Origin: an uncultured Gemmatimonadota bacterium
Lineage (GTDB): Bacteria; JAAXHH01
DNA length: 64,000 nt
Reading direction: 5' to 3'
Assembly (NCBI GenBank): GCA_951812955.1
Contig: OX638340.1
Span: 1,664,001 to 1,728,000 of the forward strand
Within the stretch, counting starts at the first letter, position 1, and every line of letters starts with the position of its first letter. Shown here piece after piece: positions 1 to 64,000 of the stretch. A program made the translations under genes and the position numbers. The notes beneath the pieces are model-generated. The model searched no databases. It was given only the letters and a program-made list of their open reading frames with translations, and was not told the origin of the DNA.

Positions 1-723
1 ACCGAAGGGGTAGCGCGCATCCTACCCGTACGCGCGGCCGGATTTCTCATGCAAAAGGAACTGGAATATCTCGCGGGTGCGATTGAATATCCCAAGGGGA
101 AACTGGTCGTCGTGCTTGGCGGCGCCAAGGTTTCGGACAAGATCCGGGCAACGCGCCGGTTCATCGAAATCGCCGACGCGCTGATCATCGGCGGCGGTAT
201 GGCCTATACCTTTCTCGCGAGCCGGGGCGAGGCGATTGGAAACAGCCTCGTGGAGAAAGGTCATCTGGACTTCGCTGGTGAGATCCTGGACAGGGCCGCC
301 GGACTGAGAACGCCGATCCTGCTGCCCGTGGATCATGTCGTCGCGGAAACGCTTGATCCGAACGGGGAAGCGAGGCGGGTCGGACAGATTCCGGACGGCT
401 TGATGGGGCTTGATATCGGTCCGAAGACACGTCGCCTGTTCGTTGAGATGATTGGCGAAGCAGGGACCATCCTCTGGAACGGCCCCATGGGTGTCTTCGA
501 AATCGCGGATTTTTCGGAAGGGACTGCGGCGGTCGCCCAAGCCATCTCGGACGCCACCGGCCGAGGCGCCGTGTCCACAATCGGAGGCGGGGATACGGCG
601 GCGGCTGTGAACACCCTCCGTCTCGCTGACCGGGTGAGCCACGTCTCTACGGGGGGCGGTGCATCGCTCGAGTTACTGGAAGGCAAAACGCTGCCGGGCG
701 TGCGCGCACTGGAACAAAGTTGA
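1..723 (+). CDS. pgk: phosphoglycerate kinase, C-terminal part (5' end lies outside the window)
   Basis: Frame 1 is open from base 1. Translation contains the PGK motifs GGAKVSDKI and GGGDT..GGGASLE. Stop at 721-723. Confidence 0.85.
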   Translation, partial: TEGVARILPVRAAGFLMQKELEYLAGAIEYPKGKLVVVLGGAKVSDKIRATRRFIEIADALIIGGGMAYTFLASRGEAIGNSLVEKGHLDFAGEILDRAAGLRTPILLPVDHVVAETLDPNGEARRVGQIPDGLMGLDIGPKTRRLFVEMIGEAGTILWNGPMGVFEIADFSEGTAAVAQAISDATGRGAVSTIGGGDTAAAVNTLRLADRVSHVSTGGGASLELLEGKTLPGVRALEQS

Positions 724-774
724 ATCGGTCAAGTAGGTTTGGAAACGACCCAGGCCCGGCATCGACCGCGAACA

Positions 775-1353
775 TCAATTCCCTATAAAGCTGAAGCGCA
801 CCAGGTTGTCGGGGAATCGACCGAAATGCTGGGGTATTATCTCGTAAGAGCGCCAGGCGCGTTGCCAGGCGTATCGGGGCGTGCCTATCCTCCTGGCAAC
901 CGGACCGGCTATGGGCTCAATCAGGGTCTTGTTTCCGCGGAAGTCGGTGACGCGGACTTTGATCTTCCCGGTTTCCATGGGCATGTCGCTGGCCAGCACC
1001 AATCTGATACTCCTGAACTGGTCATAGCGGCCGCCATAGATCGTCCCAACCAGGGAAACCCGTATACCCTCCAGCGTCTTATCGTGGGCGATCTCGACTT
1101 CCTCGGGCAGGGCCAGCACCTTGCAGCCTTCGAGGTCAGGTGATATGAACTCCACGCTCGTCAGGTTCTCCGCTCGTCTGGTCTGAATCGTGTACAACCA
1201 GTTGTCTGGTCCGGCCGGCAGGACGGTCACGTTCACAAGGTCCTTTGATTCTGCGAGCGTGGGCCGGTGCGTAGCGCAGCCGACGGCCGATATCACGACG
1301 AAGGACAGTGTGACGGCGACAACGGCGATTCGTTGGATGCTGAGGAGAGTCAT
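775..1353 (-). CDS. hypothetical lipoprotein
   Basis: N-terminal signal peptide with a lipobox-like VGCATH. No recognisable catalytic motifs. Confidence 0.45.
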   Translation of the reverse strand: MTLLSIQRIAVVAVTLSFVVISAVGCATHRPTLAESKDLVNVTVLPAGPDNWLYTIQTRRAENLTSVEFISPDLEGCKVLALPEEVEIAHDKTLEGIRVSLVGTIYGGRYDQFRSIRLVLASDMPMETGKIKVRVTDFRGNKTLIEPIAGPVARRIGTPRYAWQRAWRSYEIIPQHFGRFPDNLVRFSFIGN

Positions 1354-1587
1354 GTTTCACCTCCGGGCGTGTATTTAACTCCATTACGCAGCAGAATCCT
1401 CAAGGCAAACTTTATGCTTGTATGCAGTCATTATGGTTAGACGCGCGATTGCCTGGACAGTTCCCCCTTACAAGCCTGACCGGACTGCGTAGTTGGACGG
1501 GCCACCAAGGCTGACCAGGCCGCGGAATCGACCCGTCTTCCGGTGCCCGAAAACGACGCCGGCCGGACCACGGCCTCCAGAACCAAA

Positions 1588-2526
1588 TCAAGCCGCCGGC
1601 TTGCCCCGTTCCGCCGTGATCTTCCTCCCCGGCCTGAAGTACGTCTGCAGGACTTCCAGGAAACTCCGGGCCGCTCGTGACAGGTACCGCCCTTTTAGGT
1701 AGATCGCGCCCATCTTCTGCCGCGGACGGTTTCGAAAGTCGCTGATGGACACCTGCGCGAGCGTGCCGTTTTCCAGCTCTTCCTGGATGGCGACGGAGGG
1801 AACGATGGACAGGCCCGCCTCGATGCGCACGAAGTGCTTGATTACTTCGATCGAACTCAGTTCCATCGCCACGTCGAGCCGCACCCTGGATTGCTCGCAC
1901 AAATCGTCGATCAGCTTCCGGGAGGCGCAGTGCTGGTCGAGCAGGATCAGCGGATATTGCTCCATATCCTTGAGATGCACGGTCCGCCGGTCCGCCAGCG
2001 GATGACCTGGCGGCGTGATCAGCACGTCATGGCGGGAGAACAGCGGGATCGCCTCGATCTCCCGGGGCAGATAGGCCAGCGTGACCACGCCGAGGTCCAC
2101 CTCGCCGTCGACCACTGTCTGGATGGTCCGCAATGACGTGGCATTCTTTACGACGATGTCGATTCCGGGATAGCGGTCCTGGAAGGACTTGAGTATGGCC
2201 GGCAGGCGGTAGCATCCGGTGGTGTCCGACGTGCAGAGCACGAGACGGCCGGCCTCGAGGCGATCCAGGTCTTCCAGTTCCTGAACGGCCTCTTTCATCA
2301 GTCCTTCCATCTCACTCATGTATTTAAGCAGTACCTTCCCTGCCTCGGTGAGCGCGAGATGGCGGGTCGTCCGATGGAACAGTGGCTGGCCGATTTCGCC
2401 TTCGAGCTTGGCCACCTGGATGCTCACGGCCGACTGGGACCGGAAGAGGGCTTTTGCCGCCAGGGAAAAACTGCCGTGACGGGCTACGGCATGAAATGCG
2501 ACGGCTTGATCGTAGGACAGGTTCAT
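1588..2526 (-). CDS. LysR family transcriptional regulator
   Basis: N-terminal wHTH typical of LysR (YDQAVAFHAVARHGSFSLAAKALFRSQSAVSIQVAKLE). About 310 aa with a C-terminal substrate-binding domain. Divergent from the IMPDH-family gene. Confidence 0.85.
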   Translation of the reverse strand: MNLSYDQAVAFHAVARHGSFSLAAKALFRSQSAVSIQVAKLEGEIGQPLFHRTTRHLALTEAGKVLLKYMSEMEGLMKEAVQELEDLDRLEAGRLVLCTSDTTGCYRLPAILKSFQDRYPGIDIVVKNATSLRTIQTVVDGEVDLGVVTLAYLPREIEAIPLFSRHDVLITPPGHPLADRRTVHLKDMEQYPLILLDQHCASRKLIDDLCEQSRVRLDVAMELSSIEVIKHFVRIEAGLSIVPSVAIQEELENGTLAQVSISDFRNRPRQKMGAIYLKGRYLSRAARSFLEVLQTYFRPGRKITAERGKPAA

Positions 2527-2627
2527 TTATATATTATCTCAATAATGCATATTGATTTTATTAATTTGACTAATATATAAATCTGCATATTATGTCAAGA
2601 CGAAATCGGCGGAACGATGTATATTGA

Positions 2628-2688
2628 CTGACTCGATTGGTTGACTCGAAAGTTGACTCGAAAGTGGACTCGAAAGTGGACTCGAAGA
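2628..2688. repeat. 12-bp direct tandem repeat (TTGACTCGAAAG / TGGACTCGAAAG), about 4.5 copies, in the LysR / IMPDH-family divergent intergenic region
   Basis: Seen directly at 2641-2652, 2653-2664, 2665-2676, 2677-2688, plus a degenerate copy at 2628-2640. The flanks are AT-rich. Confidence 0.8.
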
Positions 2689-2784
2689 AGGACCCGTAAT
2701 CCGGATCAGCACAACCCTGGATAACCGTACCGGGAATCCAATAGGGGTAATGGAACCTCAAACGGTTTCCCACGGAGGACATAC

Positions 2785-4272
2785 ATGGCGCACATAGCCT
2801 CTACCGTTTCTCACAGTCTTAAGGAATACCGCCTTTTGCCGCGCCTTACTCAGGCCGATGCAAATGCCCAGCTCGTGTCGCTGGAGACGCGCCTTTGCCG
2901 GCACGGAGACGGCTACGTCACGCTGCGCACACCCTTTCTCAGCGCGGCCATGCAGGCGGTTACCAGCGTGGAACTGGCCATCGCAATGGCCCAGTTGGGT
3001 GGCATGGGCGTGTTCGCCGTGAGCCAGACTGTTGAAGAGCAGTGCACCAGGATCGACGCGGTGAAACGGTTCAAGGCCGGGTTCCAGACGGATATCGTGA
3101 CGCTGTCGCCGCAGCAGTCCATTGGTGAGGTGATCGGGATCATGAACGATACCGGTTATCACACCTTCCCCGTGACGGATACCGGCGTATTCCACGGCAA
3201 GCTGGTCGGCGTGATCACGGACAAGGACTTCGACGAACGGTACGACCAGGACATGCGCGTGGGCGACCGCATGAAGACGGACGTGCAGACCGGTGCCGCG
3301 GAAGACGACCTGAAGACCGCCAACACGCGAATGATCGAATACGGCCGCGGGTTCCTGCCCATGGTTTCCTCCGAAGGGACGCTGGTATCGGTCGTGTTCA
3401 AGCGGGACCTCGACAAGCACATCCGCCATCCCCACTCCACGGAAGACGCGCAAAAGCGCCTAGTGGTCGGCGCCGCCGTATCGACCCATCCGGAGGACCG
3501 CGAACGGGTGGAGGCGCTGATCGAACACCAGGCAGACGTGATCGTCATCGACGCCTCCGACGGCCACACGGAATACCAGGGCGAGACGCTGAAATGGATC
3601 AAGTCCCATTATGACATCCCCGTAATCGCGGGGAACGTGGTGACGCGGGACGGCTTCGACTACCTGGCCGGCAGCGGGGCGGACGCCGTGAAGATCGGCA
3701 TGGGCATCGCGTCCGGCTGCACGACGCAGATGGTGAAGGCCACCGGTCGCGGACAGGCTACCGCCATCCAGGAAGTCGCCGCGGCCCGGGACGAATGGGC
3801 GCGGACCACGGGCGACTACCTTCCACTCGTGGGCGATGGGAGCATACAGGGACCGGCGGATATGCTCATCGCCCTGTCCCTGGGCGCCGACACACTCATG
3901 ATGGGCAACCTCCTGGCGCGGTTTACCGAGAGCCATGGCGAACTCGTCCGAAACGCAGCCGGGGACCTGGTCAAGGAATACTGGATGGAGGGCAGCCGGA
4001 AGGCCTTCAACAACCGGCGCTACGCCCAGCTCGCAAGTACCTTCTTCGAGGAAGGCATAGTCGGCCAGGTGCCCCACTCGGGGTCGGTCTACGACAAGCT
4101 GCCCATCGTCGTCCAGATGCTTAAATCCGGCATGGCCTCGGCGGGCTGTGCCGACATTGAGGCACTGCACCGGGACGCCATCCTGGAACTGCAGTCCAAC
4201 GTGTCCCTTGAAGACAGCGGCGTGCACGACATGTCCGCCGTCCAGTCCATCCAGGAATTCGGGATTACCTAG
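2785..4272 (+). CDS. IMP dehydrogenase/GMP reductase family protein with a CBS pair
   Basis: TIM-barrel IMPDH-like motifs: the catalytic Cys loop KIGMGIASGCTTQ and GDGSIQGPADMLIALSLGAD. CBS-like region near the N-terminus. 495 aa. Confidence 0.75.
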   Translation: MAHIASTVSHSLKEYRLLPRLTQADANAQLVSLETRLCRHGDGYVTLRTPFLSAAMQAVTSVELAIAMAQLGGMGVFAVSQTVEEQCTRIDAVKRFKAGFQTDIVTLSPQQSIGEVIGIMNDTGYHTFPVTDTGVFHGKLVGVITDKDFDERYDQDMRVGDRMKTDVQTGAAEDDLKTANTRMIEYGRGFLPMVSSEGTLVSVVFKRDLDKHIRHPHSTEDAQKRLVVGAAVSTHPEDRERVEALIEHQADVIVIDASDGHTEYQGETLKWIKSHYDIPVIAGNVVTRDGFDYLAGSGADAVKIGMGIASGCTTQMVKATGRGQATAIQEVAAARDEWARTTGDYLPLVGDGSIQGPADMLIALSLGADTLMMGNLLARFTESHGELVRNAAGDLVKEYWMEGSRKAFNNRRYAQLASTFFEEGIVGQVPHSGSVYDKLPIVVQMLKSGMASAGCADIEALHRDAILELQSNVSLEDSGVHDMSAVQSIQEFGIT

Positions 4273-4283
4273 TTCGGGGGGAC

Positions 4284-4955
4284 ATGAAGACTGTCTTTTT
4301 CGATCTGTTCGAAACCCTGATTACCGAAAAAACAAGAAGCGCATACCGGACAAGAACCCCGATATACGTGAAACTGCGAACCACGCAGGATCGGCTTTCA
4401 AGGTATTGGGTGGACTTCGGTGATCGCGTTATGACCGGCGGGTTTCCGGATTTCACCGCCATGTTCTCACACATCCGGGAAGAAGTCGGATCACCGGTGA
4501 CTGACCGGGAAATTTCCGAGTTGGCTCAGGATTACGAGCGCAGGAAACAAATCGTATTGTCTACGGTTGATCCCCAGGTCTTCGAGATGTTGAACGAGGT
4601 AAGGACCCTGGGACTAAGCATCGGTGTCATCAGCAACGCCATGCCGGAGGAAGCGCTGGCGTGGAAATCCTGTCCGCTACAGGATCACGTGGACGACGTG
4701 GTATTCTCCTGCAAAGTCGGGTTGATGAAACCGGACAGCAAGATCTATGAGTTCGCCTGTACACGTATGGATATACGGCCGTCCGATGCGTACTTTGTCG
4801 GAGATGGCGGCTTTGACGAACTGCGCGGGGCGGCCTCTGTCGGCATGAAGGCTATACAGGCGGCCTGGTACCTGCAGCAGGAAGTGGCATGGCCCTGGGA
4901 CCATCCCCTGCCCCAGGCGGAATCGATGGAAGACCTGCCGGCCATGTTGAGATAG
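4284..4955 (+). CDS. HAD-superfamily hydrolase
   Basis: Motif I-like FFDLFETL and motif IV VGDGGFDE. ATG is 11 nt after the upstream stop, with a GGGGGGA ribosome-binding site. Confidence 0.65.
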   Translation: MKTVFFDLFETLITEKTRSAYRTRTPIYVKLRTTQDRLSRYWVDFGDRVMTGGFPDFTAMFSHIREEVGSPVTDREISELAQDYERRKQIVLSTVDPQVFEMLNEVRTLGLSIGVISNAMPEEALAWKSCPLQDHVDDVVFSCKVGLMKPDSKIYEFACTRMDIRPSDAYFVGDGGFDELRGAASVGMKAIQAAWYLQQEVAWPWDHPLPQAESMEDLPAMLR

Positions 4956-4981
4956 CGCCTGTTGAATTAGCGGACCGCGCC

Positions 4982-5428
4982 ATGAATATCCCCCAACTGA
5001 AGCGCAAACTGCGCCAACTCAAGCAGACCGAGTGTCGCATCCGGTTCAGGGCCCGTCCTCGTGAAGACCACCAGTCGCTGGTATGGGACGCCTTCTTCTC
5101 CACGCGGACCGCGAACGACACCCGGGTCGCTTATCCGCTGAATCGGCTGGTGAAAATGGATCAAGACGAGATCAAGACGGTTTACGAGGCCTTCTTCTAC
5201 CGGGTGTATTTCCAGTACTTCAAGGAGCATGGCCTTTCTATGGCCGATGCGTACGACCCCGGTCTGCTTTCTCTCCTGGGCCTGCAACCTTACGCGACGC
5301 TCCAGGACATCAAAAAGCGGTATCGCGAACTGGCCCAGGTCCACCACCCGGATCACGGCGGCGATCACGACGCCTTCATCGAGGTCGTGAACGCCTATGA
5401 ACGGTTGACGGACAATGGCCATCCTTGA
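4982..5428 (+). CDS. J-domain (DnaJ-like) protein
   Basis: C-terminal J domain with the HPD motif (KKRYRELAQVHHPDHGGDHDAFIEVVNAYERL). The internal ATG at 4982 was chosen to avoid overlapping the upstream HAD gene. Confidence 0.65.
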   Translation: MNIPQLKRKLRQLKQTECRIRFRARPREDHQSLVWDAFFSTRTANDTRVAYPLNRLVKMDQDEIKTVYEAFFYRVYFQYFKEHGLSMADAYDPGLLSLLGLQPYATLQDIKKRYRELAQVHHPDHGGDHDAFIEVVNAYERLTDNGHP

Positions 5429-5641
5429 TCTTCCCGCGGAATCCATCCATATTCCTGGTATCCGGTTCGAACCGCAAGCGCGGTCTTACGTCAAGATCGC
5501 ATCCGCGGTGTCACGATCTCATACGCGTTCGCGGCTCTGAGATCAGACCCGGCTAGTAAGTTCAAGCCGAATTCGCAGTTCCATTCGAACACCGCACAAC
5601 CCTTTCTGAAAACCGTTGCATTATTCCGCAGGAGTTTTTCA

Positions 5642-7525
5642 ATGAAACCCATGGCATGCCCCGTCTTCTTCGTAGGCCTGCTGGTCCTCTTCCTTCTCCC
5701 CGGTGTAGTCTCCGGCCAAACCAACGCCGACGCGCGGTACATAGTAGAGAACTATGAGAAGCTGGAGCGCTATGTCCCCATGCGCGACGGTACCAGACTG
5801 TTCACCTCCATCTACGTGCCGAAGGACGATTCGCGGACCTATCCCATCCTGCTGCAACGCACGCCTTACAGCGTGGCGCCCTACGGAGCGGCGTACAAAT
5901 CACGGATCGGTCCGTCCATGCTGTTCGCCCGGGAAGGGTACATCATCGCATACCAGGACGTGCGCGGCCGTATGATGTCGGAAGGCGAATTCGAAGCGGT
6001 GCGACCCCATGACCCTGACAAGGCATCGGACGCCGACATCGACGAAAGCACCGATACCCATGATACGGTGTCCTGGCTGCTGGGAAACGTGCCGGGCCAC
6101 AACGGCCGCGTGGGCGTATGGGGCATATCGGCACCGGGTTTCTACGCCACCCACGCCCTGATCGGCGCCCATCCCGCCGTGAAGATCGTATCGCCCCAGG
6201 CGCCCGTTACCGACTGGTGGATCGGCGACGACCGCCATCACAACGGCGCCTTCCAGCTGCAGGCCACCTTCAGTTTCCTGTCCTTCTACGGCGCCCCGCG
6301 CCCTGAGCCGACGACCCAGCGGGCATCGGGCTTTCGGGACTACGGCACGCCGGACGGCTACCAATGGTACCTCGATCTCGGGCCCCTGTCGAACATCAAC
6401 GAGAAATACCTCCACGGGAAAAACAAGATCTGGAACGACATGATGGAGCATCCCGATTACGACGAATTCTGGCAGGCCCGCACGCCGTTGCCCCACCTTA
6501 GAGACGTCAGGCCGGCTGTGCTCGTGGTCGGCGGTTTCTTCGACGCCCAGGACTTGTACGGTCCGCTGAAAACCTATGCAGCCGTGGAGGACAACAATCC
6601 CGGATCCGTAAATCACCTCGTCATGGGGCCGTGGTGGCACGGCGGGTGGGCGCGGGGAGACGGCCTGCGGTACCAGGACATCTATTTCGACCAGCCCACG
6701 GCGGCGCATTACCGGGAAACCATCGAACTGCCCTTCTTCAATCACTACCTCAAAGACGGTCCCGATCCGGAGCTGCCTGAGGCCAGCATCTTCGTCACGG
6801 GTTCGAACCGGTGGCACGCCTTCGACCACTGGCCGCCCAGGGAGGCGCGCGACGCGTACCTCTACCTTGCACCCGGCGGCGGACTGTCCTTCGACCGGCC
6901 GGCGGGTGTGGACGACTTCGCCGAATACGTCAGCGATCCAGCGAAACCCGTGCCCCACACGTCCCAGATCGTCATCAACCGGGACGACCGCTACCTCATC
7001 CAGGACCAGCGGTTCGCTTCAACCCGTTCGGACGTGCTCGTTTTCGAGTCGGATGTGCTGCAGGAGGACATAACCGTGACGGGAGATCTGTTCGCCAACC
7101 TGTACGTGACCACGACAGGCGAGGACGCGGATTTCATCGTAAAGCTGATCGACGTGTACCCCGATACGGCGAGCTACGTGGGAGAAAACCCCATGAACGT
7201 GAAGATGGGCGGATTCCAGCTCATGGTGCGGGGCGAGGTCATGCGGGCGCGGTACCGGAACAGTTTCACCTACCCAGAGCCCATGAGGCCGGGGGAAGTC
7301 ACGAATATCGAATTCGACATGCAGGACGTGGCCCACACATTCAAGGCGGGACACCGCATGATGGTCCAGGTCCAGAGCACGTGGTTCCCCATGGTGGACC
7401 GCAATCCCCAGACCTGGGTGCAAAGTATCTACGAGGCGAAGGAAGAGGACTACCAGGCGGCTACGCACCGGATCTACTTCTCACGGAACGCGCCTTCCCA
7501 CCTCAGGATGAAGCTGCTGGAATGA
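5642..7525 (+). CDS. CocE/NonD family hydrolase (S15 X-Pro dipeptidyl-peptidase-like), secreted
   Basis: Signal peptide, alpha/beta-hydrolase nucleophile elbow GISAPG, and a C-terminal beta-sandwich characteristic of CocE/NonD. AGGAG ribosome-binding site. Confidence 0.75.
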   Translation: MKPMACPVFFVGLLVLFLLPGVVSGQTNADARYIVENYEKLERYVPMRDGTRLFTSIYVPKDDSRTYPILLQRTPYSVAPYGAAYKSRIGPSMLFAREGYIIAYQDVRGRMMSEGEFEAVRPHDPDKASDADIDESTDTHDTVSWLLGNVPGHNGRVGVWGISAPGFYATHALIGAHPAVKIVSPQAPVTDWWIGDDRHHNGAFQLQATFSFLSFYGAPRPEPTTQRASGFRDYGTPDGYQWYLDLGPLSNINEKYLHGKNKIWNDMMEHPDYDEFWQARTPLPHLRDVRPAVLVVGGFFDAQDLYGPLKTYAAVEDNNPGSVNHLVMGPWWHGGWARGDGLRYQDIYFDQPTAAHYRETIELPFFNHYLKDGPDPELPEASIFVTGSNRWHAFDHWPPREARDAYLYLAPGGGLSFDRPAGVDDFAEYVSDPAKPVPHTSQIVINRDDRYLIQDQRFASTRSDVLVFESDVLQEDITVTGDLFANLYVTTTGEDADFIVKLIDVYPDTASYVGENPMNVKMGGFQLMVRGEVMRARYRNSFTYPEPMRPGEVTNIEFDMQDVAHTFKAGHRMMVQVQSTWFPMVDRNPQTWVQSIYEAKEEDYQAATHRIYFSRNAPSHLRMKLLE

Positions 7526-7614
7526 CGCCGGTGAAGACCGGACGAAGCCGTCTGGCGGGTAGGGAGACACAGTGGTTTGGGCTGGTCGATCGGCGCGATT
7601 GAATGCCGGGACCG

Positions 7615-8748
7615 TCAGACGAAATTAAATCCGTACCAGGGCAGTTGGAGGGGAAAGACGCTTTCCAGCGCGGTCCGAAGCGGTCCGGATGCAATCGCCT
7701 TGATCGGATCCTCATCGGGCGGCATCACGCCGAAGACCAGCGTGCCCAGATCGCCCGATGCGATCGTATGTTCCTGGCCACCACATCGAAGAACCACCGA
7801 TCCTTCCGTAACATCCCAGGCCAACGCGCCCGGTCCCAGTACATCGCCGATGTATTCCGCGAACAAGGTCAGCAGCCGCTCAGGCTGCAGGACGAGGACG
7901 GTACCCGTGAATCCCTGGGGTGACGGGGTAATACCACGGGATCGAAGGAGGGAAGCCAGTTCGAGGTCGGCGCCCGTCGTCACGATTTCGAGGGAACCCG
8001 CGCCGTATAGATCGAGGAGGGCAGGAAGCGCGCGGACGAGGGCGGCCCTGGAACCCGCGATCTCCACGATTCTTGCGCGTCCGGCTTCTTCTTCTTCACG
8101 GCCGGCCCTGGGTTTCTGGATGCCGGCATAGGCAACCGCGCGCCCATCCTGGCGGATCACCAAGGTTTCCCCGTCCCGGTCACAGATCCACGCCGCTTCC
8201 ACCACCTTCTTCAGATCGGCAGTAGACCGGACGTACCGGCTGGATTCCTTCGCGTATAGCCGCGTCATGGCGGTCAGATCCGACGGCTTCGCCGGCCTGA
8301 TGTCCGTCCGTGCCGAGGACAGAACGCCCCGTCGTACGGCATACGCGGCATACTGGCCGATCCGCTTCGCACCGAGGCGGGTGTACAGCCCTCGTCCTCC
8401 CGAAATCGGCATGAGCACTGCGTCCTGATCTTTGGCCTTCCGGATCGCCGCCGCCATCAACCGCGTCGCCAGGCCCTGGCCCCGGTGGGACTCGTAGGTC
8501 GCCACCGCGCCGATGCTCATGACGGTCATCCGGCTACCCATCACCGAGATGTCCCGCGTCAACGCGCCCACGTGGGAGACCACCCTGCCTTCGTCGACCA
8601 TGACAAGGAGGTGGTCGAAGTTCTCCGGCGCGAACAGGAGGGGATACTGTTCCTCCATCCGGCCAGCGCCGTCGCCGCGGAAAATGGTGTTGACCAGTTT
8701 GCACAGCGACTCGTACTCGGGCGCTTTCAGCCCACGTGGACCTTCCAT
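7615..8748 (-). CDS. GNAT family N-acetyltransferase (Eis-like, two-domain)
   Basis: Acetyl-CoA binding motif RGQGLATRLMAAAI. The ~377 aa length is typical of Eis-like GNAT proteins. GGAGGAG ribosome-binding site. Confidence 0.65.
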   Translation of the reverse strand: MEGPRGLKAPEYESLCKLVNTIFRGDGAGRMEEQYPLLFAPENFDHLLVMVDEGRVVSHVGALTRDISVMGSRMTVMSIGAVATYESHRGQGLATRLMAAAIRKAKDQDAVLMPISGGRGLYTRLGAKRIGQYAAYAVRRGVLSSARTDIRPAKPSDLTAMTRLYAKESSRYVRSTADLKKVVEAAWICDRDGETLVIRQDGRAVAYAGIQKPRAGREEEEAGRARIVEIAGSRAALVRALPALLDLYGAGSLEIVTTGADLELASLLRSRGITPSPQGFTGTVLVLQPERLLTLFAEYIGDVLGPGALAWDVTEGSVVLRCGGQEHTIASGDLGTLVFGVMPPDEDPIKAIASGPLRTALESVFPLQLPWYGFNFV

Positions 8749-9027
8749 ATAGCCGACTCCTCCAATTTACTTCCGACCTGCGACCCGGGGCGAGTCCCGG
8801 CCCAGCCGCGTCAAGACACACCTCAAAGCAGGACCCTGTCCCTCCGGGTTCTTTGACAAACAGTCCACGCTCTATATATTCCCGTTTGTCAGGGGTGTCA
8901 AGAACGGCGGCGTGTCGCCTTCTCGCGACCGTATGGACCGGTGGCAACCACCTGTCGGCAACCTGTAAAATCCGTGCGCATGTCCATCCAACCGCATCCT
9001 CGCCCAAACCGTGTACAATTCAAGCCC

Positions 9028-9714
9028 ATGTTCATCTCCGAGATCTTCCATTCCATACAGGGCGAGGGCCTGCTGACCGGCGTTCCGTCCGTTTTCATCC
9101 GCACCTCCGGATGCAACCTGCGCTGCCGCTGGTGCGATACACCCTACACCTCCTGGTCGCCCGAAGGAAAGGAGCGGTCCGTGGATGAGATCATGGCGGC
9201 AATCGGTGACTTTCCGTCTCGTCACGCCGTGATCACCGGGGGCGAGCCGCTGCTCATGAAGGACCTGCCTGAACTTACGAAAAGACTCGGCGACGGAGGA
9301 TACCACGTCACCATCGAAACCGCGGGTACCGTGTTTGGCGACCTGCGCTGTGACCTGGCCTCCATCAGTCCCAAGCTGTCCAATTCCACGCCGTGGGCCG
9401 AGGAGGACGGTAAGTTCGCCCGGAGTCACGAACGGCTCAGAATCAACCTCCCCGTCCTGGGCAGGTTCATGGCGGCCTATCCCTACCAGTTGAAATTCGT
9501 GGTCGACCACCAGGACGACCTGGACGAAGTCGAATCGCTGATTTTGGAGCTGGAAGGGGTCGACCGAACCCGGGTGCTGCTCATGCCCCAGGGGCGGACC
9601 GCCGGGGAGTTGAGCAGCAGGGGCGCCTGGGTTGCCGAGGCCTGCAAGTCGCGCGGCTTCCGGTACTGCCCCCGGGTGCACATCGATCTCTACGGGGACA
9701 CCCGCGGGACTTGA
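9028..9714 (+). CDS. queE: 7-carboxy-7-deazaguanine synthase (radical SAM)
   Basis: QueE N-terminus (IFHSIQGEG) and the CNLRCRWC radical-SAM cluster motif. Start set at MFISEIF; the ORF is open from 8941. Confidence 0.8.
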   Translation: MFISEIFHSIQGEGLLTGVPSVFIRTSGCNLRCRWCDTPYTSWSPEGKERSVDEIMAAIGDFPSRHAVITGGEPLLMKDLPELTKRLGDGGYHVTIETAGTVFGDLRCDLASISPKLSNSTPWAEEDGKFARSHERLRINLPVLGRFMAAYPYQLKFVVDHQDDLDEVESLILELEGVDRTRVLLMPQGRTAGELSSRGAWVAEACKSRGFRYCPRVHIDLYGDTRGT

Positions 9715-9955
9715 CTTCTTGCCAATTCTTGCTTGTCTGACGGCCCTTTCCGGCATATCTTGTGCGGTTGCGGGGAAACCGGCCGGATTGGCCGGATCGG
9801 CATGTTGACCAGGCCTGAACATCGACGTGCGGGAGCCCGCTGAATAACTCGCGGCCCGGAGGCTGCCGGGGCCTGGAGGCTGCCGGGGCGAGACGGGCCG
9901 CATCGAGACGGAACGGGCATCATCGGATCAAGACGCGCCTCATCAGGGAGCAGAT

Positions 9956-10924
9956 ATGGACGACCATGGCAGGGACTGGGACCGGGGACTCGTTAGCTAT
10001 CCGGATCCGAACGTCGAGATCATCGACGACCGGTTCAAACCCTACGTGATTCACACGGCGGGGATCGAGCGGCTGTTCACCGGTACTCGGTGGTCGGAAG
10101 GACCCGTGTGGATCGGCGACGCCCGGTGCCTGGTGTGGAGCGACATCCCGAACAACCGGATGCTCCGCTGGGACGAAGAGACGAGCGACGTCAGCGTCTT
10201 CCGGCTGCCGTCCAACAACACGAACGGCAATACGCGCGACCGTCAGGGCCGGCTGGTCTCCTGCGAACATGATTCCCGCCGGGTGACCCGCACCGAACAC
10301 GACGGGACGATTACCGTGCTGATCGATCGGTTCGACGGCAAGCGGCTCAACGCGCCGAACGACGTGGTGGTGCGTTCCGATGGTTCGATATGGTTCACCG
10401 ACCCGGGGTACGGCATCCTGATGAATTACGAAGGACACAAGGCCGAATTCGAACAGCCCACCCGCGTGTATCGCCTGGACCCGGTCACGGGCGATGCGAC
10501 GGTCATCGCGGATGACTTCCTGAGACCCAACGGCATTTGCTTCTCCCCCGACGAATCACGTCTATACGTTGTAGATACAGGCGCCTCCCACGATCCAGAC
10601 GGCCCCGCCCACATCCGGGTGCTGGATATCGATGGCGACCGGGTTACGAATTCGCGGGTGTTCGCCGACATGAAACCGGCCTCGTCCGACGGCGTTCGGA
10701 CGGACGTGGACGGCAACCTCTGGGCCGCTTCGGGTTGGGGCGGACCCGAAACGAACGGCGTGATCTGTTTTTCGCCGGAAGGCGACAGGCTCGGCATGAT
10801 CCACCTTCCCGAACCCTGCGCGAACCTTTGCTTCGGCGGCGTGAAGAAGAACCGCCTGTTCATGACCGCCAGCCAGTCCCTGTACGCCCTTTACTTAGAA
10901 ACCCAGGGAGCGCAACGGCCGTGA
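9956..10924 (+). CDS. SMP-30/gluconolactonase/LRE family protein
   Basis: Six-bladed propeller motifs (SEGPVW, NGICFSPDE, RSDGSIWFTDP). AGGGAG ribosome-binding site. Confidence 0.8.
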   Translation: MDDHGRDWDRGLVSYPDPNVEIIDDRFKPYVIHTAGIERLFTGTRWSEGPVWIGDARCLVWSDIPNNRMLRWDEETSDVSVFRLPSNNTNGNTRDRQGRLVSCEHDSRRVTRTEHDGTITVLIDRFDGKRLNAPNDVVVRSDGSIWFTDPGYGILMNYEGHKAEFEQPTRVYRLDPVTGDATVIADDFLRPNGICFSPDESRLYVVDTGASHDPDGPAHIRVLDIDGDRVTNSRVFADMKPASSDGVRTDVDGNLWAASGWGGPETNGVICFSPEGDRLGMIHLPEPCANLCFGGVKKNRLFMTASQSLYALYLETQGAQRP

Positions 10925-10953
10925 GCGATCTTCATGCATCCGATACCGGATCC

Positions 10954-11730
10954 ATGCTCTTATTCGATTTCGACGGGGTACTGCTGAACTCCGTCGTAGA
11001 GATGTCTATTACGGCTTACAACACGGTCACCGGCGGTCTCGCTACTTCTCCAGACGACCTGCCCGGCAACGCGGCGGAGCTGTTTGTGACCAACCGGTAC
11101 CACGTCCAACCGGCCGGTGACGCGATCAACCTGATGACCTGGTGTATAGACAATGCCGGCCTGCCCGGCGACCACCGGCTGGAACCGGAGGAATACCTGG
11201 CGATCCGCGAGGCGTCGGACGTCCCCCTGAAGGAACGTACGGGCAGTTTCTTCGCAGGCCGAAAGCGGTTAGTCACTCAAGATCCGGTCCAGTGGGCGTC
11301 GCTCAACACGGTGTACCAGCCGGTCTGGGATGTATTGAAAGGACAGGGCGCCGAAGGGATCGTGATCCTTACCAACAAAAACCGGGAAGCCACCGTGACC
11401 CTGTGTCACCACTTCGGCCTTGCCGTCCGGGACGGAAACGTGTACTCGGGCGATCACGGAACGACCAAGATCGAGAATCTGCTCGCGATCCGGGCGCGTT
11501 TCGAACGGGAACGCTACGGATTCATCGACGACTCCATCGGCAACCTGGAGGAGCTCGATGCCCATTTCAACAGGGATGAACCCCTTCTCGAACTGATGCT
11601 GGCTTCCTGGGGTTACATAGGACCGGACGACCACGCGGCGGCCCGCCGCGCCGGTTATGCCATCTACGAACAGGCCGACCTCATCGCGCGAGTCACCTCG
11701 ATGAAGGGCGTCGAACTGGGCAGCTCATAA
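10954..11730 (+). CDS. HAD-like hydrolase
   Basis: N-terminal LLFDFDGVL DxD motif. A GTG at 10921 overlapping the upstream stop is an alternative start. Confidence 0.6.
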   Translation: MLLFDFDGVLLNSVVEMSITAYNTVTGGLATSPDDLPGNAAELFVTNRYHVQPAGDAINLMTWCIDNAGLPGDHRLEPEEYLAIREASDVPLKERTGSFFAGRKRLVTQDPVQWASLNTVYQPVWDVLKGQGAEGIVILTNKNREATVTLCHHFGLAVRDGNVYSGDHGTTKIENLLAIRARFERERYGFIDDSIGNLEELDAHFNRDEPLLELMLASWGYIGPDDHAAARRAGYAIYEQADLIARVTSMKGVELGSS

Positions 11731-11789
11731 ATCGGAAACCAGGCAGCTCATGAATCGGAAACCAGGCAGCTCATGAATCGGAAACCAGA
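11721..11789. repeat. 23-bp direct repeat x3 (CAGCTCAT[A/G]AATCGGAAACCAGG) spanning the HAD stop and the kinase start
   Basis: Seen directly. Copy 1 carries the TAA stop of the upstream gene. Copy 2 carries an ATG that is out of frame with the kinase. Copy 3 carries the kinase ATG at 11773. Confidence 0.8.
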
Positions 11790-12831
11790 CAGCCACTCCG
11801 GCAGCGAGCTTGAGGTCATCGAACGTTTCCCGGAACTGCGCGCCCTCGTCGTCGGGGACATCATGCTCGACGTTTACGAGTTCTGCCGAACCGGGGACAG
11901 CAAGCCCATCGATTCGGAGAAGGCGGGAAAGCGGGCCTACAAGGCGCAGGAAACGATCAAGGTGCTCGGCGGCGCGGGCAACGTGGCGGCCAACCTGGCT
12001 TCCCTGGACGTGCAGACCACCCTCGTGGGCGTGACGGGCAACGACGAACATTACTTTAAGATCCGCGATCTCGCGGACGATCTGGAAATACGCCACGGCC
12101 TGATCCGGGACGAGCGCCGCCCCACCACGATCAAGGCCCGCCTGTACCTGGACGACGACTACCTGCTGCGGCGCGATACCGAGTGCGCCGACCGGATCGA
12201 CGGCGGCACCTCGGCCGCGCTGGCGAAGGAAGTCCTTCGCGCACTGCCGGAGACCGACGTCGTGATCCTCAGCGATTATGACAAAGGGGTCTTTACCGCG
12301 GCGAACACCGGTCAGATCATCCGCGAATGCCGCCTCAATGAAATCCCCGTCGTGGTTGATTTCAAGCCGGGCAACCGGGCGTTCTTCGCCGGCGCGGACA
12401 TCATCGCCCCGAACGCCGCCGAGGCCGCCGAGCTTATCGGCGGGTTTTCCATGGACCGGCTGGGTTCCGACTGCCGGCGGCTGCATGCTTCGCTGGGTTG
12501 CCGGAACACAGTCGTCACGCTGGGAGAGCAGGGACTCTGCGGCGTGGGGCCGGACGGCTTCTTCCATGTACGGGGCCATCGCGTCAAACCCGTGGACAAG
12601 GTCGGTTGCGGCGACACCGTGCGGGCGGGGCTGGCCATCGGCGCGGCGCTGGGGCTTCCCCTCGAGGAGTCGGGGGAACTCGCAAACGACGCGGCGACGG
12701 TCATCGTGCAGAAACCGGCTACCTCGGTCCTTTCCCGGGGAGAACTCAGGAATTTCGTATCGGGAAAACAAGAAGTCAGTCCACCACCCGCGGCGGCGCT
12801 GGTCGGACGCGGGGGAGCGTCCGACGGGTAA
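11773..12831 (+). CDS. PfkB/ribokinase-family carbohydrate kinase (heptose-7-phosphate kinase-like)
   Basis: GG motif KVLGGAGNVA and the C-terminal anion-hole motif GCGDTVRAG. Confidence 0.75.
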   Translation: MNRKPDSHSGSELEVIERFPELRALVVGDIMLDVYEFCRTGDSKPIDSEKAGKRAYKAQETIKVLGGAGNVAANLASLDVQTTLVGVTGNDEHYFKIRDLADDLEIRHGLIRDERRPTTIKARLYLDDDYLLRRDTECADRIDGGTSAALAKEVLRALPETDVVILSDYDKGVFTAANTGQIIRECRLNEIPVVVDFKPGNRAFFAGADIIAPNAAEAAELIGGFSMDRLGSDCRRLHASLGCRNTVVTLGEQGLCGVGPDGFFHVRGHRVKPVDKVGCGDTVRAGLAIGAALGLPLEESGELANDAATVIVQKPATSVLSRGELRNFVSGKQEVSPPPAAALVGRGGASDG

Positions 12832-12914
12832 GGACGGACGGCCTGGCTCGGGAACTACCCGCAGCCTGGGACGTAAAATCGTGTACATTCACCGCAAAAC
12901 GAGTTAGTATCGAC

Positions 12915-13802
12915 ATGAAAGTCAAAGCATACGAGAGGATATCCGGCAGGGGAGGGGTTGTGGTCCGTCTCATATTGTTTTTTGCAAGCTTCGCACTGGT
13001 ATCGACGGCCTGCGAATCCGGTCCCACCGTGGACGGGACGGACGCCGAAACCTTCGACGCATCCATCGCCGCGATCAAGGCGGCGCTTCCCGAGGAAGAC
13101 CAGGAGAAAATCGACGAAGTGATAGAGGCGTTCGAGTACCTCTATAGCGACAACGTGATCAGTTCGCTGAACGCTTCCGAGGCCATCCGGAACCGGATTC
13201 AGAGCCGTCTGGACGGCATGGACGTGGGGGAAATCTTCGCGGAGTGGACCGACCGGGTGGACAAGGCGATCGAATCCCTCGAGGCGAAGAAGCAAAATAC
13301 GGACTCCGCCATGGAGAACCTGAAGGACGTACGGGTCAGAGGACCCGAATACTACGTGCAGCGCGGGCAGTCCGTCGTGAAAATCAACATCCACAACCGG
13401 ACGGATCACACCATCTCCAGGGTGTATTTCCGCGGCACCCTATGGCAACAGCAGCCGAGAAAGTGGCTTCTTGAGGACGATTTCAACTACAATATCCGGC
13501 GTACGGAGGGCAAGAACCTGGGACCTGGCGATCGGGCCGAATGGAACTTCGCCCTGCTTTCACCCGTCTGGAAGCGAGCCCCGGAGGACGTGGACAACCT
13601 CTCCCTGAGCGTGATCGTGACACGGATCGACGGGGGGCAGGAACAACCCATCTTTGACGCGTTTACGGACCGTTTCACGACCAAGGACTCGCGCAGGCTC
13701 AGGAGGCTGGTCTCTCTCAAGGAATCTATCGGGACGCTTGAGCCGGAACCCGATCCCGAGGAGACATCCCAATCGCTCGGCTGGACCTCCAACATGAATT
13801 GA
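12915..13802 (+). CDS. hypothetical lipoprotein
   Basis: Signal peptide plus lipobox LVSTAC. No known catalytic motifs. The listed ORF 12498..13802 is an out-of-frame upstream extension overlapping the kinase. Confidence 0.5.
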   Translation: MKVKAYERISGRGGVVVRLILFFASFALVSTACESGPTVDGTDAETFDASIAAIKAALPEEDQEKIDEVIEAFEYLYSDNVISSLNASEAIRNRIQSRLDGMDVGEIFAEWTDRVDKAIESLEAKKQNTDSAMENLKDVRVRGPEYYVQRGQSVVKINIHNRTDHTISRVYFRGTLWQQQPRKWLLEDDFNYNIRRTEGKNLGPGDRAEWNFALLSPVWKRAPEDVDNLSLSVIVTRIDGGQEQPIFDAFTDRFTTKDSRRLRRLVSLKESIGTLEPEPDPEETSQSLGWTSNMN

Positions 13803-13878
13803 CAAGGGCAAGCCAGGCCGGTCCGTCCGTCACCGACGCGCTCCGCTGATATCTGTCTCCTTCGTCCGCTTTCCCCTG

Positions 13879-14747
13879 TTATCCCCTGTCGTCACCTTCC
13901 CTGGCTGATACAATATACCTGTCCACCGTATCGGCGAAGATCAGGAACTGCGGGTTGTTTCGGTGGGTTGCCCTCAGGGCCAGTACCGTAACGCCTTCCG
14001 ATCCCTCTGTATGTACGCCCCGGCAGTACGCCTCCATTAACGCGGGTTCAAGTGGTTCTCTCGAGTCGTGGAAGCTATCCGCGAAAAAGCCGAAAATCAT
14101 GCCCACGATACCGATGCCCACCATCATCATCAACACGCTGGCCCCCTGTCCCAGGGGGGTGACCGGGTACTTGTCGCCGTATCCCACGGTCGTGGAGGTC
14201 ACCACGGCCCACCAGATGCTGTCGCCGTATACACTGAAGACCTCAGGCTGGGCGCGGCGTTCCACCTCGTAGATCACGGTCGAGCTGATCATCAGGTACA
14301 TGATGGTGATAAGGAAAATCGGTATGATCCGTATCCGACTGTGGTACATGGACCGGGCGAACTCCGCCAGTTTTGGGCTGTATCGGAACATCTTGAGCAG
14401 CCGTAGTGTCCGGGCGCCCCGGACCAGTCCAAGCTGCTCCTGGGTCAGACCGGGGTAGAATCCGATCCAGAAGGGCAGGATGCTGATCAGGTCGATCACC
14501 CCCAGAGAACTGACCAGGTACCTGCCCTTGCGCGGCGACAGCCTGATGCGCAGCAGATATTCCAGGGTGAAGAACCCCGCGATGACCCGCTCGATCCAGA
14601 TAAACCCCGCCCAGGCGCCGGCGTCCAGACTGCTGCGCGTCTGGGTGTACTGGAGCTCGATGAAGTAGAGTATCATGTTGACGGCCAGTACGTAGGGTCC
14701 GAAACGGTGTACGGCCGCAAGCACGGAGGACAGGAATCCCGGCATGG
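13879..14747 (-). CDS. voltage-gated potassium channel (ion-transport family)
   Basis: K+ selectivity filter TTVGYGD. S4-like segment with a regular Arg repeat (LVRGARTLRLLKMFRY). Start at ATG 14747, with an AGGAGG ribosome-binding site 5 nt upstream. Confidence 0.8.
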
Positions 14748-14912
14748 CGTGCCTCCTTGGCGAATGTGATGGGCTTATTCCAATAGGTTTGTTTTTGATG
14801 CTACAAATACTGAGATGGTTTGGCCAATTTAGCGTAAGTGTCTCAAATAACAAAGGCCCACCGTCCGCCAACGCTTCGGGTGAGCCTTATAGGTGTGGGA
14901 CCGTCGAGTGAT

Positions 14913-15683
14913 TCAGGACTTTTTCGATCGAAGGGCCGCCAGCCGGTCCCGCGTCGAGGAATCGGCCAGCGCGGGTTTCTCGGCCGCTTCTAGGGCCGCG
15001 GCAATGTTGGGATCGTCGGAGATCTCGGTCTTGCCGAAAGCGCCGATTTTGAGTTCCGCCGCACGGGACGTCGTTTCAGCCTTCTCCGTCTCCTTGTCCA
15101 TGGCGTTCAGGGCCGTGTCCAGTCCGCCCAGGGAGCTGCTCAGCCCCGCGGCCTGCCGCACGCCTTCGGCGCGTTCGACGGCCCGCTCCTTCTTCATCCT
15201 TGCCTGCTCCATGCGCCGCTGGGCCTGCTTGAGTTGGGTCTGCGCCTGCTTCAGTTTTTCCGCGGCCACGTCGTAAGCCTGGCGAAGCTCCGTCGCGAAA
15301 GCCTCCGCTTCCTGGTCCTCCTGGCGCTCCCGTTCGATCTCCGGGTTCAGACGCTCCAGTTCAGAGACCAGCTTGTCCAGGCTCTCCTCCAGCTTGGCGC
15401 GCTGCCCCTCTTCCGCCCCTTCGAGCTGGCCTTCGAGCCGTTCGGCAGCGGCCAGGTACCTGTCGTACTGCGTCAACAGCGCCTGCGTCTCTTCGTGGTC
15501 CTTCTTCACGTCCATCTCGGCCTTGCCGACCCGTTTCCCGAGCTTGTCGAGTTCCTCTTCCATGAGAGAAATCTGTGCCTCGGACGCGGTTTCCGGATCG
15601 AAGGCCACCACTGCCTGGGTAAAAGACTCCAGGGCGTTGCCGGCCTGTTTCTTGCCGACGCGGGAAAGAAATTTCCAGATCAT
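14913..15683 (-). CDS. PspA/IM30 (phage-shock protein A / Vipp1) family protein
   Basis: All-alpha coiled-coil of ~250 aa with a PspA-like N-terminus. It is the last gene of a three-gene minus-strand operon. Confidence 0.75.
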   Translation of the reverse strand: MIWKFLSRVGKKQAGNALESFTQAVVAFDPETASEAQISLMEEELDKLGKRVGKAEMDVKKDHEETQALLTQYDRYLAAAERLEGQLEGAEEGQRAKLEESLDKLVSELERLNPEIERERQEDQEAEAFATELRQAYDVAAEKLKQAQTQLKQAQRRMEQARMKKERAVERAEGVRQAAGLSSSLGGLDTALNAMDKETEKAETTSRAAELKIGAFGKTEISDDPNIAAALEAAEKPALADSSTRDRLAALRSKKS

Positions 15684-15699
15684 GTCCTATCCTTTCTCT

Positions 15700-16401
15700 T
15701 TAAATAACCTTTACTTCCTCAAGCATCAGTTCCACGCCCAGGTACAGTTCTATAACTCCGTCGCCCGCGCTGATCAACAGGAATTCGTCCACGCGCTCGG
15801 GATCCTCCGGGTTGTAGGGGTCCCCACTCGCCACGCGGAAATAGGACATGGCCTGCTGGGTTTCCTCGTAGACCTGCTCTCCGTACGAATCCCGGATGAT
15901 CCGCTCGCTGACCTGCACCGGCACGGTCTGCCCGTCGCCATCCATCCATTCGCGGAGGTAGGACTGCTCCTCGCCGTCGCCATGGAGTACTTCCGGAGAT
16001 CCAATGATACCATCCTCATCGTTCAACCAGGTTGCCCAGATCTCCTCCGAATGGGGATACAGGTCCCGATCGAGCACGTACAGGCGGCATTCCACGGGTT
16101 CCCCGTGCTCCGCGACCACCTGGAGGAAGGCCGAGGTGCCCTGAAGGTAGCAGCGATAGGCCATGGCGCCTTCGCCCAGGTCGATCTTGCCGATGGCTTC
16201 GACGGCCAGGGGGAAGGATGGGAAGTTGAACTGGACGAGGCCGATGAAGGTGGACAGTCCGGCGCCGTCGATGTCGACCAACCGGTCGATGGCGACACCG
16301 AGGGGAAGATCCTGGTCAACCCGTGTGGGTTTCTTCCGAAAAAAACCAGCCGCCTCTTTCGCCTGTTTCTTCGCTACGGAACGAATAATGTGGAAGCTCA
16401 T
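15700..16401 (-). CDS. hypothetical protein, possibly a DUF2491/YjfK-like partner of PspA
   Basis: Acidic soluble protein. The call rests on adjacency to a PspA-family gene, as in the E. coli yjfJ-yjfK pair, and is inference only. Start set at MSFHIIR (ATG 16401). Confidence 0.4.
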   Translation of the reverse strand: MSFHIIRSVAKKQAKEAAGFFRKKPTRVDQDLPLGVAIDRLVDIDGAGLSTFIGLVQFNFPSFPLAVEAIGKIDLGEGAMAYRCYLQGTSAFLQVVAEHGEPVECRLYVLDRDLYPHSEEIWATWLNDEDGIIGSPEVLHGDGEEQSYLREWMDGDGQTVPVQVSERIIRDSYGEQVYEETQQAMSYFRVASGDPYNPEDPERVDEFLLISAGDGVIELYLGVELMLEEVKVI

Positions 16402-16412
16402 CGGGTCCTGCG

Positions 16413-18233
16413 CTACTCCTCGCCCACGATGGGCTTGATGTCGTCGATGGACCGCCAGAGGGCGTCTTCGAAGAGCGTCATGGGCTTGCTGCCATAGGTA
16501 TCCACCCATTGCTTCGACAGGATCAGGATGGCGTCCACCGTCAACGTCTCCACGCTGCTGTCGAGATAGCCGAAGAGCCAGCCCTCCTGAAGTTCCGGGT
16601 AGGTCTCGTGGGGGATCGACGCCACCTCGTAGATCGTGTTGCCGAACTGATCCACGGCCGTGCTGAAATAGTGCTCGTCCACGGCGACCATGCTCAGCTG
16701 TCCACCGTATTGCCGGTCCGCATCCTTCAGCAGTTCGGAGTTTAACCCGGCGACGAACAACATGACCGAGTTGGGATCCCCGGCCACCTGGCTCAGGGCC
16801 TCATCGTAGCTGGCGAACCGCGTGTTGAACTCCCCGTACCTGGGATCCTGGAGGACGAATCCTTCCCAGGCCCTGTGGGTACCAGAACCGCGGGGACCGA
16901 CGTACACGATATGGGTGTTCGGCTGGAGGTCCGAGACGCTTGCGATGCCCCCGCCCTCATTGACGATCAACTGCACGTACTCGGTGTACAGGGTGGACTG
17001 CAGCCCGACCAGTTGTTCCGCCGAAGCCGGGTTCTTCCTCAGGTAGGAGTTCAGAATGTCGCTTTGCACGAGCACCGCGTCGGCCTGGTTCTGGACCAGG
17101 TTGTTCAGGTTTTCTTCCGAACCGGCCGTCGTCTGGAGCATCACGTCGAAATCAGGCAGGTGAGACTGCAGGATCTGGCCGAATCGATGGTAGTTGCCGT
17201 TCTCCACCCCGGTGTTCACCGTGATGCGCGGCTGGTTCGGATCGGCGGTGGCCACGACTTCGGCGGCCAGGGCGATCGCCGGGGTCACCCCTGGCGGCAG
17301 GTATTCGGGATCTCTGGGCGTGCCTTCCAGCGTGGCGACCTGCTTGTCCAGTTCATCCAGCTTCGCGCGCAGTTCCGCGTTGTCCTCGGCCAGGCGTTCG
17401 GCCTCGCCGCGCCACTCCTTGTAACCCGGATCATTGGCGTGATGGTGGGCCATGGCGTAGTGACGGCGGCTGCTCATCATGTCCAGCATAGACCACATGA
17501 ACAGGGCGTCCCACATCCCAAAGCTGGGATAGGACATGAAGGCGTATCCCGGCGTGCGCCAGCCCATGCCCCCGTAGTAGCTGTCCCGGCCGGCATAGTA
17601 ATTGTCGTAGGAGGTGCGGTTCTGCGAGCCCCGTTGGTATATCCCGTTGTCCCGGTACGTGCTCGTGTTTGCGGCCGAGTTGGACGACCGGGCGAATCCG
17701 GACTGTCGCGACTGGTGGGTGTTCAGCGACCTGCGGGCCGTCTCGCTCTGTACCCGCCTGCCCATGACCGATGACCGGGCCGTGGCCCGTCCGGTCGAAG
17801 CGCCCGAGACCGCACCGCCGGCCCGGGTGGACCTGGCCGCGGTGGCCGTGGACCGCTGGGCGGACGTGCTTCGTGCCGGCGTGGCGGACTGGCCCGTTGT
17901 GCGGGCGGGTGTCTGCCGCGTGGCGGTGGTTGTACTTTTCCGTGAGAAAATGCTGCGGCGGCCGAATGAACTGCGGCGGTTCCAAAGCGACCGCGAACTG
18001 CGGAATCCACCGAAACCGCGGCGTGCGTAGGCTTCTTCAGGGCTGAACAGTCCGGTGATCTGCCGTATCGTTCGGTCCGCGTTATCCGCGCTTTCCACGG
18101 GTGGCACGGCATCGTCGATCGACCGCACACGGTCCGTCAATCCGGGACTGTTGCCACCCGGACTGATCTGCAGAAACCCGCCTGTCAGCACGAGCAAGCC
18201 GGCAATCATAAGCAGTTTTAATTTTCGAGACAT
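16413..18233 (-). CDS. secreted protein with an Arg/Ser/Thr-rich disordered linker and a C-terminal TAXI-like (TRAP-type) periplasmic binding domain
   Basis: Signal peptide. About 150 aa of low-complexity R/S/T-rich sequence. The C-terminal ~300 aa resembles TAXI-family solute-binding proteins. A coiled-coil segment (AERLAEDNAELRAKLDELDKQVATLEG) lies in between. Confidence 0.5.
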   Translation of the reverse strand: MSRKLKLLMIAGLLVLTGGFLQISPGGNSPGLTDRVRSIDDAVPPVESADNADRTIRQITGLFSPEEAYARRGFGGFRSSRSLWNRRSSFGRRSIFSRKSTTTATRQTPARTTGQSATPARSTSAQRSTATAARSTRAGGAVSGASTGRATARSSVMGRRVQSETARRSLNTHQSRQSGFARSSNSAANTSTYRDNGIYQRGSQNRTSYDNYYAGRDSYYGGMGWRTPGYAFMSYPSFGMWDALFMWSMLDMMSSRRHYAMAHHHANDPGYKEWRGEAERLAEDNAELRAKLDELDKQVATLEGTPRDPEYLPPGVTPAIALAAEVVATADPNQPRITVNTGVENGNYHRFGQILQSHLPDFDVMLQTTAGSEENLNNLVQNQADAVLVQSDILNSYLRKNPASAEQLVGLQSTLYTEYVQLIVNEGGGIASVSDLQPNTHIVYVGPRGSGTHRAWEGFVLQDPRYGEFNTRFASYDEALSQVAGDPNSVMLFVAGLNSELLKDADRQYGGQLSMVAVDEHYFSTAVDQFGNTIYEVASIPHETYPELQEGWLFGYLDSSVETLTVDAILILSKQWVDTYGSKPMTLFEDALWRSIDDIKPIVGEE

Positions 18234-18544
18234 GAGGTACTTCCCCTTTGTAGTCGATAGGATGGTTCGGATTCTGGCTTCCTAAAGATAAGGACTTCGC
18301 ATCCTGCAGGCAAGTTGCAAACCTTTATGGAACCGGTGATCCGGTCGAATGTGTAGCCGTTTTGCCAGTCTGCGGTCCGCCGCGTACGATTTTCGGCGTG
18401 GCTCGGGCATGAAGATACCGAAGATACCATTGACCGGGTAGTCCGCCGGCCATACCATATCGGATCGCGTTTCAGACCAAGGCTAAATACCAAAGACGCC
18501 ACATAGCAGACCGGTTCACCGATCCTGTAAAGGAAAGAACACGC

Positions 18545-19747
18545 ATGCCCATCACGGAGGTCCGCGTTCGGCAGGTTGCCGTCCCGAGGATCTATGACAC
18601 TTATTGCGCGGACCCCAAGCACTTGAAGGCTACCATCGACCACGGCCGGTCTACCTACCAGATCATCGAACTGAAGACCCATGATGGCCTGACCGGAATC
18701 GGCGAGGTCTCCGATATCGCGCCGCGGATGGACGCGCCTTCACCCGGATCATTGCAGGACATAGTGTCCAGCGTGCTGGAAGGCGGTGACCCTGCCGCGT
18801 GGCGCAACCTGCATGACCGGGCCGGGGAAGCGCTTCCCGGAGACCTGTACCCGGAACTCAGGCAGTTGATTCTCTTCGGTTTGGAAAGTTCATTGCTCGA
18901 CCTGGTCGGCAAGGCGTACGGCATTCCTCTTTACGAGCTCCTGGGCGGACGATGCCGGCACGCCGCCGCTGTCTCGTGGGTAGCCTACCTGCGCGGCGAC
19001 GCCGCCCTCGAAGATGAGCTGCAGGCGCTCGAGCTGGAGATGGCAGACCAGGTGGGATCGGGCATGAAGGCCTTCAAGCTCAAGGTGGGCGAGGACCACG
19101 AACGCGACCTGGAGAGGGTCCGGCTGGCACGGAGGATCGCGGGAGCCGGAGCGTACATCAAGGTGGATGCCAGCGGTTTCTGGGAAGAAGACGAGGCCCT
19201 GTCCAGGCTGCACGACATGGCGGAGGCCGGCGCCGACGCGTGCGAGACGCCGATTCGCGCGCTCTCGAGACCCATGTCGCGGGAGGATCCCGCCCGAATC
19301 GAATCAGAAGCGGACGGGATTGCCGAAGCGCTGGCAGGTGTCCGCGGCAGTTCCCCCATACCGATCATCGAGCATGTCGCCGATCTCGGAGATGTATTCC
19401 TGACGGCCCTGATCCGGCGTCGCGCCGTGGACATCGTCAACGTCGTTCCCTGCCAGGCCGGCGGGCTGCGCCGCGCCAAGCGACTGCTCCACGCCGCAGA
19501 GACCGCGGGCATGCCCGCATTGCTGGGCAGCACGATCGAATTGGGACCCGGAACGGCGGCGGCGGTACATCTCGCCGTTTCGTCGGCAAGCGTCAACGTG
19601 CCCTCGGACCTGGTGGGTCCCGGACTGCTCCAGGACGACGTGTGCACCACCCCATTCACCCTCGAAGGAGGTGAGCTTTCGCCTTTCAAGGGGCCGGGAC
19701 TCGGCATCGAGCTGGATGAAGAGAAACTGGCGCGGTGGACGGGTTAA
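18545..19747 (+). CDS. enolase-superfamily enzyme (mandelate racemase/muconate lactonizing family)
   Basis: Capping domain plus barrel motifs KLKVG and KVDASG. Confidence 0.8.
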   Translation: MPITEVRVRQVAVPRIYDTYCADPKHLKATIDHGRSTYQIIELKTHDGLTGIGEVSDIAPRMDAPSPGSLQDIVSSVLEGGDPAAWRNLHDRAGEALPGDLYPELRQLILFGLESSLLDLVGKAYGIPLYELLGGRCRHAAAVSWVAYLRGDAALEDELQALELEMADQVGSGMKAFKLKVGEDHERDLERVRLARRIAGAGAYIKVDASGFWEEDEALSRLHDMAEAGADACETPIRALSRPMSREDPARIESEADGIAEALAGVRGSSPIPIIEHVADLGDVFLTALIRRRAVDIVNVVPCQAGGLRRAKRLLHAAETAGMPALLGSTIELGPGTAAAVHLAVSSASVNVPSDLVGPGLLQDDVCTTPFTLEGGELSPFKGPGLGIELDEEKLARWTG

Positions 19748-19829
19748 GATAATCCGGTGGGATTCACCAGGAACGTAGGCATCCTGCCACGTCCCGAAGA
19801 ACGCTTAATGTCACCGGAAGTCCAAAGCC

Positions 19830-20276
19830 TCACCGCCTGAATCTGCCAGAACCGCCTCGCCCCATTTGCGATGCTTCCTCCACCAGTTTATCGAACGTCT
19901 TCATCGCGTCCGGCGAAAGCACACCCTTCAGGTTCGTCTTGAACTGCTTTTCGTTTTCCTCCAGTTGTTCACGCAGCCATTTCCAGTCTTCGGTCTTCCT
20001 GGCCTGTTCCAGCAGCGCGTCCTTCTGCGTTGATGCTTCCTTGACCATGGCGCGCAGTTGCAGCACCTGATCGTCGGTCGTATCCATGCGTATACTAAGC
20101 ACGTGCCAGATCTGATCGACACGGAAGGTGTTCATCGCTTGCATTTGTTCCAACATGGCACTGTTCTGTCCCCGGCCGCCCATTCGGCCGAATCCGCCTC
20201 GCTGCGCGGCCGCGTCGTTGGCGATATAGGCAATCATCATCAGGCCGATTACGGCAAGGTGAAGACGGTATTTCAT
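19830..20276 (-). CDS. Spy/CpxP-family periplasmic protein (LTXXQ motifs)
   Basis: Signal peptide MKYRLHLAVIGLMMIAYIA. Helical protein with LTXXQ-like motifs. Start is ATG 20276. Confidence 0.6.
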   Translation of the reverse strand: MKYRLHLAVIGLMMIAYIANDAAAQRGGFGRMGGRGQNSAMLEQMQAMNTFRVDQIWHVLSIRMDTTDDQVLQLRAMVKEASTQKDALLEQARKTEDWKWLREQLEENEKQFKTNLKGVLSPDAMKTFDKLVEEASQMGRGGSGRFRR

Positions 20277-20369
20277 GCTATGACTCCCTTCAATTAGATG
20301 CCGCGGTCGGACTGGGGATCCTTCCGCGGCGGGTTCTCGCTCCAATAACCAGCGGTCAGCTAACAATTG

Positions 20370-20424
20370 AACGGTGAACTTTCATTCTAACGGTGGACTT
20401 TCATTCTAACGGTGGACTTCACTT
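20370..20424. repeat. 19-bp tandem repeat x3 (AACGGTGGACTTTCATTCT) between two Spy/CpxP-like genes
   Basis: Seen directly at 20370-20388, 20389-20407 and 20408-20424 (last copy degenerate). Confidence 0.75.
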
Positions 20425-21088
20425 AACGCCGGTCGCGGAATGATTCACGGCCTCCCCGGCGTCCGCGCATCCCGGAATCCCGGCGTCCGTCGCGCCGGTC
20501 GCGGAATGATTCGCGCAGCTCTTCCTGCTGTTCCGGTGTCAGCACGTTCTTGACCTCGGCGCGGAAGACGGCGCCTCGCTCGAACACGCTGCCCTGCGCC
20601 CTGGACACGGCCGCGGCCAGCTCTTTCACTTTTTCCAGGTCCGGGCTGGTCTCGCCCATCAACTCGTTCAGATCAATCCGTGCGAGCCTCGAATCGGCGC
20701 GAAGCTGGACCATGTCCCGTGCATACGCTGAACGCAGCGTGCTGATCTGTTCCTGTTGCTCGTCTGTGAGTTCGATATTGTTCAATGCCCTGCGGGACAG
20801 GTCGTTCCCGCGCGACCGGTCGTTCCCGCGGGACCTGCCGGTACGTGCTGCGTCGTTATCGGCAAGATTGTGGTCCAGGGCGTCGGCGAACTCTCCCGCT
20901 GATCCTGATTCCGCGAACTCGGCAATTAGCTCGAATTCGGATTCTGCCTCGTGCTCCGCGCCCGCCGTGGCGGCTTCGTGATGGCCGCCGCCCTCATTAT
21001 GACTGATCTTTCCCGCAGCATCGAAAGCCCAGGCCAGAACGGCCACGGACAGCGTGCCTGCGAAGATTCCTGTAATCATCTTTTTCAT
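20423..21088 (-). CDS. Spy/CpxP-family periplasmic protein
   Basis: Signal peptide MKKMITGIFAGTLSVAVLAWA. Two clear LTXXQ motifs (LTDEQQEQI, LTPEQQEEL). AGGAG ribosome-binding site. Arg/Asp-rich repetitive tail. Confidence 0.7.
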   Translation of the reverse strand: MKKMITGIFAGTLSVAVLAWAFDAAGKISHNEGGGHHEAATAGAEHEAESEFELIAEFAESGSAGEFADALDHNLADNDAARTGRSRGNDRSRGNDLSRRALNNIELTDEQQEQISTLRSAYARDMVQLRADSRLARIDLNELMGETSPDLEKVKELAAAVSRAQGSVFERGAVFRAEVKNVLTPEQQEELRESFRDRRDGRRDSGMRGRRGGRESFRDRR

Positions 21089-21163
21089 GCTGTAGCTCCT
21101 TTCGAAATACACCCTGACTGAAATGGTCGCGATCTCCGGAGACCGTTTTCGTGCTTCTCTACA

Positions 21164-21195
21164 TGATTAGACTGGAATCGACGGAGTTTTATTCC
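21164..21195 (-). promoter_or_regulatory. putative ECF-sigma-type promoter (GGAATAAAA-N15-TCTAATCA) about 75 nt upstream of the Spy/CpxP-like gene at 20423-21088
   Basis: A minus-strand motif identical to the one upstream of the ECF sigma gene (22851-22882). The -35-like GGAAT and -10-like TCTAA elements are at ECF-typical spacing. Confidence 0.5.
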
Positions 21196-21286
21196 CTTTT
21201 TCTTTCGATTGCCTTTTCTTCTCATCTCCTATACCGGGCCCGGCATCCACAGCCGATCCCCAAGCCCGTTCCGGCGGCTCGAAGTT

Positions 21287-21766
21287 TTAATCGCCGTTGT
21301 TTCTCCGGTGCTCATCCGTCCGATCGTTCTCGTGGCTGCCGGATCCGTTACGTCCACCCGGCCTGTTGCGCTCCCGGCGCAAGTCGGGACCACCTTCCCG
21401 GCGGAACTCACGGGCGCGTTCGCGGCGCTGGCGGATACTCTTTATCCGCTCCAGCTGCCTTTCGGTGAGGATGGGTTCCAGGTCCCGATGCAACGAATCG
21501 ACCAGGGTCTGCATCTCGCGCCGGTGACGCATGTAATTCTCCCGGAATCCCGGTTCGTGTTCACCCACCACTTCCCTGATCCTTCGTATCTGCTCCTGGT
21601 CCGGACGCACCATTCTGACCCAGCGATCCACGAAGCGTTCCCGGGTCATCTGGGGCGGCGGCTGCAGGCGGTCCCGGGCGAAGGCGCCCAGGATCAACGC
21701 ACCGCATACCATGCCGATGATCAGCGTGGCCAGCAGAATGGCCGCGGTCTTCAAGTGGATGTTCAT
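21287..21766 (-). CDS. membrane-anchored periplasmic LTXXQ-motif protein (CpxP/Spy/ZraP-like)
   Basis: N-terminal TM anchor. LTERQLERI and PDQEQIRRI motifs. Its start overlaps the anti-sigma stop by 4 nt, so it sits in an operon with sigma and anti-sigma. Confidence 0.6.
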   Translation of the reverse strand: MNIHLKTAAILLATLIIGMVCGALILGAFARDRLQPPPQMTRERFVDRWVRMVRPDQEQIRRIREVVGEHEPGFRENYMRHRREMQTLVDSLHRDLEPILTERQLERIKSIRQRRERAREFRREGGPDLRRERNRPGGRNGSGSHENDRTDEHRRNNGD

Positions 21767-22227
21767 AATGCGCCCTCCGTTTCCAGTGCGATCCGCGCGT
21801 CATAGAGGTCTTCAGGGTACAGTTCCTCGGTCAGGCCGAAGGAAGCCGTGAAGGAGACGTTTCCGGTCGTGGCCAGGTTGTAGGTCAACAGCAGCATAGC
21901 GGCGATGGACGCGGCCACCGCCATTCTACGGAACATGAGGGACAACGCAGTCTGGAAATCATGCGTTGCTTCGGCGGTGGAATTCGACACCGGACCGGCC
22001 GCGGACTCCGTCGCCAGACGCTCCATGACCCGGTCGGTGAAGCCCGCCTGGAACGCCGGCGACTCCTGGCCTTCGACGAGACCGCGCAGGTGCATCAATC
22101 GTTCGTATTCTTCCCGAAGGCCCTGGTCGCGCAGGAGCGCCGCGTCCAGGCGGCTTCGTTCACCGGGCGTCAGGGACGTATCGAGCGACCGGTACAGCAG
22201 GTCCAGCTCAGACCGTTTCATGGACAA
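21763..22227 (-). CDS. putative anti-sigma factor (single-pass membrane protein)
   Basis: Sits immediately downstream of the ECF sigma gene and overlaps it. About 150 aa with one predicted TM (MAVAASIAAMLLL). Confidence 0.5.
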   Translation of the reverse strand: MSMKRSELDLLYRSLDTSLTPGERSRLDAALLRDQGLREEYERLMHLRGLVEGQESPAFQAGFTDRVMERLATESAAGPVSNSTAEATHDFQTALSLMFRRMAVAASIAAMLLLTYNLATTGNVSFTASFGLTEELYPEDLYDARIALETEGAL

Positions 22228-22798
22228 GCTCCCTGTTGGAGTACAGAAGTAATCGTTTCAGCTTCTCCTGGGACCGCCTCAGACGGGAAAGGACCGTCCC
22301 GACGGGAATCCCCAGGATCTCGGCGGTTTCTTTCGTGGAATAGCCTTCCATCAGCCGGAGTACGATAACGGAACGGAATTCCGGTTTCAGTTCCTGCAGC
22401 GCCTGTTGAATCCGGTCGGCCGTGTCGTCGTATTCGGCGCTGGCCCGGGGGTCCGCATAATCCGCCTCCGGTTCGTTGCGGTCCCTGCCTGGCACGGCGA
22501 GGGGTACAATGATCGATCGGCGGCGACGTTTTCTGAGTTCGGAAATCGCCAGGTTGACGGCGATGCGAGTCAGGTAGGTGCCGACCGACGCCTGACCGCG
22601 GAACCCCCGGAGGCCGCGGTAAAAACGGATGAAGGTCTCCTGCCCCACGTCCTCCGCATCGGCGGTGTTCCCGAGCATGCGGATGACGACGGACGCCACG
22701 CGGTCCTTGTGACGTTCCACCAGTTCCCGGAAGGCATCTTCGCTTCCGTCGCGGGCGGCGTCGACCAATGCGGCGTCTTTCAAGGCGTCTTCCCTCAT
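22208..22798 (-). CDS. RNA polymerase ECF (sigma-70 family) sigma factor
   Basis: Sigma-70 region 2 (ETFIRFYRGLRGF) and region 4 (SVIVLRLMEGYSTKETAEILGIPVGTVLSRLRR). Start set at ATG 22798 (GAGGGAG ribosome-binding site), downstream of the promoter motif. Confidence 0.85.
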   Translation of the reverse strand: MREDALKDAALVDAARDGSEDAFRELVERHKDRVASVVIRMLGNTADAEDVGQETFIRFYRGLRGFRGQASVGTYLTRIAVNLAISELRKRRRRSIIVPLAVPGRDRNEPEADYADPRASAEYDDTADRIQQALQELKPEFRSVIVLRLMEGYSTKETAEILGIPVGTVLSRLRRSQEKLKRLLLYSNRELVHETV

Positions 22799-22850
22799 CC
22801 CGTCTCCCTCGAATAACCGTTTTCCGGTCAAGTCCGATTCCGCTGCCTAC

Positions 22851-22882
22851 TGATTAGACCCCGCCGGCGCCGATTTTATTCC
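22851..22882 (-). promoter_or_regulatory. putative autoregulated ECF promoter (GGAATAAAA-N15-TCTAATCA) upstream of the sigma / anti-sigma / LTXXQ operon
   Basis: Same motif and spacing as at 21164-21195. Confidence 0.5.
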
Positions 22883-22974
22883 CACAAAATCGAGAACCCA
22901 TGTTATTTCTATTGCAAAGAACCTGGCCGTACTTACCGGTATGTTCATAGTCGCGTTGTGAAAGGAGGCTTCTG

Positions 22975-23550
22975 GTGCGGGGCGTATGTCTAGCAATCGC
23001 GTGGCTGTTCTCGCCGCTGTTGGCCGAAGGTCAGGCAAATGCCCGGTTAGGCGGTGGACCCGGCATGCCTGTCGGCGACCTGTCGGACGGTACAGAAGCT
23101 GCAGGCTCTTCATTTCTGGTCGGCGTGGCTATTCCTGTCGACGTTGGTTACTTCCTGCTGCTTGAGGGTCATCACAGTCGTTTCGGAATTAACGAGGAGG
23201 AGCTTCCAGATACGAATGAGCGGGTGAATCCAGATGCCGACATAAAGCTGACGGGCGGCAACGTGGGACTGCTGATTCAGGGCGTGGCGGATCCCGTGGG
23301 ATTCTATGGCCACGGGGGCGTGGGATGGGCCAGAGGTACGGGTAATGGCGAACGCTCTAACGAGGGTGAAGACGCGCGCTTTAATTCGGGCGATAACTCG
23401 TTCATGTTTGTATTTGGTCTCGGGGTCAACTTGACGGTCAGCGACCACGTGAGGCTGTCACTGGAGGCCAGGTACAACCATGCGTTCGATGTGTTCGATG
23501 AAAGTGCCCGGTGGATACCCGTTACCGCCTCCGTGGTGATTCAACTGTAG
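22975..23550 (+). CDS. outer-membrane beta-barrel protein (OmpW/OmpA-like barrel)
   Basis: GTG start preceded by an AAAGGAGG ribosome-binding site. Signal peptide. Alternating amphipathic beta strands with Gly-rich loops. Confidence 0.55.
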   Translation: MRGVCLAIAWLFSPLLAEGQANARLGGGPGMPVGDLSDGTEAAGSSFLVGVAIPVDVGYFLLLEGHHSRFGINEEELPDTNERVNPDADIKLTGGNVGLLIQGVADPVGFYGHGGVGWARGTGNGERSNEGEDARFNSGDNSFMFVFGLGVNLTVSDHVRLSLEARYNHAFDVFDESARWIPVTASVVIQL

Positions 23551-23675
23551 CCCTGGGATGTCAAAGATAATGAAACACAGGAGCCATCTTTAAATATATT
23601 GACTTTGAATGGACGAATCATCACAGTTGGAGACAGTTTCCCGTTCGCGGAATACACCCTGACAAGCGTGGTATA

Positions 23676-24149
23676 ATGGCTTTCGATCACATGGATCAAC
23701 GGCGGATCATGGGGCATTTCGCGACCGGCGTGACCGTCGTAACCACCTGGCATGAAAATAAACCCCAGGGCATGACCGCAAACGCGGTGGCTTCGCTTTC
23801 TCTTGACCCTCCACTCGTCCTCGTATCGGTGGACGTCAAGGCCCAGATGAACGGCTGTCTCAAGGAAAGCAACTGCTTCGCCGTCAACATACTGACAGAG
23901 GCACAGGAAGCATGGTCCGTACGATTCGCTAAACACGGTCCGAAGGATTTCTCAGACATCGATTACCGTACCGAAACCACAGGCTCCCCCGTTCTCGAGC
24001 AGGCACTGGCCTATGTCGACTGCAGGGTCAAGGATATACTGCCGGGGGGGGACCACGACATCTTCATCGGCGAGATTGTAGCGGGAGGCGCCCGGGAAGG
24101 GCGCCCGCTGGTCTTCTACGGCGGTCAGTACGGCAGTCTTTCCGGCTGA
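23676..24149 (+). CDS. flavin reductase family protein (FMN-binding split barrel)
   Basis: Flavin-reductase motifs (FATGVTVVTT, GMTANAVASLSLDPPLVLVSV, DHDIFIGEIV). Confidence 0.8.
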   Translation: MAFDHMDQRRIMGHFATGVTVVTTWHENKPQGMTANAVASLSLDPPLVLVSVDVKAQMNGCLKESNCFAVNILTEAQEAWSVRFAKHGPKDFSDIDYRTETTGSPVLEQALAYVDCRVKDILPGGDHDIFIGEIVAGGAREGRPLVFYGGQYGSLSG

Positions 24150-24195
24150 AACGCAACTGCTACTGTTCCGCCGACCCGTTTAATCCGGAGCGTTC

Positions 24196-25839
24196 ATGCA
24201 ATACGGTTTCATCATCGACAACAGGAAATGTATCGGGTGCCACGCCTGCACCGTCGCGTGCAAGGCCGAGCACGAGGTGCCCCTCGGCGTCAACCGGACC
24301 TGGGTGAAATACATCGAGAAGGGGACCTATCCGAACACGACCAGGCATTTCTCGGTCATGCGGTGCAATCACTGCGAGGACGCCCCCTGCGTGGAGATCT
24401 GCCCGGTGACGGCGCTGTATACGCGGAAAGACGGCATCGTGGATTTCGATCCACGCAGATGCATCGGATGCAAGGGCTGCATGCAGGCCTGCCCGTACGA
24501 CGCGCTCTACATCGACCCGGACACCCATACGGCGGCAAAGTGCAACTACTGCGCCCATCGGGTGGATATCGGCCTCGAACCCGCCTGCGTGAACGTCTGC
24601 CCTGAACACGCCATCATATCCGGCGACATGGACGATGATTCCACGGAGATCGCCCAGTTGCTCGCGAAGGAACAGGTGACGGTCCGCAAGGTGGAAAAGG
24701 ACACGAAACCCCGCCTGTACTATATCGACGGCGACGAAGCCTCGTTGACGCCCGGGGAAACCGCGACGTCCGACAATTACATGTGGAGCTCACAATCGGA
24801 CGGCGTGGGCCACTTCGCAAGATACATCGAGGAAAGGACCGCCCGCGCGAATCCGGAGGACATGGTCAGACAGCTTGGTGGGGAGAACCAGGGCGGACAG
24901 GTTGGCGGCGGGCAAGATGGCGCCGGCGTACGCGGCGAACAAGATAGCGACAAAGATGAGAGATCCGGCAAAGGCGCCGCGGCGCGCAGGGTCTACGACG
25001 CGCCGGACAAGGGCGTGCTGTGGGGAAACGACGTAGCCGCATACGTTTGGACCAAGGCCATCTCGGCGGGTGCTTTCCTCCTTCCCTTCGCGGCCTCGGT
25101 CCTGGGCATGACGATAGATCCTTTTCTTTCCTGGTTCGGAAGTACCATCGCCCTGACCTTTCTCCTGGCCACGACGATCCTCCTGGTGAGCGATCTGACC
25201 CAGCCCAGACGATTTCTCTATGTACTGCTCCGTCCTCAGTGGAAATCCTGGCTCGTGCTCGGAGGCTACGCGTTGACCCTCTACGGGCTGGCGCTCACGC
25301 TGTGGGCCGTGGCAATGTGGACCGGCCGAACCGGGGCTGCCGAAATCATCGGCTGGATCGCGGCCGTACTGGCGGTCCTTACGGCTGTATATACGGCCTT
25401 TCTATTCGCCCAGGCCAAAGGACGGGATTTCTGGCAAAGCCCCACGCTCGTCCTGCACATGCTGCTCCACGCGGTGCTCGCCGGCGCGGGGGTTTTCGCT
25501 ATCGCGCTTCTGTTCAGTGCGTCGGGCGAAGCGTGGACCGCCTTCGTCCGGAATACGCTGATCGTCGCCATCATCCTGAACCTGCTCGTAATCGCATCTG
25601 AAATGCTGACCCCCCATCCGACCGCCGACGCGCGGAAAGCCGTGCAGGCCATCGTCCGCGGCCGGTACCGGGGGTATTTCTGGATCCTGGGCATCGCCCT
25701 GGGCAACATAGCGCCCGTCGTACTGGCCTGGGCCGGTGGCGAAACGATGCTCGCCGCGGCCGGCGTGGGCGTGCTGATCGGCCTGTACGCGACCGAGTAC
25801 GTCTGGGTCAGGGCGCCGCAGGACATACCGCTGAGTTGA
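24196..25839 (+). CDS. fusion protein: 4Fe-4S dicluster ferredoxin domain (DmsB/PsrB-like) plus NrfD/PsrC-like 8-TM membrane anchor
   Basis: N-terminal domain has four Cys clusters (CIGCHACTVAC, CNHCEDAPCVEICP, CIGCKGCMQACP, CNYCAHRVDIGLEPACVNVCP). Gly-rich linker. Eight predicted TM helices in the C-terminal ~280 aa. Confidence 0.75.
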   Translation: MQYGFIIDNRKCIGCHACTVACKAEHEVPLGVNRTWVKYIEKGTYPNTTRHFSVMRCNHCEDAPCVEICPVTALYTRKDGIVDFDPRRCIGCKGCMQACPYDALYIDPDTHTAAKCNYCAHRVDIGLEPACVNVCPEHAIISGDMDDDSTEIAQLLAKEQVTVRKVEKDTKPRLYYIDGDEASLTPGETATSDNYMWSSQSDGVGHFARYIEERTARANPEDMVRQLGGENQGGQVGGGQDGAGVRGEQDSDKDERSGKGAAARRVYDAPDKGVLWGNDVAAYVWTKAISAGAFLLPFAASVLGMTIDPFLSWFGSTIALTFLLATTILLVSDLTQPRRFLYVLLRPQWKSWLVLGGYALTLYGLALTLWAVAMWTGRTGAAEIIGWIAAVLAVLTAVYTAFLFAQAKGRDFWQSPTLVLHMLLHAVLAGAGVFAIALLFSASGEAWTAFVRNTLIVAIILNLLVIASEMLTPHPTADARKAVQAIVRGRYRGYFWILGIALGNIAPVVLAWAGGETMLAAAGVGVLIGLYATEYVWVRAPQDIPLS

Positions 25840-26009
25840 GTAGGACTTACCGCTGAGTTAAGAAGGACATAGCACCGAGCTGACATAAACGCTGCCTGGC
25901 CCGTTCCGGGAATCGGCACGGCCGGAAACTGCCCCGGGTTCGACGACATTCCACTGCCGCGGGCTCGACGACACAATGAAGGAAGACACAGCAGACAGGA
26001 ATCACCAAC

Positions 26010-28871
26010 ATGTCCATACGCCATAAACCGGGACTGATCGAATCGCTGGCCGAGAAAGTCGGCCTGATTCCCAACCTGCACGAAGAGGACGGACCGGATC
26101 TGCCCAGTCTCACCGAAGGCGGCGCGCTCACGGACTATCCGCCCCCTGACCAGTGGGACGACTGGGTGGAGTACGAGGCGCAGGACTGGCCGAAACAACA
26201 GGCCAAACACTACATGGTGGTGCCGACGGCCTGCTTCAACTGCGAGGCCGGGTGCGGACTCCTCAGCTACGTCGACAAGGAGACGATGGAAGTCCGCAAG
26301 TTCGAGGGGAACCCCTACCATCCCGCCAGCCGGGGACGCAATTGCGCCAAGGGTCCAGCGACCATAAACCAGATCCGTGACACGGACCGCATACTATACC
26401 CCATGCGCCGGTCCGGCGCCCGGGGAAGCGGGGAGTGGGAGCAGGTGTCCTGGGATACGGTGCTGGACGACATCGCGGCCCGGATACGGGAGCGGCTGCA
26501 ACAGGGCGCGAACAACGAAATCGCCTATCACGTGGGCCGGCCCGGGGCCGAAGGCTACATCGACCGCGTGCTCAAGGCCTGGGGCGTCGACGGGCACAAC
26601 AGCCACACCAACATCTGCTCGTCGGGCGCCCGCTTCGGCTACGCCCTATGGCATTTCTTCGACCGGCCGTCGCCCGACCACGCCAATGCGCGGTTTATCC
26701 TGCTGATCAGCGCTCACCTGGAATCGGGGCACTACTTCAATCCCCACGCACAGCGGATCATCGAGGGCATGATGAACGGCGCGAAGCTTGCCGTCATGGA
26801 CCCGAGACTGTCCAATACGGCCAGCATGGCCGACCACTGGTTGCCCACCTATCCCGGCAGCGAGGCCGCGGTATTGCTGGCCATGGCCAACGTCATCCTG
26901 CAGGACGGCCTTTACGATGCGGAGTTCATGAAGACGTGGGTGAACTGGCAGACCTACCTGGAGAAGGAACACCCGGAAGCACCGCGCACCTTCGATCGGT
27001 TCATCGAAGCGCTCAAGTCGGTCTACAGCGAGTACACGCCCGAGTTCGCCGAACAGGAGAGCGGCGTGCCGGCTGCCCAGATTGCCGAGATCGGCCGCGA
27101 GATCGGCCGGGCGGGATCGCGGTTCGCCACCCACAACTGGCGCAGCGCGGGTAGCGGAAACGCCGGCGGCTGGGCCGTGGCCCGCTGCCTCCACTTCCTG
27201 AACGTACTCACCGGCAGCGTGGGCACGGAGGGTGGGACCTCGCCGAGCGGGTGGAACAAGTTCAAACCCAACGTATTCGACCATCCCCCGGATCAGAAGT
27301 TTTGGAACGAACTGCATTTCCCGAAGGAATACCCCCTCTCCCACTACGAGATGAGTTTTCTCCTCCCCCATTTCCTGAAAGAAGGACGGGGGAAGCTGGC
27401 TGTCTACTTCACCCGGGTGTTCAATCCCGTGTGGACGTACCCGGACGGGTTTACCTGGGTCGAAGCGCTCCGCGATGAGGAGAAGGTCGGGCTGCACGCG
27501 GCCCTGACGCCTACGTGGAACGAGACCGCCTTTTTCGCCGACTACGTACTGCCCATGGGCCACGCCAGCGAACGCCACGACATTATCAGCTACGAGACCC
27601 ACTCGGGCACCTGGATCGGTTTCCGCCAGCCCGTCCTGCGCGAGGCCCGGCGTCGCATGGGCGACCCGGTGGATTTCACCTACGAGGCGAACCCCGGCGA
27701 GGTATGGGAAGAGGACGAGTTCTGGATCGAGCTGTCCTGGCGCATCGATCCCGACGGCAGCCTGGGGATCAGGGACCACTTCATCTCGCCGTACAGGCCG
27801 GGTGAGAAAATCACCATCGACGAATACTACCGGTACATCTTCGACAACGTGGACGGACTGCCCGAGGCCGCCGCGAAAGAGGATCTTTCAACTCTGGATT
27901 ACATGCGAAAGTACGGCGCCTTCGAGGTGGAGAAGACGGCCTACGCGAAACATCTCAAGACACTGGACGACGAGGCCGTCGCGGGCGCTAAGGTCGATCC
28001 GGAGACCAATGCCCTGGTCGCAGGCGGCAAGACCGTGGGCGTGATGGTGGACGGCGCGCCGCGGGCGGGCTTCCCCACGCCGTCTCTGAAGCAGGAGTTC
28101 TATTCCCAGACCATGGTGGACTGGGGCTGGCCGGAGTACGCCATACCCACCTACATCAAGAGCCACGTGCATCCCGACGAACTCGACCGTGAGAACGGCG
28201 AGTACCCGCTGGTGCCCACCTTCAGGCTGCCCACACTGATCCACTCGCGGTCCGGCAACGCCAAGTGGCTCAACGAGATCTCCAACCGCAATCCCGTGTG
28301 GATGCACCGGCGGGACGCCGAAAAGATGGGCATTGGCACGGACGACCTGGTCCGGGTGACCACCGAAATCGGCCATTTCGTCGACCGCGTCTGGGTCACC
28401 GAGTCCATGAAACCCGGAGTCGTCGCCTGCTCCCACCATCTCGGGCGCTGGCGGCGCAAACAGGACGCGGACGGAAACCGCTGGTCGGTGAACCTGGTGG
28501 ATATCCAGGAAGAGGACGGCGGGAAGTGGCGCATGCGTGTGATGGACGGAATCAGACCCTATGAAAGCGCAGACCGCGACTCCTCGCGCATCTTCTGGCG
28601 GGACGGCGGCGTGCACCAGAACATCACCTTCCCCGTGCACCCAGATCCCGTGAGCGGCATGCACTGCTGGCACCAGAAGGTCAAAGTGGAAAAGGCCCGC
28701 GAAGAGGACGCCTACGGGGACGTGATGGTGGATACGGAGAAGTCCTTCGAAGTCTACCGCGCATGGCTGGACCAGACCCGGCCCGCGCCAGGTCCGGGCG
28801 GCCTGCGCCGTCCCCTCTGGTTCAACCGACCCCTGCGTCCGGCCGAAGAGACCTTCTACCTGCCTGAATAG
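26010..28871 (+). CDS. molybdopterin oxidoreductase catalytic subunit (DMSO-reductase family, Psr/Phs/Ttr/Soe-like), no Tat signal
   Basis: N-terminal FeS motif C-x2-C-x3-C-x33-C (CFNCEAGCG...CAKG). 953 aa. An in-frame TGA sits 33 nt upstream of the ATG, so an N-terminal twin-arginine extension is not possible. Confidence 0.85.
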   Translation: MSIRHKPGLIESLAEKVGLIPNLHEEDGPDLPSLTEGGALTDYPPPDQWDDWVEYEAQDWPKQQAKHYMVVPTACFNCEAGCGLLSYVDKETMEVRKFEGNPYHPASRGRNCAKGPATINQIRDTDRILYPMRRSGARGSGEWEQVSWDTVLDDIAARIRERLQQGANNEIAYHVGRPGAEGYIDRVLKAWGVDGHNSHTNICSSGARFGYALWHFFDRPSPDHANARFILLISAHLESGHYFNPHAQRIIEGMMNGAKLAVMDPRLSNTASMADHWLPTYPGSEAAVLLAMANVILQDGLYDAEFMKTWVNWQTYLEKEHPEAPRTFDRFIEALKSVYSEYTPEFAEQESGVPAAQIAEIGREIGRAGSRFATHNWRSAGSGNAGGWAVARCLHFLNVLTGSVGTEGGTSPSGWNKFKPNVFDHPPDQKFWNELHFPKEYPLSHYEMSFLLPHFLKEGRGKLAVYFTRVFNPVWTYPDGFTWVEALRDEEKVGLHAALTPTWNETAFFADYVLPMGHASERHDIISYETHSGTWIGFRQPVLREARRRMGDPVDFTYEANPGEVWEEDEFWIELSWRIDPDGSLGIRDHFISPYRPGEKITIDEYYRYIFDNVDGLPEAAAKEDLSTLDYMRKYGAFEVEKTAYAKHLKTLDDEAVAGAKVDPETNALVAGGKTVGVMVDGAPRAGFPTPSLKQEFYSQTMVDWGWPEYAIPTYIKSHVHPDELDRENGEYPLVPTFRLPTLIHSRSGNAKWLNEISNRNPVWMHRRDAEKMGIGTDDLVRVTTEIGHFVDRVWVTESMKPGVVACSHHLGRWRRKQDADGNRWSVNLVDIQEEDGGKWRMRVMDGIRPYESADRDSSRIFWRDGGVHQNITFPVHPDPVSGMHCWHQKVKVEKAREEDAYGDVMVDTEKSFEVYRAWLDQTRPAPGPGGLRRPLWFNRPLRPAEETFYLPE

Positions 28872-28872
28872 T

Positions 28873-29742
28873 TCAGACCGTATCTCCCCGCAGGATGTCC
28901 CGGACGGCGGAGCACACCGCCTCGTCGGCATCCGGCATGGCACCGGTGCGCGACGCCACCCAGGCGCCGAGCCGGTTGGCGGCTTCGCTGACGCGTGCAA
29001 GCGGCACGCCACGCAGGAGGCCAGTTGCCAAAACCGCGGTGAAGGCGTCTCCGGCTCCGATGGTATCGACTACGTCCGCCGGGACACCCGGGTGGCCCAC
29101 GGTCTCAGACGAGGTAACCAGCAGGCTGCCTTCGGAGCCACGGGTGACGCAGACCAGATCCAGTTCGTAGGCCTTCAGCAACCGCCGGGCCATGGACTCG
29201 AGACCGGCATCCCCGAGGTCCAGCAGGGGACAGACGGTGCGCAGTTCTTCGTCGTTCAGCTTGACTGCGTGAGCACGCTGGAAAGAATCGTGCAGCAGGG
29301 CCGGAGAGTAACGGTCCTGCCTGAGGTTCACGTCGAAGAGCCGCAGGGCGGAGGGCCGCAGGGCGTCGAGAAACGCCGTGACGGCGGCGGTCGATTCCGC
29401 TTCATGCCGGGACACCGTCCCGAAGCATACGGCGTCCGAACGCGCGGCCAGCGCGGACCATTCGGGCGTCCACGCCATGTGCTCCCAGGCGACGACGCCG
29501 TTGATCGTGAAATCCGGCTGTCCGTCCGCCCCAATAGTTACGCCGACCGTCCCGGTGGGATGGGCGTCGTCCCGCTGAATCGCTGCGGTGGACAGCCCCT
29601 TGCCGGTAATGCGGTTCACGGCTTCGTTGCCGAGGTCATCCTGTCCGACCCGGCTCGCGACGATCCCCTCTTCGCCCAGGAGTGACGCGAAATAGGCGAA
29701 GTTCGCCGGGGCGCCGCCGAGTTGGGAACCCGACGGCAGCAA
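28873..29742 (-). CDS. PfkB-family sugar kinase (fructokinase / KDG-kinase-like)
   Basis: GG motif GGAPANFA and the C-terminal GAGDAF anion hole. PfkB N-terminal homology (KDRYVIVGLGELLWD) continues in frame upstream of the first canonical start up to the neighbouring gene's stop, so the start is uncertain. Confidence 0.65.
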   Translation of the reverse strand: MLPSGSQLGGAPANFAYFASLLGEEGIVASRVGQDDLGNEAVNRITGKGLSTAAIQRDDAHPTGTVGVTIGADGQPDFTINGVVAWEHMAWTPEWSALAARSDAVCFGTVSRHEAESTAAVTAFLDALRPSALRLFDVNLRQDRYSPALLHDSFQRAHAVKLNDEELRTVCPLLDLGDAGLESMARRLLKAYELDLVCVTRGSEGSLLVTSSETVGHPGVPADVVDTIGAGDAFTAVLATGLLRGVPLARVSEAANRLGAWVASRTGAMPDADEAVCSAVRDILRGDTV

Positions 29743-29786
29743 GTCCCACAGCAGTTCGCCCAGGCCGACGATAACGTAGCGGTCTT

Positions 29787-30752
29787 TTATTTTAGTTCCA
29801 CCTCGATCGTGCCCAGCGTCGTGTAGCTCATCACGGACTTGCTGCCGGCGCCCGCGCGGGGCGGCGGGAAGACCGTGCCGGTGATTACCACGTCTCCTGC
29901 CCGGAGATATTCGTCGCTGTAGGTAGTCAACTCGTTGGCCAGCCAGGTCAGCGCTTCGAGGGGGTCGACGCCCATATTCATGGTGGCCAGCGCAGAGGCC
30001 CTTTCCTCGCCGTCGATCTCTACGGTCGCGGTTTCCTTCGTGAAATCCATCTCGGCGAGGGGCACGCGCGTCTCGCCCAGGATGATGCCTACGTGAAAGA
30101 CATTGCCTGTGACATCATGGTCACGTGTGGACGGGTTTTCCTCGGAGCCACTGGTCCAGGAGGAAAGCAGCTCGATCACGCCACCGACCGCAGAGACCGC
30201 ACTGCCGACCTGCTCCCGGGTAAGATCGGGACCGGGCAGGTCCTCGCCGATCCAGAAGGCGAATTCGCCTTCCACGACCGCCGAGTCCGCTACGAAGGAC
30301 GCCGCTTCCACGGGCGTTCCGGGCTCAAACACGTTAGACGCCATGATATGGCCGTATATGGGGTCCAGCGTGGCCGGGTCCTCGGGCATGCGTGAAAAGC
30401 CGATCTTCCAGCCGACCCGTTCTTCGGTCTTGAGCTTCTCGGCCAGGATGTCCGCCTGGATGTCGTAGGCGGTCTGGCGGTCCAGATCGGGGAAATTTAC
30501 CGCCATGGCCTCGGTATTGATCTTCTTCCCTTCGGCCTCCAACAGGTGAGCTACGATGGCGGCCCGGTCGGAGTCTGGCGAGAGGGTGGTGGTGAGGGAC
30601 TCGGAGGCGGGTGCGGTTTCAGCGTCGGCCGCGGATTCGGACTCGGCTGGAGGCGCTGCCGTTTCCTCTTCTGTAGTCGCACACGCCATGCAGACCGACA
30701 ACATGGTCACCAACGCGCCACCCGCGAGTATTGCCGACAGATTCCGGTACAT
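29787..30752 (-). CDS. 2-keto-4-pentenoate hydratase / FAH-family (MhpD-like) protein with an N-terminal signal/lipoprotein-like peptide
   Basis: MhpD/HpaH-like hydratase-decarboxylase core. Start set at MYRNLSAILAGGALVTMLSVCMAC (ATG 30752). Confidence 0.6.
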   Translation of the reverse strand: MYRNLSAILAGGALVTMLSVCMACATTEEETAAPPAESESAADAETAPASESLTTTLSPDSDRAAIVAHLLEAEGKKINTEAMAVNFPDLDRQTAYDIQADILAEKLKTEERVGWKIGFSRMPEDPATLDPIYGHIMASNVFEPGTPVEAASFVADSAVVEGEFAFWIGEDLPGPDLTREQVGSAVSAVGGVIELLSSWTSGSEENPSTRDHDVTGNVFHVGIILGETRVPLAEMDFTKETATVEIDGEERASALATMNMGVDPLEALTWLANELTTYSDEYLRAGDVVITGTVFPPPRAGAGSKSVMSYTTLGTIEVELK

Positions 30753-30787
30753 AATGACTCCTGTGAAAGTGTGTATATCCGTCAGTG

Positions 30788-31324
30788 TTACTGAAAAAGT
30801 CCCATGATTGAAAATACCAGGACGAGGAGGAATGCAGCCGTCAACACCCAGGTCAACCACCTTTTACCGGGTTGACGAACCCAGTAGAATACGAGCACGG
30901 ACAGGGTCAGCGCCTGGGCGAATGTCTCGATACTGCCGCCACCGAACTGAGCGCTTAACGGGATCGTTGTATAGATCAGACCTTCTATGGAACCCGGTGA
31001 CGGACCAAAGGTACTCAACATGCCGATCACCACCAAAACCACCCACATGGTCAGCCAGCCGTATTCCCGACCGAAATACTCAAGGCGCAACAGGTAGAAT
31101 ACGACACCGAACAATACCCCACGTACGGGCTGAAAAAGTGGTCCGGCCAGTAACAAAGGATCGTCCATACGCCGCATGTAGACGTTGAAGACCGGTTCGT
31201 CCCAGAGCGCCCTGTAGTCGAAAAACGCAAATGCCAGCGCACCCGCGGCAAAGTACGTCACGGTGTGAACTACAGTGGTTTTCGTGACGATACCCGCCAG
31301 AGTCAGATGAGAGGCATGAACCAT
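30788..31324 (-). CDS. hypothetical integral membrane protein
   Basis: Five to six hydrophobic helices. ATG 31324 with an AGGAG ribosome-binding site. Confidence 0.5.
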   Translation of the reverse strand: MVHASHLTLAGIVTKTTVVHTVTYFAAGALAFAFFDYRALWDEPVFNVYMRRMDDPLLLAGPLFQPVRGVLFGVVFYLLRLEYFGREYGWLTMWVVLVVIGMLSTFGPSPGSIEGLIYTTIPLSAQFGGGSIETFAQALTLSVLVFYWVRQPGKRWLTWVLTAAFLLVLVFSIMGLFQ

Positions 31325-31529
31325 TTTCGCTCCTGAAGCACCTACGGACACGATGACGGCGGTACTTGCGGGTACTATGGCGACAATATCTGGAGTTTAA
31401 CCATAACATACCGGCTGTCAAGTCTTTACCCTTGATTCACCGCGGTCCTGAAGGTACTATTTCACCCATAGAATCCCTATTGCCACGACGCGGCACGGAA
31501 CAGCCGCATGCCACCCAAGGGAGCGATCC

Positions 31530-32597
31530 ATGACCACTGACGACCGCCTCGTATCTCTGCTCCAGGAACTCGTGTACGCCCGGGGACCTTCAGGCCAGGA
31601 GGACGAGGTCCGGACGGTCTGTGAACGGGAACTGCAAACTCTTTGCGACGAGACCCGGGTCGACGCCGCCGGCAACGTCATCGGCCTGATGAAGGGTCTA
31701 AAGGCGGACGCCCCGGTAATCCGTGTGATGGCGCACCTGGACGAACTGGCCCTGGTCGTCAAGCGCGTCAACGAGGACGGAACCCTCCGGGTCAATCCAC
31801 TCGGAGGCATCTACCCGGCGAACTACGGGCAGGGACCTGTCGAGATCCTGGCGGACAGCGGCATCCTTCCCGGCGTGCTCTCTGTCGGACCGCAGCATAC
31901 AACGGCCGATTCCGCCCGGATCTGGGAGACCAAGATCAAGGGCGGCAACGTGGCCATGGATTGGAATCACGTGTACGTGTTCACGCGCATGACGCCGGCG
32001 CAGCTGCGGGAAGCGGGCGTGCACGCCGGCACCCGCGTGGTCATCGCCCGGTCACGGCGAGCATTCCTGGAAGTCGAAGACTGCATCGGCGGGTATTTCA
32101 TGGACAATCGGGCGGCCATCGCCATCGCCATCGGCGCGGCCGCGCGTATGAGGGACCAGGGCGTCCGGCCCGCTGGCGACGCCTACCTGGTGATGACCAC
32201 CTGCGAGGAGATCGGCGGCCACGGCGCCGCGTACGCCGCGCGGACCCTGCCCGGCGACGTGTCCCTGGCCGTGGATTCAGGACCGGCCTGCGAAGAATAC
32301 GGGGTGGCCCTTTCCGACGACCCCGTCGTAGTATACGGCGACGCCGGGGGACTCTACGACAAGTCCGTCGCGGACCGCCTGCTGGCATGCGGGCGGGAAC
32401 TGGGCATGGACCCCCAGTGCGCGTACTGGCAGAGCTACGCCTCCGACGCGTCCATGGCGAAGTCCGTGGGCCAGACGCCCCGGGCCGGCCTGCTCTGCAT
32501 CCCCACGGAGAACACCCACGGATACGAGATCATACCCCGCAACGGGTTGAACCGGTGCGTCGCCCTGCTGGCGGCCTACCTTGAAAAACCGGAGTAG
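31530..32597 (+). CDS. M42 family metallopeptidase (glutamyl aminopeptidase / FrvX-like)
   Basis: M42 motifs (DDRLVSLLQELV, AHLDELAL, GGYFMDNRAAIA, EEIGGHGA). Confidence 0.8.
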   Translation: MTTDDRLVSLLQELVYARGPSGQEDEVRTVCERELQTLCDETRVDAAGNVIGLMKGLKADAPVIRVMAHLDELALVVKRVNEDGTLRVNPLGGIYPANYGQGPVEILADSGILPGVLSVGPQHTTADSARIWETKIKGGNVAMDWNHVYVFTRMTPAQLREAGVHAGTRVVIARSRRAFLEVEDCIGGYFMDNRAAIAIAIGAAARMRDQGVRPAGDAYLVMTTCEEIGGHGAAYAARTLPGDVSLAVDSGPACEEYGVALSDDPVVVYGDAGGLYDKSVADRLLACGRELGMDPQCAYWQSYASDASMAKSVGQTPRAGLLCIPTENTHGYEIIPRNGLNRCVALLAAYLEKPE

Positions 32598-32619
32598 CCG
32601 AGAGGAGCGGAGGACCTTC

Positions 32620-33885
32620 ATGTCCCTGAAAGTCACCAACGTGGAAAGATTCACCGTCACCGTGCCCTTCACGCAGGGTCAACGGCCCATGGCCGAGCGA
32701 ACGGTATACAACTGGTCCGTCTTCGAACTGTGCAAGGTCTCAACCGACGCCGGGCTCGTGGGCTGGGGCGAGACCATCGTCCATTACATCCATGCGCGGG
32801 TGACCGACCGGAGCGTGGAACGCGTCATGGGAAAGAGCCCTGCGGACTTCATGCAGGACGATACGATTGGCGCCGGGCTGCAGATGGCCCTGTACGACGT
32901 GGTGGGCAAAGCGCTCGAGGTGCCCTGCCACAAGCTCCTGGGCAACAAGGTGCGTGACTGGGTGCCCATTTCCTGGTGGTCCAACGAAGGGCCTCCAGAC
33001 GACTGGGTCCGACAGGCGCGGGACGCTGTAGACAACGGGTACACCACCATCAAGCTCAAACAGCGGCCCTGGCATGACATCAACGAACAGATGGAGGCGA
33101 TCGACGCATCCGTGCCGCGCCACTTCCGGGTGGATCTCGACGCCAACGGTTCCATGCACAACGCGGCGGCGGCCATGCCCGTCATGCGCGGCCTGGAGCG
33201 ATTCGACATCGTGGCCATGTTCGAGACGCCCATACCGCAGACCGACATCCTGGGGAACCGCCAGCTCCGGCAGGTCATCAACCGTCCCATCGCCATGCAT
33301 TTCGGCTCGCCGCCCTACACCACGGTGGTCCGCGAAGCGGTATGTGACGGTTTCGTCGTCGGTGGAGGCGCCTCGCGGGTGATGTACCAGGGGATTCTCA
33401 GCGCGGAAGCCAACATGCCCTTCTGGCTCCAGATGGTCGGCAACGGACTTACCACCACGTGGGCCGCCCATCTCGGCGCCGTGCTCACCCACGCCACCTG
33501 GCCCGCCATCACCTGTATCAACCTGTACCGCCACCACCTGCTCAAAAGTCCCATCGAAGTCGTGGGCGGCTTCCACCGCGTGCCCGACGGACCGGGTCTG
33601 GGCGTGGAAGTGGACGAAGAGGCCATGCACGGCTTCCTCGTTCCAAACGACGTGATGCGGCCATTCCACGACCGGGACGAGCCGTACGACTTCCCGAGGC
33701 CCCGGTTTATCCGCACGGCGGTGTTTCCGGATGGGCGCCGCGTCCATTTTGGGAATATCCGCCACGGGTGGGAACTGGAGGCCTACACGCCCGGCGTACG
33801 CACGGAATACTGGCGGGAAGACGGCACCGAAGGTTTCGAAGACCTCTGGAGCCGTACGCAGGAACGGCCCGTATCCGAGGGATGA
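32620..33885 (+). CDS. enolase-superfamily enzyme (mandelate racemase/muconate lactonizing family)
   Basis: KLKQ and VDLDANGS barrel motifs. Start ATG 32620 with a GAGGAGCGGAGGA ribosome-binding site. The stop lies inside the first unit of the 21-bp repeat array. Confidence 0.75.
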   Translation: MSLKVTNVERFTVTVPFTQGQRPMAERTVYNWSVFELCKVSTDAGLVGWGETIVHYIHARVTDRSVERVMGKSPADFMQDDTIGAGLQMALYDVVGKALEVPCHKLLGNKVRDWVPISWWSNEGPPDDWVRQARDAVDNGYTTIKLKQRPWHDINEQMEAIDASVPRHFRVDLDANGSMHNAAAAMPVMRGLERFDIVAMFETPIPQTDILGNRQLRQVINRPIAMHFGSPPYTTVVREAVCDGFVVGGGASRVMYQGILSAEANMPFWLQMVGNGLTTTWAAHLGAVLTHATWPAITCINLYRHHLLKSPIEVVGGFHRVPDGPGLGVEVDEEAMHGFLVPNDVMRPFHDRDEPYDFPRPRFIRTAVFPDGRRVHFGNIRHGWELEAYTPGVRTEYWREDGTEGFEDLWSRTQERPVSEG

Positions 33886-34052
33886 ACGACCGGGGTGGTC
33901 GGACGAACGACCGGGGTGGTCGGACGAACGACCGGGGTGGTCGGACGAACGACCGGGGTGGTCGGACGAACGACCGGGGTGGTCGGACGAACGACCGGGG
34001 AGGTCGGACCAAACGACCGGGGAGGCCGGACCGAGCGACCGGGGAGGCCGGA
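33884..34052. repeat. 21-bp tandem array x8 (GAACGACCGGGGTGGTCGGAC), each unit an internal palindrome CGACC-N5-GGTCG
   Basis: Seen directly: five perfect copies at 33884-33988 and three degenerate copies to 34052. No unique spacers. Intergenic, between the enolase-family gene and the SDR gene. Confidence 0.9.
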
Positions 34053-34172
34053 CCAGACCGCATGGTGAGAACGGTGCCACGTTGACACGTAACCAGGGAT
34101 CGGTAAACTGCCGGCAAGACGGGCATTTCTTAAAAATTCGTATAAGGAAGACCAGGTAACCGGAGCAGAACC

Positions 34173-34922
34173 ATGAGACTGGAAGACAAGACTGCGATCG
34201 TAACCGGCGCGGCATCGGGCATTGGACGAGGCACCGCGGAGATGATGGCGCGGGAAGGCGCCCGGGTAGTGGCCGTGGACATCAACGAAGTGGGACTGGA
34301 ACAGACGGTCGAATCGATCCGCCTGGAAGGCTGGGCGGCCACGGCCTGCGTCGCAGACGTGGGGCGGGACGATCAGGTTCGACGCATGATTCAGTGCGCG
34401 GTCGACACCTATGGCGGACTGCAGATCCTGCACAACAACGCCTACTGGCACGCGCCCGGTCCGGTCTGCGACCTCCCGGAAGCCGACTGGGACCGGACGC
34501 TGAACGTCTGCCTGAAGGCTATCTACCTGGGCAGCAGGCACGCCATTCCGGTCATGAAAGATTCGGGCGGCGGCGCGATCGTAAACACGGCGTCTGTGCA
34601 CAGTCTGGTTGGTTTCCGGGACTACGCCGCCTACGACGCGGCCAAGGGCGGGGTGATCGGGATCACGCGCTCCGTGGCCGTGGACTACGGGCCCGAGATC
34701 CGAAGCAACGCGGTGCTGCCCGGCGCCATCCTGACGCATGCCTGGGACGGTCTCGACGAAGCGATTCAACGGCCCTATATCGACCGGCCTCCCATGAAAC
34801 GGCTGGGACTGCCGGAAGACATCGCCTCAGCCGTGGTGTTTCTCGCCTCCGACGAGGCGTCCTTCATCACCGGCGCCAGCCTCGTGGTCGACGGCGGCCT
34901 GACCATCGTCGGCGACGCGTAA
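34173..34922 (+). CDS. SDR family oxidoreductase
   Basis: TGAASGIGRG Rossmann motif, NNAY, and the catalytic YDAAK. Confidence 0.85.
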   Translation: MRLEDKTAIVTGAASGIGRGTAEMMAREGARVVAVDINEVGLEQTVESIRLEGWAATACVADVGRDDQVRRMIQCAVDTYGGLQILHNNAYWHAPGPVCDLPEADWDRTLNVCLKAIYLGSRHAIPVMKDSGGGAIVNTASVHSLVGFRDYAAYDAAKGGVIGITRSVAVDYGPEIRSNAVLPGAILTHAWDGLDEAIQRPYIDRPPMKRLGLPEDIASAVVFLASDEASFITGASLVVDGGLTIVGDA

Positions 34923-35120
34923 CCTTTCCCGGCTGGAGCGTGCGATGTATATGAAGTTCAACACTTTCTTGCGGGATATGCATGGCCTGTTTCGACTGAA
35001 TAGTGAGTTGGAATGGTGTCTGAACCCTTACGTGAGCTGCGTAACCGCGAGGAACGTGACCCGCCGTGCCGTCGTCCCTCGCAATGCGCCATGTGATTCC
35101 GCCACAGTCCCTGAAAGAAC

Positions 35121-36503
35121 ATGAGCGTATCCGAATCATCGAAACCTGAACTTCAGGATCCCGTACCCGCCATCCATCCGTCCGCGGGAAGCGTGAACCG
35201 AGTCTGGCTGCTGGCCTATCCGATCATCCTGGCCAACATGTCCGAGACCCTTCTGGGCGTGGTCGACACTTACATGGTCGGCCAGCTCGGCGTGGCTGAG
35301 ATCGGCGCCGTGGGTCTCGGGTCCATGCTCGCGTGGCTCTTCTACCTGCCGGTCCTGGGTCTGGCGATGGGGTTGAATACCTTCGTCGCCCAGAGCTACG
35401 GCGCCGGAAACCGGAAGGAATGCGGGTACATGACCTGGCAGGGGCTGTACATGGCCGTGGCAAGCGGCTTATTGATCCTGCTCGTCATCCCCTTCGTACC
35501 GCTTCTGTTCGATATCGCGGGACCTTCCGCAGAAGTTCGACGCCTGGGTGTCACCTACCTGCAGTGGCGCCTGATCGACGGCCCGGCCTTCATGGTCGCC
35601 ATGACGGCCGCCAGCTTCTTCCGCGGTATCGGCGATACGAAAACGCCGATGAAGATCGGCATAACCATCAATATCATCAACGTCATCCTGAATTACGGAC
35701 TGATCTACGGCAATTTCGGCCTGCCCCGCCTCGAAGTGCAGGGATCGGCCATCGGATCGGCGCTGGCCGGCATGCTGGGCGGAGGGATTTACCTCGTCCT
35801 GTTCCTGTCCAGACGACTGCATCCTTACGCCAACCGGACCGTTCCCCGGCCCCGGTGGCTGGACCAGGTCCGGCTTTTAAAGGTTGGCGCGCCGATCGGC
35901 CTGCAACGGTTCCTCGATATCGGCAGCTTCGTGATATTCGCCGCCTTCATCGGCAGATTGGGAAATGCCCAGCTGGCCGCGAACCAGATCGCCATCCAGC
36001 TGATGTCCATCTCGTACATGATCGGCCTGGGTATCGGCATGGCCGCTTCCACGCTCGTGGGCCAGTATATCGGCGCGAAACGCATCGAACTGGCCGAGCG
36101 CAGCGCATACAGCGCCTTGAAACTGGCCATGGGCATCATGGTTTTCATCGGCCTGTGCTTCCTGTTGTTCCCCGAGCCGCTCGTTTCACTTTTTAACGGC
36201 GACCCGGCCGTCATACGCTACGGAAGGCAGGGACTCTTGTTCGCGGCGCTCTTCCAGGCCTTCGACGCCCTCGCCGTCATATACATCGGCGCTCTTCGCG
36301 GCGCCGGCGACACCCGGTGGTCCGCCGTGGCCGCCTTCATAGGTGCATGGGTCATCTTCCTGCCAATGACCTACCTGTTCGCCTTCACGATGGGTCTGGA
36401 TTTCTGGGGGGCCTGGCTGAGTGCGACGATCTATATCTGTCTCCTCGGCATTGCCTGCGTTTACCGGTTCCGGCAGGGTGTATGGAAGCGGATGGTCATA
36501 TAG
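35121..36503 (+). CDS. MATE family efflux transporter
   Basis: Twelve TM helices and a MATE N-terminal signature (AYPIILANMSETLLGVVDTYMVGQLG). Confidence 0.85.
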   Translation: MSVSESSKPELQDPVPAIHPSAGSVNRVWLLAYPIILANMSETLLGVVDTYMVGQLGVAEIGAVGLGSMLAWLFYLPVLGLAMGLNTFVAQSYGAGNRKECGYMTWQGLYMAVASGLLILLVIPFVPLLFDIAGPSAEVRRLGVTYLQWRLIDGPAFMVAMTAASFFRGIGDTKTPMKIGITINIINVILNYGLIYGNFGLPRLEVQGSAIGSALAGMLGGGIYLVLFLSRRLHPYANRTVPRPRWLDQVRLLKVGAPIGLQRFLDIGSFVIFAAFIGRLGNAQLAANQIAIQLMSISYMIGLGIGMAASTLVGQYIGAKRIELAERSAYSALKLAMGIMVFIGLCFLLFPEPLVSLFNGDPAVIRYGRQGLLFAALFQAFDALAVIYIGALRGAGDTRWSAVAAFIGAWVIFLPMTYLFAFTMGLDFWGAWLSATIYICLLGIACVYRFRQGVWKRMVI

Positions 36504-36518
36504 CAGAGCGTTTTTCAA

Positions 36519-37610
36519 ATGCCGTTTTTCAACAAGGGAATGGAGTGCCAAGTGTCCAATAAGAAGAAATGCCTGATGATCGGCGCCGGCGGCATGGCCG
36601 GCGGTTGGATTCGCAGTTTCTACCCGCGGTTCAAGGACCGGCACGAGATCGTCGCACTGGTGGATATCAACGCGGATATTCTCCACGACGCGGGGGATTT
36701 CCTGGGGCTTCCCCGGAGTCACAGGTACACGGACATGGAGAGCGCTTTCGGGGAGGTGGACGCGGACTACTGCACAATCGTCATTCCCCCGGCCGTTCAC
36801 CGGGACGCCGTGATGCTGGCGGTGGAGCATAAGCTGGACATCCTGAGTGAAAAACCGATTGCCGACACGTGGTCCGCATGCGTAGATATATACAGGGCGG
36901 TAATGGATGCCGGCCTGAAGATGCACGTGATTCAAAACTACCGCTATTCCAGCCGCATGCTGACGATGCGGCAGGTATTGCGAGACGGAGCGCTTGGACG
37001 GATCAACTACATCCAGGGCCGATTTGCCGCGGACTACCGGGAATACGGCGCCTGGGGCGCCTTCCGCTACGAAATACCGCACACCCTGCTCGTGGAAGGC
37101 GCCGTGCATCACTTTGACATGATGCGGAATCTTTCGGGGGGAGACTGCAAGACGATCGCCGGTTGGGAGTGGAACCGGCCGTGGAGCACCTTCCAGGGGG
37201 ATTGCTGCGCCATGTACGTGATGGATATGACCAACGGGGTGAAGGCGGCCTACGAGGGGTCGTGCCTGGGCGCCGCCGAACAGAACAGCTGGCACGGGGA
37301 GTACTACCGGGCGGAATGCGAAGAGGGTGCCGTCGCCATTGGAAGCGACGGGGTCACGCGCATGTATAGACATACGCCCGGAAAGGGTATGTGCGTCGAA
37401 GACGTCAGCCCCGTCGTTCCCGAATACGACGGACACCAATGGCAGATCAACGAGTTTCTCGACTGGATCGACGGGGGACCCGCACCCGATACATGCCTGG
37501 AGCACAACATCCGGAGCGTGGCCATGGTCTTCGCCGCCATCGAAGCTTCGAAGACAGGAGAGTCGATCGACGTGGAGGAAATGGTCGGGCAGGTCGTAAA
37601 CACCGCTTGA
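36519..37610 (+). CDS. Gfo/Idh/MocA family oxidoreductase
   Basis: N-terminal Rossmann GAGGMAGG and a dehydrogenase C-terminal domain. Alternative start at ATG 36540. Confidence 0.75.
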   Translation: MPFFNKGMECQVSNKKKCLMIGAGGMAGGWIRSFYPRFKDRHEIVALVDINADILHDAGDFLGLPRSHRYTDMESAFGEVDADYCTIVIPPAVHRDAVMLAVEHKLDILSEKPIADTWSACVDIYRAVMDAGLKMHVIQNYRYSSRMLTMRQVLRDGALGRINYIQGRFAADYREYGAWGAFRYEIPHTLLVEGAVHHFDMMRNLSGGDCKTIAGWEWNRPWSTFQGDCCAMYVMDMTNGVKAAYEGSCLGAAEQNSWHGEYYRAECEEGAVAIGSDGVTRMYRHTPGKGMCVEDVSPVVPEYDGHQWQINEFLDWIDGGPAPDTCLEHNIRSVAMVFAAIEASKTGESIDVEEMVGQVVNTA

Positions 37611-37722
37611 AGGAGAGAACGGGAACTGCCTGAAGGAGAAAACGGGAACTGCCGTTGACGGGGAGAAAGTGATTGGACCGGTGACGGGCGCCGCCTGAGA
37701 GAGGTACGGGTACCAAATTCAT

Positions 37723-38949
37723 ATGCAGAACCAGAAAATCCCTTTTATAAACGCATTTTTGAGACTGGAATCCGCCAGCGGCATTCTGCTGATGCTCGCG
37801 ACCGCCCTGGCCATGGTGTTCGCGAACTCGTTCCTCGAACCGCTCTATCATCGATTGCTGGAGATAGAGATCGAGATCCGCATCGCCGCCCTGGATATCA
37901 ACAAACCGCTGCTCCTCTGGATCAACGACGGTCTGATGACCATCTTCTTCTTCCTCGTGGGACTGGAATTGAAGCGGGAATTCCTCGAGGGCGAGCTGTC
38001 GAACCGGCGCAACATCATCCTGCCCGGCATCGGCGCCGTCGGCGGTATGGTGGTCCCCGCGCTGATCTATCTCCTCATCAACAGCGACGACCCCTCCGCC
38101 TGGCGGGGCTGGGCCGTCCCGGTCGCTACGGACATCGCCTTTACCCTGGGCGTATTGACCTTGTTGGGTACGCGCGTGCCCATTTCGATCAAGGTCTTCC
38201 TGACCTCGCTGGCCATCCTGGACGACATCGGCGCGATCTTGATCATCGCGGTATTCTACACGGCGGAAATTTCGATGACCGCCCTGATAGTGGCCGCGGG
38301 TTGCGTACTCGTGCTGGTCTTCCTGAACAACAGGAACTGGGTCTCCCACAGTTCGTACATGATGGTCGGCATAGTCCTCTGGATCGCCTTGCTTAAATCC
38401 GGAGTGCACGCAACGCTTGCGGGCGTGATCCTGGCCGCGTTCATCCCCATGCGTTCCAGGACCGACCCCGACGTCTCGCCACTCAAGATCCTGGAGCACG
38501 ATCTGCACACCGTCGTGGCCTTCGTCATCCTTCCCGTGTTCGCTTTCGCCAACTCCGGTGTCATGTTGAGCGGCATTACGGCCGAACAGGCGCTTCACGG
38601 CGTACCCGTCGGGGTCGCCCTCGGACTGTTCCTGGGCAAGCAGATCGGGATATTCGCACTGTGTTGGCTGTTCATCAAGATGAAAGTGGCCGCGCTGCCG
38701 AGGGGGATGTCCTGGGCTGGCCTCTATGGGGCAAGTACCCTGTGTGGGATCGGATTCACCATGAGCCTGTTCATCGGTTCGCTGGCCTTCGGCGAAACCG
38801 ATATTCACGCCATGTTCGACGAGCGGCTGGGGATCATCGTGGGATCGCTACTGTCGGGGGTGTTGGGCTATGCCATCCTCCGATACAGCCTGCCGCCCGC
38901 CGACAAGCCGGAAGAGGTCGTCGAGCAAGAGGTCGAGCAGGTGGTTTGA
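37723..38949 (+). CDS. nhaA: Na+/H+ antiporter NhaA
   Basis: Full-length NhaA signature across 12 TM helices, including the conserved ATDIAF and the paired-Asp region. Confidence 0.9.
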   Translation: MQNQKIPFINAFLRLESASGILLMLATALAMVFANSFLEPLYHRLLEIEIEIRIAALDINKPLLLWINDGLMTIFFFLVGLELKREFLEGELSNRRNIILPGIGAVGGMVVPALIYLLINSDDPSAWRGWAVPVATDIAFTLGVLTLLGTRVPISIKVFLTSLAILDDIGAILIIAVFYTAEISMTALIVAAGCVLVLVFLNNRNWVSHSSYMMVGIVLWIALLKSGVHATLAGVILAAFIPMRSRTDPDVSPLKILEHDLHTVVAFVILPVFAFANSGVMLSGITAEQALHGVPVGVALGLFLGKQIGIFALCWLFIKMKVAALPRGMSWAGLYGASTLCGIGFTMSLFIGSLAFGETDIHAMFDERLGIIVGSLLSGVLGYAILRYSLPPADKPEEVVEQEVEQVV

Positions 38950-39152
38950 GGGGGATGATAGCAAAGATGACAGTTCATATATTCGAATTTAAGCATAAAC
39001 TGACTAGCATTCTCTACGTTGCAATTCCCAATTCATACACGCAAGCCTTACGCTGACCGGTCGTACATAGCTAGTTTGGAAAGGCACACATCTATCTAAC
39101 ACTTCACGATAGATCCATTTGGCCATTTCTGTAAGAAAACTGCAGTTTCTTT

Positions 39153-40835
39153 TTAGCTATTGGGCATAGATGTAGGATGTATCTGGTCAAGTGAAGTCTT
39201 AAAGTCCTTTATTTCATAAAGTATAAATCGATCCGCATCATTCAATAAACCACGTAAACGATTCCCATAGTCTATATCGAGATGTTTCTGGCCACCGTGT
39301 ATTATTGAGTGTATTAAAAAACTCCTCATGTATCCTTCATCACCACTTTCATTAAGACGACTGACTTCTCTAAGTACAACTTCGAACATTTCAACAATAA
39401 ACCTATACTCAAATCGCTCAGATTCCAAGATTGTGGCGAGACAAGTCCCAAGTGCAACTGCAGAAGACAAAGGGATGTTATCGTTTGGAAGTGACCAAGT
39501 ATTCCAATCAAGAATTACCCCGTTGTTTTGCTTTGGTAGGTTTCTATGGTGTGAGTCATCTGGTAATTCAGAAACTAGATGAATCCAACTACATAAAGTG
39601 CTTAATACCACATAAACCAATCTAGCCGATCGTGTTGGGAATTCGTCTGTAGTATCCACAGATGGATCAGACGAATCATAGGAACCTTCCAAAGCATCGA
39701 TAACAGACGTCATGTAATAAAGCCACATATGCCATGTAACACCCTGATAGGCTGCGGCTTTAACCATAAGGTCGAAAAACACAACTCCGACAAACACACC
39801 ATTCTCCCAACACTCATAATCGAATTCAACCGCAGTACCCTGTAAGTAATCTACAAAATCAGAAGACTTGTTTGGATTCAGTAACTGTAGGATATGCTTC
39901 CCAACCGGTTGCCATACTTCCAGTTGTAGCGCTATGTTTGCATTCGAAAAGAGAAAATACAAGAGACGATTGCTTACAGGAAACTCATAGCCATGTTGGT
40001 AAGAAATGTTCTGGTTGTATTGGATTTCTTGGTATAGAACGCTTCCTGTGTCAGCGATTAACAGGCTTAAGTATTTTTCAGAAAACTGACGACTACCAAA
40101 TATGTCCTGGTAAATCAGCGGAATCGCAAAGTACGGTCTATTTGTTGCGATATAAACCCGAAGTTCTTCGGACTGAAAAAACACGCGCGCGATGTTTTCC
40201 GCAGAATCTTGAGCACTGTACTGACTAGGTACAATAAACGCTAGTTTACCAAGCCATCGTCGCCCCACTTTAAACAAACCACTTCGATGTGTTGCTGCAG
40301 ATTGTGATTCCTGATCCAAAACCGTGTATCTTAATGCCGCAATATCTCCTTGCATGGCCCCCAAATTGTCATGATGTCGTTGTAAAAACAGCTTTCGATG
40401 TGATGCCTTCCCAATTACTGGTAAATAGGGTTCGATGAATTCAAGCAATTCAGAATACCGCTTTTCAAGCGATAACCGATCTACTATTCGAGCGATTCTT
40501 ACTAGCAAAAAGGACGAGAATAGCCTCGGGATGCTCAAGTGTATTACTATAGCAAAGATGATCCAAAACAAGACTACGAAAAAGGCAACACCGGAGGGAG
40601 AAAGTGGGCTGGATTCTTTGAAAACAATCCACGTGCATAAACTACCTAGAACAGCTGGGCAAGGTTGCCCAAAAACTTCGAAAAACTCAAGATAAACTAC
40701 TATGAAAAGCGAAACTAACGCTAGTGGGATCTGAAGGACAATGACCAGCTTAGCACGTAGTTTATCAACATGCGTGGCAAGTGTATATGCAGCTAGTACT
40801 AGAGTTAAGAATGTTAGAAAACCGTCTAGGGTCAT
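39153..40835 (-). CDS. hypothetical protein: N-terminal multi-TM segment plus a ~400-aa soluble domain, in an AT-rich islet
   Basis: Long ORF whose GC (~40%) is far below the contig's. Four to five N-terminal TM helices. No recognisable motifs. Confidence 0.55.
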   Translation of the reverse strand: MTLDGFLTFLTLVLAAYTLATHVDKLRAKLVIVLQIPLALVSLFIVVYLEFFEVFGQPCPAVLGSLCTWIVFKESSPLSPSGVAFFVVLFWIIFAIVIHLSIPRLFSSFLLVRIARIVDRLSLEKRYSELLEFIEPYLPVIGKASHRKLFLQRHHDNLGAMQGDIAALRYTVLDQESQSAATHRSGLFKVGRRWLGKLAFIVPSQYSAQDSAENIARVFFQSEELRVYIATNRPYFAIPLIYQDIFGSRQFSEKYLSLLIADTGSVLYQEIQYNQNISYQHGYEFPVSNRLLYFLFSNANIALQLEVWQPVGKHILQLLNPNKSSDFVDYLQGTAVEFDYECWENGVFVGVVFFDLMVKAAAYQGVTWHMWLYYMTSVIDALEGSYDSSDPSVDTTDEFPTRSARLVYVVLSTLCSWIHLVSELPDDSHHRNLPKQNNGVILDWNTWSLPNDNIPLSSAVALGTCLATILESERFEYRFIVEMFEVVLREVSRLNESGDEGYMRSFLIHSIIHGGQKHLDIDYGNRLRGLLNDADRFILYEIKDFKTSLDQIHPTSMPNS

Positions 40836-40933
40836 TTCAACAATCCTTCTCTTAGTAAATGGGTTTACTTCCAGTCAGGAACTCTAAAGAGCATATAAAA
40901 TAGAGTTTTTAAAAAGATCATATGGTTCTTTTA

Positions 40934-42100
40934 CTACGCTTTCTCCAACGCCTGGTCCAGATCGGCGATGATGTCGTCCGGGTCTTCCAGGCCCACCGAA
41001 ACGCGCGCTCTAAAACCGCCATCCGCGCTCTCGCCCGAGGGCAGGATCAACGTCTCCACATCGCCCAGACTATACCACGGCTTGCACATCTTTAGCCGGC
41101 CTAAAAAGCGGTCGAGCGAGACGCCGGGCTTGGAGACGAACCGCATCATTCCCCCAAAACCGTGCAGGTATCCGGTCGCGACCTCGTGATTCGGGTGTGA
41201 GGTCAGGCCCAGGTAGTCGACACGGGTGATCTTTTTGTGCTGGTCCAGGTACTCCGCCACCTTCTGGCCGCTGCCGCAGTGCCGCTCCATCCTGAAGGCC
41301 AGCGTCTTGAGGCCCCGGTGTACGAGGAAGGCGTTCATGGGCGCCAGCACGCCACCCATGAGGATCCGCATAAAATGTATCTGCTTCCTGATCTCTTCGT
41401 CGCGGCCGGAGACGATCCCGGCAAGGGCGTCACCGTGCCCGGCCATGTACTTCGTCATGGCGTGGAGGACCACGTCGGCGCCGTAGTGCAGAGGCCGCAG
41501 CAGGTAGGGCGATAGAAAGGTGTTGTCGACCACCACCAGGGCTCCAGCTTCATGGGCCATGTCCGTGGCGCGTGCTAGATCGATGAATTCCATGGAGTGG
41601 GCGTACGGTTCGAAATAGACCATCCTGGTCGGCTTTTTAAGCGCGGTTTCGAGTGCGTTCAGTTCGCACAGGTTTACCATCTGGACTTCCACGCCCCACT
41701 TCGTCGGCAGCACGTCCTGGAACAGCATGTGGGTCCCGGCATAAACGGTCTCGTGACAGACCACCCGGTCGCCGCTTTTAAGCAGGCCGAACAAGGTCTG
41801 GCTGACCGCCGACATGCCGCACGAGGTCGCCTGCGCCCACTCCGCGCCTTCGAGGATCCGCACCTGTTCTTCGAGCGCGCCGCTGGTGGGACCGCCCGCC
41901 TTGTCCAATCCCCGGCCGTAGGAGTTCGTCCCCTCGTAACCCTCGCGGTAGTTGGTGTTTCCCTGGTAGATCGGCACCGAAGACGACGTGCCATGGTACC
42001 CGCCGTGGATGGCGTCCGTGGTAAAATCCCGGTTGTCGGCCGACTGGTAGTCATCGGCTGCGAAACGGAGGTCGTTACGGAGGTCGTGGTTGTTGGGCAT
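40934..42100 (-). CDS. Cys/Met-metabolism PLP-dependent enzyme (methionine gamma-lyase / cystathionine gamma-synthase family)
   Basis: PLP-lysine motif AMTKYMAGHGD and the trans-sulfuration fold family. Confidence 0.8.
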   Translation of the reverse strand: MPNNHDLRNDLRFAADDYQSADNRDFTTDAIHGGYHGTSSSVPIYQGNTNYREGYEGTNSYGRGLDKAGGPTSGALEEQVRILEGAEWAQATSCGMSAVSQTLFGLLKSGDRVVCHETVYAGTHMLFQDVLPTKWGVEVQMVNLCELNALETALKKPTRMVYFEPYAHSMEFIDLARATDMAHEAGALVVVDNTFLSPYLLRPLHYGADVVLHAMTKYMAGHGDALAGIVSGRDEEIRKQIHFMRILMGGVLAPMNAFLVHRGLKTLAFRMERHCGSGQKVAEYLDQHKKITRVDYLGLTSHPNHEVATGYLHGFGGMMRFVSKPGVSLDRFLGRLKMCKPWYSLGDVETLILPSGESADGGFRARVSVGLEDPDDIIADLDQALEKA

Positions 42101-42242
42101 AGTAAGAATCCCTCAGTTAAACACTACGGGGCTATGGTGGAGTCTGGACCAATGCAGAACCAGTGGACAAACAGATCGAGAAAGAACCCGGGTTCTTGAC
42201 TGGTTTAAGGTAAATGGGGGTTAAAGGGGGTCAAGCCATATC

Positions 42243-42325
42243 AGTCGTGCTTCGTGGGATGTCGAGATCATGATTCCACGCTATATCATTCAGGTTATTA
42301 CGATTTCATTCGGCATTAACGTTTG
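42243..42325 (+). pseudogene. remnant of a HigB-family toxin C-terminus (…ASWDVEI…) upstream of an orphan HigA
   Basis: A short open frame encodes SRASWDVEI, which resembles the conserved HigB C-terminal (A)WDVEI(x)DYH block. The frame is closed by an upstream TAA, so no full toxin ORF exists. Confidence 0.35.
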
Positions 42326-42347
42326 ACGTTAATAACACGTAACGTTA
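42315..42347. promoter_or_regulatory. palindromic operator-like sites (ATTAACG-N5-CGTTAAT and TAACGTTA) upstream of the HigA-family gene
   Basis: Perfect inverted repeats seen at 42315-42333 and 42340-42347, in an AT-rich stretch ~80-110 nt upstream of the HigA ATG. Confidence 0.4.
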
Positions 42348-42426
42348 TTATTGTATTAGCATGATGATATCGTTCAAAGACCATTTTCGTACAGTCGAAC
42401 TTGTCGATTACCATTAGGAGTCAGAT

Positions 42427-42732
42427 ATGCCTTCCGACTTGATGCACCCAATTCATCCCGGTGAGATCCTCAAGGAAGAGTTTCTGGAACCATTAGGCCT
42501 GAGTCAGTATCGTGTCGCTGTGGACATTTCAGTTCCACCGCGCCGTATAAACGAAATCGTTCACGGCAAACGCTCTATATCCGCTGACACGGCATTACGG
42601 CTGGCACGCTATTTCGGAACTACGGATCGTTTCTGGCTGAACCTACAGACACACTACGACCTGGAGAAGGAAAGAGATCGCTTAGGAAATCGATTGGAGA
42701 CCGAGGTACTTGTACTGGAGCGATCGAACTGA
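42427..42732 (+). CDS. higA: HigA-family antitoxin / XRE-type HTH protein (COG3093-like)
   Basis: Canonical HigA N-terminus HPGEILKEEFLEPLGLSQYRVA...PRRINEIVHGKRSISADTALRLARYFGT...FWLNLQTHYDL. Confidence 0.8.
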   Translation: MPSDLMHPIHPGEILKEEFLEPLGLSQYRVAVDISVPPRRINEIVHGKRSISADTALRLARYFGTTDRFWLNLQTHYDLEKERDRLGNRLETEVLVLERSN

Positions 42733-42746
42733 AGCCGCAAAAGTTT

Positions 42747-43751
42747 ATGTCTCAACACCCGGCATCTCTTACCAAACTACTGCACAAAGCCAGTATTAAG
42801 CGCGGGGGCATTCGATGCGTAGAACCGATCGGCGATGGCGTAACCAACCGGACCCTATTGGTTACTCTGAAGGACGGCAAGCGCTACGTCCTACGCGAAT
42901 ACGATTGGCCTTACCCTTCAAGTGATAATCTCCAAAGACTCGATAAAGAGGTTTATCTACACAATCTGCTTCTAAAATACGATGTACCGGTTCCGTCCAT
43001 CGTTGCCAGTCACGACGATGGAAGTAACTGTGCCGTGCTGATGGAGTATATGCCAGGATTGCTTCTTGGAAATGTTGTAGATACCCTGACTGAAGTACAA
43101 CGGGCTCAAGCCTGGCGGGCTGCCGGAACAGCTTTACGGAATGTTCATTCGATCCGGCTGCTTGATGGCTGTTCGGGCGTGATCGTCGGTGAGCGCGTCC
43201 AGCCTTTTGAAGAAGGATCCTGGGGAGACTTTCATTTCCATCAGGCTATACAGCATGCGAATCACCTACTGAAGCGGGATGTGGGATTGCATTTCGACCT
43301 GCCGTCGATGAAGAACGTATTGAAACAGGCGGTTCCCCTGCTGAACGAATCTCCGGTGGTCCTGCTGCACAACGACCCCCATCCCTGGAATGTGCTTGTT
43401 AACGAGGTAGCCGGCCATTGGACCTGTTCAGCATGGCTTGACTGGGAATACGCCTGGTCAGGAGACCCGGTCTGGGACCTTGTTCGGACCGATCTGTTCC
43501 GGTTGAAACGGATCGGTCCCACGCCGGACGCCTTCTACGAGGGATATGGCGCTTTCCCTCGAGAACCGAATCGAAGTATCTACGAACTTTCCATTAACCT
43601 TTGGATGGCCGACCAGTACCTGGATGGAGAAATAGACGAGGAACGGGTACTCATGCCCACCTACGAGGCGGCGATGCAGTACCTGGGCCGGATCGACGAA
43701 GCGGTGGTAAGGATCGGAAACGAGCTTGAAAGGGCTGACCGGCTGCCTTGA
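42747..43751 (+). CDS. phosphotransferase-family (APH/choline-kinase-like) kinase
   Basis: Brenner motif HNDPHPWNVLV and the D-x-E/D motif LDWEYAWSGDP. Starts 15 nt after the HigA-like gene. Confidence 0.75.
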   Translation: MSQHPASLTKLLHKASIKRGGIRCVEPIGDGVTNRTLLVTLKDGKRYVLREYDWPYPSSDNLQRLDKEVYLHNLLLKYDVPVPSIVASHDDGSNCAVLMEYMPGLLLGNVVDTLTEVQRAQAWRAAGTALRNVHSIRLLDGCSGVIVGERVQPFEEGSWGDFHFHQAIQHANHLLKRDVGLHFDLPSMKNVLKQAVPLLNESPVVLLHNDPHPWNVLVNEVAGHWTCSAWLDWEYAWSGDPVWDLVRTDLFRLKRIGPTPDAFYEGYGAFPREPNRSIYELSINLWMADQYLDGEIDEERVLMPTYEAAMQYLGRIDEAVVRIGNELERADRLP

Positions 43752-43789
43752 AACGGGTGAGGAGTTGGTAGTCTTACTGTAAAAGGAAT

Positions 43790-44227
43790 GTGATCATGGA
43801 TTCGGTTTTCACAAGGATTATCCGAGGGGAGTTGCCCGCTTACTTCGTATGGCGTGATGACCAAGTGGTCGCGTTCCTTTCCAAGTCGCCCTACAGTACT
43901 GGGCATACGCTGGTTGTCCCGCGATTGGAGGTCGATCACTGGATTGATCTTGAACCGGCGCTGCTGCGACGGATCATGACGGTCTCGCAGGAGGTGGGAA
44001 AGGCTATTCAGCAGGCGTTCAACCCGGCCAAAGTGGGCATGCTGATCGGGGGATTGGAAGTCCGCCACGTACATGTGCATCTGTCACCGGTGAATTCCGT
44101 CCACGACTTTGACTATGATCGCCAGCAATTGAGCCCGGTTCCAGAGTCACTCGAGCAGGCCGCTAGAAAGATCCGTGCCGCGCTAGTGGAACTGGGACAT
44201 GCTTCGGTTGTACCAGGAGATGATTGA
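43790..44227 (+). CDS. HIT (histidine triad) family protein
   Basis: HIT motif RHVHVHL and an N-terminal IIRGELPA. Confidence 0.8.
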   Translation: MIMDSVFTRIIRGELPAYFVWRDDQVVAFLSKSPYSTGHTLVVPRLEVDHWIDLEPALLRRIMTVSQEVGKAIQQAFNPAKVGMLIGGLEVRHVHVHLSPVNSVHDFDYDRQQLSPVPESLEQAARKIRAALVELGHASVVPGDD

Positions 44228-44440
44228 TCAGCCCCGATCAGGTTTCCACTCTTCCCTCTCCGCTCCCTAGCCCCGATCCGTGCCGCATTGGCCTATGAGA
44301 CTATCTGAACGGTTTTCCCTCTCGTATTCCTTGACATATACTAAACAAATGATTAGTTTATCTGTAGAATGAGTTCCAGTATGGCGTTCCCATATCTCGT
44401 CCCGCCGACGTCCTGGGCAACCACTACGAGAGGAGATTAA

Positions 44441-45367
44441 ATGTACACCGCGTACACGGGGAGCAGCCACTACTGCTATAGCAACAGTCTTCACATGTGC
44501 CTGAAGCAGGCAGGTATGGTCGATCTCCCGGAGCCCGGCCTGTTGGAATGCATGACAGGCATGCCGTTCGGTACCCTTTTCCTGAAGTTTGAAACGCCTC
44601 TGTTCTTCCCAAGTCACGCCGACCTAAACCCACACAGTGGGCTGTCCCGTGCCCTAAGCATCCTGGGCTGGAACTGTACCTTGTGGCAGGGTGACAATGC
44701 TGAATCTGCCCTCGATGCATTGAAGGAAAACCTGAAGAAGGGTCCCGTGCTGCTTGGTCCCCTGGACCTGGGCTACCTTCCCTATGATCCGAATCACAAG
44801 ATGAAGCGCGGGGGAGACCATTTCATTGTAGTCCTGAAACTCGAAGGCGACCGGGTGCAAGTGCATGACCCGCAGTTCTATCCTTTCGCCGTACTGCCGG
44901 TAGATGACCTCATGCGCGCGTGGAATGCCACTAATCTCGGCTACGCGACTTGCGCATATACCCTGCGCGGCGATTTTCGGGAAGAGCGTCGGGTGTCGAC
45001 CGATGACATGCTGAAGGATATCCTGGAATACGCACGGGAGCTGATACATGCGGCCCCCTCCGGTCCGGTCTTTTTTGGCGGTTCGAAGGCCTTCCGCCTG
45101 GCTGCAGAAGTGATCCGGGGTAAACCGCCGCAAGGTTTCGCTGGCATGCTGGTCCATTTCGTCCTTCCGATAGGCGCCCGACGCACCCTGGATGCGGCTG
45201 ATTTCATGAAGTCGGCGGGCCAGACGGAAGCCGCGGAGTGGATGGTAAAGAAAGCCGAGTCATACGGCCTGGCGCAATATCATGCCACGCAGGAGGACTG
45301 GAAACGCACGGAAGCGCTTTTCGAAGAGTTGGCGGAGATTGAAGACAGCATCGCGGAGTGTGTCTGA
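44441..45367 (+). CDS. BtrH N-terminal domain-like protein (papain-like fold, DUF4872-type C-terminus)
   Basis: N-terminal HYCYSNSLHMCL resembles the BtrH_N Cys-containing block. Length ~308 aa. Confidence 0.5.
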   Translation: MYTAYTGSSHYCYSNSLHMCLKQAGMVDLPEPGLLECMTGMPFGTLFLKFETPLFFPSHADLNPHSGLSRALSILGWNCTLWQGDNAESALDALKENLKKGPVLLGPLDLGYLPYDPNHKMKRGGDHFIVVLKLEGDRVQVHDPQFYPFAVLPVDDLMRAWNATNLGYATCAYTLRGDFREERRVSTDDMLKDILEYARELIHAAPSGPVFFGGSKAFRLAAEVIRGKPPQGFAGMLVHFVLPIGARRTLDAADFMKSAGQTEAAEWMVKKAESYGLAQYHATQEDWKRTEALFEELAEIEDSIAECV

Positions 45368-45433
45368 TTGAATAGCCTGGCACGACCACCAGGTATTTTA
45401 TATTTGCTCTTCATCCTTAACTAGGGTCAGTAC

Positions 45434-45853
45434 ATGAAGATCAACCATCTCTCCATTACAGCCAGAAATCCGGAACAGGTCGCCATGATCCTGGCGGAGC
45501 TTACGGGCGGGACCGCAAGCCCCTTCCCTTCCAAGACCATGGAAGGTGCGTGGTTGTGTGTATGGGACAAGCAGGCAGGCGAATTGATCGAGGTGATACC
45601 GGACCGTTACTTGCTCCAACCGGGCAAATACGCCGCAGAATACCGGTTGCTCGAAGTCGGTCAGAACTTCAACTCAACACATTTTATGCTTGAAACAGAG
45701 CAAAGCCTCGACCACTTGAAAGCAGTGGCAGATAAACATGAACTCTACCACCGATTTCGGCCGAGGCTAGGCGGACCTCTCTATGAAATTTGGATCGAAT
45801 CCCAGATCCTGGTTGAATTCGTGTCCGACGAGATCAGGAACCTCGAGTCCTGA
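45434..45853 (+). CDS. VOC (glyoxalase/bleomycin-resistance-like) family protein, tentative
   Basis: Small beta-alpha-beta-beta-beta-like protein beginning MKINHLSI. Weak assignment. Confidence 0.4.
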   Translation: MKINHLSITARNPEQVAMILAELTGGTASPFPSKTMEGAWLCVWDKQAGELIEVIPDRYLLQPGKYAAEYRLLEVGQNFNSTHFMLETEQSLDHLKAVADKHELYHRFRPRLGGPLYEIWIESQILVEFVSDEIRNLES

Positions 45854-45886
45854 ATTCAAGGTCGAATCAAGGTCGAACTCGGCTGA

Positions 45887-46462
45887 TCATTCCTCGATCA
45901 TACCCAGGATCTCTACCAGGTGATCGGTTGACGGCCGGTCAAAGGGATCGGAACCCACATACTTGAACCGAAGGACGCCTTCCTTGTCGATGATGAAGGC
46001 GGTGGGAATGACTTCCTCTCCTTTGTCGGTAGCTTTTTGAATCTTGAACTTCGTGGGTATGGCCCGGTCCGGGTCGGCAAGTACGGGGAAGGAAAGCGCT
46101 TCCCGGGTGACTTTCGACTTGGCGACGAAGTCTCTGGTCTGATCGAGATCTTCGGGATTGATGAAGAGTAGTTCCGTGCCCGTTTCAGCTATGCGTTCGT
46201 AGTCGGATTGCAACTGCCCCAGTTGCCGTAAGCAAAGGGGTCACCAGTAGCCGATCCAGCCACGGTCGACAACCACCAGGAGGTTCTTGCTGCCCCTGTA
46301 ATCGGCGAAGTTGACCGTCTCACCGTTGACGTCCTGCAGGCTGTACTCCGGCGCGGGCTGGCCTACCCTCGGAGCCAGATTTCTGGGTTGAGCGTCGGCG
46401 GTTTCCGCCACCAGGCCGACCAGCGCCAGGGCGAAGCACCACCGCGCTAATGCACGTACCAT
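45887..46462 (-). CDS. secreted redoxin (AhpC/TSA / thioredoxin-fold) protein with an in-frame TGA at the first position of the C-x-x-C motif: candidate selenoprotein (U-P-L-C)
   Basis: The two listed ORFs 46241..46627 and 45887..46213 share one frame and are separated only by a TGA (plus 46241-46243). Read through, the translation gives ...LLVVVDRGWIGYW-[TGA]-PLCLRQLGQ..., the W-C-P-x-C redoxin active site with TGA in place of TGC. Start at ATG 46462 with an AGGAGG ribosome-binding site and a signal peptide. A GCAACUG-GGG-CAGUUGC hairpin starts ~15 nt after the UGA. Confidence 0.55.
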
Positions 46463-46613
46463 AGTCTTCCTCCTCGATTGGATGTCATCCTTCTCGTTTC
46501 TATAGCAATTCGCTTGCGTTTTGTTCCCTTTAATATAACCTACCCCGGTACGCCTGTGAACTTCATTTTTAATGATACGCTGCATTGTGAAGGATAGGGA
46601 GGAGCCGTTTTCC

Positions 46614-47405
46614 ATGACACCGGGCATAACCCAACTCTGTCTCGGCCGCCAGGATCTTGAAGAGGATCTTTCCAGGACCCGTAACCTGGGCTATGAGGCC
46701 ATCGAACTGGTGTTTTCCGATGAGGGATCGCCGAACATAGACGCTTCGACATCGGAAATCGCCGCGGTCGCCGAAGCCTGCCGTAGACACGGACTCGATC
46801 TGTGTTCCATGATCGCCATCAGGAAAGATGCCGGTTCCCTGTTATCGCCGTCCGCGGCCGAACGGGCGAAGCGGGTCGCCATCCTCGAGCGGGGCTTTGA
46901 AATTGCCGAGATCCTTGGTGTGGACGCCCTGCTCCTGCATCCCGGGGCACTCGATCCGAAGAGTTCCTACAGCACGACCTGGGACAACTTCCGCGACGCC
47001 CTCCGCGATCTCGCCCCCTCAGCGGAGCGCCACGGTACCCGTATCGGCATCGAGAACGTGTGGAACCAGTTCTTGCTGAGTCCCCGGGAAGCCCGTCAAC
47101 TCGTCGACGAGGTCGGGTCGTCCGCCGTTGGGATCTACCTGGACACAGCCAACATGATCCTCTACGGATATCCGGACATGTGGATCCGGGAACTCGGAAG
47201 CCGGATATTCAAGGTGCACGTGAAGGATTTCCGCCGCGGGGAAGGCGCCTGGGTCCAGCTGATGGACGGCGACACGGACTGGCCGGCGGTCATGGCCGAA
47301 TTGCGCGGCATCGGATTCGACGGCGCCCTGGTGAGCGAAGTCGGCGGCGACGATGTCGCCATGCGGGAAACCGCCGAGCGCATCAGGCGGATCATCGCCC
47401 TGTAG
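46614..47405 (+). CDS. sugar phosphate isomerase/epimerase (xylose isomerase-like TIM barrel)
   Basis: AP-endonuclease-2 / XI-like TIM-barrel motifs (GYEAIEL, GIENVWN, YLDTANM). GGGAGGAG ribosome-binding site. Confidence 0.75.
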   Translation: MTPGITQLCLGRQDLEEDLSRTRNLGYEAIELVFSDEGSPNIDASTSEIAAVAEACRRHGLDLCSMIAIRKDAGSLLSPSAAERAKRVAILERGFEIAEILGVDALLLHPGALDPKSSYSTTWDNFRDALRDLAPSAERHGTRIGIENVWNQFLLSPREARQLVDEVGSSAVGIYLDTANMILYGYPDMWIRELGSRIFKVHVKDFRRGEGAWVQLMDGDTDWPAVMAELRGIGFDGALVSEVGGDDVAMRETAERIRRIIAL

Positions 47406-47517
47406 AACATGCGCTCCCCGGACCTCGACCGCGACTTTCTCACCGTCCAGACCAGCTGGCTTCTCACCACGCTTCCGACGGCAGACAGCCATCAGGGGGC
47501 CGAGTAAGGAACCGACG

Positions 47518-48495
47518 TCACCGTCTCGCCCAGACGGCTTCCGCGTACTTGATTACACCGTTTACGTAGGAGTCAATAGGGTTGTAACTGAAGATGGCCT
47601 TTCGTCGCGCGGCGTCGGCTGCACCGTATTTACCTCGTTCATTGAGGTATTTCGCGACGCTCATGATGGCGTCCGGCCACGAATGGAGATTGATCGTGCC
47701 GTCTCCATCACCGTCGGCCGCATGAGGCATGCTGGCCGGCATGAACTGCGGGTATCCGATGGCGCCGGCCCATGACCCGTGGAGGGACAGCGGGTCGACA
47801 CCCGTCGCCTTGCTGTGGCGGAGAAGCGCCACCAGGTTGCCTACGCACCTTCTACGTATCTTGGCAAAGCGTTCTTCCTGCTTCTTTGCTACCTCGGCGG
47901 AGGCCAGCGGATCGGCTTCGCCTCGCGCCGTAATCCGGCGGACCGCTGCCTGCTGCGCTTCTTCCATGTACAGCAACTGGGCGATCAGGACGTTGAACAC
48001 GCGGTAGTTGCCCGTGAACTCTCCCAGGCCCGATTCCCACATCAGAATAGACACGATATCCTTCCGGGCAACGCCGTACTTCTGTTCCGCCGCGTCCAGC
48101 AGGTCCTTCTTTTCTTCGAGAAAATCAACACCGCGCTTCACCCGCTTTTCAGTCAGGAACACGCGAGAGAAATCCTCGTGGGCCTTGTTCTGAATCGCGA
48201 CACTGCGGGGCGTGGCTACCTTGATCAACTGCGACGCGTAGACTTCACGGCTTTCGGGGCGGTCGAACAAGGCCAGGAATTCCGCCTCGGATACCGGCTG
48301 GCCGCCGCCCTGGGTGGACGCCAGGCGCTTGACGAGGTCCGGCAGGTAGGACGCTGCAGGATGGTTGCGCGGCAGGTCGACAATTGCCGATTTCTGAATC
48401 TCCCAAGACTGGGGTGGCTCCATGGCCGCGACGGCGTCCGGCCGATCAAGGAACGACGATACCAGGACAGCTAAGGCAACAGACCAGGTTTTCAT
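47518..48495 (-). CDS. mltB: lytic murein transglycosylase (MltB-like)
   Basis: Signal peptide and the MltB motifs (ILMWESGLGEFTG catalytic Glu region, GAIGYPQFMP, YNPIDSYV). Confidence 0.8.
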   Translation of the reverse strand: MKTWSVALAVLVSSFLDRPDAVAAMEPPQSWEIQKSAIVDLPRNHPAASYLPDLVKRLASTQGGGQPVSEAEFLALFDRPESREVYASQLIKVATPRSVAIQNKAHEDFSRVFLTEKRVKRGVDFLEEKKDLLDAAEQKYGVARKDIVSILMWESGLGEFTGNYRVFNVLIAQLLYMEEAQQAAVRRITARGEADPLASAEVAKKQEERFAKIRRRCVGNLVALLRHSKATGVDPLSLHGSWAGAIGYPQFMPASMPHAADGDGDGTINLHSWPDAIMSVAKYLNERGKYGAADAARRKAIFSYNPIDSYVNGVIKYAEAVWARR

Positions 48496-48688
48496 TCTGA
48501 AGGGCCTTTCATTATTCGGGTTCCCGTGGCGTTAAGTCCATCTCAGAAATTACTCATTCTATTTACCGGGTTCGGACCGGATCTGTCAAGGTCATTGTAC
48601 CGCCTCGTAGGATTTACCTTATACTTCATATTTTCAATTATTTAGAGCCATAACTACTGTGCTCCGGCATTTGCTTTTCTTTATATGT

Positions 48689-50518
48689 TTAACACAGTTT
48701 TTTCAACTCGTGCTTTTTCGTGAAATAGACTCCATCCCTGTCCATCGGGCCGGTATTCTGGAAGGCGGCCGGTTCTTGGTGAACCGTGGTCACTACGCCG
48801 GCATCGGGATCGAAACGGTAGAAGCAGCCGGTTGTGAATCCGTAAACGCCGCCATCCGGTCCGACCTGAACTCCGCCGTCGAGAGCCCGCCCGCCGGGCA
48901 GCGTAACGAGATGGGCAAACCTGCGGCCGGCCGGATCGAAAACGAATATGAGTGATTCCGTTCCTGAATGGACCGTCCCGCACAGCAGGTCGCCATCAAT
49001 GACCGCCAGTGCGTTAACCGACGTAACCGCAACTGGAAGCCGGCCTTCCCACACCTTTTCCTCCGCCGCGCAGTCCCATAGGAACAACGATGCCTGGTCT
49101 ACCCGGGGCTGCGTTCCCGAACCACCCTGAATCGTCGTCCCGACGGCCAGGAGACCATAGGATTCCAGCCATGCCAGCGCCCAGCAACTGGCTTCCCCGG
49201 CAATATCCCGATAGGATCCGAATTCCTCGGTGGCCGGATCGTACCAGGACAGCGGCCCGCCCCACATGCCGTAGTCCGGTACGGAGGCCGTCCACACACG
49301 GCCCAGGGGACCGGCGACCATGGAGCGTGGACGATAGGAGATCTCGTCCATTCGGCCGAGTTCACGGGGGTTGCTGTCGGCTTCATTGCCGAAGTCATAG
49401 GGCCGGGATGGATCGTAAACGGACAGATTGGCGCCGGGATAGGAGCAGATGTAGAGCTTTCCGTCCATGTTGGCCATGGAATAGGCTTCGCCGGCCGCGG
49501 TAGTGCACATGCCCAGGTCGTCCATGGCCTGCGAAGAAGGATCGAAACGAAACAGGTGCAAGGGCAGAATGCTCGAGCCGTAGATTTTGTCGTCGGGGCC
49601 GCGATGCACCAGGAAGATCTCGCTGCCCGCGGACTCGTAGGTAACAGGAATCGTACGCGTCGTACCTGAATCCGGATGGGTAATGGCCAATTCGTGAAAC
49701 ATCTGCGTCGCCCGGTCCGCGAAGTCAGCCGTGGAACCGTCGGACAGGGCCGGGGGCGGCGCCGGGGCGGGAAGGTCATCCACAGGCTCTGCTTCGAAAC
49801 CGTCCAGTTTGAAATCTCCCCCGGTCGACCGGATGTAGAGTTGACCGTCGGCAGCCCGGTACAGCGTTAGAGACCCGCCATCCTCCGTGACCACTACGGG
49901 TCCCACGGTCCTGCGCACGCCCGACTCCGGATGGTAGACTACCACGTGCGGGCGGGTCACCCTGATGTAGCATGCGATCGTGCCGCCGGCGCCGACGTAG
50001 GGATAACAGTACATGTCGGTCTCGTCCATCCGTCCGTGCCGGACGAACTCACCGGTCGCCGGATCGTAGCTCGTCAGGCCGGCCGATCCGTAGCAACCGA
50101 TCCAGATTACGCCGTTGTCGTCCTCGTCCATGTTGCAGGGGAAGGTGTCGTCTGGCAGATTAATGGCTCCGAGGTCATCCAGTTGCTCAGATGCCGGATC
50201 GTACCTATACAGGTGCCCGGCATAGGCCGCGCCAATGTAGACGCGGCCGTCGCGGGTGCGGAGGGCGCCTGTGGGGAAATTGGCTGTGGGATCGGTCGAG
50301 GTCGCCTGGGACGTCGCGCCGGTGACGGGGTCGATTTTAACGACAGTGAATCCCGCCGCCTGCTGTCCCATAACGGCAACCAGGCAGTCCCGGCCTTCAC
50401 CGTCCATGGTGGGGAAGACGCGGACCCAGTTGACGCTGCGGACCGGAATACCAATGGTCTGGATCGATGTGATGGTATTATCCTTTCTGGTTTTCTTTGC
50501 GGTCACGGCGCGCTTCAT
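48689..50518 (-). CDS. hypothetical beta-propeller repeat protein
   Basis: Repeated YDP / G-x-x-Y-x-x-D blades. No catalytic motif recognised. Start uncertain: M1 overlaps the upstream gene by 41 nt, and ATG 50407 is an alternative. Confidence 0.5.
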   Translation of the reverse strand: MKRAVTAKKTRKDNTITSIQTIGIPVRSVNWVRVFPTMDGEGRDCLVAVMGQQAAGFTVVKIDPVTGATSQATSTDPTANFPTGALRTRDGRVYIGAAYAGHLYRYDPASEQLDDLGAINLPDDTFPCNMDEDDNGVIWIGCYGSAGLTSYDPATGEFVRHGRMDETDMYCYPYVGAGGTIACYIRVTRPHVVVYHPESGVRRTVGPVVVTEDGGSLTLYRAADGQLYIRSTGGDFKLDGFEAEPVDDLPAPAPPPALSDGSTADFADRATQMFHELAITHPDSGTTRTIPVTYESAGSEIFLVHRGPDDKIYGSSILPLHLFRFDPSSQAMDDLGMCTTAAGEAYSMANMDGKLYICSYPGANLSVYDPSRPYDFGNEADSNPRELGRMDEISYRPRSMVAGPLGRVWTASVPDYGMWGGPLSWYDPATEEFGSYRDIAGEASCWALAWLESYGLLAVGTTIQGGSGTQPRVDQASLFLWDCAAEEKVWEGRLPVAVTSVNALAVIDGDLLCGTVHSGTESLIFVFDPAGRRFAHLVTLPGGRALDGGVQVGPDGGVYGFTTGCFYRFDPDAGVVTTVHQEPAAFQNTGPMDRDGVYFTKKHELKKLC

Positions 50519-51380
50519 CCGCGAATATGGCCACCGTTTCTTCCAGGGTGCGGTTGCGGTCCACGGTCTCGGGCCGTTCGTGGCCGATGGGACTTTCGGC
50601 TATGAGGCGGAAAATGTGTTCCGCGCCTTCGTGAAAACCGGGCGATACCCCGGCCTGGTCGTAGGTAGCCGCGATCTCCTGCATTTCGCCGATCCAGCGA
50701 AAGGCCTTGGCCGATAGGCTACGGACACCATCCATCGCCTTGAGCCGATGTGACTGGCTTTCGGAGAATTCCGCCAGCAGTTCCTCACCCAGACCCATGA
50801 CCTCCGCCGCGGTCAGCGCGGCGGCATGGAGGGCGGATGTCCCCTTGGTGACCGAGGCGTAGCACATCTTTATACCCGACGCCCTGCCCACCTCACCGCC
50901 CAGCGTCCGGACGAGGATGCCGTGACCGTCGAGTCGGGAAAGGACTTTTTCGTGGGGACCCGAAGCATAGAAACGGGTCTTTTCGCGGCCGCCCGGGGGC
51001 CCACCGATGATGCCCGCGTCTATGAAGCGCCCTCCAGCGCCGGTGATGACCATGTCGATCTCTCTCACCGAATCCGGCGAGATGGCGTTGCAGTCGGCGT
51101 AGGCCGGCGTGGATCCGGTCCGCTTCAATACGTCCGCCACCTGAAGGGCAAGCGCGTGGGCCTGGTCAGGTACCAGGATGGCGAGGATCAGATCGGATTC
51201 CCGTACCAGTTCATCCAGGTCCGGCACGTCCCGGATACCCGCGGCCGCAGTCAGCGTACGGGTCCTTTCGCTCCGGCCCGCCAGACAGGTGGCCACGTCA
51301 AATCCGCCCGCAATGAGGCATCGCCCCACGGAATGGCCCATCTCCCCGGGGCTCAGTATGGCGATTCGGTGCGTTTTCAT
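50478..51380 (-). CDS. NAD(P)-binding oxidoreductase (6-phosphogluconate-dehydrogenase-like N-terminal domain)
   Basis: Rossmann motif IAILSPGEMGHSVG and a 3-hydroxyisobutyrate-dehydrogenase-like fold. Confidence 0.6.
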   Translation of the reverse strand: MKTHRIAILSPGEMGHSVGRCLIAGGFDVATCLAGRSERTRTLTAAAGIRDVPDLDELVRESDLILAILVPDQAHALALQVADVLKRTGSTPAYADCNAISPDSVREIDMVITGAGGRFIDAGIIGGPPGGREKTRFYASGPHEKVLSRLDGHGILVRTLGGEVGRASGIKMCYASVTKGTSALHAAALTAAEVMGLGEELLAEFSESQSHRLKAMDGVRSLSAKAFRWIGEMQEIAATYDQAGVSPGFHEGAEHIFRLIAESPIGHERPETVDRNRTLEETVAIFADEARRDRKENQKG

Positions 51381-51400
51381 CCTCGTCTCCCTGCCGGGTG

Positions 51401-52017
51401 TCAGGTCTGGGTCCGTCTGGCCACCATGCGCCGGATCACGCGGTGGCCTTCATCGATGTCTTCTTCGTGCAGCACGGAGAATCGGCCGGCGGGCAGGCGG
51501 TCGGCCGGTTCACCTTCTTTGATACACCAGTCCGGATTCTGCGAAGCCCGGTAGCGCAGATGGTCGAGCGTAAAGCCCTGCCACGCGATGAGCCCGCCAT
51601 CAGCGACCACGGGCCAGGCGTAGTCGAAGACCGCCTGCTCCCAGTACATCACGCAGATTACGAGCGCGAATTTACGATCAGCGGGCGGACGCCAGGCATT
51701 CAGGTCCGCTTCCACACAGGTCAGCCGGGTCCCAAGGCCCTGCTCCGCGGCCTCCGTACGAAGCCGGTCCAGGGCCACGTTCGATATGTCGACGGCAAGC
51801 ACCTCGCGTCCGGCCCCGACCTGGGCCAGTGCCTGGGCTGACATGCCGCACGCGAGTTCCAATACGGGTCCTTCCGGATATCCCAGCTTGGCCGCCTGTT
51901 CGTACAGCGGGCATGATTCTCGCGGCGCCAGGCGCTTCGGCTCCCGGTATCGCGCGTTCCACTTCAGCCGGTCGGGATGGTCTTCGAAGGGTTGCGTGCG
52001 GGGCTCCGTGTTATTCA
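51401..52017 (-). CDS. class I SAM-dependent methyltransferase
   Basis: Motif I VLELACG and post-I DIS. The listed ORF to 52300 overlaps the upstream gene. Start set at the in-frame TTG 52017, just after that gene's stop; the start is uncertain. Confidence 0.55.
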
Positions 52018-52068
52018 AAACGAAAATGCTTCCGTTTGCTGATCGAACCGGGACAACTACGAAGGAAT

Positions 52069-53103
52069 CTACCGTGCCTGAACTTCCTGCGCCACGACGA
52101 GAATGTGGCTGCCCTGCCTGACCGGCTGGCGGAAAGACTGCGACAGAACATAGCCGTCCACGCCCGCGCGCACCGGCCAGGGCGGGTCGTCCATGCGATA
52201 GAAATCGTGCAGGTTGCCCACGACCTGTCCCGCTTTCACGAGGTCGCCGCAGGCCATCAGTGGTTCGTAGTGTCCTGGAAAGGGCGCAGGTACGTAACAT
52301 TCCCGGTCGATAATCGCGGTTAGTTTCTGGGTGCCGTCGGCGTGGTGGGCGATGGGCCGGATATCCCCGACAAGCTGGCCGTGATGAATGGCCGCGGCGC
52401 GTATGCCGTGCCGCGCGTACCGCACGCCGTCGGGATTGACCGATTCGCCCCAGCCCAGTTCCGTTCCGATCGTGATCTTTCCCAGCCTTTCCGCCTCGCT
52501 GACCATCAGCCCAGGGGTCTCGTTCTGGTACACCATAATGAAGGGCGTACCGAACCAGCGGGCCGTGTCTTCGATGACGGCCGACTGGTCAGGATCATCC
52601 ACTTCGTGAAAACTCGAGCACTGTGCAAAGTCGAGTTCGGCGCCACCGGAATGGATGTCCGTCACGACGTGCACACGGGGCCATAGATATTCCCGTACGA
52701 AACGGGCGATACGGTGCGTGATGCCCGCGAGGGCCGGCGACGTCCCTGCGCCGTCCACGAAAGCCCGGTTCAGGTTAACCCCGTCATCTGCGTCGCTTGC
52801 CCGCCGGCCCACGTGGAACGCCCCGGGGTTGAGCACGGGGATGAGGATCAGCCGGCCCCTTACCGCCTCCAGCTCGATCTCCTGAAGCAGTCCCTTGATC
52901 GCGACCGGTCCTTCGTATTCGTTACCGTGATTGGACCCGCTGGCCATGAGCCCCTGGCCTTCTCGGGCGTCGGGCCCTACCAGGACCGTTAAGGGGATGA
53001 GATGATCCGCCCAGAGCGAATCGTGTTCCAGGGCGACCCAGTAGTCCCTGCGCCCCGGGGAATCGAGATCGAGCCTGTCGGGTCGTACCACTTCACGGGG
53101 CAT
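52069..53103 (-). CDS. succinylglutamate desuccinylase / aspartoacylase (AstE/AspA) family zinc hydrolase
   Basis: Zn-binding HGNE motif (GSNHGNEYEG) and DIHSGG. First ATG at 53103. Confidence 0.75.
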   Translation of the reverse strand: MPREVVRPDRLDLDSPGRRDYWVALEHDSLWADHLIPLTVLVGPDAREGQGLMASGSNHGNEYEGPVAIKGLLQEIELEAVRGRLILIPVLNPGAFHVGRRASDADDGVNLNRAFVDGAGTSPALAGITHRIARFVREYLWPRVHVVTDIHSGGAELDFAQCSSFHEVDDPDQSAVIEDTARWFGTPFIMVYQNETPGLMVSEAERLGKITIGTELGWGESVNPDGVRYARHGIRAAAIHHGQLVGDIRPIAHHADGTQKLTAIIDRECYVPAPFPGHYEPLMACGDLVKAGQVVGNLHDFYRMDDPPWPVRAGVDGYVLSQSFRQPVRQGSHILVVAQEVQAR

Positions 53104-53184
53104 GCCGGTCTCCAAAATCTACGGGTTTATCGTGCAACAAGAGTCAGAACGAATGGCCAGGCATGGCACAGATTACTCGCGCCC

Positions 53185-53336
53185 CACCGAGACGCCGAGC
53201 AATCCGCGATCATCGCGCCCCACACCGAATTGCCGAGCAGTCCGCGATCATCGCGCGTCACACCGAAACGCCGAGCAGTCCGCGGCCACCGCGCGTCACA
53301 CCGAGACGCCGAGCAGTCCGCGAGTAATTTGGAAAT
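53185..53336. repeat. 38-bp tandem repeat x4. The 3'-most copy on the minus strand encodes the C-terminus of the UxaA-like gene; the other three lie just past its stop.
   Basis: Seen directly: units at 53185-53222, 53223-53260, 53261-53298 and 53299-53336 (CACCGAGACGCCGAGCAGTCCGCG…). The stop of the 53296..56037 gene is the last triplet of copy 3. Confidence 0.8.
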
Positions 53337-56037
53337 CCGTGTTGCCGAGGGCCTCGGCCCGGGGCGTATGAATACTGGCGGCCGTGCGTCGGATCAGGTC
53401 CAGGATGTCTTTCCGCTGTGCCTCCGGTCCACCTTCCAGGATGTGGTCCACGTCTTCGCGGAAAGGTCCGGGCAGGTCCTCCGCACCGACCAGGAGTACT
53501 GGAATCATGGGATGGCCGGGCAGTGGATGGCTGCCGACCCCAGCGACGACCAGCTCCACGCCGGAAGCGCCCAGCCCGGTCATGGTCTCCACCCAGTGCG
53601 TAGTCTGTGACTCCATGACGTGCAGCCCGGGCACGGTAAAAGGTTCGCCATAGGCCAAAGTAGGCTTTGCCGGTCCGTCCGCCAGGTGACGCACGAAGGA
53701 CGGATGACCAAGCAACGCCGAGTTGTCCGGCACGACGACCGTTCCACCCTCGCTTACGACATCGAGGATCAGCCGTGAAAGCGCTTCGGAAAGGTCATCG
53801 GAGAGCGGATCGGCCGCGGACACACCCAGCCTGAGATCGGACAGACCGGTATTGCCCGCGACAGGACCATCGCAATCTTCCAGGGTCTCGGCGAACCAGG
53901 TTTCGATGCGATCGATTGCCTTTTCGATACCGCCATCGAGCTGTACGCTGGCCCAGCCGAATCCCGCTGGATCTATGCCGCGGTCCAGCAACTGCTGCCG
54001 ATAGAAGTCGTTGTGCGTGCGTTCGCAGCCATGCTCCAGAAGCAGGGCGGCCCCCGTCATCGGGTGGGTCAGGTAGCCGGTCATGGTGCGGATGTACATC
54101 TCCTCCGACACGCCGCCCGATACGCCGCACCCCTCGGTGTGTACCAGGGTGACGAATCGGGATATGCCGGCCCCGCACCCAACACCTTTCGCACTCAGCC
54201 GCTCCGCGGCCATCCGGGCGATCTGTCCGGAGCACAGGCTGGTGGGTAGAATCAGGCCGACGCGGTCTGTGGCGAGGTTTCCGTTCACTTCGTACATGGG
54301 CAGTTCGAAAGGCGGTGGAGGCGTCGACGCCTCGTTCGAGCGGACCGCCAGCGGTTCTCCCATCGGCGCTGGCCTGTCGCGGAGGACCTGCAGCCGACTC
54401 CCGTCTGTCTGGCGCCAGTCGCGCCAGATCTGGGTCTGGCTGTGACCCGCCTTTTCGCCGCGGGTCAGTTCGCCCGAGGCCGTTCGCAATGTCAGGTCAA
54501 GAGTCCTTCGTCCCAGTTCGTCCATGGATTCGCCGTCCAGGTAGGCGCCGGCGTTGACGTCCATTTCGCCCGAAAGCATTTCGTACCGTTTCGTAGTCGT
54601 CACGATTTTGATCGTAGGGACAAAAGGAAAGTTGGTGATGGATCCGTTGCCGGTTATGAAGAAGATGACATTGCCGCCGGACGCTACCTGGCCGGCGATA
54701 GCTTCCAGGTCGTTGCCGGGACTGTCCATGAAGTAGTACCCCGGCTCCTTCATCGGTACCGCGTAGTCGATGGCGTAGTCGAGTCGTACGTCGGGGTGGC
54801 GCTTCCGGGCCGCGCCGATGGATTTGAGCACGATGTTGTAAATCCCCCTGAGCTTGTTGCCCCCGGAGGGGTTGGCATCCACCGACTGGCCATGCCACGC
54901 CGTTCGCTCCTGGAAACGCTCGATCATGTGGAGGAACGTGCGGGCCGTCTCGATATCCCGGACATTCTGCAGCACATAGGGTTCGCCGCCGATGAGCTCG
55001 TCAGTTTCGGCAAGACTGGCCTTGCCTCCGAAGCGGATGATCTCCCGTGCGACGAGCGCGGCCAGCGGATTGCCCGATATGCCCGAAAACGAATCCGAAC
55101 CACCGCACTGAAGCACGATGTTGAGATGGGACGCGGAAGCCGGCATCCGTGCGACGCGGTTAACCGTCTCGAACCAGCCGGTGACGAACCTCGCACTACG
55201 CTCAAGTTCCTCGTCAAATCCGCCTTTGAGCGTTTCAAAACGGTGCAGCACCTCGTTCAGCGGATAGCCGTTAAGCCGCATGTAGTTTTCCAGCATCCGG
55301 TCCGTCACGATTTCTGTTCCGCGGTCCACCGCGTAGACCGCACCCACATTGGGATGGACCATGAAGCCCGCCAGCGTCCGCAGCACCAGTTCCCGGTTAT
55401 TGGGGTCCACCCCGGCGCCGCCCTCGGTATGTGCCACGGCCACGACGCCATCTATATTCGGATACCGTTCCACCTTTTCCTTCAGTCTGGATTCCAGCCG
55501 CCGCACGAATCCTGCCGTCTGCGACGTAATGCCCAGGAGGACGATGAAGTTCCGGGTTCCGACGCCCCGCGCCTTCCCTCTGTCATATCCATCGAAGGTC
55601 GGAGGCTTGTCGCTGACAGGAATCTGCTCGCCCGGTGTGAAGGTGGATTCGTCCAGCTCGTAGGGTACCACGCGGTCTTCGAAGTTCGGCTGATCCGGGA
55701 GGGCGAAATCTACCTGCCGTACGCGGAGGGCGTTGAGAATGTCGCCGTTGCAGATGTAATCGCCCGGCGCGATGTCCCGGGTCGCCCGTCCGAAAGGCTG
55801 TCCCCAGGACAGGACGTACTCCCCGGCAGGTATGGCCCGGATGGCGAAACGATGCCCTTCCAGCAGTGAATGGGCGACGGAAAAGGAGTTGCCGGTTTCG
55901 TTGGCAACGCGCGTGCCGGCCTCCAGCCTTCGGGACACGATGGCCACGTTGTCGCCGGGTTCGGCAAGGCGCGCAATGTCTTTCAGGCGGCAGACGGACA
56001 CGATGCCAGGATCCTTGCTGTTAGCATATCTAACCAT
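53296..56037 (-). CDS. UxaA-family (altronate/galactarate dehydratase-like) protein, extended to 913 aa
   Basis: N-terminal SAF domain (VCRLKDIARLAEPGDNVAIV) plus a dehydratase large-domain motif. Roughly twice the usual length; the C-terminal half is Cys-rich. Confidence 0.65.
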   Translation of the reverse strand: MVRYANSKDPGIVSVCRLKDIARLAEPGDNVAIVSRRLEAGTRVANETGNSFSVAHSLLEGHRFAIRAIPAGEYVLSWGQPFGRATRDIAPGDYICNGDILNALRVRQVDFALPDQPNFEDRVVPYELDESTFTPGEQIPVSDKPPTFDGYDRGKARGVGTRNFIVLLGITSQTAGFVRRLESRLKEKVERYPNIDGVVAVAHTEGGAGVDPNNRELVLRTLAGFMVHPNVGAVYAVDRGTEIVTDRMLENYMRLNGYPLNEVLHRFETLKGGFDEELERSARFVTGWFETVNRVARMPASASHLNIVLQCGGSDSFSGISGNPLAALVAREIIRFGGKASLAETDELIGGEPYVLQNVRDIETARTFLHMIERFQERTAWHGQSVDANPSGGNKLRGIYNIVLKSIGAARKRHPDVRLDYAIDYAVPMKEPGYYFMDSPGNDLEAIAGQVASGGNVIFFITGNGSITNFPFVPTIKIVTTTKRYEMLSGEMDVNAGAYLDGESMDELGRRTLDLTLRTASGELTRGEKAGHSQTQIWRDWRQTDGSRLQVLRDRPAPMGEPLAVRSNEASTPPPPFELPMYEVNGNLATDRVGLILPTSLCSGQIARMAAERLSAKGVGCGAGISRFVTLVHTEGCGVSGGVSEEMYIRTMTGYLTHPMTGAALLLEHGCERTHNDFYRQQLLDRGIDPAGFGWASVQLDGGIEKAIDRIETWFAETLEDCDGPVAGNTGLSDLRLGVSAADPLSDDLSEALSRLILDVVSEGGTVVVPDNSALLGHPSFVRHLADGPAKPTLAYGEPFTVPGLHVMESQTTHWVETMTGLGASGVELVVAGVGSHPLPGHPMIPVLLVGAEDLPGPFREDVDHILEGGPEAQRKDILDLIRRTAASIHTPRAEALGNTDFQITRGLLGVSV

Positions 56038-56083
56038 TTCCTACGCAATTAAATCGACGGAAGAATAAACTATAGAAACAAGA

Positions 56084-57334
56084 CTACGTATCTTTGGAGA
56101 GCATCAACTGGATTTTGGGATGGAGATGGCTAACAAGCCTATTCAAGTGATCCCTCATCCAGGAAACAGCGTTCTCGAAATCCGGGGTTTCCCCTTCTTG
56201 TGACAGAAACGACATATCACAGTCCAGATAAAACCCAATTCTTGGTCTATCGGCCGTGTTGTACCACTGGTCGAGGTTATTACCAAGTACTTTTTTAAGA
56301 TCCTCAAACGAGGCATTGATTTCTTCAAAGATCCTGACTTCTCGAGTCTGGTTTTTACGAACTGTAAGATAGCATCCGATTGCCCCGTTTTGTCGGTACA
56401 GATAACCCACAAAACTCAATGCCCAACCGTTGAATGATGAATTCTTTACTGGTAAATATAGAGTTGGATCTTTAGGTGGTTTGGGCCATAACTCAGTCAG
56501 TGAATCTATGGTTGAATCCGAAAACGAGAAATCTTTCAAAACTGCATTCCAAAATCGCAGGTTTTCCTTTTCATATGGTGATTCTTGATAATCATCATCA
56601 CTAGATTCGTCCAGGTCTGCAGGTACGACAGCTCCATTATCACTCTCAATTACGAAACGTCGTACGATTTCAGTACGCGCAAGTACACGAGGATGAACAA
56701 ACAGATTGTGGGCTTTATCGCGGTAAAGGGCCGCTTCCACTAGTGCCAGGTTGAAGTGTAATCCACTGTGGCGCTGTACGAAATCTACTATGTTTTCCAC
56801 ACCTTCCCGAATACCATCGCCAACTATCAATAGTAGGAATTCCCCGCGTTTCAGGTGACGTGAGACATTGTCAACGAATTCAGCTTCATTCAGGTTTGAT
56901 TTTTCTTTACGCACTTTTACGTAGAGAACATTCCCATTCATGCCGGTATTCAGAGATACTTCACGTTGCAAATCTTCGTAATCCCACGAAGCTACTTCCT
57001 TCGTGTAGTCGAGTATTTGGCCAATAACCTCTCGCCGTGCCTGCTGGTTACGCCAGAGTTTGAACTCAACTAGTACAAGTTTTCCTAAGTGGTTTGCGTA
57101 TAACGCGTCTAAGTATCCAGCATTAGTATTCAACTCTCGACAGATTGGAACTAATCCTTCGTATGCAGGATCGATGGCTGTTATTGGTAGAGCTTGTGGA
57201 TGACAAAAAAGAAGCTTTTGTAGCTTTTCTTCGTAAATGCTCCCGTCAGATACTCCAGTATCAAGTGGGACACGAGTTACAACTTCTGGATCTTCGTCTT
57301 CGACATTATTCACAATGATCAGTTTATCTGACAT
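56084..57334 (-). CDS. hypothetical protein with a PD-(D/E)xK-like nuclease motif, in an AT-rich islet
   Basis: ORF GC is ~40%. The block D-x11-LVLVEFK (…YLDALYANHLGKLVLVEFKLW…) resembles restriction-endonuclease-fold motifs II/III. No other domain recognised. Confidence 0.45.
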   Translation of the reverse strand: MSDKLIIVNNVEDEDPEVVTRVPLDTGVSDGSIYEEKLQKLLFCHPQALPITAIDPAYEGLVPICRELNTNAGYLDALYANHLGKLVLVEFKLWRNQQARREVIGQILDYTKEVASWDYEDLQREVSLNTGMNGNVLYVKVRKEKSNLNEAEFVDNVSRHLKRGEFLLLIVGDGIREGVENIVDFVQRHSGLHFNLALVEAALYRDKAHNLFVHPRVLARTEIVRRFVIESDNGAVVPADLDESSDDDYQESPYEKENLRFWNAVLKDFSFSDSTIDSLTELWPKPPKDPTLYLPVKNSSFNGWALSFVGYLYRQNGAIGCYLTVRKNQTREVRIFEEINASFEDLKKVLGNNLDQWYNTADRPRIGFYLDCDMSFLSQEGETPDFENAVSWMRDHLNRLVSHLHPKIQLMLSKDT

Positions 57335-57601
57335 TTACACACTCCAAATTTTGTCACGATTACAGATCCTGATACTTCCTTGCGCCAAAAGTATCTGAAG
57401 TAGATTTCAAATTTCGACACTTTCAGGCCATTCTTGTATTGAGAACGTAATTGATGAAATCCTCGATTCCCGGACTGGCAAGGTACCACTCGCCCCGACT
57501 CCGTGTCAAAGGTAATTCGGCGGCCGCCGATCCGCCCGCCGGATGCCGCGAGCGGCACAGTTGACGCTGCGGCCGAACGGTGTACATTGTCTTCCGGACT
57601 T

Positions 57602-57687
57602 GGTTCGTCTCACGGGCCGGACGCGGTTTCGTCTCACGGACCATTCACGGTTTCATCTCAATCGACGGTCGCGGTTTCATCCAGCGG
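57602..57687 (+). promoter_or_regulatory. four iteron-like direct repeats (GGTTTC[G/A]TCTCA…) with ~23-bp period, upstream of the dimethylformamidase-like gene
   Basis: Seen at 57602, 57625, 57648 and 57673. They lie 55-140 nt upstream of ATG 57741. Confidence 0.45.
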
Positions 57688-57740
57688 AACCCCTCGCTTC
57701 CAGATTCCGATCCAGAACATCCGCCAGCCGGAGGTCCAAA

Positions 57741-59333
57741 ATGCTTGTAGGGTACGTCAGCGACGAACGATATGTTGCCATTCCTGAAGTCCTGCTCGAA
57801 TTCGAAGCCGGCGGGGAATCCATCGAAGCGCGCTCGCGGGCTACGGGGGCGGTCTACGCGGACGTAACGCCCGGACGGGAATACAGGGTCACGCTGGCAT
57901 GCAGGGATTTCGGATTCAAGAGCGTGTACATGACACCGCGCGAAGACCAACCCTACCATTTCCGGCTGTTGCGGGACGACCTGCTGGGCTACATGTGGCC
58001 CAAGTGGGTCCGTACCGGGGAGAAATCGGAATTCCGCGTGCACGCCGTGGAGGCCTACCAGTTGGAACTCTACCGCTACGGATGGAAGAAGGAATACATC
58101 CGGAACATCGGCTGGTACGACGAGCACGGCCCCCGCGCCACGATGCAGATCACGCCCGATGGCGATTACACGCGGTCCGGGGTGAAGTGGAACACCCAGG
58201 GCTATACCAATCCCGCCCACAAACAATACATCGAGGCGCCGGAACGGTCCGGCCTGTACTACCTGCACGCTTCCACTGAGAACGGCGGTTTCTTTTCCTT
58301 CCCCTGGATCGTCGCACCGGCCGCGCCGTCAGCCGACGTCGCCGTACTGGCCGCCAACATCAACTGGAACGCCTACAACAACTTCGGGGGCCGTAGCAAT
58401 TACATCCACGCCGACGAGTTTCCGCCGACCCCCACGGTCAACGCCCGCTACGACCTGAAGCGGTACACCGATCCCTCGCACCGGATGTACAGCGCGGAAG
58501 ACTATGCGCCGCTCTCCTTCGACCGGCCGGAACCGATAAACCACGTTCCCGAGGACGACGAAGCGATGGACATGATCGCGGGTCGCGCGGCGTGCCACGT
58601 CGCGCCCGCGGAGTGGCGTTACCTGGCCTGGATGGAACGGGAGGGATTCGGCTACGACCTATATGCGGAGACGCAGTTCCATGACGGCACGCTGCCCCTT
58701 GACCGGTACCGGGTGCTGATCACCACTACCCACCCGGAATACTGGTCGAAGGACATGTATTTCCGGCTCAAGGCCTGGGTATTCGAATCAGGTGGCAGGC
58801 TCATGTATCTGGGCGGCAATGGCCTGAATTGCGAGGTCGTGTTCGTCGACGAGTACACCATGAAGGTCATGAACGGCAACATCGATTCTCTCGACCGGCC
58901 AGGGGTGGGCATTGAAAGCCGTTTCAACATCTACAACGAATCGGAAGCCAACCTGCTCGGCGTCGCCTTCACGCGGACGGGGATCATGACCAGCGCGCCT
59001 TACCGCGTGATCGACGCAGGCCACTGGGTCTTCGAAGGTACCGGGGTACAGGAAGGAGATATCTTCGGCGAAGCCAGCCTGCACGAACGGGTCCCCGGCG
59101 GCGCGTCGGGACACGAGACCGACAAGATTACCCCGAGTTCACCGCCGAACACCCACCTGATCGCCAAGGGCACCAACGTGGATGATGGCGGCGCCGAGAT
59201 GGTCGTGCATGAGACGGAAAGCGGCGGGATGGTCTTCTCGGCGGGATCGATCACCTATCCGTCGTCGATCCTCGTCGACGACGTGGTGTCGCGGGTCACG
59301 TCCAACGTGCTGAAGCGGTTTCTGGTGGACTGA
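57741..59333 (+). CDS. N,N-dimethylformamidase large-subunit-like (DmfA2-like) protein
   Basis: Long conserved blocks typical of this family (ANINWNAYNNFGGRSNY, LYGNG-like YLGGNGLNCEV). GGAGG ribosome-binding site 9 nt upstream. Confidence 0.7.
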   Translation: MLVGYVSDERYVAIPEVLLEFEAGGESIEARSRATGAVYADVTPGREYRVTLACRDFGFKSVYMTPREDQPYHFRLLRDDLLGYMWPKWVRTGEKSEFRVHAVEAYQLELYRYGWKKEYIRNIGWYDEHGPRATMQITPDGDYTRSGVKWNTQGYTNPAHKQYIEAPERSGLYYLHASTENGGFFSFPWIVAPAAPSADVAVLAANINWNAYNNFGGRSNYIHADEFPPTPTVNARYDLKRYTDPSHRMYSAEDYAPLSFDRPEPINHVPEDDEAMDMIAGRAACHVAPAEWRYLAWMEREGFGYDLYAETQFHDGTLPLDRYRVLITTTHPEYWSKDMYFRLKAWVFESGGRLMYLGGNGLNCEVVFVDEYTMKVMNGNIDSLDRPGVGIESRFNIYNESEANLLGVAFTRTGIMTSAPYRVIDAGHWVFEGTGVQEGDIFGEASLHERVPGGASGHETDKITPSSPPNTHLIAKGTNVDDGGAEMVVHETESGGMVFSAGSITYPSSILVDDVVSRVTSNVLKRFLVD

Positions 59334-59420
59334 TCGGCGAGCGTTGCCCCGGACTTGAGAGCTTGGGAGCGAGGATCGCGCGGTTTTTCGCACCATCGGA
59401 TCAAGACGCGCACCTCAATC

Positions 59421-60371
59421 CTACAACTTCCTCTGGTAGACCCCCGTCACCCGGTGGTTCATTCCCTTCTCGAGGATCAGGTCCGCCCGTTCTCGGGTTG
59501 GAATGATGTTATCGCGCAGGTTCACCAGGTTGATGTCCCGCCAGATTCCCCTGGCCGTTTCCACGGCCTCTTCCGTACTCAGGCCAGCATAGTGATGGAA
59601 GTAGGACTCGGGATTTTGAAAAGCGGTATCCCGTAGCCTCAGGAACCGGTCGACGTACCACTGCGCCAGATCGTGTTCCTCGGCTTCCACGTAAATCGAG
59701 AAATCGATGAAGTCGGATACGAAGACACGAGGCGACGCGTCGCCGGCCAGGTGATGGCCGGTCTGCAGGATGTTCAACCCCTCCAGGATGATGATATCGG
59801 GCTGCGTGATCGTCTTTTCGACGCCGGGCACGATATCGTAGATCAGATGCCTGTACACCGGAACGGTGACCGTCTCACGGCCCGACTTCACGTCCGCCAT
59901 CATCCGCACCAGACGCCGGAGATCGTAGCTCTCCGGAAAGCCCTTCCGCTGCATGAGTCCTCTTTCCTCAAGGACCCGGTTGGAAAACAGGAATCCGTCC
60001 GTGGTGACCAGGTCCACCCGGGGATGGTTCGGCCAGCGGCTCAGCAGGGCCTGCAGGATACGCGCCGTCGTGCTCTTACCCACCGCCACGCTGCCTCCGA
60101 TACCGATTACGTAGGGCACTTTGGCGGCCGGTTTGCCGAGGAAGGTGTCCATTACCCGGTACAGGTGCTGCGCCGCGCCAACATGCAGGTTGAGAAACCG
60201 CGACATGGGCAGGTACACCTCGGCGACCTCGTCGAGGTGTACCATCTCGTTGATGCCGTGCAGTTCCTTCAGGTCTTCTTCCGACAGCGTCAGCGGCGTA
60301 GCGGCGCGCAGTTCCGACCACTCGTCGCGGGACATGTAGTTGAAAGGGGAAAGAGAAGACGATGGGGACAT
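59421..60371 (-). CDS. coaA: type I pantothenate kinase
   Basis: P-loop [12 protein letters not shown] and full-length CoaA similarity (~316 aa). Confidence 0.85.
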
Positions 60372-60441
60372 GGCTTCCTTCCGAATGGTTCCAATGGGAC
60401 CACTGATCTATCGCGGGGATGCCCGCGGACCGGCCGGCCGA

Positions 60442-61551
60442 TCAGTCTATCACGGCCCTTTCGACCATCTGTTGTTCGAGCAGTTCCGGCACGGGTTCCG
60501 CCCCCGCGCCGGGCGTATCAGAAAGGACCATTTGCGATGGGCCCGAAAGTTCCAGTCGCGGCGCGCTCAGGTCCCGCTCGTAGAACCTGGTACTGGGAAA
60601 AACGTCCGATGGGTATTTCATATTGGGCAGCGTCGCCAGCGCCATGCAGAACGAAGCGCCCAGGGCCGATTCGAGCATGCCGCCCGTCCAGCAGGGAACG
60701 CCCTCCTCTTCGCATATCCGGTTCACCTCGAGCGCCTGGGTCACCCCGCCGACCCGGGCGGGCTTGATGTTGATCCACCGGGCCGCGCCTATGCTGATCG
60801 CCTTTCGGGCCCTGTCGGGTGACGTAATGCTCTCGTCCAGGCATATCGGCGTCTCGATCGCGCTTTGCAACTCGGCGTGGTCGACCAGGTCGTCCCGCAT
60901 CAGCGGCTGCTCGATCATGGCCAGGTTGTACCGGTCCAGTTTCCTGAACATGGGCAGGTCGTCCAGCGTGTATCCGCTGTTGCAGTCGATGTGAAAAACG
61001 GAGTCCGGGAAGGCCGATCGGACCGCCGCGATCATGTCCAGATCCCATCCCCGGCTGTACTTCAGCTTGATCCGCTTGAAGCCCGCCTCCACGGCCTGCT
61101 CGATATTGCCCAGCAGCATGTCGATACTGTCCTGCACGCCGAAGTCCGCGCCAACCTCGATGACCGGCCCTTTGCCGCCAATCACCTGCCAGAGCGGCTT
61201 GCCCTCCATCCGGGCGTGCAGGTCCCACCACGCCGCGTCCAGGCCTCCCTTGGCGAAGTAGTTGCCCGCGACCCAGGCGCAGGTCTCGTGCAGATCCCGG
61301 CCGCTGTCGACCCGCCTGCCCACCAGCAGGGGAGCGAGCACGTCACGGGTCACGGCGTATACACCGGCCGTGTATTCCGGGCTGTAGGTTGGCCGGGCGA
61401 GGGGAGTCGTCTCGCCCCAGCCCACGGCATCGCCGGCATGCATCTTCACGATGACGCTCTCGATGACGTCGTCACTGCCGTAGGCCGTGCGCCACGGATA
61501 GATCAGGGGCATGGCGACGTGATATAGCTCGACTGCGTCGATGACGGGCAT
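60442..61551 (-). CDS. enolase-superfamily enzyme (o-succinylbenzoate synthase / N-acylamino-acid racemase subgroup)
   Basis: KLK, DCN and D-E-S barrel ligands (RIKLKYS, HIDCNSGY, CLDESI). Confidence 0.75.
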   Translation of the reverse strand: MPVIDAVELYHVAMPLIYPWRTAYGSDDVIESVIVKMHAGDAVGWGETTPLARPTYSPEYTAGVYAVTRDVLAPLLVGRRVDSGRDLHETCAWVAGNYFAKGGLDAAWWDLHARMEGKPLWQVIGGKGPVIEVGADFGVQDSIDMLLGNIEQAVEAGFKRIKLKYSRGWDLDMIAAVRSAFPDSVFHIDCNSGYTLDDLPMFRKLDRYNLAMIEQPLMRDDLVDHAELQSAIETPICLDESITSPDRARKAISIGAARWINIKPARVGGVTQALEVNRICEEEGVPCWTGGMLESALGASFCMALATLPNMKYPSDVFPSTRFYERDLSAPRLELSGPSQMVLSDTPGAGAEPVPELLEQQMVERAVID

Positions 61552-61557
61552 AGCGTC

Positions 61558-62769
61558 CTACCCTCTCAGATCGGACAGCAACCGGCCGGTGACCGCCTCC
61601 GCGAAGGCGGGATCGTTGATGTTGCAGTCCATCTCCGTCACCGTCACGTCGCCGGATACGTTCGATTTGATGGCGTCGTAAAGGGCCTGGTCGGCATCGG
61701 GCCACCAGAACTCGTTCCCAGGGCTGTCCAGGATGGACACGCCCTTCAAGGGGAGAAAGATCGACACCGGCCCACCGGAGGCGTTGGCCTTCTCCGCGAT
61801 AATCTCGCCGAGACGGACATTCTCCTCCACGTTGGTCCGCATCAGGGTGATGTTCGGATTCCATTTGTGCAACCTGCGGTTCCGGTACTTCTCCGGCACC
61901 GTGTCCGGCGCCCAGAAGTTGACCATATCCAGGCAACCCGGCACGATCACCTGTGGAATGCCCGCCCTGCCCGCGGCATCCATACGTTCGGGACCCGCTG
62001 TCAGGACGCCTCCGGCCAGTTCGTCGGCCCATTCCGTGGTGGTGATGTCGAGTACGCCCTCGATCAGGCCCTCGTCGATCAGGCCCTCCATGGTTCGGCC
62101 GCCCGCGCCGGTGCAGTGGAAGACAAGCACCTCATAGCCCGCTTCCTCCATGATGGCCCGGGCCAGGTCCACGGCCTCGGTGGTGTTGCCGAACATGCTG
62201 GCGGTGATCAGCGGCTTGTCTTCTGCCGCTTCCTGTACGTCGGTTTCAACCATCCCCGCGATCGCGCCCGCGGCGTTGGCAAAGATCCGCCGGCTGATGC
62301 GGTTGATTCCGGCCACGTCCACGACGGAGGGGATCATCACCACGTCCTTGATCCCCACGTAGTTGGTCGTATCTCCGGCAGCCACGGTGGACACCATCAC
62401 CTTGGGCACCCCGACGGGCAGCGCCCGCATAGCGCTCGTGCCTACCGCGGTACCGGCGGAACCGCCCATGCTTATGATTCCATCGAACACGCCGGCTTCA
62501 TACAGGCCCTGCGCGATCTCCGCGACGCCTGCCGCCATGGCGTCAATAGCCTCGCCGCGGTCGCCGCGCTTCTTCAACGCTGCTATCGTCGTGCCGGCGG
62601 CCTCTGCGACCTGGTCCTTCGACACGTCCGCTTCGAAAGCGGAATCCCCGATGACACCCGTATCGATGATCAACGTCCCGTGTCCGTGTCGTTCTATCTC
62701 GTCTTTCACGAAGGCGAATTCGTCTCCCTTGGTATCGAGCGCGCCTACGATGGCAATGGTTTTAGGCAT
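61558..62769 (-). CDS. UPF0261 (Tm-1-like) family protein
   Basis: Characteristic N-terminus MPKTIAIVGALDTKGDE. ATG 62769 with a GGAGAGGGA ribosome-binding site. Confidence 0.65.
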   Translation of the reverse strand: MPKTIAIVGALDTKGDEFAFVKDEIERHGHGTLIIDTGVIGDSAFEADVSKDQVAEAAGTTIAALKKRGDRGEAIDAMAAGVAEIAQGLYEAGVFDGIISMGGSAGTAVGTSAMRALPVGVPKVMVSTVAAGDTTNYVGIKDVVMIPSVVDVAGINRISRRIFANAAGAIAGMVETDVQEAAEDKPLITASMFGNTTEAVDLARAIMEEAGYEVLVFHCTGAGGRTMEGLIDEGLIEGVLDITTTEWADELAGGVLTAGPERMDAAGRAGIPQVIVPGCLDMVNFWAPDTVPEKYRNRRLHKWNPNITLMRTNVEENVRLGEIIAEKANASGGPVSIFLPLKGVSILDSPGNEFWWPDADQALYDAIKSNVSGDVTVTEMDCNINDPAFAEAVTGRLLSDLRG

Positions 62770-63123
62770 TGCATTCCCTCTCCAAGTCTGGTATCGATTT
62801 GCGATATAATCCTTCTTAATCCGACTAATCAAGTTACAGGTACGCGAAGATATTGTACATACCTTTATACCAAGTGTTTCGAGTTCATAACGCCGCGACC
62901 ACAACGCTCCCGGACACCGTTTGTGCCAGGTAAATTGATGGCTCCGGACGGCAAACCATTAGATTATTACGACCTGAGGAGGACAATACGGCATCGTGTG
63001 CGCAATGCAGGAATAAGTACCTTGACATGGATGGTAAATCATTACTTATTACGTAACGAATTATGTATCAGTCAGCCTTAGCATGAGGATGTGGAAAGCG
63101 GTGAGTGGTTCAACTTGCATTGA

Positions 63124-63471
63124 ATGGTTCAACTCTTGGATATCGTCTTCAAATCACAAAAGCTTGCTCAGATATTCAATTCAGAGAACAACCTCAAGAA
63201 GAAGTACGGGACAAAGTGTTCGCGTACCATAATGATAAGAATGTCCGTTTTGAGAAACGCCAGTACTTTGGAAATTGTACCGAAAACCCCGCCTGACCGG
63301 TGCCACCAGTTAAAAGGGCGTCGTAAGGGGCAATTCGCGGTGGAACTGGATGCAACGCGAAGGCTCGTCTTCAAACCGAACCATGAACAGACTCCACTTT
63401 CAAACGATGGCGGTATAGACTTGAATGGCGTGACAGCAATAATGATCCTCGATGTAACGGAATATCATTGA
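63124..63471 (+). CDS. higB: HigB-family toxin (RelE/ParE superfamily, COG3549-type)
   Basis: Conserved block HQLKGRRKGQFAVELDATRRLVFKP…DVTEYH. AT-rich local context. Confidence 0.75.
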   Translation: MVQLLDIVFKSQKLAQIFNSENNLKKKYGTKCSRTIMIRMSVLRNASTLEIVPKTPPDRCHQLKGRRKGQFAVELDATRRLVFKPNHEQTPLSNDGGIDLNGVTAIMILDVTEYH

Positions 63472-63510
63472 AGGTGGAGATACGAGGGACTATCTCCGCA
63501 GGAGGAAACC

Positions 63511-64000
63511 GTGGAGTCGCAGAAATATCAGTACCGGCCGGACTACGCAGTGCAGCCAGGATGGGTCTTGGAAGAGAGATTGGACGCGCATGGCATGACG
63601 CACGCTGAATTCGCACGCAGGTGTGATCGTTCACCGAAGCTCATCAGCGAAATCATCGCTGGGAAGGCTCCGATCGTACCAGAGACTGCTTTTCAATTTG
63701 AATTGGTGTTAGGCGTTGATGCCAGTATCTGGTTAGGTATAGAGGCTGACTATCGTCTATACTTGATCCGTGCTATTGCCGAAAAAAGAGCAGAAGCCGC
63801 TGGCACGTGGTCCAGATCATTTCCAGTTAGAGACCTAGCCAAACGAGGGGTAATCCGCAAATCGGCATCTACGGGTAAGGCGGCATCTGAGCTACTGGCT
63901 TTCTTCGGTGTAGCATCAGTAAATGCATGGAAGATGAAGTACGAAAACGTAAATGCCGCCTTTCGTCAATCACCGTCATTCGAAAGCGACAGAGCTGCAT
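63511..64000 (+). CDS. higA: HigA-family XRE-HTH antitoxin (long form), 3' end outside the window
   Basis: My own translation from GTG 63511 (GGAGGA ribosome-binding site at 63501-63506) gives …QPGWVLEERLDAHGMTHAEFARRCDRSPKLISEIIAGKAPIVPETAFQFELVLGVDASIWLGIEADYRLY…, the COG3093 HTH. The frame is still open at 64000. Confidence 0.7.
   Translation, partial: MESQKYQYRPDYAVQPGWVLEERLDAHGMTHAEFARRCDRSPKLISEIIAGKAPIVPETAFQFELVLGVDASIWLGIEADYRLYLIRAIAEKRAEAAGTWSRSFPVRDLAKRGVIRKSASTGKAASELLAFFGVASVNAWKMKYENVNAAFRQSPSFESDRAA

Follow-up and report, generated by a model that had tools for sequence, protein, structure and literature searches.

Among the closest described systems, PDC-S11, or 'Madara', from E. 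coli ECOR34 has been established by experiment as a modification-dependent (Type IV-like) restriction protein, which restricts T4 that carries glucosyl-hmC and does not restrict T4(C), is inactive as a D63A mutant, and is encoded at an AT-rich locus silenced by H-NS (bioRxiv 10.64898/2026.09.05.749240). MdgA and MdgB are nucleases that carry the DUF4268 domain. They defend against T4 but not against T4-GT7, modified T4 DNA is degraded by purified MdgA, and the E77A mutant of MdgA is inactive (PMC12366544, Cell Host Microbe 2025). DUF4268 is also fused to the GmrSD Type IV enzymes (PMC4619093). NucS/EndoMS (Pyrococcus abyssi 2vld; PF01939), with an N-terminal DNA-binding domain and a C-terminal nuclease, is a core mismatch-repair enzyme.

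The locus described here lies in a stretch of 64,000 nucleotides from an uncultured Gemmatimonadota bacterium, all of which is called the window. It contains an AT-rich islet that we consider reasonably likely to encode a restriction nuclease that acts alone, as a single protein, and belongs to the class that combines a NucS-like nuclease with DUF4268 (the PDC-S11/'Madara' and MdgA kind). The islet protein is a fresh example of an already known class and no new kind of system. In a blastn comparison with the related genome L085, the match stops at position 56017 and restarts at 57471, with 1,453 bp in the window set against 37 bp in L085, where the empty UxaA/DMFA intergenic site is covered by positions 5700-5770. 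The parts of the locus are as follows.

56018..57470, no strand assigned: AT-rich inserted block (the islet), delimited by the blastn comparison with the empty site in L085, the junction alignment and the GC profile
56084..57334, minus strand: nuclease coding sequence of 416 aa with an ATG start and its stop codon at 56084-56086, based on the open reading frame read from the sequence, more than 3,482 homologues and dN/dS
56018..56083, minus strand: spacer from the nuclease stop codon to the UxaA-like gene, with no terminator-like site found in it
57335..57470, minus strand: AT-rich 5' leader of the nuclease gene, read directly and kept between the window and L001
57480..57509, minus strand: promoter-like TTGACA-N18-TACCTT, immediately beyond the islet edge, read directly from the sequence

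An earlier note on this DNA had described an AT-rich anomaly between the UxaA-like and the dimethylformamidase-like genes, and the base composition agrees with that description. The nuclease gene has a GC content of 0.431 and a GC3 of 0.393, compared with 0.623 and 0.746 in the UxaA-like flank and 0.614 and 0.784 in the DMFA-like flank, and the genes flanking the syntenic loci match the Pfam families GD_AH (UxaA/altronate-dehydratase family) and DMFA2_C. The span then proposed, 56040-57560, comes near to the block delimited by the empty site but differs in its exact ends. At the islet ends, there is no tRNA, no terminal inverted repeat, no convincing direct repeat and no integrase. The junctions have microhomologies of 3-5 bp only (CTTG, TCG(A)), which we read as probable traces of the deletion in L085 rather than as target-site duplications. 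An Rfam search of positions 55800-57900 returned no RNA family, and a consensus promoter and terminator scan gave nothing beyond the shuffled expectation. A GGAG Shine-Dalgarno sequence is located at 57345-57342, 7 nt 5' of the nuclease ATG. The TTGACA-N18-TACCTT block, which scores under the threshold of the consensus scan, is kept in the window, in L001 and L003, and in the empty-site genome L085. It is probably a host element that originally served the UxaA-like operon and now faces the nuclease gene.

The protein was compared with its relatives in two alignments, A1 with 41 sequences at 56-88% identity and A2 with 106 sequences at 27-52% identity. Its N-terminal part contains the following features.

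56669..57247, minus strand: N-terminal NucS-like PD-(D/E)xK nuclease domain, residues ~30-222
57059..57109, minus strand: catalytic motif D76-x13-E90-x-K92, invariant in A1 and A2 and matching NucS residues in the HMM alignment
57005..57019, minus strand: Q106-x3-Y110, a NucS-type motif on the helix that follows the ExK strand, based on conservation and on helix 98-116 of the model

The catalytic motif is contained in DALYANHLGKLVLVEFK (residues 76-92, nucleotides 57059-57109), with the spacing D-x13-E-x-K, that is, D-x9-LVLV-EFK. The motif had been reported as D-x11-(L/V)4-E-F-K; it is indeed present, but the x11 was a miscount. D76, E90 and K92 are invariant in the 41 sequences of A1 and the 106 sequences of A2, and the motif is therefore no chance match. 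E35, Q106 and the G172-D173-G174 stretch are likewise invariant across the 106 homologues, down to 27% identity, and in both alignments Q106 is invariant and Y110 is at least 90% conserved. In the HMM alignment, E35, D76, E90 and K92 pair residue-for-residue with NucS E127, D160, E174 and K176, and the essential catalytic glutamic acid of MdgA, E77, may be compared with E90 (PMC12366544). The predicted model has an alpha-beta-beta-beta-alpha-beta core with the aspartic acid on strand 2 and the ExK on strand 3, and its fold is predicted to be that of a PD-(D/E)xK nuclease, nearest to NucS, FokI, Shedu, HamA and Can2. Thus, both the conservation of the D/E/K triad and the fold prediction, which had been proposed as checks in the earlier note, came out in favour of a nuclease, and the fold and the conserved catalytic residues are directly supported. 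In the predicted model, the nuclease domain ends near residue ~222 and not at 100-160.

No Pfam or NCBIfam model reaches its threshold on the window protein; Pfam NucS_C (PF01939) gives 16.8 bits (E 0.007), below the 24-bit gathering threshold, while the distant homologue P0201 reaches 24.3 bits, and NCBIfam NF003270, whose cutoff is 216, gives 16.9 bits, over residues 59-114 only. Neither the single protein nor the A1 profile gave a useful result in sequence searches of the PDB, and the A2 profile gave only an alignment to NucS, which is non-significant but informative. A search of PHROGs returned nothing meaningful. Since NucS is both the closest solved structure and the sole Pfam/NCBIfam hint, the protein could be taken for a nuclease of housekeeping DNA repair that is analogous to NucS/EndoMS, with its domains rearranged, and acts on mismatched or branched DNA. 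We consider this very unlikely, as the domain order is opposite to that in NucS: the nuclease comes first, followed by a DUF4268-like domain, and the N-terminal DNA-binding domain of NucS is missing.

The remainder of the protein consists of a linker and a second domain.

56585..56668, minus strand: acidic, variable, disordered linker, residues 223-250, with pLDDT below 50 and gap-rich, length-variable columns in A1
56087..56584, minus strand: C-terminal DUF4268-like domain, residues 251-416, a proposed DNA/modification sensor

What had been taken for an unrecognised C-terminal region of ~250 aa is a domain of 165 aa behind the linker, and residues 251-416 are modelled confidently (pLDDT 94.5). 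Its assignment to DUF4268 is indirect. The window protein has no match to Pfam DUF4268 (PF14088) at E <= 1, and 11 of the 41 close relatives have weak matches only. The domain is matched by 27 of the 106 family members, with a best E of 7.6e-13, and four full-length relatives, P0136 (35.4 bits), P0151 (36.6), P0154 (32.7) and P0186 (28.1), pass the gathering threshold of 27 bits. In these four proteins the matches cover residues ~260-398, and all four align to the window protein almost end to end, so that by sequence comparison through these intermediates the C-terminal domain is probably homologous to DUF4268. It contains the conserved aromatic residues F261, W262, W304, W357 and W392, and in A1 it ends in a conserved tail, P-[RK]-[LI]-Q-x-M-L. 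The tail loosely resembles a clamp-binding peptide, a speculative point in favour of a role in repair. A likeness to the m5C-reading N-terminal domain of McrB (3ssc) is weak and common to many unrelated alpha/beta domains, and McrBC differs in being a two-protein GTP-dependent machine.

The two domains have diverged at different rates. Mean identity is 74% for the N-terminal domain versus 54% for the C-terminal domain among close relatives, and 47% versus 17% among distant ones; two copies in one Spirochaetia genome are 81% identical in the former domain and 53% in the latter. The strong conservation of the N-terminal domain across phyla would also suit a repair enzyme. The difference between the domains is what would be expected if a cutter that stays fixed were coupled to a specificity module that diversifies.

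The comparison with PDC-S11 connects the family to defence. The window protein matches the nuclease half of one model only, PDLC04916 in PADLOC, with E 5.8e-8 over residues 61-201 (positions 43-169 of the 358 in the profile); the PDC-S11 models have no curated cutoff in this comparison. PDC-S11 models are matched by 105 of the 106 family members. Models 04911-04916 are matched by family members over both domains, with E down to 1e-15 or 1e-16, and the C-terminal domain of family members matches the C-terminal half of models 04911-04914. This supports homology of both domains of the family to a group of defence candidates. As judged from the PDC-S11 HMMs and the published description, the window protein is built like Madara: in both, an N-terminal NucS-like PD-(D/E)xK nuclease is joined through a linker to a C-terminal domain of ~150 aa, in a single protein without a partner gene. 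The EVE-like C-terminal sensor reported by the authors of that study is not found in the window protein. The likeness to MdgA and MdgB, as judged from their published description, consists of a nuclease domain with DUF4268 encoded by single genes, and MdgA is described as widespread across phyla (PMC12366544); the DUF4268 assignment of the window protein is indirect. The GmrSD family is similar in having DUF4268 as an accessory domain of a modification-dependent restriction enzyme (PMC4619093), but its catalytic domains are DUF262 (NTPase/ParB-like) and DUF1524 (HNH-type) rather than PD-(D/E)xK.

We infer anti-phage function and modification dependence from homologues studied by others. In the proposed mechanism, the C-terminal DUF4268-type domain would bind DNA and read a base modification that is absent from the host and present in some phage DNA. 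This recognition would license cleavage of the foreign DNA by the N-terminal PD-(D/E)xK domain, with E35, D76, E90, K92 and Q106 as its predicted catalytic residues, and the nuclease would probably work as a dimer, as in NucS and FokI. No methyltransferase would be needed, because self DNA would be spared by being unmodified. The earlier suggestion of a single-gene defence or type IV-like element is in line with the PDC-S11 match, the invariant triad and the predicted nuclease fold. Another possibility, which we regard as unlikely, is a defence or toxin nuclease that is not modification-dependent. Its C-terminal domain would sense a different cue of infection, for example a phage protein, damaged DNA or the end of a DNA molecule, and the enzyme would then degrade DNA non-specifically in abortive infection, in the manner of Shedu, Hachiman HamA or the Can2/Card1 effectors.

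The history of the islet was traced in the related genomes. The window and L001 form one unbroken alignment of 9.7 kb with 86.7% identity that runs through the islet, and the tree of the flanking proteins has the topology ((window, L001), (L003, L085)), with L086 outside. The islet is common by descent to three related genomes and was removed from a fourth, L085, by a clean deletion. The other empty site is that of the outgroup L086, which never had the gene at this position. Synonymous divergence from L001 is 0.335 in the nuclease gene and 0.35-0.45 in the flanks, and dN/dS of the nuclease gene against the orthologues in L001 and L003 is 0.09-0.18. The gene is under purifying selection, strong on both domains. 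A recent acquisition is ruled out by the 9.7-kb alignment, the flank-like synonymous divergence and the tree. Gain and loss among close relatives are directly observed, and a gene that is dispensable in this way is atypical of core repair functions.

Clustered at 90%, the family comprises more than 3,400 proteins, and clustering at 50% leaves 2,956 representatives. Genomes among the GTDB representatives have at least 326 family loci, and cultured carriers include Rhizobium leguminosarum RCAM1365 and Bosea sp. ANAM02. At least five phyla of apparently sponge-associated bacteria have relatives with 50-73% identity, and a search of 50,697 phage records gave no homologue. The distribution is patchy, with many different genomic sites across phyla and two copies in some genomes. 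No neighbour cluster is common to more than 10 of 83 loci, and a partner such as a methylase, an antitoxin or an ATPase is ruled out, as none is conserved across these loci; the single-gene organisation is a direct observation. Methyltransferases account for 2 of the 148 immediate neighbours at 74 loci, and there is none at the window locus. Recognisable restriction or methylase genes account for ~5 of the 148. Some homologues from cultured organisms and metagenomes adjoin R-M, CRISPR, IS, integrase or prophage genes. The proposed check for defence islands was only weakly positive.

Most homologues are located among metabolic or housekeeping genes, outside recognisable defence islands, and such surroundings in many genomes favour a repair nuclease. 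Against this stand the patchy distribution, the movement between phyla, the foreign composition and the duplicate copies, as well as copies that are flanked by IS or placed in islands with integrase or prophage genes. Like the dispensability of the gene, these traits are atypical of core repair genes.

The insertion of a single gene with clean boundaries, without integrase, tRNA or terminal repeats, at many sites and with a persistently foreign composition, could also suggest a selfish nuclease in the style of a free-standing homing endonuclease, which would cut empty sites and be copied into them without benefit to the host. However, the insertion sites at the 83 loci have no recognisable common target, the gene has stayed at one site by descent in the window clade with a synonymous divergence close to that of its flanks, and both domains are under strong selection. 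Moreover, the homologues of proven function protect their hosts, and other copies are carried by ordinary mobile elements (IS240, an integrase island). A selfish origin is extremely unlikely on these grounds.

If the assignment to the Madara/MdgA class is right, an unannotated family gains a function as single-protein modification-dependent restriction enzymes, and the data point to a defence gene common to several phyla in one type of microbiome. Natural variants with a near-fixed cutter and a fast-diverging reader domain would be a source of enzymes for different DNA modifications and could serve as epigenetic or phage-DNA tools.

The base composition of the gene has been stable. GC3 is held at 0.36-0.49 in genomes of 58-63% GC, across 35-40% protein divergence of the gene lineage, and synonymous AT->GC and GC->AT changes are balanced. 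The AT-rich lineage of the gene includes the copies in the window, L001, L003-L009, L011 and L017. In hosts rich in GC, low GC could be a means of limiting the expression of a self-toxic nuclease or of silencing it. As a joint reading, which we put forward tentatively and regard as rather doubtful, the ~410-aa subfamily would be a distinct, unmodelled NucS-like/DUF4268 branch, a defence gene circulating across the phyla of one (apparently sponge) microbiome, in which DUF4268 would be a new modified-base reader on a secretion-chaperone/YktB-like fold, and not an EVE, SRA or YTH domain, and the low GC would be actively maintained rather than a fading trace of transfer. Without drift to the host base composition, the islet offers a small but clean example on which to test how GC-rich bacteria restrain foreign genes that are potentially toxic. 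It is an oddity that the nuclease gene is still AT-rich after long vertical descent. Long vertical inheritance at one site, as in the window clade, is also less typical of defence genes with a fast turnover.

The earlier note had reported an AT-rich islet with a 416-aa open reading frame (ORF) between a UxaA-like gene and a dimethylformamidase-like (DMFA-like) gene, and reading the ORF and its base composition confirmed this. The islet covers positions 56018-57470 and carries the nuclease gene:

56084-57334, minus strand, nuclease coding sequence, an uninterrupted ORF of 416 codons with an ATG start

A GGAG ribosome-binding site is placed 7 nt 5' of the ATG. The gene has a GC content of 43.1% (GC3 39.3%), as compared to 62.3% (74.6%) in the UxaA-like flank and 61.4% (78.4%) in the DMFA-like flank. 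More than 3,482 homologs were found among the 90%-identity clusters and 2,956 among the 50%-identity representatives, 548 of the latter with E <= 1e-30. The gene is under purifying selection, because its dN/dS is 0.09-0.18 relative to the orthologs at the same site in related genomes (L001/L002 and L003), and the sequence evidence indicates that it is a real, functional gene. Neither a tRNA nor an Rfam family marks the islet, and it has no terminal inverted repeat or meaningful direct repeat. At 55999-56037, the longest ORF of the UxaA-like gene opens with an ATG (56037) that falls within the islet, while the UxaA-like gene of L085, a close relative with an empty site, begins at a GTG equivalent to position ~56001. 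The first ~12 codons of the UxaA-like ORF in the window may thus be islet-derived or untranslated.

The PD-(D/E)xK-like motif proposed previously is present at residues 76-92, although the spacing is D-x13-E-x-K and the reported x11 was a small miscount. The residues D76, E90, K92, E35, Q106, Y110 and G172-D173-G174 are invariant in 41 close homologs (56-88% identity). In 106 distant homologs (27-52% identity), the D76/E90/K92 triad is still invariant, as are E35 and Q106, and Y110 is present in at least 90%. In the AlphaFold model (mean pLDDT 80, most of the nuclease core 78-93), strand 73-80 carries D76 and strand 86-91 carries E90, and K92 comes immediately after the latter; helix 35-44 and strand 62-70 precede the catalytic strands and helix 98-116 follows them. 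Both checks suggested for the motif gave the expected outcome. The family profile aligns E35, D76, E90 and K92 exactly with E127, D160, E174 and K176 of NucS, although the match is non-significant on its own (E 0.43). D160, E174 and K176 are the catalytic residues of NucS. The protein also matches the Pfam NucS_C and NCBIfam NucS models, but only below threshold. The alignments and the model together identify the N-terminal domain as a PD-(D/E)xK nuclease of NucS-like type.

Residues 223-250 form an acidic, disordered linker of variable length. Modeled alone, the C-terminal domain (residues 251-416) is predicted with very high confidence (pLDDT 94.5, pTM 0.90), with the element order alpha-beta3-alpha-beta2-alpha. 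The nearest solved structures are distant, and none of the EVE, PUA and SRA folds was among the top 60 structure matches. Pfam gives no direct match for the C-terminal region of the window protein. Four homologs that are full-length and align with it end-to-end (P0136, P0151, P0154 and P0186) exceed the DUF4268 gathering score at residues ~260-398, and DUF4268 is matched by 27 of the 106 distant members (best E 7.6e-13). Judged from these homologs, the domain is DUF4268-like. Its conserved residues are mostly aromatic (F261, W262, W304, W357 and W392), in addition to D273 and G320. The mean pairwise identity of the nuclease half is 74% versus 54% for the C-terminal domain among close relatives, and 47% versus 17% among distant ones; for two copies in one Spirochaetia genome, the values are 81% and 53%. 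Such divergence would be expected if a constant cutter were coupled to a specificity module that diversifies. A P-[RK]-[LI]-Q-x-M-L tail at residues 406-416 (56087-56116, minus strand) is well conserved in close homologs, with Q409 and L412 in at least 90%, and has a loose likeness to a sliding-clamp-binding peptide. In the model, the tail ends a long helix, and its conservation may be purely structural.

The window protein matches the PADLOC phage-defence candidate PDC-S11 in the nuclease domain only (E 5.8e-8). PDC-S11 models are matched by 105 of 106 family members, in which the C-terminal domain matches the C-terminal half of models 04911-04914 (for example residues 248-400 of P0136 and 230-399 of a Bosea homolog). 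Both domains are therefore related to PDC-S11. This system was renamed Madara in a preprint of September 2026, and it consists of an N-terminal NucS-like nuclease, a linker and a C-terminal sensor (10.64898/2026.09.05.749240). Madara restricts T4 with glucosyl-hmC and related phages but spares unmodified T4(C), is inactivated by D63A, and is encoded by an AT-rich, H-NS-silenced locus (10.64898/2026.09.05.749240). A functional metagenomics study from 2025 describes MdgA and MdgB as DUF4268-bearing nucleases that protect against T4, but not T4-GT7, and reports degradation of modified T4 DNA by purified MdgA and an inactive E77A variant of MdgA (PMC12366544). Whereas MdgA and MdgB carry DUF4268 together with a nuclease, the tie of the window protein to DUF4268 runs through its relatives. 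DUF4268 fusions are also known for the GmrSD Type IV enzymes (PMC4619093).

No neighboring gene family was common to more than 10 of 83 loci, and the families that recur reflect synteny among related hosts. In raw counts, restriction or methylase genes make up only about 5 of 148 immediate neighbors at 74 loci (three REase-ARP, two MTase_II). Matches to SspA and DndA correspond to class-V aminotransferases, and the remaining neighbors are metabolic or housekeeping genes. The homolog on a plasmid of Bosea sp. ANAM02 has CRISPR-associated genes within ~3-5 kb and an endonuclease gene less than 1 kb downstream. IS240 transposase genes adjoin the family gene at two loci, one of which also has an integrase and a PIN toxin (L097) and the other prophage genes and an integrase (L098); further homologs stand alone amid metabolic genes. 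The reading of the earlier note, a candidate single-gene defence or type IV-like restriction element, is supported by the NucS-like catalytic residues, the PDC-S11 matches and the lack of a recurrent partner. The most likely function, and a fairly probable one, is modification-dependent (Type IV-like) restriction by a single nuclease of the NucS-like/DUF4268 kind (PDC-S11/Madara, MdgA). A defence nuclease with a trigger other than DNA modification, for which the C-terminal domain would sense something else, is unlikely, and a repair enzyme, despite the alignment with NucS, is still less likely; a purely selfish nuclease gene is very improbable. The gene is a divergent addition to a kind known since 2025-26 rather than a separate new system. 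It is worth pursuing for its persistent low GC, its sharing across phyla and the uncharacterised fold of its putative reader domain.

At the two loci with transposases (L097 6865-11882 and L098 1290-5667), an identical member, P0066, accompanies the same 679-aa protein of no assigned function and an IS240-type transposase. One context is a chromosomal island (integrase, PIN toxin, DUF932, PDDEXK_4), the other lies beside prophage structural genes, which suggests an IS-borne module.

A pattern-based scan of species-representative genomes, which favours close relatives, confirmed 326 loci. The best 80 of these 326 are all from metagenome-assembled genomes and show 49-63% identity to the window protein; the hosts are Chloroflexota (Dehalococcoidia, SAR202), Latescibacterota, Acidobacteriota, Binatia, Spirochaetia, and Gamma- and Alphaproteobacteria. 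Identity between phyla is up to 73% (for example Bryobacterales/Rariloculaceae and Dehalococcoidia/Binatia), and the gene has therefore spread horizontally. Family names such as Candidatus Poriferihabitaceae, isolate codes of the IRC, COS and RHO type, and a Bosea isolate from the sponge Callyspongia suggest, by name, that the pool may be largely sponge-associated; Poriferihabitaceae metagenome-assembled genomes were reported in a sponge genome note (PMC12859430). Cultured Rhizobium, Bosea, Burkholderia, Paraburkholderia and Sphingobium carry full-length homologs (33-37% identity) on megaplasmids, and these are experimental entry points.

Two related metagenome-assembled genomes have an ortholog at the same chromosomal site, with protein identities of 88% (L001 and L002) and 81% (L003). 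The window and L001 align in one 9.7-kb block of 86.7% identity that passes straight through the islet; dS between them is 0.335 for the nuclease gene, and four genes of the flanks give 0.35-0.45. In L085, the DMFA-like protein of which is 93% identical to that of the window, the UxaA-like and DMFA-like genes are directly adjacent and 37 bp replaces positions 56018-57470. A less closely related genome (L086 and L087) likewise has the empty arrangement. Five concatenated flanking proteins gave the grouping ((window, L001), (L003, L085)), with L086 outside. The simplest history suggested by this grouping and the empty sites is therefore a single gain in the ancestor of the clade, followed by deletion in L085. 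The L085 junction resembles the left flank of L003 fused to its right flank at a TCG(A) microhomology. One element just outside the islet is conserved in the window, L001, L003 and also the empty-site L085:

57509-57480, minus strand, promoter-like TTGACA-N18-TACCTT

No terminator-like site was found between the nuclease gene and the UxaA-like gene. We infer that what was once the 5' leader of the UxaA-like operon may now hold the islet, with transcription of the islet from the host promoter. A 24-nt unit (TTCGTCTCACGG...) is present in three tandem copies at 57604-57688 in the DMFA-like leader, downstream of a promoter-like TTGACG-16-TACATT at 57561-57588, and the length of the repeat region varies among the window, L001, L003 and L085. 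L001 and L002 represent the same 21-kb region found twice in one 3.9-Mb contig (ENA ERZ25070917, ctg125736_636x_l, 222667-243911 and 3798387-3819631). One copy has the DMFA-like gene broken into 176 + 361 aa, whereas the second has it whole (530 aa); the repetition is due either to a large duplication or to an artefact of assembly.

At roughly half of the loci, the GC content of the gene is near that of the host. The AT-rich lineage (the window, L001, L003, L004, L005, L007, L009, L011 and L017) consists of mutual nearest relatives with 61-89% identity, and the gene has 42-47% GC in genomes of 58-63%. Within the clade of the window, GC3 is steady at 0.36-0.39 despite substantial synonymous turnover (dS 0.34-1.27), and polarised synonymous changes in the nuclease gene are balanced (18 AT->GC versus 21 GC->AT). 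The gene is therefore not drifting to the host composition. Four flanking host genes (52069-61551, compared with L001 and L003) show 33 AT->GC versus 201 GC->AT changes, a skew that parsimony bias may inflate; it points either to GC loss in the host lineages or to an artefact of parsimony where genes are GC-rich. The low GC of the nuclease gene could result from selection to keep a potentially self-toxic nuclease weakly expressed or silenced or, alternatively, from exemption from the force that keeps host genes GC-rich.

Other AT-rich features occur in the window. Position 39153-40835 (minus strand), where GC is 40-42% over 39-41 kb, is presumably the first AT-rich islet of the earlier note; it encodes a 560-aa ORF whose N-terminus is hydrophobic and whose function is not obvious. 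A further dip to 48% is seen at 42-43 kb. The window ends in an AT-rich stretch (GC ~48%), where the C-terminal half of a 115-aa ORF (63124-63471, plus strand) resembles by eye a HigB/RelE-type killer toxin. The stretch that follows (~63523-63757) matches an 83-aa HTH_3 (antitoxin-like) gene in L003, and the two are probably a toxin-antitoxin pair.
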